Origin: Candidatus Hadarchaeota archaeon
Lineage (GTDB): Archaea; Hadarchaeota; Hadarchaeia; Hadarchaeales; Hadarchaeaceae
Direction of reading: 5' to 3'
Length of the DNA: 32,000 bases
Assembly (NCBI GenBank): GCA_964514965.1
Contig: CAZETV010000001.1
Coordinates: 270,001 to 302,000, forward strand
The position numbers and the translations under genes were made by a program. Shown here one piece after another: positions 1 to 32,000 of the stretch. Every line of letters begins with the position of its first letter. The first letter of the stretch is position 1. Under the pieces are notes generated by a model. That model saw only the letters and a list, made by a program, of their open reading frames with translations, was not told the origin of the DNA and made no database searches.

Positions 1-1
1 G

Positions 2-190
2 TTTGTGGGACAACTTCTGTGGCAACATGCTCTGAGAATCGAAGAAGCGAGCGCACTCTCCCCTGTGGTTGGATCCGTGGCACCGCTTGCCTTCCTCTTC
101 AGCATATTATTCTTGGGGGAGAGACCCACCAAAAGAGCGATTCTAGGGATGGTCATCATGTTTACAGGAATATTATTAATCACTGTATAG
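2..190 (+). CDS. EamA/DMT-family transporter, C-terminal fragment (gene begins upstream of the window)
   Basis: The frame is open from the window edge to TAG at 188-190. The tail SPVVGSVAPLAFLFSILFLGERPTKRAILGMVIMFTGILLITV looks like the last TM helices of an EamA domain. Confidence 0.55.
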   Translation, partial: FVGQLLWQHALRIEEASALSPVVGSVAPLAFLFSILFLGERPTKRAILGMVIMFTGILLITV

Positions 191-311
191 GTTCAACTCA
201 GTCCAGCAAATCTGGTACAAAGAGTCATTGTACAGTTTAGTACGAAAATTTAATCGCGACACTAAACCCCACGTTATATTTTTAATTAACAAGAATTTAG
301 TGTTCCAAGCC

Positions 312-1640
312 CTACTTCTTGAACTGCGGCATGTATTCGGCGTGAGCTTTCAAAAGTTCATCCATCATGGCCTTTGCAGCGTTCATATCGTGGACGTATG
401 GACACGCGATGAGCGCCTGGTACAGCACGTTCTTGTCGCCGCTCAGCGCAGCGTCCACGGTCAGCTCCTGCCAGTTTAGGATGTGCTGTGCCAACCCCAA
501 GAAAGGCTTGGGCAATTCTCCCATAGCTATAGGTGTCAATCCACGCTTGTTCACTGTACAGGGGCCTTCTACTATAGAATCGTTGGGGAGATTCGTGATA
601 ATCCCCTTGTTCGGGAAATTGATGCCTCCCCACTCCCTTCCATCGTCAGCGGATATGCTAACCAGTATGCCTATGGCTTGTCTTGAATGGTACAACTCGA
701 AACAATATTCGGATGGGTGTTGGTCGTATTTGGCCCCACCCAATAATTCCTCAACGAACTTCCAACGTGATTCGGACCACCCCAGTAGCGACCCCTCAAC
801 GGGAGGCCTTCCTTTTCTTTCCTTGAAAATCTCGTTGTAGTCCCAATACACGCGGTCGTGAGATGAGCATGCATTCAAGTATCCAAATGCTTCGAAGAGT
901 TTCATCGAAAAATCCAAGAACTGATCGTGGGGCCTCTCCCCCGTATATTTCCTGAGCCGTTCTTTCAGTAGGGGGTAGCCATCTTTTCCGTTGACCTGTA
1001 AATCCACTAGCCAGCTCAAGTGATTTACCCCTATGGCGCGCGGTCTTAGATCCTCACTAACACAGTAACGCCTTGAGAATGGAGGCATGTTGAGCACTCT
1101 CGGCAAGAGTGTCATGGATAACCCTGCGAAGCAGTCACATATCGAGATAAACCTGACATCAGTTTCCCGCCGAACTGCGTCGGCTATGAGATTTGCAGGG
1201 TTTATATAACTGATGACACTAGCTTCAGGGCACAAATCCTCTACCATCCTGCAGTATTCGAGAGTAGCTGGAATGGTACATTGAGCCATGAATGTTCCAC
1301 CCGGTCCGGAAGTTTCATCACCGCATATGCCGTGCTTTGTTGGGATTTCGATATCGTACTTCATGTGTTGTAACCCACCAACCCTATAACCAAGCAAAAC
1401 AAATGTCGCGCTTTCAAGTGCCTCTTTGGGGTCGGTTGTTGAACTGAACTTTATGTCCGCCCCATTCCTCTTGGATAATTCCGCTCCAAGTTTGGTCAAT
1501 TTGGGTAGGCGGCTTGAATCTATGTCCATCAAGCATACCTCACTTCCGTTGAGGGTTTCCTTGTTCTCCAGAATTGTATAAATCAAGGATGGAACGAAAG
1601 GACTTCCGCCTCCGAGAAGAACTATCTTCTCATCTGACAT
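312..1640 (-). CDS. Glycoside hydrolase family 4 (NAD/Mn-dependent glucosidase or 6-phospho-glucosidase type)
   Basis: Has the N-terminal Rossmann motif KIVLLGGGSPFVPS, then LMDID, YRVGG, CGDETSGPGG and YINPAN, the typical GH4 pattern. I moved the start to ATG 1640 (MSDEK...), which has AGAGGT 7 nt upstream. The track ORF extends to 1676. Confidence 0.8.
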   Translation of the reverse strand: MSDEKIVLLGGGSPFVPSLIYTILENKETLNGSEVCLMDIDSSRLPKLTKLGAELSKRNGADIKFSSTTDPKEALESATFVLLGYRVGGLQHMKYDIEIPTKHGICGDETSGPGGTFMAQCTIPATLEYCRMVEDLCPEASVISYINPANLIADAVRRETDVRFISICDCFAGLSMTLLPRVLNMPPFSRRYCVSEDLRPRAIGVNHLSWLVDLQVNGKDGYPLLKERLRKYTGERPHDQFLDFSMKLFEAFGYLNACSSHDRVYWDYNEIFKERKGRPPVEGSLLGWSESRWKFVEELLGGAKYDQHPSEYCFELYHSRQAIGILVSISADDGREWGGINFPNKGIITNLPNDSIVEGPCTVNKRGLTPIAMGELPKPFLGLAQHILNWQELTVDAALSGDKNVLYQALIACPYVHDMNAAKAMMDELLKAHAEYMPQFKK

Positions 1641-2056
1641 TTTTTGAACCTCTTTTAATCGTTGATTTTTAATCATTTAAAAGTGATGTTGCAAGCTTAG
1701 CTTTGCACAATGATTAGTTTTCTGCACAAAATTGATCAAGGCCGCGGAAGATTCTTTAACGCCTCAGCCCAAAATATTACCTCGTTAAACCATGCGCTAA
1801 CACTCTCTAATGAAACTTAAATTTCAATTTTCATGACTTTTTGATAAAACGCAGGAACCCTTAATATTTTCCTTGATGCTCAAGCCGCGTGGTATTTGCA
1901 ATATCGGCTGCATACTTTGGATGATTTCTATAAGTTCGTCCATGGAGACCCCGCCACCGACTATATCGTTGAAATTGGAGCGATATCCTAATTACCCACC
2001 TTATTGATAGCTGGTTTCTAAATGGTCTCAATTTCCGTGATATTTTTAGGATGTAA

Positions 2057-3412
<1,356 letters not shown>

Positions 3413-3540
3413 TTCTGAAGTAAAATAAAGCACAAATTTTGGCGGAGGAGTACTATTATCTACCCCTATCTACTTGATAACGGTGAAAATTATATATACT
3501 ATGCTCATAAAAACGAAAATAAGAAACAGGAGCAAAAAAT

Positions 3541-4617
3541 ATGAAAGATAACGTACCACGAAAAATAAAAAATTCACTCACAAGTCCTTTTGCCAAATTC
3601 GTTTACAAGCGGATTGCATTCTATTTAATTGTGGCTTTTGTCGCAATAACCTTCACCTTTCTTTTACCTCGATTGATGCCAGGAAATCCTGTTGACCTTA
3701 TGATCAGCCACAAATCGACAAATATAGGGGGCGCGTCTCAAACCGGGAGCATGACAGTGCTTACTGATATGCGAAACACGATGATGACATACTTTGGTTT
3801 AAATAAATCATTGCTTGATCAATATGCGAGTTTTTGGGGGCAACTTTTCCACGGGGACTTAGGGACATCGTTTGGTCAGTATCCACGGTCAGTTTCGGAG
3901 CTGATTTTAATAAGATTGCCATTTACCTTGGTTCTCGTGATCCCAGCAATTTTAATCACTTTCTTTTTGGGAAATTGGATTGGATCTAAATCCGCATTTC
4001 TAAAAGGTAAGAAGAATGATTTAAGTTATTTTCTATCTGTTCTCGCCAATCAAATGCCGTTCTTCTGGCTGGCGATGATTCTTGTGGCTGTTTTTTCGGT
4101 AACGCTGAGTATTTTCCCCTCCTATGGGTGGATTACCAGAGAATTGTTGCCCACCCTTCGCTCGGGTGTTAGTCTTAACGCGTTTCTCGATATAGTCAGC
4201 CACTATATTTTGCCATTTCTTGTTCTGATAATCGTGTACACAGGCGGATGGGCCATAGGCATGAGGTCCATGACGCTTTACGAGAATAACTCTGATTACA
4301 TTCTCTACTCTGAGCGGCTGGGTTTCAGAAAAGATAAGTTAAGGTCCTACGCTCAGAGGAACGCGATTCTGCCGCAGTTTACGGGTTTGAACTTGATGTT
4401 CAATACACTTGTTGGGGCAACCCTGATCATCGAAGTCGTTTTCGGATGGCCCGGAATCGGTTATTTGCTGTACAAGGCTGTGTTAAATTTAGACTTTCCA
4501 TTAGTGATGGGGGGTTTCCTTATCACGATGCTCATAGTAATCTTTGGTAACTTCCTGATAGACATCGCGTATGGGTTAGTAGACCCGCGCATCAGAACTG
4601 GTTATCTGGGGAGATAA
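3541..4617 (+). CDS. ABC transporter permease, Opp/Dpp (OppB/DppB-like) family
   Basis: 358-aa multi-TM protein with the C-terminal DIAYGLVDPRIR motif typical of OppB/DppB permeases. First gene of a five-gene ABC operon; GGAG lies 8 nt upstream of the ATG. Confidence 0.85.
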   Translation: MKDNVPRKIKNSLTSPFAKFVYKRIAFYLIVAFVAITFTFLLPRLMPGNPVDLMISHKSTNIGGASQTGSMTVLTDMRNTMMTYFGLNKSLLDQYASFWGQLFHGDLGTSFGQYPRSVSELILIRLPFTLVLVIPAILITFFLGNWIGSKSAFLKGKKNDLSYFLSVLANQMPFFWLAMILVAVFSVTLSIFPSYGWITRELLPTLRSGVSLNAFLDIVSHYILPFLVLIIVYTGGWAIGMRSMTLYENNSDYILYSERLGFRKDKLRSYAQRNAILPQFTGLNLMFNTLVGATLIIEVVFGWPGIGYLLYKAVLNLDFPLVMGGFLITMLIVIFGNFLIDIAYGLVDPRIRTGYLGR

Positions 4618-4618
4618 A

Positions 4619-5446
4619 ATGTGGGAGCTACTCTTAAGAAATAAGAGATTTATGATATCTCTGGGCGTTATAGTCGCCATCGTACTATTCGGTATAATAG
4701 CGCCCCTAGTGTCCCGAGACCCGTTAAAAGTCTACGGCGAACCTTACCAGCCACCTTCTGGTGAGTTCATCCTAGGCACTGATTCTTTCGGGAGGGATGT
4801 GTTTGCAAATCTCAGCGTGGGCACCTGCACCTCGCTTACGATTGGTCTTTTTGCCGGAGGCATATCCGCTCTCTTGGCCGTTGTCTTTGGAGCCATAGGA
4901 CCTTACAAGCGGGGGCTAGTAGATAACGTTTGTAATTTTATAACCAATATTATGCTGGTTTTTCCAGTGATACCCCTGTTGATAATCATATCGGCGTTTC
5001 TCATGGAAAGGTCTCTGTTGCTGGTGGGTTTAATAATAGGCTTAATAAGTTGGCCTTGGGCGGCGAGGTCTATACGTTCCCAAGTTCTCAGTCTGAAGGA
5101 GAGGGAATTTGTAAGTCTGGCCAAACTGTCTGGCATAAAGGAGAGAACGATAATAATAACAGAGATTTTGCCTAATTTATTAGCTTACGTCGCAATGGTC
5201 TTTGTGTTCGCGATCGGTGGAGCTATTTTGGCTGAAGCTGGCATTAGCATGATAGGCCTGGGCCCCACTAACACCGTTTCACTGGGTACACTTCTTTATT
5301 GGGCTTTGCTGAACGAGACTTTTAGGCAGGGAATTTGGTGGATGTTCCTTCCCCCAGGAATAATCTTGACCATTCTCATGGTGGCTGCTTTTACTATGCA
5401 CTCTGGAATGGACGAGGTATTTAATCCTAGATTACGTACGAGGTGA
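4619..5446 (+). CDS. ABC transporter permease, Opp/Dpp (OppC/DppC-like) family
   Basis: 275-aa multi-TM protein with GTDSFGRDVF near the N-terminus and an EAA-loop-like SLAKLSGIKERTIITEILPN. It starts 1 nt after the upstream stop codon. Confidence 0.85.
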   Translation: MWELLLRNKRFMISLGVIVAIVLFGIIAPLVSRDPLKVYGEPYQPPSGEFILGTDSFGRDVFANLSVGTCTSLTIGLFAGGISALLAVVFGAIGPYKRGLVDNVCNFITNIMLVFPVIPLLIIISAFLMERSLLLVGLIIGLISWPWAARSIRSQVLSLKEREFVSLAKLSGIKERTIIITEILPNLLAYVAMVFVFAIGGAILAEAGISMIGLGPTNTVSLGTLLYWALLNETFRQGIWWMFLPPGIILTILMVAAFTMHSGMDEVFNPRLRTR

Positions 5447-5451
5447 TCTGA

Positions 5452-6435
5452 TTGGCTAAACGACCACTTTTGGTAATAAAAAATCTCAGAGGTTACTATA
5501 AAGGGACGTTCGGCGTCGTTCATGGTGTCGACGGAGTTTCGCTCTCAGTTAATGAAGGCGAGGTAGTGGGGCTTGCCGGTGAGTCTGGCTGTGGAAAATC
5601 AACACTTGCCGAACTAGTTTCAGGCACTCCCGGCCCGCTATTACATTATGAGGGGGGCAATATACTTGTCAATGGCTTCGATATTTACAAAATCAATCCT
5701 GAAGTTTTGAGGACGCAAATCAAATGTAAGCGCATGTCATACGTCCCCCAAGCTTCGTTAAATTCTTTGAACCCAGTTAAGAGGGTAAGAGATTTCCTCA
5801 TGGACGTTGTGAAAGAGCGCACCGGCAAAAAACCCCGTAAAGACGAGGTTTTCAAAATTGCAGGCGAACATTTAAGGAGGCTGGGGTTGGACGAACATGT
5901 CCTCAGTCTCTATCCGCATGAACTTAGCGGAGGCATGAAGCAAAGAACTGTCATAGCGATATCCACCCTTTGGAACCCAGAACTTCTCATAATAGACGAA
6001 CCGACTTCCGCTCTCGATGTAACCTCACAAAAGCACATGATACGATTACTTTTGAATTTGAAAAAAGATGAAATAATCAAGAGCATATTGTTCATTTCCC
6101 ATGACATTTCCACCTTAAGACAACTGTGCGATAGATGTATTATTATGTACGCGGGGAGGGTGGTTGAAACAGGAAAAATGGATGAAATAATAAATAATCC
6201 TCTTCACCCCTACACCCGCGGGCTTATATCCTCCATTGTTTCTTACGATATTAAAAAAAGAGGAAAGGGCGGTTTGAAAAGCATTCCCGGGGTACATCCA
6301 GATTTAAGGAACCCCCCACCCGGCTGCAGATTTCATCCCAGATGCGAGAAATGTATGGAGATGTGCAAGACTAAAGAGCCCCCTCTCCAATCGAAACGCG
6401 AGAGACAGATTTCTTGCTGGCTATACCGTAGGTGA
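5452..6435 (+). CDS. ABC transporter ATP-binding protein (OppD/DppD-like)
   Basis: Walker A GESGCGKST, signature LSGGMKQR and Walker B LLIIDEPTSALD. The C-terminal oligopeptide-type extension carries a Cys cluster (CRFHPRCEKCMEMC). TTG start. Confidence 0.9.
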   Translation: MAKRPLLVIKNLRGYYKGTFGVVHGVDGVSLSVNEGEVVGLAGESGCGKSTLAELVSGTPGPLLHYEGGNILVNGFDIYKINPEVLRTQIKCKRMSYVPQASLNSLNPVKRVRDFLMDVVKERTGKKPRKDEVFKIAGEHLRRLGLDEHVLSLYPHELSGGMKQRTVIAISTLWNPELLIIDEPTSALDVTSQKHMIRLLLNLKKDEIIKSILFISHDISTLRQLCDRCIIMYAGRVVETGKMDEIINNPLHPYTRGLISSIVSYDIKKRGKGGLKSIPGVHPDLRNPPPGCRFHPRCEKCMEMCKTKEPPLQSKRERQISCWLYRR

Positions 6436-7253
6436 AGAGAATGAGAAAGAGAAAAGTTATTCTGAAAGTTAAAAAGTTGAACAAGAATTATACTTCGGGT
6501 TACATAAGGACGACTATTATACCCGCCGTAAAAAATGTAGAGTTCGATGTTAAAAGAGGTGAGATAGTCTCCTTGGTGGGTGAAAGTGGCAGCGGCAAAA
6601 CGACCACAGCCAAGATGATTTTAGGATTAATCGAACCAACATCAGGGCACATCTTTCTCGACGGTAAAGACGCATTTTCCTACAACAAACGAAAATATTA
6701 TCGAAAAGTGCAAGCCATTGTTCAAGACCCTTACTCGGCGTATAACACATTTTACAAAATCAACCGCATTTTGGACAAGGCATTCGATCTTCGTGGTAAT
6801 ACACCCCATGAAAAAAGAAAAGAGACCATTAATGCCACATTGAGGTCTATCGGATTAAACCCTGAAGAAGTGCTGGGTAGATACCCGCACCAGCTGAGCG
6901 GGGGTCAGCTGCAGCGGTTCCTCATCGCTAGAGCTTTGATTATCGGTTCGGAGCTGCTGATATCCGATGAACCAACCAGCATGATAGATGCGTCCTCACG
7001 TGCCGGTATCTTGAATATCTTTCTCGATTTGAAAAAGAAGAGGGATTTATCGATCTTATTTATAACGCATGATATAGGGCAAGCCCAATATATCTCTGAC
7101 AGGATTATTGTGATGAAGAAAGGAGAGATTGTTGAAATGGGGTCGAGCGAAAAAGTCCTCACACATCCTTCTCACCCTTACACGAAGGAATTGTTAGCTA
7201 ATGTGCCAAAACTTTACGAAAAGTGGGATTTCAACACCGAAAAGCAAAAGTAA
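6432..7253 (+). CDS. ABC transporter ATP-binding protein (OppF/DppF-like)
   Basis: Walker A GESGSGKTT, signature LSGGQLQR and Walker B LLISDEPTSMID. The GTG start overlaps the upstream TGA (GTGA). Confidence 0.9.
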   Translation: MKRMRKRKVILKVKKLNKNYTSGYIRTTIIPAVKNVEFDVKRGEIVSLVGESGSGKTTTAKMILGLIEPTSGHIFLDGKDAFSYNKRKYYRKVQAIVQDPYSAYNTFYKINRILDKAFDLRGNTPHEKRKETINATLRSIGLNPEEVLGRYPHQLSGGQLQRFLIARALIIGSELLISDEPTSMIDASSRAGILNIFLDLKKKRDLSILFITHDIGQAQYISDRIIVMKKGEIVEMGSSEKVLTHPSHPYTKELLANVPKLYEKWDFNTEKQK

Positions 7254-7335
7254 GAAAAAAATCGCTACTTCTAATTCGTAACCTATAAATAGTATCTATT
7301 TACCATTTCAAATGTAAAAAGGAGGGAGGAAATAA

Positions 7336-9288
7336 ATGAAAAAACGACAATTAGCGATTACAGTTCCATTGATGATTTCGCTTCTATTCGCGACTTTTGC
7401 GACTTCTGTGACTCCTGTCGGTTCCAACGGGGGAGTACCGAGAGACGAGATAATATGGGCCAGCGGATACTGGTCAATACCTGGTGCTTGGGTCCCATGC
7501 ATTGCCAGCTGGGGCGAGGCCTGGGGGACGTACTTCATGTACGAGCCGTTGTTCCAGTACAACTACCAAACCGATGAACTCGTGGGCATCTTGGGAGATA
7601 ACATCAGATGGGTTGATCCGAACACTATAGAAGTAACCCTTCGAGATGGCATCCAGTGGAACGATGGCACGCCGATAACATCCGATGACGTTAAATTCAG
7701 TTACTACCTCTGCGGTGGGTTTGATGAATCCCCCGACGGAATGTATTGGCAAATTCCTAGCTTCGCGGAAAGGGTAGGGTCAGAGAACAACTTCGAAGTG
7801 GTGAGCGACCGAGTATTCCGAGTGCACATAAAAGAAGATTATCCGAACAGCAGATATGTGTGGCAAACTATTATCGGCGGAGGGGTTCTCATAACGCCAA
7901 AAGCCGTGTGGGAGAATATTGAAGAAACGTATCCAGGCTGGATTCCTTCCTTTGCCAATGATTGGCAGAGCGGGGACACCCCAGATGAATGGAAAGTCGC
8001 ATCAGGACCGTACCTGCCATACGACTGGACAGAGGACACGGAGATATTGATTAGAAACGATAATTGGTGGGGAAACGATGTATTCGGCGCACCTGCGGCC
8101 AAATACATAGGCTCTCTAAACTTCACGAGCAACTACGGAACGAATACAGCGCTGGACGAAGGGAGGATTGATTGGTACGGTGGTTTCTACCCACGGATTT
8201 GGGAAAGTCCAAATGAGGGCTTAGACACGTGGACGCACATGGAAGCGCCCTATTTCTTAGGTGGACCATCTTCCTTCGGTCTAGTGCCCAATTACGACCG
8301 CTATCCGCTGAACGAACCTTGGCTGCACCAAGCCATAGCATTCGCAATAGATTATGACTACCTCAACGAGGCATGTGCGACTGGCTACCTTACAAAATCC
8401 AACCCCACATTGCTGTGCGAGTGGTTCCCACAACTGGCCAAGTTCATAGACAACGATATCGTGGAAGAGTACGACTTTTACTATGACCCATCTAAATCTC
8501 TAGATATCCTCGAGAACTACTGCATCAAAGTCGATGGTGTTTGGTATACCAAAGATGCACCCGCTACTTGGCGCGGTGAGACCATAGAAGATGCGCTCCC
8601 CGACAACGCGGGCAGAAATGTGGCGCTCGGCCCTTGGAAGATTATGAACGTGCAAGGATGGACGGATACGATGATGGAAGCCACGGCCATCTCGAGTAAC
8701 CTCTCAGATATAGGCATAACCGCTACCTCGGACCCAATTGAATACAACACTTTCATAACCAATTTCCAAGCGATGAACTTCGACTGGCAAATCCAAACCA
8801 ACATAGGATCCTCAGAACCTTGGCCACTCAATTTCTACGGCCCAGCACTAACAGGGCAGCCCGGTAATTGGCTAAACTACGAAGGCTACGGCAATTGGCC
8901 AACTTTCACAGATTCGGAAGTTGACAACTTGCTGGCAGAACTTGACATCACCGCTGTGGGCTCCGCAAGAGAGGCAGAGATAGTGGAAAACATCGAATAC
9001 ATATATGCAAGTGAATTGCCGGTAATACCATACGCTTATTCACCAGAATGGTACGCATTCCAGACCACGTATTGGGAAAACTGGCCTGCTGAGGACAACC
9101 CGTGGTTGTACGCAACGGCTCCTTGGGAAATCGGTAAACCGGGAGCGATGCAGATGCTAGTCACCCATCTCGTGCCAGCGGGAACAACGCCAACACCAAC
9201 ACCAGCGGGAGAAATACCTTGGGTTTACATAGGCATTGGAATTGTAGTCATTGTAATAATAGCAATTTTGGCCGTGAAGAGAGTATAG
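7336..9288 (+). CDS. ABC substrate-binding protein, family 5 (Opp/Dpp-type), probably sugar/oligosaccharide-binding, with a C-terminal membrane anchor
   Basis: 650 aa. N-terminal signal-like MKKRQLAITVPLMISLLFATFATS. The body resembles SBP family 5. The C-terminus has a Thr/Pro linker TTPTPTPAG followed by a TM helix WVYIGIGIVVIVIIAILAV and KRV. GGAGGGAGG lies upstream of the ATG. Confidence 0.8.
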   Translation: MKKRQLAITVPLMISLLFATFATSVTPVGSNGGVPRDEIIWASGYWSIPGAWVPCIASWGEAWGTYFMYEPLFQYNYQTDELVGILGDNIRWVDPNTIEVTLRDGIQWNDGTPITSDDVKFSYYLCGGFDESPDGMYWQIPSFAERVGSENNFEVVSDRVFRVHIKEDYPNSRYVWQTIIGGGVLITPKAVWENIEETYPGWIPSFANDWQSGDTPDEWKVASGPYLPYDWTEDTEILIRNDNWWGNDVFGAPAAKYIGSLNFTSNYGTNTALDEGRIDWYGGFYPRIWESPNEGLDTWTHMEAPYFLGGPSSFGLVPNYDRYPLNEPWLHQAIAFAIDYDYLNEACATGYLTKSNPTLLCEWFPQLAKFIDNDIVEEYDFYYDPSKSLDILENYCIKVDGVWYTKDAPATWRGETIEDALPDNAGRNVALGPWKIMNVQGWTDTMMEATAISSNLSDIGITATSDPIEYNTFITNFQAMNFDWQIQTNIGSSEPWPLNFYGPALTGQPGNWLNYEGYGNWPTFTDSEVDNLLAELDITAVGSAREAEIVENIEYIYASELPVIPYAYSPEWYAFQTTYWENWPAEDNPWLYATAPWEIGKPGAMQMLVTHLVPAGTTPTPTPAGEIPWVYIGIGIVVIVIIAILAVKRV

Positions 9289-9298
9289 TGAAACAGCA

Positions 9299-9331
9299 GG
9301 GGGAAATGCAATTTCCCTCTTTTTATTTTTT
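9299..9331. terminator. Hairpin plus T-run between convergent genes
   Basis: GGGAAAT (9301-9307) and ATTTCCC (9311-9317) form a 7-bp stem with a 3-nt loop, followed by tctttttatttttt. It lies between the SBP stop (9288) and the stop of the minus-strand gene (9323). Confidence 0.55.
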
Positions 9332-10000
9332 ATCCATTTTTGTTAGCACTTTCCATATTCCTAAGACTAGATTAAACATTGGGACTTCCTTCTGATACCG
9401 CCTGTATGCGTCCCCCCATTTTAGCACGTTAAGTTCTTCTTCCCCTTTGACATCGTAGTAAAAACCGATGAAAAAAAGGACATTGCCGATTATCGAAAGG
9501 ACGGTGAAGGGAATCCCCCCGCTGAGGACAATCGTGACCAAAAGGAGGACCAGCGCGAACGAGATTTCTTCTGGGTGTCTCATGATTCTGTACGGGCCTT
9601 CCCTGATGAAGATCACAGTTTCGCGCCTGTCGCTGGTCCCTCCCTTCTTCTTTCTTAGACGTGATGTATACCTACCTACAGTAAAGATAGTGATGAAAAA
9701 TGCAAATATCAAAATCTTCACTATTAACGGAAAATCTATCGAAGGCAGCCGGGCGAAGGAACTTAAATCTCCCCATCCCGTTTGCTTTGCTATGAAGGAG
9801 AGGGCGCAAAGCGCGGTTCCGAGTATCGCCAAAAGAGGGAAGATTAATGGGTATTTGAATTTGTACGAGCCCCTTTCATACTGCACGTAGCGGAGTCCCC
9901 TTCTCGACACCTCATTCTTTGCCTCTTCTGGTTTGAGTTCTCCCTGTTTCACTCTCTCGGCTATGTCCTTTACCAGACCTTCCTTTTTTTCTTTCGCCAT
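9323..10000 (-). CDS. Membrane methyltransferase-like protein (isoprenylcysteine carboxyl methyltransferase / PEMT superfamily)
   Basis: 225 aa with a charged N-terminal tail and then about 4 TM helices. The motif REGPYRIMRHPEE resembles the GPYRxxRHPxY signature of the ICMT/PEMT family. Confidence 0.55.
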   Translation of the reverse strand: MAKEKKEGLVKDIAERVKQGELKPEEAKNEVSRRGLRYVQYERGSYKFKYPLIFPLLAILGTALCALSFIAKQTGWGDLSSFARLPSIDFPLIVKILIFAFFITIFTVGRYTSRLRKKKGGTSDRRETVIFIREGPYRIMRHPEEISFALVLLLVTIVLSGGIPFTVLSIIGNVLFFIGFYYDVKGEEELNVLKWGDAYRRYQKEVPMFNLVLGIWKVLTKMDKK

Positions 10001-10052
10001 CCTACATCAATCCTTCTTCTTTACCTAAGATTCAAATATAACAAATTTTCTA

Positions 10053-11260
10053 CTACCTTGTCCCACGCATAAAGATGGTTGCTATCAGAAGACTCGCAAT
10101 CACCAGAAATAAATTTGTCATGATGGGCGTGTTGAATCCGAAGTTATCGAAAAGTAAGCCGCCGATGATAGGGGCCGGAGAGGATCCCAGTGCTCTGAAA
10201 GCATATAGTCTACCCATAGCTTGACCTCTCCTCTTTGCCGGGACTTCATCTGCGAGCCAAGCGAATGTAGCCGGAACCCACGCAATGAAAGTTATTGCCC
10301 ATGGTATTTGAAGTATCAGAAAAGCCTCAAATTGATGGAAAAAAAGGTATCCGATGAGCGCAAAGCATCCCATGATTTGAGTAATTAAAAGAATAATCTT
10401 TCGCCCGTACTTGTCGATCATTTTGCCCAAGGGAATCACCAAAAGTAATGAGCTGAATGATAGGGCCGCATATAAATAGCCAATCTGCGGGACTGTAAAG
10501 CCGAACTCCTTCGTCAACATGCCATAGAAAATCGGCCATGTGGTCCACCAAGCCAGTTGATTAATCATGACGAACAGAAAAAATCCAATGAGTTTCCTTT
10601 CAGGGATAAATATAGTTTTAAATATACTTCTGATGTCGTTTTTCGTTAGAAACCTTTTGCGTTGCCCTCGATGTGTTTCCTTTAATAAAAAAATCAGAGC
10701 AAAGTTAAGAGCTCCACAAATCAGAAAAATCAGAAAAATTATCTGATACCCGAAGTATCCATGAAGTAAACCAGCAATGATCGGAGCATAGATTCCGGTG
10801 GCCTGTCCCAATCCCGTAATCAAACCCATAACGGTTCCTCTCTCCTTTTTTTCAACGGACTCTGCCAGAAGGGCATCCCAAGCTGGCTGGCTGATTGCGC
10901 TAGATGTTCCCCAGAAGATGATGGCTGGGATGAGAAGATACCATATTTTGGCCATGGCTGACGTAATGGTAAATATAGCTAAGGCGACTACTGAGAGTCC
11001 AGCGCCCATAATCAGGGGCTTTTTTCTCCTAATGCTGTCAGAAATTTTTCCAAAAATGGTTGTAAAATTGTGAGTGATAACCAGCCAAGGCTTTGTAATA
11101 CACCAAGAATGGTTACGGATGCTCCAAGAAAGAGCACAAAGGGCTGCCAAGCAACATAAAATAAATTAAGTCCTGTGTTAAATATCAAAGTCTGAATGAT
11201 TAGTATTCTTACGTTTCCCCTTATCGGCAAAAAATTCCTTAAGCTAAGCTTAAGGCTCAT
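10053..11260 (-). pseudogene. MFS transporter interrupted by a single frameshift in a homopolymer run
   Basis: The N-terminal part (ATG 11260, GGAGGT upstream, MSLKLSLRNFLPIRGNVRILIIQ...LQPF) is in one frame. The rest (FGKISDSIRRKKPL... to the stop at 10053) is in another. Adding one base in the T5 run (sense strand; plus-strand A5 at 11052-11056) restores LQPFFGKISDSIRRKKP, the canonical MFS loop 2-3 motif. Confidence 0.7.
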
Positions 11261-11325
11261 TTTCAACCTCCTCTTTTTAATGAGGTGTTTTAAATATAAA
11301 ACCAATTATTAGTAACATTTGGAGG

Positions 11326-13494
11326 GTGATTCTGATTACTGGTCTTAAAAGATGGCATGAACTCCCCCAGCGAGTTGCCCTGTGTCCTATGGAGTATTTT
11401 ACGAAATATGTCGGCGAGGTAGATGTCAAGAAGATTTTTGCGGACATGGCTAAAGCAAACATAACTGTCGCCATCCCAACCGCCAAGTTTCCCGAAGGTT
11501 ACGTTTCGTACCCCAGTAAGATTGCACCGGCGCATCCGAGTCTTAACGGTCGAGACTTACTCAATGAGATGGTTGAGGAAGCTCACAGAAATGGGATAAA
11601 AATTCTTGTTTACGTTGGCGTTGCTTGCGATAACACCATTTGTGAAAAACATCCGGACTGGGCTTCGCTATATGCTAATGGTGAAGCAGCTTGTTATAGC
11701 GATGGGAAATCTCCATGCTTCGGCAGCAGCCCATACCGACAATACTTACTGGACCTCATTAAAGAAATTGTAACGAATTACGATATAGACGGAATTTGGT
11801 TGGATGAAGTTCATTGGCAGTACGTGTTAAAAGGAGAAATGTTATGTTATTGTGATCACTGTAAGGAGAAGTTTAAATTAAGATATGGATCAGACATTCC
11901 GACTAAACCCGATTGGAGCAATCCTATTTGGAAAAATTTCATAAAATGGCATTACGATACTGTAAACGAATTCCTCGCAGATGTCAATAAAGTAGTCAAG
12001 TCCACACGACCAGAATGTATCGTGACAAATAACCTATATTTCGAGTTTTTTTTGGCGCATGGACATGACTTCAATAATTTGCCAAAATTGGTTGATGTTC
12101 CCCACGCCGAGGCTCTTTGGAAATTCGGTGGCACTTTGTGGCATCCAGGCCGGGTCACAAAACTCCTGAGAGCTATTAGTGAAGGTAAGCCCATTTGGAC
12201 AAATGTGCCAGCTTGGGACTTTTCTCTGTACACATCAGCTTCCGAAATAGATTTGGAAGCCCAAACTTGGCAAATAATCGCGAATGGGGGATCTCCCAAG
12301 TATTGGTTGAGTTTTCACATGTATTTCATGGATCCGAGAGTGGTGGAGACAATCGGTAAAGTTTACTCTAAGGTTAAGCGCGTGGAAGAATATTTGGTAG
12401 ATACCGAGCCAGCAAAGTACGCCGCCCTGCTGTGTTCACAAAATTCGAGAGATTGGTACGGTAAGAATGACCCGGAGAAACATATTGATTGCTTTTTAGG
12501 GTTTTATGAGGCTCTGAGAGAAGAGCACATACCATTCGGGATATTGCTGGATCACCATATCGATCCCGAAGTGCTTTCAGGTTATAAGGTCCTCATACTT
12601 CCGAATGCAGCCGCGCTAAGCGATTCACAAATTGACGCGATAAAGGACTTCGTAAAGAAAGGTGGAGGTTTGGTTGCGACATACGAAACATCATTGTATG
12701 ATGAAAATGGTGATCGTCGGGAAGATTTCGGGCTTTCGAAAGTTTTGAGCTTGCATTATAAAGGCCAAAGTCAATTTGACTGGCATTATATGAAAATCTT
12801 AAAGAAACATCCGATAACTATTGGAATTGACCAGAGGACACGGATGTTATCTTACGGACATCAGCCCAGAGTGGAAGCAGAGAAGGGCTCTGACGTGATA
12901 CTGAATATGATTGACCCAATGGTGAAGGACTATTGTGCTTCTTTTATATTTCCAAATCCTCCTCCAGGAGAAGAAACGGATGAGCCAGCGCTGATAACCT
13001 CGTCTTACGGAAAAGGTAGAGTGGTTTACTCCCCCAGAATCGACTTCACCTATTATCACCGAGGATGTCCATGGTTCAGACAGCTAATGTGCAACTCCGT
13101 CAAGTGGGCTGCAAACGAAGGACTCCCGCTGGAGACCAATGCACCATCTACAGCTGAAGTCACATTTTGGCATCAACCCAGCAAAAATAGGTCAATAATA
13201 CATGTCGCCAATGTTAGCTGCAACCAGACCAACATTACCATGAGGGAAGGAATAAGACCGGCTGGACGTCTTCCTTTTTTCACGGAAAGCAGGGGGACAA
13301 TAAGCGCCATAAAAGAAATAATCCCCATACACGATGCTAAGATTAAAGTTCAGATATTTAAAGGAAAAAAAATTGAAAACATTTTTCTAGTCTTCACCAA
13401 CAAAAAATTAGACTACAAAGTTTCAGACAATTATGTTGAATTTATGGTCCCAAAAGTGCATGCGTATGATGCGGCAGTGATTTCATACAAATAA
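11326..13494 (+). CDS. GH42-like / GHL6-type glycoside hydrolase with a beta-galactosidase trimerisation (GATase1-like) domain
   Basis: Has a TIM-barrel-like N-terminal half with IDGIWLDEVHW, a Cys cluster (SPCFGSSPYRQY and LCYCDHCKEKF) matching the GH42 Zn site pattern C...CxCxxC, and YKVLILPNAAALSDSQIDAIKDFVKKGGGLVATYE like the GH42 middle domain. The start is uncertain: GTG 11326 abuts GGAGG, and ATG 11389 is an alternative. Confidence 0.55.
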   Translation: MILITGLKRWHELPQRVALCPMEYFTKYVGEVDVKKIFADMAKANITVAIPTAKFPEGYVSYPSKIAPAHPSLNGRDLLNEMVEEAHRNGIKILVYVGVACDNTICEKHPDWASLYANGEAACYSDGKSPCFGSSPYRQYLLDLIKEIVTNYDIDGIWLDEVHWQYVLKGEMLCYCDHCKEKFKLRYGSDIPTKPDWSNPIWKNFIKWHYDTVNEFLADVNKVVKSTRPECIVTNNLYFEFFLAHGHDFNNLPKLVDVPHAEALWKFGGTLWHPGRVTKLLRAISEGKPIWTNVPAWDFSLYTSASEIDLEAQTWQIIANGGSPKYWLSFHMYFMDPRVVETIGKVYSKVKRVEEYLVDTEPAKYAALLCSQNSRDWYGKNDPEKHIDCFLGFYEALREEHIPFGILLDHHIDPEVLSGYKVLILPNAAALSDSQIDAIKDFVKKGGGLVATYETSLYDENGDRREDFGLSKVLSLHYKGQSQFDWHYMKILKKHPITIGIDQRTRMLSYGHQPRVEAEKGSDVILNMIDPMVKDYCASFIFPNPPPGEETDEPALITSSYGKGRVVYSPRIDFTYYHRGCPWFRQLMCNSVKWAANEGLPLETNAPSTAEVTFWHQPSKNRSIIHVANVSCNQTNITMREGIRPAGRLPFFTESRGTISAIKEIIPIHDAKIKVQIFKGKKIENIFLVFTNKKLDYKVSDNYVEFMVPKVHAYDAAVISYK

Positions 13495-13495
13495 T

Positions 13496-14611
13496 TTAGC
13501 GCTTACTCTTTTGCACATAATCCAAAATGACTTGCGTAGCTCTAGCAGCACCCTTTCCATCAACAAGCTTCTTACCGGCCTTGGACATCGCTTCTCTTTT
13601 TTTCGTGTCAGCGAGTATTTCAGTAATCTTTTCGGCAAGCGTTTTTGGCTCGAGAGATTCTAAAGAGTAATGCACGCCCGCTCCCGCGTTCTCTATCCAC
13701 GAAGAAGTTTGTGATGGATCCCCTTGAAAAGAAGAGTTAATCATTATTTGCGGTGTGCCAATAGCTGCTGCTTCTGAGGCAGTCAAAAATCCTCCGTGGT
13801 TTATGATGAGATCACTATCCAAAGTATACTCAGGGAGATTTGGTAACCATCTCGTAATCATAATATTTTCATCACCCAATGTGCTGGGGAATATTTCATT
13901 GGGATCATTTAAAATTATATATGCGTCTGGATTTTCTTTTTTTATCATGCCAAATATATTTACAACGATTTTGAGTATTCCTTGCAGTACCGCGCTCCCC
14001 CCGATAGTCACTAGAATAACAAGCTTATCCTCAGGTATGTTAAGCTTCTTTCGAACATCATTTTTGTTCTGGTTTTTAATGTGATTGATCTCTGGCGAAA
14101 TAACTGGTCCGACAAAGCGTATCTTATTTTTGGGCATAATATCCGGTATAAAGCTTGAAGATAGTTTATCCTGCAGATACATAAACAGGATTAAGTCGTT
14201 AAGAAGATAAGTCGGATCCAGCAGCCAAGACTCCAACATATTGGTTATCACAAAGTGAGGGATACCCAAACTTTTTGCTCCAAAAAGAGATAAATACGAA
14301 AAATTCTCCCCCAATACAACATCAGGTTTATACAATTCAGAAATGGCGGCGACTCTATAGTTTCTAGTTAGGACATGTTCATAAGTCTGTTCAAAAAAGG
14401 GGAGTGGTTGATGTTTTAGCGCAGGAAAGCCTTCTCTTGTAACTGCGTCGAATTCTTTCCCCGCCGCTAAAAACAAAACCTGCCCACCTCTATTTACAAT
14501 CTCTTTAGCTAGTGCCAGCCCAGTTAGAACGTGACCCATCACCCACCCTTCATGGAAAAATTGCATATTTGGTAGCGCGATAAGCACCTTGCTCCCACTT
14601 TGTTCAGACAT
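13496..14611 (-). CDS. GT-B fold glycosyltransferase (GT1/GT28, MGT/UDP-glycosyltransferase-like)
   Basis: 371 aa. The C-terminal nucleotide-sugar binding motif NHGGFLTASEAAAIGTPQIMI and the overall MurG/MGT-like layout support the call. GGAGGT lies 7 nt upstream of the ATG. Low G+C. Confidence 0.7.
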   Translation of the reverse strand: MSEQSGSKVLIALPNMQFFHEGWVMGHVLTGLALAKEIVNRGGQVLFLAAGKEFDAVTREGFPALKHQPLPFFEQTYEHVLTRNYRVAAISELYKPDVVLGENFSYLSLFGAKSLGIPHFVITNMLESWLLDPTYLLNDLILFMYLQDKLSSSFIPDIMPKNKIRFVGPVISPEINHIKNQNKNDVRKKLNIPEDKLVILVTIGGSAVLQGILKIVVNIFGMIKKENPDAYIILNDPNEIFPSTLGDENIMITRWLPNLPEYTLDSDLIINHGGFLTASEAAAIGTPQIMINSSFQGDPSQTSSWIENAGAGVHYSLESLEPKTLAEKITEILADTKKREAMSKAGKKLVDGKGAARATQVILDYVQKSKR

Positions 14612-14884
14612 TCTTCATACCTCCTTGGCAAGTCGTTGGAAATACATAGAGTCTATTAAGGAGGATTGGGAAAAAAAAGTAAACCTACGGAAAAGCCAAA
14701 CCGGGAAAACGGCAGATGATGAAAAAGAAGGCGCGACGGAACCTTCCCAAAAGGAAGAAAACTAAGGACGCCCGCCCGATGAACAGATCATGAGCTGCAA
14801 GGGTCTTACTGTCGAACCGTCCGGGGCCATATTTCCGTATGTTCTCCAATCCTACTTTTAACACTAATTTGGTGTATTGTTTTA

Positions 14885-15052
14885 TTAGTCTTTCTTTTTT
14901 CTATCTTTCTCGTGTTTTGATTTTTCCAGTTCTTTTGTTATAAGTTCCTCAATGAAGTCGGTGAGAGTTAATCCTTTATCTATCGCTAATTTTTTAGCCT
15001 CTTTCCATATCTCTGGGTCGGCCTTGATACTCGTGGTTCGCCTTTCTGCCAT
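14885..15052 (-). CDS. Small ribbon-helix-helix (CopG/Arc/MetJ-like) DNA-binding protein (55 aa; not in the ORF track)
   Basis: My own translation is MAERRTTSIKADPEIWKEAKKLAIDKGLTLTDFIEELITKELEKSKHEKDRKKKD. It shows a beta-strand (TTSIKAD) followed by two helices, typical of RHH. GAGGTG lies 7 nt upstream of the ATG. The gene is divergent from the transposase gene. Confidence 0.65.
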   Translation of the reverse strand: MAERRTTSIKADPEIWKEAKKLAIDKGLTLTDFIEELITKELEKSKHEKDRKKKD

Positions 15053-15074
15053 ATCTACCCACCTCTATTTAGTA

Positions 15075-15170
15075 GTAATACTATTTAAAGGTAATACTAA
15101 TTTTATAGTATTACTTTCGGTGACCCCTCCCCTAAAACCATATGAGTAATATTAGTATTACGTAATACTT
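15075..15170. repeat. Array of six copies of the 9-mer GTAATACTA (direct and inverted)
   Basis: Direct copies at 15075-15083 and 15091-15099; inverted at 15106-15114, making a perfect 9-bp IR with a 6-nt spacer. Then GTAATATTA at 15146-15154, inverted at 15153-15161, and direct GTAATACTT at 15162-15170. Direct copies are 16 bp apart in both clusters. Confidence 0.85.
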
Positions 15171-15181
15171 GAGGAAGCAAG

Positions 15182-16135
15182 ATGATAACATTAAAACAAG
15201 AAACCGCAATAATAGGCGGGGAGTTGAAATCCTGCGAACCAATTATTTGCAACCGTTGCGGCTCTGAGAATCTCATTAGACGGGGTTATCGAAGAAACAA
15301 GAACCACAAAGTCCAGCGTTTCGGGTGCAAGGATTGCGGTCACAGGTTTGTCGTTGAGCTTGACGGGTTCAGGAAGATGGTCTACAGGCCGGAGACCGTC
15401 ACCCTCGTTTTAGACCTCTATTTCAAGGGGCTTTCTCTGCAAAAGATAGTGGATCACTTGAAGCAATTCCACCACTTAGAGGTTCACAACACGATCGTTC
15501 TGAAATGGATTCAAAAATATGTCAAAGTCATGGGGGATTATGTCAGTCAGCTAAAGCCCGAAGTCTCGAACGTTTGGCATTCTGATGAAATGGTGGTAAA
15601 CGTAAATGGAAAATATCGCTGGCTGTGAAACCTTCTCGACAAGGACACGCGGTTCTTGTTAGCCACGCAACTGACCGAGCAGAGATACACAGATGACGCA
15701 AAGACCCTTTTTCACGAAGCCAAAGTCACGGCTGACAAAAGCCCTAAGGCAATAGTCACCGATGGTCTGCCAGCGTATCGACACGCATATTTGTCGGAAT
15801 TCTGGACGGAAGACCTGAGAACACGCTTTTTGCGCATGGTGACGCTGGGAGACAAGACCAACCAAAACATCATCGAGAGATACAACGGCACGAACCGAGA
15901 GAGAAACAAGACGATGAGGGCATTGGATACGGACAAATCGGCTCAGACTTACGTTGACGGTTTCCAAGTCTATTACAACTTCATCAAACCGCACATGGGG
16001 CTTGACGGCAAAACGCCAGCCGAAGCCGCAGGTCTTGATTTGGGATTGATTGAAAACCGCTGGCTGTATTTGTTGGACAAGAGTCTCAAGTCCCGAAATT
16101 CAGCAACGGGCAATTTGGATGTGAAAAGTCCCTGA
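15182..16135 (+). mobile_element. IS6-family-like DDE transposase gene with an N-terminal Zn finger, interrupted by an in-frame TGA (15626-15628)
   Basis: Zn finger CNRCGS...CKDCGHRF. DDE region WHSDEMVVNVNGKYRWL[TGA]NLLDKDTRF, then IVTDGLPAYRHA, then NIIERYNGTNRERNKTMRAL, which parallels the IS26/IS240-type transposase. Both track ORFs (15182-15628 and 15656-16135) are in the same frame. Confidence 0.75.
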
Positions 16136-16149
16136 GGTTCAGCAGAACC
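16136..16149. repeat. Perfect palindrome GGTTC-AGCA-GAACC between convergent stops (possible IS right end and/or terminator hairpin)
   Basis: Seen directly. Read inward from 16149 it is GGTTCTGCTGAACC, which resembles the IS6-family terminal repeat consensus GGTTCTGTTGCAAA as I recall it (10/14). Confidence 0.4.
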
Positions 16150-16160
16150 CGAAAATCAAC

Positions 16161-18362
16161 TCACCCATATAAATTACGGATCTCCAGCACGCAGACCTCT
16201 TGTGATTCCAACTCCCGCTCAATCTGGAGGCCGTTTTCGTAGCTCCAGTTCACCTCCGCTTGCTTGGAGATATCAAAAATCCTGTATTTTCCATTGGGGA
16301 CTCGAAGACGGAAACTGATGTTGGCTTTTTTGTCACCGTGGTTAAAGCCGAACAGAAGCCTGTATCCTTCGCCCTCCAAAATCCGCCCTTCCGCCTTGCC
16401 CCCGTGTATTTCCACCAGAGGTTCAACACCGGCCCATTTAAAGAGGCCTTTCAAGAACTTTTCGTTTTCCTCATCACGAAGTTTTTCGTATGCCTCGCTG
16501 ACCAAAGATCCCACTAATACCGCCTTGCCTTTGCCGTAGCTGTTAATTATCATCGCTGGAGAACCGTCCTCAAAGCGTGCCAAAATTTTTGCAGTATCCT
16601 TCGACGGTTCCAAGGCCTCTTCGTAAAGCGACCCTGAAATTTTCATTTTTCCTGCTAGAGATGGCGCAAACTCTTGCGGTGATTCCACCAGTAGATTCGG
16701 CTTCTGCCTCTCGCGTATCCATCGCTCCTTGCAACCGAAAACCTCATGCAGGCCGAGACCAGGGATCACATCTGAACATCGCCCCTTCTCATCGCTCCAC
16801 CCAGGCCTAATTTCCGCCACCAGCTTTCCCCCCTGACGGACAAACTCTTTTATGCCTTCGGCGATTTCGGATGTCATCATGATAGCGAAAGGCATGACGA
16901 TGAGTTTGTAATTTTTCACTTTCCCCTTGGCGAAATCATTGATGTGGATGAAATCTACCGGGATGTTCTCCTCCAATAGGGCACGATAGATGCCCGTTAA
17001 AGCTGAGGATATAATATTTACAATCTCATTAGCTCGCTCCCTAGAACAAGCCAGCATGATGTAGGAATAGATGTCGTACACTATACCTACTTCCGCTTGC
17101 GGAGTCTTGGCGTTTGAAAATAACTCCATATTTTTATCGACTATTTCCGCGACCTTTCCAGCCGCCCGGGCCTGCTCAGTTATGCTCCCGCCCAAGTTTA
17201 TCAATCCGAACCCGGAGGTCTCATACCCGCAGCTCATCGGGTACCAAGCGTAGAAGTTCAACCCTTTCGCATTTCGGGATATCGCGCTCCAAGCCCACAT
17301 CTGCACGTCCTCGGGGGTGACCGGCTCTCCAAAGTGAATCCCCGTCGTGCCGTCTCCGCCCTGAAGTTCTCCAATCCAGAAATCTTTACCTTGACTGTTA
17401 GAAGAAGATCGGGTCGCATCGAGAGCCACCCCGCGCTGTGCAGGATCGAGCGGCATGCCCGCGCCGATGTGTTTCGGGTACATCGATGTCCCCCAAACAT
17501 CGACCTTTTTGGCCATCTCCCAATCATCAGGGTTACCATACCAATTTAGGGGCGGGATGAAAACCGAACTGAGGGCGGCGTGACTGGAAACCACATGGTC
17601 GGGATCGCTCTTCTTGATCGTCTGAACTCGCCACTCGAGATCCTCTGCCAGCTTTTCTATGTTGAAGATCTGCCAGTCTACGAGATCCCGCCAGGTCGAC
17701 AACGTCACGTACTTCGGCGGGATTACTTCGTCCCAGTCCCGATATGCGCGATACCAGGCCCTGTTCAGGTTGCCTATATCGCCGTAAAGCTTTTCCAGCC
17801 AACGGCGAAATCGCTCCTGACTGTGACTACAATAGCAGAACCAACCGACCGATTCAGGGAGCCAATCTAGCCAAGTCCAACTAATCACATGCGGTTCGCT
17901 CCAGACATCCCAACCCAAAAAGGCTGGGCTGCCCTTTACTCGCTCGGCCACTTTTTGCATGAAAAGCTCCGCTTCTTTCCTGACATCCGGGTGGTCGCAA
18001 CAAAATCCCGGTGAAGCCTGCGAGTCAACAATGTCATCGCTTTGTGCTTGAAAGCGTGAATCGGGATGTAAAGAGGCGATCCAGTTGGGCGCCGAGTCTA
18101 GATAAAGCTGAATGATCACCTTTAATCCATTTTTTTCCGCCAAATCCATGAGACGGTCTATGAAGTCCAAATTCCAAACCCCGGGTTCTGGCTCTACTGT
18201 TAGCCAGTCGACCCAATACCTCACGGCGTTGAAACCGAGTTTTTTTACGTTCCCGATGTCCATCTCGGCGATTTTGTAGCTTTCTTCGGTAGGTTGGGCA
18301 AGCATGGGCGCACGCGCCTTAGCTTCGCCGTACCACACGGAAATCGGAAAGAAACCTGCCAT
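16161..18362 (-). CDS. Glycoside hydrolase family 42 beta-galactosidase
   Basis: 733 aa. Has NAVRYWVDWLTVEPEPGVWNLDF and KNGLKVIIQLY...PNW, with acid/base region GWDVWSEPH and nucleophile region FWIGELQGG. Also a partial Zn-site FCYCSHS and the trimerisation-domain motif YKLIVMPFAIMMTSEIAEGIKEFVRQGGKLVAE. Confidence 0.85.
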   Translation of the reverse strand: MAGFFPISVWYGEAKARAPMLAQPTEESYKIAEMDIGNVKKLGFNAVRYWVDWLTVEPEPGVWNLDFIDRLMDLAEKNGLKVIIQLYLDSAPNWIASLHPDSRFQAQSDDIVDSQASPGFCCDHPDVRKEAELFMQKVAERVKGSPAFLGWDVWSEPHVISWTWLDWLPESVGWFCYCSHSQERFRRWLEKLYGDIGNLNRAWYRAYRDWDEVIPPKYVTLSTWRDLVDWQIFNIEKLAEDLEWRVQTIKKSDPDHVVSSHAALSSVFIPPLNWYGNPDDWEMAKKVDVWGTSMYPKHIGAGMPLDPAQRGVALDATRSSSNSQGKDFWIGELQGGDGTTGIHFGEPVTPEDVQMWAWSAISRNAKGLNFYAWYPMSCGYETSGFGLINLGGSITEQARAAGKVAEIVDKNMELFSNAKTPQAEVGIVYDIYSYIMLACSRERANEIVNIISSALTGIYRALLEENIPVDFIHINDFAKGKVKNYKLIVMPFAIMMTSEIAEGIKEFVRQGGKLVAEIRPGWSDEKGRCSDVIPGLGLHEVFGCKERWIRERQKPNLLVESPQEFAPSLAGKMKISGSLYEEALEPSKDTAKILARFEDGSPAMIINSYGKGKAVLVGSLVSEAYEKLRDEENEKFLKGLFKWAGVEPLVEIHGGKAEGRILEGEGYRLLFGFNHGDKKANISFRLRVPNGKYRIFDISKQAEVNWSYENGLQIERELESQEVCVLEIRNLYG

Positions 18363-18573
18363 TTCTATTCTCCCCTTTCCTTCATCATTTTTTTACCTAT
18401 TATGACTACTTTCCCCGTCCCCTCAATCGTATTTATCCCAGTCAACTTCTATCCTCACATTTTCACCTATCTCGTCTGAAACTCAATCAGTCTTTTTTTT
18501 TACTATTAACCGTGTATTCATGTTTATTTAAATATTGCGAATCTAGATTCGGTCATAAAAGTTCAATTTACGG

Positions 18574-19902
18574 TTAAAATTCGATAAAATCGATATTTAG
18601 CAGTTCACTTATTATTCCCAATTTTTTGGCGTGACTGCCATAAGCTAGTACACGATGTTCGCCATAGAAATTATTAACGAATTTTTGAGGAGTTTCAGTT
18701 TTAACTCCTATTTTTGTTCTGCATCCTCTCTCTGATTCTATATTATCTTCGATCCTTGATTCGAATGCAATCATTTTGTAACCGCAAAACTTTTTGGATG
18801 CGATCACTTCCTGATACGCTTCGCTCCCCGATATATCCGCGTGCGCCATGCTCATCAATTCTGCAATAGTTACTGTCTGTCCCACTTTCATTTTGACCTG
18901 TAAACCGACTTTATCTCCAGATTCTGCATGGCTTCTTAAAATATAGTCCTCATGTGTCGCTGGAAATCCATTCATCTTAGTGGGTGAGGTACAATGGCTA
19001 AATATCATTTCTTTTTTATCAGTATCTATCACGGGGTCTGACATATACGATGGTCTATCAGCAAGATAGCGAAAAATAAGCATTGCTAGCATCGTGTCAA
19101 GGTCTGCTTCGCAAGCGGCCACAATCCCTTGATCATTCAGCAGGGAGTTGGCTATGCATGGTGTAGCTGGAATTGCATCTGACGGAACTACACCACCGGG
19201 TAAGCAATCTATGGTGAGAGCATTGGCTTTCTCTTCTTTTAGGATATATTTCACTGCCAGATATAATTTCACAGCATTAACGATATCTGCTTTCGAGGGT
19301 TCAATTATCTTCTTCGCATTTTTCATCACTTCATTCGTTAATTTCTCGGCTTCATCTATCTTCACAGAATTGTAGGCATTTTCAAGTCTCTTATGTCCTA
19401 TCTGTTTGATTTCGACACTGAATATCCTTTTAACCCTGTCCACATAGGAAGGGGGAATCCACCTATCTTTAAACACTAATATTTTGGTTCTCTTCAGTTT
19501 TGCTATTGCATCAATTATTTCTATTTTTTCGTTTAGATCATCCATGTTGCTTGATGCCACGACTATAACATTCTTTTTTTCTCTTTTGAAGCGCCCCGAC
19601 CCATCCCAGTAAGTACTAAACGGTTTTGTGTAGAGAATAATTGGTACTCCAAAATCTGCAATTTTAAAGAGTAAATCTGGTGCGGCCGACCCCAATTCCG
19701 TAGTTAAATAGGAGACTAGGAGCCCATCAGCACCACGTATTTTACCCGACAATTCAACAAGTTCCTCATCAGTGGACACCAGATCAAAGCCAGTAAATTT
19801 TATTTCGGTGCTCAATTTTTTTCTTAATTTTTCCAATTGTGATTTAAGAATCTTTATTTCCTTATCAATATCAAAATTGGCGTGAGGCCAACCTTTTTGC
19901 AT
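18574..19902 (-). CDS. Sugar isomerase-like protein (L-fucose/L-arabinose isomerase superfamily, tentative)
   Basis: 442 aa. The segment GIVAACEADLDTMLAMLIF resembles the ACE-x-D catalytic-region pattern of COG2407-type isomerases, and the N-terminal half looks Rossmann-like. There is an in-frame TAA at 19924-19926, so no upstream extension is possible. Confidence 0.4.
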   Translation of the reverse strand: MQKGWPHANFDIDKEIKILKSQLEKLRKKLSTEIKFTGFDLVSTDEELVELSGKIRGADGLLVSYLTTELGSAAPDLLFKIADFGVPIILYTKPFSTYWDGSGRFKREKKNVIVVASSNMDDLNEKIEIIDAIAKLKRTKILVFKDRWIPPSYVDRVKRIFSVEIKQIGHKRLENAYNSVKIDEAEKLTNEVMKNAKKIIEPSKADIVNAVKLYLAVKYILKEEKANALTIDCLPGGVVPSDAIPATPCIANSLLNDQGIVAACEADLDTMLAMLIFRYLADRPSYMSDPVIDTDKKEMIFSHCTSPTKMNGFPATHEDYILRSHAESGDKVGLQVKMKVGQTVTIAELMSMAHADISGSEAYQEVIASKKFCGYKMIAFESRIEDNIESERGCRTKIGVKTETPQKFVNNFYGEHRVLAYGSHAKKLGIISELLNIDFIEF

Positions 19903-20243
19903 CCCACGTTTTCCAACAAATATTACTTGAATGATTAGATTACCTCCCTATTTTACGGGCCCTCAAATCTAGATAGTTTTAGAAATATTAAGAAGTTAAC
20001 ATTTCTCCTAATTGTTTGAAACCGGTTATTTTTACTATTCTTTTATTCGTGGAGTAAATCATAAATATTTTACAATTATAGAGCTATTTTTGATTATTTT
20101 TTACAAAATTTATTACTTTATTTAAATTTTTTTCATGTTTAAATCAAAATAATAGATAATCCGACTCAAAATGATACATTTATAAGGGAAAATGATATTG
20201 GTATCTTGTAAAGTCATCCCAGCTAATTAGATGAGGTGATATT

Positions 20244-21293
20244 GTGGATAAGTATGGAAAAAGGCCCATAACAGAAATCCCTGTCATCGAAATAGAAGGC
20301 GTCGGAAAAACGTATGCTGAAAAATTGGCAAATGTTGGAATTTATACCATTGGTGATCTGGTATTTATTGACCCTGAAATTGAATACACTAAATTAGATT
20401 CGGAAATACCTCTTCCAAATTTGAAGAAATGGAAATCAATGGCAACCTTCATGCAGGTCCCGGGGATAAACAATCAATTTGCAGAAGCATTAGTTCGGAG
20501 TGATGTTTTAACCTTAGAGGATTTGTTTAACCCTCCCCCATCAGAAATCGTCAAAAAGATTGAGAATGCGTATAAGAAGAAAATTGTTCCTGAAAAGGTT
20601 GATTTGCTCACAGCAGCGGAATGGCAGAAAGAAGCAATAAAATTAGCATACACATCTAGTATTAACGGTTTGGTGTTCGACTCAAAAACAAAAAATCCGA
20701 TAAAGGGAGCAACAATCTCCTGTTTCGATAAAACAACAAAAACGAATGAACAAGGTGAATTTGTTTTAAATCTTATTCCGTACGGTGAACGATCCATATC
20801 CGTCGAGAAGAAAAATTACTATGATTTTGAAATGAAGATAAGTATTGGGTTAAAGCCATCAAAACTGAAAATTTTCGTTACGAAGTCGCCTGATGGGTTC
20901 TCATCGCCTGTGCATGCATCTGAATACGAATCCCAACATGTCAATGTGTCACCAAATGATACCTTAATTATGAAGCAAAAAGATCTGAGTGAAATACCAG
21001 ACGGTGCTTACCTGCAAATAATGAAATTTTATAAGAGAGAACCAATAGCGAAATTATTCAGTTTGTCCAAATACAAAATCGGGCAAAAGGTCTTTGTCGA
21101 TATAATAAAAGTTGATAAGAACTTGATTCCCAAAGGTGCCGAGGAATGGTCCATTTTAAGAAAAAAGGATGGGAGCTTAACAAAAACTGATCTCACGTTC
21201 AAAGATTATGTTGAGCAACGGTTTGAGAAAGAGACGGGAATGTCGCTTGACACATTCAAACAAATTTTTACCCAAGTTCCAGGAGGATCGTAA
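20244..21293 (+). CDS. Hypothetical protein: two helix-hairpin-helix (DUF4332-like) motifs, a CarboxypepD_reg-like beta-sandwich and an unknown C-terminal domain
   Basis: GTG start with GAGGTGAT (20233-20240) upstream. HhH-like IEGVGKTYAEKLANVGIYTIGDL and VPGINNQFAEALVRSDVLTLEDL. Beta-sandwich-like INGLVFDSKTKNPIKGATISCFDKTTKTNEQGEFVLNLIPYGERSISVEKKNYYDF. I recognise no family for the last ~150 aa. Confidence 0.6.
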   Translation: MDKYGKRPITEIPVIEIEGVGKTYAEKLANVGIYTIGDLVFIDPEIEYTKLDSEIPLPNLKKWKSMATFMQVPGINNQFAEALVRSDVLTLEDLFNPPPSEIVKKIENAYKKKIVPEKVDLLTAAEWQKEAIKLAYTSSINGLVFDSKTKNPIKGATISCFDKTTKTNEQGEFVLNLIPYGERSISVEKKNYYDFEMKISIGLKPSKLKIFVTKSPDGFSSPVHASEYESQHVNVSPNDTLIMKQKDLSEIPDGAYLQIMKFYKREPIAKLFSLSKYKIGQKVFVDIIKVDKNLIPKGAEEWSILRKKDGSLTKTDLTFKDYVEQRFEKETGMSLDTFKQIFTQVPGGS

Positions 21294-21294
21294 A

Positions 21295-21864
21295 ATGTCG
21301 ATAGGATTGAAAGTCATTTACTATTTTGATGGTAAGAATGGATGTGCTCTTTGCCAATCAATGACTGGGTGGTACGATGATCGTCCTTCAAGACCGCACA
21401 AGAATTGCAAATGTCCGATTAATTGTTATGCGGGCTATGGGTGGTACGAAATCCGGGATATAACCGAAAGTTCTAGCTCCTATACTAAGCAATGGGATAA
21501 AGAATATCATTTTAAGAACGACAAAGATTTCCCTATAACAACGCCAGCGGAAAGTTTTGAAGTTAAATTAGAAAAGAGTTGGAGTATAAACGCTGGTTTT
21601 GAAGGATATGCGGGCGTAAGTGGAAGTGGAAGCGAAAGTGACACCCGCACACTGACTATACCGTCCCAAACTCTCCCACCACATTCCGAGCTTAATGTTC
21701 ACGTTGAAATCTACGGAGAAACAATGTACTATAGTGGTACAAAATATTTCGTATTTCATGTTTATACCGGGCCTCAGGCCGGAGAGGACGGAGAAATCGA
21801 AATAGGCCCAGTTTATGGGGGGGTCAAACAAGAAGACGGATCATGTGAAGCGGTATACGAATAA
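21295..21864 (+). CDS. Hypothetical small protein with a phage Mu-F/SPP1-gp7-type Cys/His motif and a beta-rich C-terminal region
   Basis: ATG 21295 is preceded by AGGAGGA (21281-21287) and lies 1 nt after the upstream TAA. The motif is CALCQSMTGWYDDRPSRPHKNCKCP, i.e. CxxC...PHxNCxC. The track ORF start at 21208 overlaps the upstream gene and is unlikely. Confidence 0.65.
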   Translation: MSIGLKVIYYFDGKNGCALCQSMTGWYDDRPSRPHKNCKCPINCYAGYGWYEIRDITESSSSYTKQWDKEYHFKNDKDFPITTPAESFEVKLEKSWSINAGFEGYAGVSGSGSESDTRTLTIPSQTLPPHSELNVHVEIYGETMYYSGTKYFVFHVYTGPQAGEDGEIEIGPVYGGVKQEDGSCEAVYE

Positions 21865-21932
21865 CCTATTTCACGAATTTTGGTCTTTCATTAACTTAAC
21901 CACCATCGAGATTATGGGTGGATGGTCGAAAA

Positions 21933-22805
21933 ATGGGAAAATATCAGTGGTACAGCAACAATCATGAAGTAATGTCCTATTTTGCAGCGCTTTCTATGCC
22001 TCCTTTTTTCCAGAATTTGATTTTCGATCCCGTCATGAGAGGCTATTTTATCTTGGGAGTTGTCGCACCGGATAAACTATTCTGCGATTTTTCAAACCAC
22101 TACTACAATATCACGCCCACCAAAAGCGGGCAACATTACGGTAAAATACACGAAAAAGTAGAAAAAGAGACTATACTTATTAGAAAAATGCTTGATAACA
22201 CTGACCAAGTTATTTTATACCCAAAAGCGAGCAGCTTCTTTCGCGGAATTATCGATAACCCTATGAAGGCCGTTGTTTTTGAATTGGGCGTGATATCTCA
22301 TTATGTAGCTGACGCACACCAACCTTTTCACACAGATGGACAGTTACGTTATCCTGATGTCAAATACGATGAAATACCGATTCACAGAGCCTATGAGGAA
22401 GATGTCAGAAAAAATCTCGGCACGTTATCGTCTTTTTATTTATCATCAGATGTACGTGGGAGGGAACCGTGCAAAATAAACGATACGAAAAAATTCATCC
22501 TTGAAGTTGTCGAAAAACACAACAAATATTACGATGAATTATTTGATGTCTATTATCCCATTAGTAAACACAACGAAAAAACAAGGTTCAAAGATGTTTT
22601 GAGTTTAACTAGGGTTTGTTTCAATAATTCTATTTACGACATCCGGAATGTTTGGAATTTGTTTGGTGATATCGAGGAAAAACTTTCTGAAAGTGCAATA
22701 CTGGAAAAAACGATAAATGACATTGAAAGCAAGATGAACAAGAAGAATAGGTATAAAATCAAAGTATTCAAAAATGGAAATTTCAAAATCATCTCCAAAA
22801 AATGA
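21933..22805 (+). CDS. Zinc-dependent phospholipase C / S1-P1 nuclease superfamily protein
   Basis: From ATG 21933: W6 and H11 (QWYSNNH), D47 (VAPDKLF) and H56 (SNHYY). Then HYVADAHQPFH (H-x3-D-x5-H) and IHRAYEE (H-x3-E). This reproduces the nine-ligand tri-zinc signature of alpha-toxin/P1 nuclease. GTG 21918 is an alternative start. Confidence 0.65.
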   Translation: MGKYQWYSNNHEVMSYFAALSMPPFFQNLIFDPVMRGYFILGVVAPDKLFCDFSNHYYNITPTKSGQHYGKIHEKVEKETILIRKMLDNTDQVILYPKASSFFRGIIDNPMKAVVFELGVISHYVADAHQPFHTDGQLRYPDVKYDEIPIHRAYEEDVRKNLGTLSSFYLSSDVRGREPCKINDTKKFILEVVEKHNKYYDELFDVYYPISKHNEKTRFKDVLSLTRVCFNNSIYDIRNVWNLFGDIEEKLSESAILEKTINDIESKMNKKNRYKIKVFKNGNFKIISKK

Positions 22806-22848
22806 GCAGACACTAAAGTCCAAGATTTAGATATTTTCACCCATAAAA

Positions 22849-22945
22849 TGGCGGGCCCGCGGGGATTTGAACCCCGGTCACAAGCTCCGCAGGCTTGTGT
22901 CCTCTCCGGGTGCTTGGTGCACTATCCAGGCTAGACTACGGGCCC
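22849..22945 (-). tRNA. tRNA-Arg (anticodon GCG) with an ~18-21 nt insertion (non-canonical intron) in the D-loop and an encoded CCA
   Basis: Reverse complement folds as follows. Acceptor GGGCCCG/CGGGCCC. D-stem GTCT/GGAC. Anticodon arm CAAGC-CTGCGGA-GCTTG (U33, GCG, G37). T-arm CGGGG-TTCAAAT-CCCCG. Discriminator G plus CCA. Total 97 nt, and the excess lies between the D-stem halves, containing the hairpin GTGC-ACCAA-GCAC. Confidence 0.8.
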
Positions 22946-22967
22946 GTTTAGACATACGTGGGTGTTC

Positions 22968-22975
22968 AAATAAAA
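22968..22975 (-). promoter_or_regulatory. TATA box of the tRNA-Arg promoter
   Basis: On the minus strand, TTTTATTT ends 22 nt upstream of the tRNA 5' end. This is the expected archaeal TATA position. Confidence 0.55.
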
Positions 22976-23038
22976 CGCACCTAGAAGTGGCAAGCAAAAG
23001 CGTAAAAACTGGTTCGACAAGAATGGATAGGGTTCAAT

Positions 23039-23203
23039 ATGGTGGCTGTATGCACCTCATGCAATCGCGAAATAGCCCAGGGTGATCGGGCAACGCGTTT
23101 TTCATGCCCCAGCTGTGGCTCCGTCGAAATATGGCGCTGCTCGAAGTGTCGGCGCCTCAGCAATCCATACCGCTGCCCGAGCTGTGGCTTCACGGGGCCC
23201 TGA
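23039..23203 (+). CDS. Zn-ribbon protein (COG2888/DUF1610-type, usually found upstream of aEF-1beta); 54 aa, not in the ORF track
   Basis: My own translation is MVAVCTSCNREIAQGDRATRFSCPSCGSVEIWRCSKCRRLSNPYRCPSCGFTGP. It has four CxxC pairs. It ends 9 nt before the EF-1beta ATG, the conserved archaeal gene pair. Confidence 0.8.
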   Translation: MVAVCTSCNREIAQGDRATRFSCPSCGSVEIWRCSKCRRLSNPYRCPSCGFTGP

Positions 23204-23212
23204 GGTGTTTGA

Positions 23213-23470
23213 ATGGCTGAGGTAGCAGTCACTCTTAGGTTGATGCCAGAGAGTCCAGAAGTTAATCTAGACCTTCTTGAAGCCGAGGTAAAAAAGCACG
23301 TTAAAGTTCACTCAATCTCCCGTGAACCGGTCGCCTTTGGGCTTGAAGCGCTCCAGGTTGTCGCGGTCATCCCGGACGCGGCCGGTGGGACTGAGCCGCT
23401 CGAGCAAAAACTCGCGAGCCTGCCCGGTATTGGCAATGTTCAAGTAATCAATTTGACCCGATTGTTGTAA
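23213..23470 (+). CDS. ef1b: Archaeal translation elongation factor 1-beta (aEF-1beta)
   Basis: 85 aa: MAEVAVTLRLMPESPEVNLDLLEAEVKK...VAFGLEALQVVAVIPDAAGGTEPLEQKL. This is the typical aEF-1beta sequence and length. Confidence 0.88.
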   Translation: MAEVAVTLRLMPESPEVNLDLLEAEVKKHVKVHSISREPVAFGLEALQVVAVIPDAAGGTEPLEQKLASLPGIGNVQVINLTRLL

Positions 23471-23528
23471 TTTTCGCGAATATTTGAACAAGCATCGTTA
23501 ACCCTTTAGGCGCCATTGGTCACATTTT

Positions 23529-24425
23529 ATGGACGGTAACATGTTGAAAAATCCGGCCGAGCGGGCAGCTTTAGTTTCAGTTATCACGACCACCGCGGTC
23601 GGCGCTGTCGAACTCTGGGCAGCTTTCCTATTCGGGAGCCTTGCTTTAATCGCCGCGGGCATAGATGCAATCTCTGACACAGCTACTTCAGTAGGTGTCT
23701 TCACTGGACTGCGTATTTCCAGGCGCCCCCCCGATCGAAATCACCCTTATGGACATGCTCAGGCCGAGACCCTCGCCTCAGTTCTGTTGGCGGCAGTTCT
23801 CATCTTAGCTGGCGTGCGAGTGGCATATTTGGCAATAGAAAAAATTCAACTGGGGTTAGCCGTCAATGCAACACCTGAACTTTTCTTGGTCGCGGGTATA
23901 ACCCTCGTGATTTTCGGCGCCCTGGCAAGATACAAAATTCGCACTGGCAGGCGGGTCAAAAGTCTATCACTCGTCGCGGATGGATACCATACTCTTACTG
24001 ACTCCGTTTCCTCAGCAGCAATCATAGCTGGACTGATTGGAGTGAGGTTAGGCTACGCGTGGGCGGACCCCGTGGTTGCACTGATGATATCGGCAATCAT
24101 TCTCCGGTGGGGGGTCGGCATTGGGCGTGATGCGCTAAATATTCTAATGGAAGCGAGTCCAGGCCCAGAACTTTTTGCCAAAATAAATAGGATTACTATT
24201 GGTGTACCAGGGGTGCTAGGGTGCCACAGATGTCGTGCCCGCAGGGTGGGGTCCCGCATATTCGCGGATGTGCACATCTACGTCGACCCAAAGATGAACG
24301 TCGATAAAGCGCACGAAGTAGCAACACGCGTTGAGCGCAATTTAAAAACGCGAATAGCCGACTTAACATCGGTAGTCGTGCACATAGAACCAACTAAGAG
24401 GCGTGCATATGGCAAAAAGCGTTGA
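23529..24425 (+). CDS. Cation diffusion facilitator (CDF) family metal efflux transporter
   Basis: 298 aa with six predicted TM helices. Motifs AAGIDAISD, HPYGHAQAETLAS and DGYHTLTD, plus a C-terminal cytoplasmic domain with CHRCRARRVGSRIFADVHI. Confidence 0.85.
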   Translation: MDGNMLKNPAERAALVSVITTTAVGAVELWAAFLFGSLALIAAGIDAISDTATSVGVFTGLRISRRPPDRNHPYGHAQAETLASVLLAAVLILAGVRVAYLAIEKIQLGLAVNATPELFLVAGITLVIFGALARYKIRTGRRVKSLSLVADGYHTLTDSVSSAAIIAGLIGVRLGYAWADPVVALMISAIILRWGVGIGRDALNILMEASPGPELFAKINRITIGVPGVLGCHRCRARRVGSRIFADVHIYVDPKMNVDKAHEVATRVERNLKTRIADLTSVVVHIEPTKRRAYGKKR

Positions 24426-25611
24426 AGAAGTTCGGGCAGATATCCAATTCCTACGCACGGGTATCACCTATTTGGACAATGCTGCGACAACACCCACACC
24501 CAAACCCGTTCTCGACGCAATGCTCGAGTACTTCTGTGAGTACAGCACAAACATTGGGCGGGGGTTATACAACGCAGCAAAGCGGGCAACCGCGAAATTT
24601 GAAACAACCCGAGAGAAGATAGCTAAGGTAATCAACGCAAATCCCGAAGAAATTGTTTACACGAAGAACACGACTGAGGCAATAAACATCGTTGCTCATG
24701 GTCTGAAGCTGCAAAAAGGGGACAAGATTGTGACAACTGCTCTCGAGCACCACTCAAATCTACTCCCATGGCAGCGCCTCGAACATCAGGGAGTCGAGCT
24801 TGAGCTCGTCCCGGTATCGCGCGAGTGCTTGATCGACCCAGCTGCAGTTGAAGTCGCAATCGATGACAAAACCCGCATTGTGACCACCCATCACGTTTCA
24901 AATGTGGTCGGAAGCATCCAGCCAGTGAAAGAAATCTGCAAGCTTGCTCGAGAAAGTGATATACTTTCCCTAGTCGACGCCGCCCAATCGGTTGGACACA
25001 TGCCTCTCGACGTTCAGAAGTTAGGGTGTGATTTCTTAGTCGCACCTGGGCATAAGGGTCTACTGGGGCCTCAGGGCACTGGCTTCCTATACGCTCGTGA
25101 AGGTCTTCTAGCTGGGTTCGAACCACTCTTGGTTGGAGGGGGCATCGTTAGGCAGGTTGAGGAACACAAATACGATTTAGTCAAACCGCCCCAAATTTTT
25201 GACGCTGGAACTCCCAACATCCCGGGCATCATTGGACTAGGCCGTGCGTGCGAGTACGTGCTTGAAATAGGTATCGAGCAAATTGCCGAACGCGAGCGGA
25301 AGCTGACCAAGCAAATGCTGAAGATCGCGGATATAGAGCACATCGAGGTTTACGGTCCCCATAACATCGAGCAACGGGGAGGCGTCGTGAGTTTCAACAT
25401 CAACGGTTTGGGTCATCACGAAGTTGCATCGATGCTGGACGAGCTCGCTCAGATAGCGGTTCGTTCGGGGCATCTATGCGCTCAGCCGGCCATGCGCCAC
25501 TTGGGCATTAATGGAATTGTGCGGGCATCGTTGCACTATTACAATCTGGAGCAAGAAATCGAACGGTTCATATCTACGCTTGAGCAGATTGCACGCGAGT
25601 TTGGTAGCTAA
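24409..25611 (+). CDS. Cysteine desulfurase / class V aminotransferase (SufS/CsdA-like)
   Basis: YLDNAATTPTPKPVLDAM, the PLP-lysine region APGHKGLLGPQGTGFLY, and the active-site Cys region VRSGHLCAQP. ATG 24409 is preferred over GTG 24403. It overlaps the CDF gene end. Confidence 0.85.
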   Translation: MAKSVEEVRADIQFLRTGITYLDNAATTPTPKPVLDAMLEYFCEYSTNIGRGLYNAAKRATAKFETTREKIAKVINANPEEIVYTKNTTEAINIVAHGLKLQKGDKIVTTALEHHSNLLPWQRLEHQGVELELVPVSRECLIDPAAVEVAIDDKTRIVTTHHVSNVVGSIQPVKEICKLARESDILSLVDAAQSVGHMPLDVQKLGCDFLVAPGHKGLLGPQGTGFLYAREGLLAGFEPLLVGGGIVRQVEEHKYDLVKPPQIFDAGTPNIPGIIGLGRACEYVLEIGIEQIAERERKLTKQMLKIADIEHIEVYGPHNIEQRGGVVSFNINGLGHHEVASMLDELAQIAVRSGHLCAQPAMRHLGINGIVRASLHYYNLEQEIERFISTLEQIAREFGS

Positions 25612-25643
25612 AGTTCCATTTTTTACTTAAATCTTGGGTTCTG

Positions 25644-26096
25644 TCAAAGCTGAATCAAACCTGTTTCCTTCTCCGTCTTGAGTACAATAAGCGTTCGAGT
25701 ACTACTCACCCCTGGAACCTTGTCGATCTCGTGCAAGATTTCGTTCAGCTTAAGAGTGTCGTCAGTAACCAATTTCACGAAAAGGTCATGTTCCCCGACA
25801 ACCTCGTGAATCTCAAGAACCTCGGGGCGCTGACTCAGTTGGGCTATTACCTCTCTACAGGTGCCAGGGGAGGTTGAGATGCCCATGAAAGCTTTGAGCT
25901 TGCCTATCACCTGCGGGTCAACCACTGCCACGAATTTTTGAATCATGCCCGCGTCAATAAGCTTTTTGACGCGCTTGTGGATACCCGAGGAACTAATGCC
26001 CAACCGCTTGGCAAGCTTGGCGTAGGGCGCTTTAGCATCTTCCTGTAATAGGTTGAGCACCTTTCGATCTATTTTGTCGAGTTCCATAATTTTCAC
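25644..26096 (-). CDS. Lrp/AsnC family transcriptional regulator
   Basis: 150 aa. DKIDRKVLNLLQEDAKAPYAKLAKRLGISSSGIHKRVKKL is a winged HTH, followed by a RAM-type effector domain. Confidence 0.88.
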   Translation of the reverse strand: MKIMELDKIDRKVLNLLQEDAKAPYAKLAKRLGISSSGIHKRVKKLIDAGMIQKFVAVVDPQVIGKLKAFMGISTSPGTCREVIAQLSQRPEVLEIHEVVGEHDLFVKLVTDDTLKLNEILHEIDKVPGVSSTRTLIVLKTEKETGLIQL

Positions 26097-26139
26097 TTTT
26101 TCAACTCCGCAGGGTTTCGGTATAGAGTATTTAGTGGAT

Positions 26140-26153
26140 AATATTTAAATATT
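26140..26153. promoter_or_regulatory. Perfect 14-bp AT palindrome AATATTTAAATATT (bidirectional TATA-like element / candidate Lrp operator) in the lrp-hisC divergent region
   Basis: Seen directly. It is flanked by the 10-bp inverted repeat ATAGAGTATT (26122-26131) / AATACTCTAT (26183-26192). Confidence 0.45.
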
Positions 26154-26364
26154 TTGGTATAGTTGGAAATATTTTTTCCTATAATACTCTATTAGTAAAA
26201 GTTATATACGAAAATAAGCCAGTTTAAGCGGGAAATGTATGGGAAAGTTTCTTAAAACAAAAAGAGCGCTTGAGCAACTTGACGTGCGGGGTAAGTCCAC
26301 CTTTAGATGGAACTCCACGTGTAAAAGATATATTATGCGCAAACAGCTCAATGAGGTGTAAAAG

Positions 26365-27441
26365 ATGATTTCGAAACGAGTTAAAGAAATGCTGAGCTCG
26401 CAAATTTCTTATCCGTTTGCCCGAAAATATGCCATCGAGGCGGGAAATGCCATTAACCTCGCTTCCAACGAGAGCCCTTACGGCCCTTCGCCACGCGTAC
26501 TTCGAGCACTTGAAAAATCATCAACACGTATAGGGTCGTATCCAGACCCCCGAGCTTCAAAGCTTAAGCTGGCGATAAGTCGCTACATCGGCGTTGAGCG
26601 GGAATGTGTGGCGGTCGGAAATGGTTCAGATGAGATCTTCGATTTAATTTGTAAAGCTTTCGTCGACCCCGGGGATGAGGCATTAATCCCCCTGCCAACT
26701 TTCAGCATGTATGAAATCGCTTGTCGCACAAATGGCGGGAGACCAAAGTTTGTTGAATTACCAAATTTCGAATGGCGAACTGCAAAACTTGCACGCGAGA
26801 TGGGCGCCGTAAAATTGGCTTTCATAGGCAGGCCAAATAATCCTACTGGAAACAGCATGAGCATTCAAGGGTTAAATGAGCTGCTCAAGACAGGGAAGTT
26901 AATTGTTGTGGACGAGGCATACGTTGAGTTTGCTGGTTATTCTATATCGAAACAAGCCCCGAAAAAAGAAAATCTACTGGTGCTGCGGACGTTTTCTAAA
27001 GCGTTCGGACTCGCTGGCCTGCGCGTCGGGTACGCTGTAGGAAATTCAAAATTGATAGAAGTACTCGAGAAGATTCGTGCGCCCTTTAGCGTAAATACTA
27101 TAGCCCAAGCCTCGGCGATAGAGGCGCTACGCGATAGGCAATACCTACGTAAAGTAGTCACAGGGGTGCAGAAGGAGCGCGCTTATTTGTGCCGTGAGCT
27201 ATCAAATCTTGGGATGCGCGTGTTGCCATCTGATGCTAACTTCCTCATGGTTGATGTATCACCTTTGAGAACGGATGCATCTCGGATATGTGAATTTCTA
27301 GCTAAGCTTAACATCTTAATACGGGACCTCTCCAATTTTCGAGGGGTCGGAACGAAATGGGTTAGAATAACCGTTGGCACCCGACTTCAAAATGATAGAC
27401 TCATGCAAACGCTGAAAAAATTTAAAGGAGGGAGAAAATGA
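26365..27441 (+). CDS. hisC: Histidinol-phosphate aminotransferase
   Basis: 358 aa. Motifs LASNESPYGPSP, VDEAYVEF and the PLP-lysine region RTFSKAFGLAGLRVGY. First gene of the his operon; GAGGTG lies upstream. Confidence 0.9.
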   Translation: MISKRVKEMLSSQISYPFARKYAIEAGNAINLASNESPYGPSPRVLRALEKSSTRIGSYPDPRASKLKLAISRYIGVERECVAVGNGSDEIFDLICKAFVDPGDEALIPLPTFSMYEIACRTNGGRPKFVELPNFEWRTAKLAREMGAVKLAFIGRPNNPTGNSMSIQGLNELLKTGKLIVVDEAYVEFAGYSISKQAPKKENLLVLRTFSKAFGLAGLRVGYAVGNSKLIEVLEKIRAPFSVNTIAQASAIEALRDRQYLRKVVTGVQKERAYLCRELSNLGMRVLPSDANFLMVDVSPLRTDASRICEFLAKLNILIRDLSNFRGVGTKWVRITVGTRLQNDRLMQTLKKFKGGRK

Positions 27442-28298
27442 ATGTAAAAATTGCCGTGCCAAAAGGGCACTTAGAGGAAACGACGGTCAAATTACTCCAA
27501 GATGCTGGAATCGGGGTAATTGGTAGAGATGGACGTCAGCTCTTCGCTAAAACAAACGACCCCGAGATAGAACTAGTATTCGTGCGGGCTGAAGATATCC
27601 CAGATTTCGTTGCTAGAGAATCGACTGACCTTGGCATAACTGGCTACGACTTAGTGTGTGAAAGTGCCGATGATATTGTCGAATTGCTGGAGTTATCCTA
27701 TGGTTTCACTCGCATGGTAGTGGCAGCGAGTGAGAAAGCGGGCATCAAATCAGTGCGAGATATAAAAAAAGGAGCAAGAGTAGCAACTGAATTTCCAACG
27801 ATAACCAAACAGTATTTCGCAAAAAAGGGGATTAAGGTTGAACTCGTCGACGTTACGGGAGCTGCTGAAATATCACCATTAATCGGACTAGCGGATCTTA
27901 TCGTTGACGTGACGAGCACTGGCTCGACTCTGCGTGCGCACGGGCTGAAAATAATCGATACAATCCTAGAGAGTTCAGCGCGATTGATAGCTAACCGCCA
28001 AAGTTTGAAAAAGAAGAAAGCTAAAATCGACGACATTGTTACCGCAGTTAGTAGCGTAGTCAAGGCAAGAGGGAAGAAGTTGGTATTGATGAATATGCCT
28101 GAAAACAAGCTCGAAGAAATCAAAAAAGTGATGCCTGGAATGGCGGGCCCCACTGTCTCTCGTGTCGAAGCTGCAGAGGCGATGTTGGCAATTCAAGCTG
28201 TGGTTGATGAAGCTGAAGTCTACAATATCGTGAAGCGTGCCAAAAAAGCAGGGGCTAGGGACATTCTCGTCCTACCGATTGAAAGGGTGCTGCCGTGA
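27438..28298 (+). CDS. hisG: ATP phosphoribosyltransferase (long form with a C-terminal regulatory domain)
   Basis: 286 aa. Motifs KIAVPKGHLEE, DLGITGYDL and DVTSTGSTLRAHGLK. ATGA overlap with hisC. Confidence 0.9.
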   Translation: MNVKIAVPKGHLEETTVKLLQDAGIGVIGRDGRQLFAKTNDPEIELVFVRAEDIPDFVARESTDLGITGYDLVCESADDIVELLELSYGFTRMVVAASEKAGIKSVRDIKKGARVATEFPTITKQYFAKKGIKVELVDVTGAAEISPLIGLADLIVDVTSTGSTLRAHGLKIIDTILESSARLIANRQSLKKKKAKIDDIVTAVSSVVKARGKKLVLMNMPENKLEEIKKVMPGMAGPTVSRVEAAEAMLAIQAVVDEAEVYNIVKRAKKAGARDILVLPIERVLP

Positions 28299-28320
28299 AA
28301 ATTTATGGGGGTGTAAAAGG

Positions 28321-29031
28321 TTGCTCGTGATACCGAGCATTGACATTCGACAAGGGCGATGTGTGCAACTAGTTGGAGGCAGGCCGGAGACTGAGCGGAT
28401 ATACGACAATCCAGCTAAACAAGCGCAGCGGTGGGTTGCTGAGGGCGCAAGCTACTTACATGTGATCGATTTAGATGCGGCGATGGGTGTGGGTGATAAC
28501 TTCAAACATGTGGCTGAGGTGCTTGCGAACGTTCGTATTGGCATCCAAGTAGGGGGTGGAATTCGGACCCGCGAGCGCGCTTGCGAACTTCTGGGCATCG
28601 GTGCTAGCCGGGTGATTTTGGGCACCGCCGCGGTGAAGAACCCGGAATTGGTGCGAGAGCTCGTTGGGCTCGCGGGAGGTAGCCGGGTCATTGTGGCCCT
28701 AGACTCCCGCTCTGGCAAGGTGGCAATCGAAGGCTGGCAGGAACAGACAGAAAAATCAATGCTCGATCTAGCGCGAGAGTTCGAGCGCCTAGGAGTTGGT
28801 GGTTTCCTCTTCACGAATGTAGATGTTGAAGGAAGAATGACGGGCATTAATGTTCGAGCTATCCGCGAGCTCATAGGAACAGTCAAAATACCAGTGTTTG
28901 TAGCGGGTGGTGTGTCCTCGCTCGACGACGTGGTCCTAGCTAAAGATGCTGGTGCAGCAGGTTTGGTTGTCGGGATGGCATTATACGAGGGCAAGTTCAC
29001 GTTAAAGCAGGCGATGGAGGTAAGCAAATGA
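28321..29031 (+). CDS. hisA: ProFAR isomerase (1-(5-phosphoribosyl)-5-[(5-phosphoribosylamino)methylideneamino]imidazole-4-carboxamide isomerase)
   Basis: Motifs VIPSIDIRQGRCVQLVGG, HVIDLDAA, VGGGIR and VAGGVSSLDD. I placed the start at in-frame TTG 28321 (GTG 28327 is also possible) rather than the track start 28237, which overlaps hisG by 62 nt. Confidence 0.85.
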   Translation: MLVIPSIDIRQGRCVQLVGGRPETERIYDNPAKQAQRWVAEGASYLHVIDLDAAMGVGDNFKHVAEVLANVRIGIQVGGGIRTRERACELLGIGASRVILGTAAVKNPELVRELVGLAGGSRVIVALDSRSGKVAIEGWQEQTEKSMLDLAREFERLGVGGFLFTNVDVEGRMTGINVRAIRELIGTVKIPVFVAGGVSSLDDVVLAKDAGAAGLVVGMALYEGKFTLKQAMEVSK

Positions 29032-29603
29032 GAGCGAGCAAGGTCAGACGGAAAACGAAGGAGACGCAGATCGAGGTCGAGCTAAACCTCGATGGGTCTG
29101 GCAAAGCAAACGTGAATACAGAAATAAAATTTTTCAACCACTTACTCACGAGCTTTGCTAAACACGGCTGTTTCGACCTCAAACTTCGAGCACGAGGGGA
29201 TTTCAAGCACCACATTGCCGAAGATGCTATGATCGCTCTAGGCGAAGCCATAGAGCGGGCTCTCGATAAGAAGACATGCATTGAACGAATGGGAAATGCG
29301 ATAGTACCAATGGATGATGCTTTAGTGCTCGCTGCGGTCGACCTCAGCGGACGGGCTTTTCCAGACATCGAGGCTAAATTTGCGAAGCGGAGGCTGGACG
29401 ACTTAAACAGCGATATGGTCGAGCACATGCTCCAAGCACTTGCGACGAATGGAAAGTTTAATCTGCACGTGAAGGTTCTGCGCGGCAAGAACGACCACCA
29501 CAAAGCGGAGGCCATTTTCAAGGCGCTTGGAGTAGCGATAGCGAAAGCCGTGAGCAAGCGACCTCGCGCAAAAGGGGTACCAAGCACGAAGGGGGTCATC
29601 TAG
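29028..29603 (+). CDS. hisB: Imidazoleglycerol-phosphate dehydratase
   Basis: 191 aa. Motifs RKTKETQIEVELNLDGSG, FFNHLL, HHIAEDAMIALG and HHKAEAIFKALG. ATGA overlap with hisA. Confidence 0.9.
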   Translation: MRASKVRRKTKETQIEVELNLDGSGKANVNTEIKFFNHLLTSFAKHGCFDLKLRARGDFKHHIAEDAMIALGEAIERALDKKTCIERMGNAIVPMDDALVLAAVDLSGRAFPDIEAKFAKRRLDDLNSDMVEHMLQALATNGKFNLHVKVLRGKNDHHKAEAIFKALGVAIAKAVSKRPRAKGVPSTKGVI

Positions 29604-30358
29604 TGTACAAGAGTATCCTACCATGCCTCGACACAAGATGGGGTAAACTCGTCAAGGGTGTACACTTCAAAAACATAAAAGATGTGGGCGACCCCGCGGA
29701 GTTTGCAAAACGCTATGAGGAACAAGGCGCGGATGAGCTCGTTTTTCTAGACATCGCCGCGACTCCCGAAGGCAAACCAACGTTAATCGAAGCGGTTCGA
29801 AGGGTTGCTGAACAAATTTCGATTCCCTTAGTAGTGGGAGGAGGAATACGAAGCGTTGAAGATGCTAGGGCAATCTTGGACGCAGGCGCAAGCAAAGTAT
29901 CCATAAATACCGCCGCAGTCAGGGCTCCAAATCTCCTACAAAAACTTTCTCGAGAATTCGGAAAGGAAAGCGTAGTTAATGCAATCGATGGAAAATGCAT
30001 CGGAAAGGGAAAGTGGGAGGTTTACATTAGTGGCGGGACGAAACCGACAGGCATTGATATGATCGAGTGGGCAAAAAAAGTCGAGTCACTTGGCGCAGGC
30101 GAAATCCTTTACACGGGAATCAACACCGATGGCACGCGAGAGGGCTACGACCTTGATGGAACACGAGCGGTAGTCGAAGCTGTCAGCATACCGGTTATCG
30201 CTTCTGGCGGTGCGGGCAAACTTGAGGATATCTACAATGTATTAACCACCGCTCAAGCAGATGCCGCATTAGCCGCAAGCATCTTTCACTTCGGCGTCTA
30301 CACAGTCGAACAAGTCAAACGCTACCTGCGAGACCGTGGAGTAGCGGTAAGGATATAA
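29603..30358 (+). CDS. hisF: Imidazole glycerol phosphate synthase, cyclase subunit
   Basis: 251 aa. Motifs ILPCLDTRWGKLVKGVHF, GADELVFLDIAAT, VGGGIRS and ASGGAG. The GTG start overlaps the hisB TAG by 1 nt. Confidence 0.9.
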   Translation: MYKSILPCLDTRWGKLVKGVHFKNIKDVGDPAEFAKRYEEQGADELVFLDIAATPEGKPTLIEAVRRVAEQISIPLVVGGGIRSVEDARAILDAGASKVSINTAAVRAPNLLQKLSREFGKESVVNAIDGKCIGKGKWEVYISGGTKPTGIDMIEWAKKVESLGAGEILYTGINTDGTREGYDLDGTRAVVEAVSIPVIASGGAGKLEDIYNVLTTAQADAALAASIFHFGVYTVEQVKRYLRDRGVAVRI

Positions 30359-30366
30359 TCGAGGTT

Positions 30367-31668
30367 ATGATGATGTTGAAAATTGTTCGCCTTCAGGAAT
30401 GCTCGCGAGCGGGACGTAGGGAACTACTCAAGCGCTCTGAACTCGATGTCTCCTCAGTCATTCTTAAAGCGGCCAAAATCGTGACCGATGTGCGGGAGCG
30501 GGGCGACAAAGCTCTCATCGAATACACGAAGAACTTCGACGGTGCCAAACTTGGCCGAAAGCAACTCCCTGTTAGTAAGAAAGAGATAGATGCTGCTTAC
30601 AAGCAAGTCGATGCAAAAACAGTAAAGACGATTAAACGCGCTGCAGCGGAAATCGAAAAATTTCACCGCAAACAACTTCCACGTGAGTGGTCAACAAAGC
30701 TCCAGCCCGGAATTAGCGCCGGGCAACTCGTGCGCCCTTTGGCGAGAGTAGGCGTTTATATCCCTGGTGGGCTGGCGAGCTACCCCTCAAGCGCGCTCAT
30801 GGCTGCAATTCCGGCGCGAATTGCTGGGGTCGAGCAAATAATTGCATGCACACCGCCCAAGAAGGACGGTAGAGTTAACGCCGCCGTGCTAGTAGCTGCT
30901 GATGTGGCAGGTATCGATGCAGTTTTCAAGGTTGGAGGTGCTCAGGCGATAGCGGCGATGACATATGGCACTGCGACGGTCCCAAAGGTCGACAAGATAG
31001 TCGGGCCGGGCAACGTCTATGTAGTTGCGGCCAAACAAGTGGTCGCCCCAAATGTCGACGTAGATTTTGCCGCAGGCCCAAGCGAGGTTTTAATCATCGC
31101 GGATGCTTCAGCCAATCCAGCGTACATCGCGGCGGACATGTTGGCGCAGGCTGAACATGACCCAGCGGCGGCGGCGATGCTCGTAACGACATCTTTGGAA
31201 CTCACGTCAAAGGTTTTCGAGTCGCTTGAGAAAATGGTTGAAGAAAACCCGCGAGCAGAAATTATACAACAAGCACTCGGCAAGTACGGGCGAGCAGTAG
31301 TAACGGCCAATCTCCAGCAGGCGATAGAATTCGCGAACGACTATGCACCTGAACATCTTGAGCTAATGGTGAAGCGCCCAAAACAAATCTTGAATCGGTT
31401 AAAAAACGCGGGCGCAATTTTTATCGGACCTTACTCACCAGTAGCAGCGGGTGATTTTGCGGTGGGGCCCAATCATATCCTCCCCACGGGTAGTACAGCT
31501 CGCAGGCGTTCGGGCATTTCGGTTTTGGATTTCGTTCGGCTGCCCACAGTACAGGAACTCACGAAGCGTGGCTTGAAACGAGTCGCCGCAATTGTGGAAA
31601 GACTCGCAGAAGTGGAAGGTCTACCCGGGCATGCCCAAAGTATCAAAGAGAGGTTAAAGGAAGGGTGA
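30367..31668 (+). CDS. hisD: Histidinol dehydrogenase
   Basis: 433 aa. Motifs [45 protein letters not shown] and YAPEHL. Confidence 0.9.
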
Positions 31669-31955
31669 AAATGGGAACCGAAATTTTGGATGAGGTTTTC
31701 AACGTGATCGAAGACCGTCGTGAAAAACCGAGACGGAGCTCCTACGTATCGGGCCTGCTAGCAAAGGGTGAGGCGGAGGTAATTGGTAAGTTTGAGGAAG
31801 AAGCTGATGAACTCAGCATCGCAGCGAAGGGTTGTGAAAAGGCGAATACAATACATGAGGCAGCCGATGTGATATTTCACCTGATTGTACTTCTAGCGGC
31901 GAAGGGCATTCGATTGGACGAAGTCATGGAAGAACTTAAGCGAAGGCGGCGGTGA
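31665..31955 (+). CDS. hisE: Phosphoribosyl-ATP pyrophosphatase
   Basis: 96 aa. SYVSGLLAKG...EEADELSIAAKG...HEAADVIFHLIVLLAAKGI is typical HisE/MazG-like. GTG 31665 overlaps the hisD TGA; ATG 31671 is an alternative start. Confidence 0.85.
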   Translation: MKMGTEILDEVFNVIEDRREKPRRSSYVSGLLAKGEAEVIGKFEEEADELSIAAKGCEKANTIHEAADVIFHLIVLLAAKGIRLDEVMEELKRRRR

Positions 31956-32000
31956 TCGTTTTGAAGGTAAATCCAGCTAGAGCGCGATCGATTGCAAAAA
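31952..32000 (+). CDS. Start of a further coupled ORF (unknown; truncated by the window end)
   Basis: GTG 31952 overlaps the hisE TGA (GTGA), and the frame stays open to the window end (MIVLKVNPARARSIAK...). This is too short to identify. Confidence 0.3.
   Translation, partial: MIVLKVNPARARSIAK

What the first reader, a model, noticed from the sequence alone, without database searches (positions are those of the whole stretch)
20244..22805. Orphan three-gene cassette (HhH/beta-sandwich protein, Mu-F-motif mini-protein, tri-zinc PLC/P1-nuclease-like enzyme) abutting the 3' end of tRNA-Arg
**Layout.** The three genes are co-directional and tightly packed. Gene B starts 1 nt after the gene A stop, and its Shine-Dalgarno sequence lies inside the last codons of gene A. 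A 340-bp very AT-rich region sits upstream, and the cassette ends 44 nt from the 3' end of a tRNA gene. Sample lines are low in G+C (24/60, 24/60, 19/60).

**No tie to neighbours.** The cassette has no functional link to the sugar genes on one side or the translation/his genes on the other.

**Domain content read from the translations.**
- Gene A has two helix-hairpin-helix DNA-binding-type motifs, a CarboxypepD_reg-like sandwich and an unrecognisable ~150-aa C-terminal domain.
- Gene B has a CxxC...PHxNCxC motif, otherwise characteristic of phage head-morphogenesis (Mu F / SPP1 gp7) proteins and some polymorphic toxins.
- Gene C has all nine ligand positions of the tri-zinc phospholipase C / P1 nuclease site.

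**Interpretation.** A DNA-binding module, a phage-type Zn motif and a metallo-phosphodiesterase effector next to a tRNA is the kind of architecture seen in defence/abortive-infection or toxin modules. I do not recognise this combination as any described system. A decayed provirus fragment is the main alternative.
Basis: partly seen in the sequence, partly recalled or inferred. Interest (0 to 1): 0.75.

Follow-up and report, generated by a model that had tools for sequence, protein, structure and literature searches.

The report
Aerolysin-like pore-former / phosphodiesterase gene cassette
A three-gene operon in a probable Hadesarchaea genome joins a previously unrecognised aerolysin-type pore-forming protein to a DNA-binding-type partner and a zinc phospholipase-C-like enzyme; the same partnership recurs in other archaea and in bacteria, which points to an undescribed membrane-attacking module whose role has not been tested.

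Summary
Three co-directional genes lie at 20244-22805: A, then B one nucleotide after A's stop, then C. A 341-bp region of 25.5% GC sits upstream, and an intron-bearing tRNA-Arg(GCG) ends 44 nt downstream.

After a 40-residue MuF-type Cys/His knuckle, about 75% of B is an aerolysin/ETX-type beta-pore-forming module (AF2 pLDDT 94.7). All 24 significant PDB fold hits and all 7 PDB sequence-profile hits are aerolysin-family proteins.

The cassette is not an orphan:
- A-B-C recurs in four archaeal lineages.
- A-B recurs in at least one bacterial lineage and two further metagenomic loci; the adjacent gene is an EEP phosphoesterase in one and a convergent Metallophos gene in another, in place of the zinc-PLC.
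- C-B occurs without A in one lineage.

All three genes are under purifying selection (dN/dS 0.11-0.24), like the flanking genes. The unit occupies a different site in every genome, shows mosaic allele divergence and has atypically low GC. It matches no PADLOC system and none of the three proteins has relatives on viral contigs, so provirus decay is rejected.

The best reading (about 0.45) is a cytoplasmically made membrane-attacking conflict module. tRNA adjacency is not conserved.

The parts
19903..20243 (.). AT-rich (25.5% GC) 341-bp intergenic region upstream of gene A. It holds the presumed promoter region: a TTTATAA-like box near 20181 and a GAGGTGA Shine-Dalgarno just before the GTG start.
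   Evidence: Sequence read; GC computed. Homology with the other cassette copies begins inside this region, at window 20030-20232.
20244..21293 (+). Gene A (349 aa). N-terminal DUF4332 with two HhH motifs (aa ~14-132), CarboxypepD_reg-like beta-sandwich (aa ~137-210), and a conserved C-terminal domain of unknown fold (aa ~211-349).
   Evidence: Pfam. The A profile against PDB sequences matches only the Dpo4-type HhH and the scaffoldin/NOMO/carboxypeptidase-D sandwich. The C-terminal domain has no family but is conserved in bacterial A-like proteins. dN/dS is 0.12-0.20.
21281..21297 (+). Translational-coupling junction: Shine-Dalgarno AGGAGGA inside A's last codons, TAA stop, a 1-nt spacer, then B's ATG.
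   Evidence: The same arrangement is seen in L001, L005, L010 and L048. A and B overlap by 4 nt in L050 and 1 nt in L053.
21295..21417 (+). Gene B, N-terminal MuF-type Cys/His knuckle (aa 1-41). C17, C20, H35, C38 and C40 are invariant.
   Evidence: Alignments. An exhaustive profile search found 167 representatives, most sharing only this module. In the larger relatives the same stretch matches Phage_Mu_F positions 62-111 of 112, and two relatives carry Ntox44.
21418..21864 (+). Gene B, aerolysin/ETX-MTX2-like beta-pore-forming module (aa 42-189). The candidate amphipathic Ser/Thr-rich insertion hairpin is at aa ~84-122 (nt 21544-21660).
   Evidence: AF2 model, pLDDT 94.7. All 24 Foldseek PDB hits at E<=1e-3 are aerolysin-family proteins. 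All 7 hits of the B-family HMM against PDB sequences are aerolysin-family proteins. Weak Pfam ETX_MTX2 matches. Hydropathy alternation.
21918..22805 (+). Gene C, a zinc-dependent phospholipase C / P1-nuclease superfamily enzyme (295 aa from GTG 21918; probable true start ATG 21933). Metal-ligand positions: W11, H16, D52, H61, H128, D132, H138, H156, E160.
   Evidence: Pfam PF00882, 42.1 bits against a 26.8 cut-off. The family alignment shows these residues invariant or near-invariant. The profile aligns H128/D132/H138 and H156/E160 with the corresponding stretch of Bacillus cereus-type PLC. dN/dS is 0.11.
22849..22945 (-). tRNA-Arg(GCG) with a 27-nt insertion in the D-arm region and an encoded CCA. 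It is a neighbour and a synteny breakpoint, not a conserved part of the module.
   Evidence: Rfam; sequence. Synteny with L003/L004 ends exactly at its 3' end, window 22848. No tRNA lies next to the cassette in L001, and the cassette has different neighbours in L005, L008 and L048.

Best explanation
The locus is one copy of a conserved, undescribed module whose core is the translationally coupled pair A+B, usually joined by a metallo-phosphodiesterase (here C).

**Shown**
- B is a fusion of a MuF-type Cys/His (presumably zinc) knuckle with an aerolysin-family beta-pore-forming module.
- C is a zinc-PLC/P1-nuclease-superfamily enzyme with its ligand set intact.
- A is an HhH + beta-sandwich + novel-domain protein.
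- None of the three shows an N-terminal hydrophobic signal-like segment on inspection.

**Inferred mechanism**
- The proteins are made in the cytoplasm.
- A, produced in step with B through translational coupling, holds or targets B. A may also sense nucleic acid through its HhH motifs.
- On a trigger, B oligomerises and inserts its amphipathic hairpin to perforate the cell membrane.
- C, or an EEP or Metallophos enzyme in other lineages, cleaves phosphodiester bonds of polar-lipid head groups, or possibly nucleic acid, to potentiate the damage.
- The most likely biological role is a conflict function: abortive-infection-like suicide defence, or an antagonistic toxin. A housekeeping role is less likely.
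For: **Fold of B**
- With a 62-sequence alignment the AF2 model reaches pLDDT 94.7 and pTM 0.76, with strands up to ~34 residues long.
- All 24 Foldseek hits against PDB at E<=1e-3 are aerolysin-family proteins, including lamprey immune protein, parasporin-2, Dln1, epsilon toxin, aerolysin, Cry23/Cry51, Mpp75 and LSL.
- Independently, the B-family HMM against all PDB sequences returns only aerolysin-family proteins: Dln1 0.0045, lamprey natterin-like 0.027, ETX 0.099, parasporin-2 0.11, monalysin 0.42.
- ETX_MTX2 is the most frequent Pfam match among family members.
- There is a conserved alternating-polarity, Ser/Thr-rich hairpin at aa 84-122.

**Knuckle of B**
- The cysteines and histidine are invariant.
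- The same module is fused to MuF-like regions and to Ntox44 toxin domains in other proteins, and to a different C-terminal domain in 57 shorter proteins.

**C**
- PF00882 scores above its cut-off and the ligands are conserved.

**Module conservation**
- A-B-C: window, L008, L003/4, L048/9, L001, L005, L010.
- A-B-EEP phosphoesterase: L053.
- A-B with a convergent Metallophos gene, in a bacterial context: L050/51.
- A-B: L047.
- C-B: L006/7.
- The A/B coupling junction is conserved.

**The genes are functional**
- dN/dS is 0.11-0.24, comparable to flanking genes at 0.06-0.18.

**Conflict-like behaviour**
- Six different insertion contexts occur among relatives, with homology ending at the operon borders.
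- Divergence is discordant: L048 has A 87%, B 53%, C 82% identity; L001 has A 72%, B 76%, C 44%.
- C is frameshifted in L048/L049.
- The cassette genes are among the lowest in GC3 in the window.
- In L005 the cassette abuts PDC-S01 (3.8e-108) and lies near LmuB-like and Cas4-like genes.
Against: - No experiment or expression data exist, and the role of each protein is inferred from fold or family only.
- Pfam ETX_MTX2 is below threshold (13 bits against 22).
- Known aerolysin-family toxins are secreted and act from outside the target cell. Action from the cytoplasmic face is unprecedented.
- No PADLOC model matches A, B or C.
- Most neighbourhoods are housekeeping genes, not defence islands.
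- Synonymous divergence of the cassette (0.28-0.48) is similar to that of flanking genes (0.37-0.69), which indicates long vertical residence.
- C's Cloacimonadota homologues are stably placed next to an SmpB-like gene with no A or B. C-type enzymes are therefore not intrinsically toxic and may have an ordinary metabolic role.
- The convergent Metallophos gene in L050 may be a coincidental neighbour.
- A's proposed regulatory or sensor role is pure inference.
Confidence: 0.45

Rival explanations
1. Non-conflict physiological module. A, B and C serve envelope or membrane-lipid maintenance, vesicle formation, or DNA/solute export. B forms a regulated channel or acts as a structural beta-sheet protein, and C remodels lipid head groups.
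For: - Purifying selection and co-divergence with the host genome.
- Housekeeping neighbours in most loci.
- C's homologues are stable chromosomal genes beside an SmpB-like gene and an ABC transporter in 22 of 27 Cloacimonadota loci.
- No PADLOC match.
- Some aerolysin-fold proteins are non-toxic, for example the non-toxic crystal protein 2d42 among the hits.
Against: - The family is rare and patchily distributed: ~9 clusters at 90% identity among 5.8 billion proteins for close B relatives, and 167 representatives in all.
- The position differs in each close relative.
- Allele divergence is mosaic, and C is frameshifted in one genome.
- The third enzyme is replaced by unrelated phosphoesterase families.
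- The same knuckle is fused to Ntox44 toxin domains elsewhere.
- GC3 is atypical.
Confidence: 0.2
2. Exported antagonistic toxin set. B (pore former) and C (phospholipase) are released by a non-classical route and attack the membranes of competitors or host cells. A acts as a carrier or adhesin through its beta-sandwich. This would resemble bacterial pore-former-plus-phospholipase toxin pairs and MuF-type polymorphic toxins.
For: - All structurally characterised relatives of B are extracellular toxins or immune effectors.
- The knuckle is shared with MuF-type trafficking domains and Ntox44 toxins (Zhang et al. 2012, PMC3482391).
- CarboxypepD_reg domains are, from general knowledge, common in surface proteins.
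- One carrier is annotated as an Aenigmatarchaeota (DPANN) MAG, a group known from general knowledge to live attached to host cells.
Against: - No N-terminal hydrophobic signal-like segment is visible in A, B, C or their bacterial counterparts. This rests on inspection of the sequences, not on a predictor.
- A Cys-rich metal knuckle and HhH motifs are typical of cytoplasmic proteins (inference).
- No capsid, portal or terminase genes, or any other secretion apparatus, lie nearby.
- No candidate immunity gene is consistently present.
Confidence: 0.15
3. Cargo of an integrative or transposed mobile element at the tRNA-Arg 3' end, or a decayed provirus fragment.
For: - Synteny with L003/L004 breaks exactly at the tRNA 3' end. 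There the cassette is inverted and accompanied by two extra genes, one of which carries the same knuckle.
- A low-GC island spans 18574-22805.
- An IS240-type DDE transposase remnant lies ~4 kb away.
- B's motif is shared with phage MuF proteins.
Against: - No integrase gene lies in or beside the cassette, and there is no direct repeat of the tRNA 3' end.
- None of A, B or C has relatives in IMG/VR or GenBank phages.
- PHROGs gives nothing meaningful.
- The BFVD fold search gave one isolated hit.
- All three genes are under purifying selection, with dS like the host genes.
- Other copies are not next to tRNAs.
Confidence: 0.07

Closest known systems
Aerolysin / ETX-MTX2 family beta-pore-forming proteins (aerolysin, Clostridium perfringens epsilon toxin, parasporin-2, Dln1, lamprey immune protein, monalysin)
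   Same: - The predicted fold of B aa 42-189 matches this family: an elongated sheet of very long strands plus an amphipathic Ser/Thr-rich hairpin.
- These are the only families recovered by both fold search and sequence-profile search.
   Different: - B is much smaller (189 aa).
- It has no lectin or other receptor-binding domain, no activation propeptide and no visible signal sequence.
- It carries a MuF-type Cys/His knuckle instead.
- It is encoded in an operon with an HhH protein.
- It scores below Pfam thresholds.
- Pore formation is untested.
Phage Mu F / SPP1 gp7 head-morphogenesis proteins and MuF polymorphic toxins (Zhang et al. 2012, PMC3482391; Jamet et al. 2017, PMC5576092)
   Same: - The CxxC...PHxNCxC knuckle corresponds to the last ~50 positions of PF04233 in intermediate sequences.
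- The knuckle is joined to variable C-terminal domains, including Ntox44, a logic like that of polymorphic toxins.
   Different: - B lacks the rest of the MuF domain; there is no PF04233 hit at E<=1.
- In B the knuckle is at the extreme N-terminus, whereas in PF04233 it lies at the C-terminal end of the MuF domain.
- No portal, terminase or capsid genes are nearby.
- B has no relatives on viral contigs.
Zinc-dependent phospholipase C (Bacillus cereus PC-PLC, Listeria PlcB, C. perfringens alpha-toxin) and S1/P1 nucleases
   Same: - C passes the PF00882 threshold.
- It keeps the His/Asp/Glu ligand pattern: H128-x3-D132-x5-H138 and H156-x3-E160 align to the matching stretch of PLC structures.
- A W-x4-H pair near the N-terminus resembles the P1 nuclease arrangement as I recall it.
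   Different: - C has no signal peptide.
- The Trp is residue 6 or 11, not the processed N-terminal residue that ligates zinc in the characterised enzymes (my knowledge of those structures).
- C has a ~90-residue C-terminal extension.
- The substrate is unknown.
- The closest relatives outside archaea are uncharacterised Cloacimonadota proteins.
Pore-forming suicide effectors of prokaryotic immunity (for example bacterial gasdermins) and pore-former-plus-phospholipase toxin pairs (for example Listeria LLO with PlcA/PlcB). Comparison from general knowledge.
   Same: - The proposed working principle: a cytoplasmically made beta-pore former, restrained by a partner, perforates the producer's own membrane.
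- Alternatively, a pore former and a lipid phosphodiesterase act together on a membrane.
   Different: - There is no homology to gasdermins, and no associated protease or NLR-like sensor.
- No PADLOC model matches.
- There is no evidence here of activation, of toxicity, or of any link to viruses.

Membership tests
Aerolysin / ETX-MTX2 beta-pore-forming proteins (gene B) | Aerolysin-type fold: an elongated, twisted beta-sheet of very long strands | tested here: met
   AF2 model with pLDDT 94.7. All 24 Foldseek PDB hits at E<=1e-3 are aerolysin-family, with probability 0.85-1.0 (1.0 for the best). TM-scores are only 0.25-0.37.
Aerolysin / ETX-MTX2 beta-pore-forming proteins (gene B) | Sequence-profile membership (Pfam ETX_MTX2/Aerolysin above the gathering score) | tested here: not met
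   ETX_MTX2 E=0.095, 13 bits against a cut-off of 22. The best score among 62 family members is 0.002. The reverse search with the B-family HMM hits only aerolysin-family PDB chains, the best at 0.0045.
Aerolysin / ETX-MTX2 beta-pore-forming proteins (gene B) | Amphipathic insertion hairpin with alternating polarity, rich in Ser/Thr | tested here: inconclusive
   Family-averaged hydropathy alternates at aa 84-102, and alternate positions at 109-122 are 37-55% Ser/Thr. Other strands also show period-2 signal, and the return strand is only weakly hydrophobic.
Aerolysin / ETX-MTX2 beta-pore-forming proteins (gene B) | Secretion signal or extracellular action, and demonstrated oligomeric pore formation | not testable with these tools
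   No hydrophobic N-terminal segment is visible in the translation, but no signal-peptide predictor was available. Pore formation needs experiments.
Phage Mu F / SPP1 gp7 (PF04233) (gene B N-terminus) | Match to the full ~110-residue MuF domain | tested here: not met
   No PF04233 hit for B at E<=1. PHROGs 'minor head protein' scores E=0.95.
Phage Mu F / SPP1 gp7 (PF04233) (gene B N-terminus) | C-terminal CxxC...PHxNCxC knuckle of the domain | tested here: met
   The B profile retrieves proteins whose matching stretch is PF04233 positions 62-111 of 112: P0170 at 1e-7 (above the cut-off), P0102, P0127 and P0161. The motif is invariant in B.
Phage Mu F / SPP1 gp7 (PF04233) (gene B N-terminus) | Neighbourhood with portal, terminase and capsid genes, or presence on phage genomes | tested here: not met
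   No such genes lie in the window or the related loci. tblastn against phages and the IMG/VR scan were both negative.
Zinc-dependent phospholipase C / P1 nuclease superfamily (gene C) | Pfam PF00882 above the gathering score | tested here: met
   42.1 bits against 26.8, E=1.2e-10. All 33 homologues found also carry PF00882.
Zinc-dependent phospholipase C / P1 nuclease superfamily (gene C) | Complete set of tri-zinc ligands | tested here: met
   D52, H61, H128, D132, H138, H156 and E160 are invariant in 22 sequences. H128/D132/H138 and H156/E160 align with the matching stretch of PLC structures 8cqm and 1ah7. W11 and H16 are present but aligned by pattern only.
Zinc-dependent phospholipase C / P1 nuclease superfamily (gene C) | Trp as the processed N-terminal residue, which donates its amino group to zinc | tested here: not met
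   The Trp is residue 11 from GTG 21918, or residue 6 from ATG 21933, with no signal peptide before it. In homologues it is residue 3-8. N-terminal processing cannot be excluded.
Known anti-phage defence systems (PADLOC-DB v2) | Match of any component to a defence-system model | tested here: not met
   No hits for A, B or C at E<=1, nor for a bacterial A-like or B-like protein. Only neighbours in L005 match (PDC-S01, LmuB-like, Cas4-like), and the L050 Metallophos protein matches PDC-S10 in part.
tRNA-integrated mobile element | Integrase gene and a direct repeat of the tRNA 3' end bounding the element | tested here: not met
   No integrase domain in A, B or C. No repeat involving 22849-22945 within 15000-24000. 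A synteny break at the tRNA 3' end is present.

The most novel reading that the evidence does not exclude
The A-B-phosphodiesterase module is a new kind of suicide immunity found in both archaea and bacteria. The HhH protein A detects foreign nucleic acid and releases an aerolysin-family protein that perforates the producer's membrane from the inside. This would be the first aerolysin-type effector of prokaryotic immunity, a functional analogue of gasdermins. A lipid-head-group phosphodiesterase assists, and has been swapped between three enzyme superfamilies. It would also reveal what the MuF knuckle does: act as a portable docking or regulatory module.
Probability: 0.25. Interest if true: 0.85.

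Novelty: new variant of a known kind. Interest (0 to 1): 0.7.

Why it matters
- **A new branch of a well-known family.** Aerolysin-family pore formers are known as secreted toxins and animal immune effectors. Here a compact, apparently signal-less branch carries a phage-MuF-type metal knuckle. It has 167 representative sequences and is spread over archaea and bacteria.
- **A fixed partnership.** B is locked in an operon with an HhH protein and an interchangeable phosphodiesterase.
- **If it perforates membranes from within,** it adds a new effector class to prokaryotic programmed cell death and immunity, including in archaea, where few such effectors are known.
- **If it is exported,** it gives deep-subsurface archaea such as Hadesarchaea a membrane-attack weapon.
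- **In either case** it gives testable roles to DUF4332-type proteins and to the conserved end of the MuF domain. It also offers a very small aerolysin scaffold that could be of interest for nanopore engineering.

Tried and rejected
**Searches that found nothing**
- ARAGORN found no tRNA. Rfam showed this was a false negative caused by a 27-nt insertion.
- PADLOC, PHROGs and NCBIfam gave no meaningful family for B, and no defence model for A, B or C.
- A single-sequence PDB search with C found nothing relevant; a family profile was needed.
- tblastn of B against GenBank phages was negative, as was tblastn of two B-like proteins against plasmids.
- IMG/VR scans were negative for B, A and C.

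**Searches that fell short**
- The first AF2 model of B, from 9 sequences, was poor (pLDDT 53.9) and was not used. The 62-sequence alignment fixed this.
- Broad B alignments were too diverse for locus scans.
- The single metagenome scan returned one short locus. It later proved useful, because it shows A followed by B.

**Ideas rejected**
- Classical tRNA integration is rejected: the search for att-type repeats of the tRNA end found none.
- Provirus decay is rejected: the genes are under purifying selection and have no viral relatives.
- C as the sole effector is rejected: the third gene is replaceable.
- B as a mere MuF fragment is rejected: most of B is the aerolysin-like domain.
- The weak LmuB/JetC matches of the L003 303-aa protein are treated as coiled-coil noise.

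Full report
**1. Observation**

ORF listing confirms three co-directional genes:
- A at 20244-21293 (349 aa);
- B at 21295-21864 (189 aa; a longer overlapping ORF from 21208 exists, but homologues start at 21295);
- C at 21918-22805.

B's ATG follows A's TAA by one nucleotide, and an AGGAGGA Shine-Dalgarno lies inside A's last codons. The same junction is found in L001, L005, L010 and L048. Homologues of C begin at the equivalent of ATG 21933, which is probably the real start.

The 341-bp upstream spacer is 25.5% GC and the cassette 37.7%, against 45.4% for the window. GC3 of A, B and C is 0.36-0.39. The adjacent isomerase-like gene (0.36) and a glycosyltransferase gene at 13496-14611 (0.39) are similarly low; the remaining 24 genes are 0.43-0.64.

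ARAGORN found no tRNA. Rfam finds tRNA-Arg(GCG) at 22852-22945 on the minus strand (56 bits) with a 27-nt insertion. Its encoded CCA ends 44 nt from C's stop.

The flanks are glycoside-hydrolase and glycosyltransferase genes on one side. On the other are an HVO_2753-like zinc-finger protein, EF-1beta, a cation-efflux protein, an aminotransferase and his genes.

The window's proteins occur on a 1.03-Mb NCBI contig. A 90%-identity cluster mate of A is annotated as Hadesarchaea.

**2. The three proteins**

*Protein A.*
- It has DUF4332/HhH (8e-13), HHH_5 and CarboxypepD_reg (9.5e-9).
- A profile of six divergent A proteins matches only the Dpo4-type HhH (aa 4-48) and beta-sandwiches of scaffoldin, NOMO and carboxypeptidase D (aa 137-208) among PDB sequences.
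- The C-terminal ~140 residues have no family, yet they are conserved as far as the bacterial homologues.

*Protein C.*
- It passes the Zn_dep_PLPC threshold (42.1 bits against 26.8) and weakly matches S1-P1 nuclease.
- In a 22-sequence alignment, D52, H61, H128, D132, H134, H138, D140, H156, E160 and D162 are invariant, and a W-x4-H pair sits near the N-terminus.
- The family profile aligns H128/D132/H138 and H156/E160 with the corresponding stretch of phospholipase C structures 8cqm (2.7e-6) and 1ah7.
- The Trp is not N-terminal and no signal sequence precedes it, unlike in the characterised enzymes (my knowledge of those structures).

*Protein B.*
- It has no Pfam family, only ETX_MTX2 at E=0.095.
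- Word-indexed searches found only ~9 clusters among 5.8 billion proteins.
- The exhaustive HMMER search found 167 representatives, most matching only profile positions 8-46.
- In 132 of 151 proteins examined, the C..C...PH.NC.C motif starts within the first 40 residues.
- In larger relatives this stretch coincides with Phage_Mu_F positions 62-111 of 112 (P0170 at 1e-7), and two relatives carry Ntox44 toxin domains.

*Fold of B.*
- AF2 with 9 sequences failed (pLDDT 53.9). With 62 family members it gave pLDDT 94.7 and pTM 0.76.
- The model has a small knuckle (aa 1-41) capping an elongated sheet with strands at 42-75, 86-98, 110-122, 131-155 and 165-188.
- Foldseek against PDB gave 24 hits at E<=1e-3, every one an aerolysin-family protein:
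  - lamprey immune protein and parasporin-2;
  - Dln1 and epsilon toxin;
  - aerolysin, Cry23, Cry51, Sip and the SaroL-1 pore-forming lectin.
- Weaker hits (E 1e-3 to 4e-2) are also aerolysin-family: Mpp75, a Bacteroides putative PFT, a Bombina aerolysin-like protein, LSL and lysenin.
- TM-scores are low (0.25-0.37), as expected for long flexible sheets.
- Independently, the B-family HMM against all PDB sequences returned only seven chains at E<=10, all aerolysin-family: Dln1 0.0045, lamprey natterin-like 0.027, ETX 0.099, parasporin-2 0.11, monalysin 0.42.
- ETX_MTX2 is the most frequent Pfam match among family members.
- Residues 84-122 form a hairpin with family-conserved alternating polarity and Ser/Thr-rich alternate positions. 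This is the expected look of an insertion hairpin, though not uniquely so.
- The viral structure library gave one isolated hit.

**3. Conservation and context**

Contexts in which B-family genes were seen:

| Loci | Arrangement | Neighbours or notes |
|---|---|---|
| window | A-B-C | isomerase-like gene / tRNA-Arg |
| L008 | A-B-C | different flanks |
| L003/L004 | tRNA-Arg, 479-aa gene, 303-aa gene, A, B, start of C | cassette inverted relative to the tRNA/EF-1beta block; synteny ends exactly at the tRNA 3' end |
| L048/L049 (Hadesarchaea MAG) | A-B-C | NMD3 / DUF1508 |
| L001/L002 | A-B-C | desulfoferrodoxin / DUF2096 |
| L005 | A-B-C | next to PDC-S01 |
| L010 (MAG labelled Aenigmatarchaeota) | A-B-C | |
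| L006/L007 | C-B, no A | |
| L009 | B alone | C absent |
| L053 | A-like, B-like, Exo_endo_phos_3 phosphoesterase | same strand |
| L050/L051 | A-like overlapping B-like, then a convergent Metallophos gene | bacterial neighbourhood (PBP, STAS, PAS/GAF) |
| L047 | A-like, B-like | contig ends |

- The 36 bacterial C homologues, mostly from Cloacimonadota, have no A or B. C lies just downstream of an SmpB-like gene in 22 of 27 loci.
- The conserved core is therefore A+B. The third gene is a metallo-phosphodiesterase drawn from up to three unrelated superfamilies.

**4. Evolutionary behaviour**

- dN/dS against close relatives is 0.12-0.20 for A, 0.16-0.24 for B and 0.11 for C. Flanking genes give 0.06-0.18.
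- dS is 0.28-0.48 for the cassette and 0.37-0.69 for the flanks. The genes are functional and have resided in these genomes for a long time.
- Even so, the ~2.7-kb unit has different neighbours in each genome, and homology ends at the operon borders (window 20030-20232 to 22805).
- Divergence is discordant:

| Locus | A identity | B identity | C identity |
|---|---|---|---|
| L048 | 87% | 53% | 82% |
| L001 | 72% | 76% | 44% |

- In L048/L049, C is frameshifted after about codon 75, and B shows dN/dS of 0.45-0.65.
- No integrase or att repeat is present. An IS240-type transposase remnant lies ~4 kb upstream.
- None of A, B or C has relatives in GenBank phages or IMG/VR.

**5. Interpretation**

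*Shown:* the anatomy, the folds and families, the co-occurrence, the selection pattern, and the absence from the viral and defence-model libraries.

*Inferred:*
- the proteins are cytoplasmic, because no signal-like N-termini are visible;
- A is made in step with B and restrains, targets or senses for it;
- B oligomerises into a beta-barrel pore;
- the phosphodiesterase attacks lipid head groups or nucleic acid.

I favour a conflict role, either suicide defence or an antagonistic toxin, at about 0.45. Three observations support it:
- the unit is relocated in every relative and its alleles are mosaic;
- the third enzyme is interchangeable;
- the knuckle is fused to toxin domains elsewhere, and one copy lies in a defence-gene neighbourhood.

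A physiological membrane or envelope role (about 0.2) is kept alive by the housekeeping contexts, by vertical co-divergence and by the stable Cloacimonadota C genes. An exported toxin (about 0.15) and mobile-element cargo or provirus decay (about 0.07) are less likely.

**6. Comparison with what is known**

- B is structurally a member of the aerolysin superfamily, but it fails Pfam thresholds and has a new architecture.
- Its knuckle is the terminal piece of the MuF domain without the rest of that domain and without any phage context.
- C is a bona fide PF00882 member that lacks the N-terminal-Trp arrangement.
- No PADLOC system matches.
- The paper library holds no report of an aerolysin-family anti-phage effector, and DUF4332 is essentially undescribed.
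- Aerolysin-like genes had been noted in Methanosarcinaceae (PMC3110756), so archaeal occurrence in itself is not new.

**7. Verdict**

This is a real and conserved module, and it is not an orphan. The finding is more interesting than stated in one respect, a hidden aerolysin-like pore former in a module that spans archaea and bacteria. It is less so in others: tRNA adjacency is incidental and the provirus idea fails. Function remains inferred.

Noticed in passing
window 22849-22945 (minus strand): tRNA-Arg(GCG) carries a 27-nt insertion in the D-arm region, probably a non-canonical archaeal intron, and an encoded CCA. ARAGORN fails on it, while Rfam detects it at 56 bits.
   Followed up: partly
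window 15182-16135: Two adjacent ORFs of 148 and 159 aa. The second matches DDE_Tnp_IS240 and rve_3, which indicates an IS6/IS240-type transposase remnant (possibly split) ~4 kb upstream of the cassette.
   Followed up: partly
window 18574-19902 (minus strand): A 442-aa protein with only faint L-fucose/arabinose isomerase-like matches. It shares the cassette's atypically low GC3 (0.36) and is divergently transcribed from the same AT-rich spacer. It does not travel with the cassette in other genomes.
   Followed up: partly
L003 6404-8751 (also L004 2834-5181): Between tRNA-Arg and the cassette, this relative has two extra genes that are absent from the window. One is a Lys-rich 479-aa protein with no family. 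The other is a 303-aa acidic coiled-coil protein with C-terminal zinc-finger-like Cys pairs and the same CxxC...HPNCxC knuckle as B, here at the C-terminus.
   Followed up: partly
Proteins P0050-P0189 from the exhaustive search: 57 representatives of 100-160 aa share B's N-terminal knuckle but have a different, shorter C-terminal region, often with a '...VEC.DG.T...' stretch and C-terminal Cys pairs. This is a second, uncharacterised architecture built on the same knuckle.
   Followed up: partly
L011-L046 (Cloacimonadota and other bacterial loci): The bacterial homologues of C (33-43% identity for most) lie immediately downstream of an SmpB-like gene in 22 of 27 loci. They are often followed by ABC-transporter genes resembling lolD/macB. 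This is a conserved chromosomal position of unknown meaning.
   Followed up: partly
L048 11610-12513 and L049 11600-12503: In this Hadesarchaea MAG, C's reading frame shifts after about codon 75, and the N-terminal ligand region is left in another frame. B here is a 53%-identical allele with raised dN/dS. This could be real decay or a shared assembly error, since both assemblies may derive from the same sample.
   Followed up: partly
L005 1-6007: In this lineage the genes upstream of the cassette match PADLOC models: PDC-S01 (3.8e-108), LmuB-like (1.5e-8) and a Cas4-like DUF2779 nuclease (5.6e-7). This suggests a defence-island setting.
   Followed up: partly
window 23039-23203: A 54-aa HVO_2753-like four-Cys-pair zinc-finger protein (PF07754, 7.7e-21) lies directly upstream of EF-1beta. 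The pair is conserved in L003.
   Followed up: no
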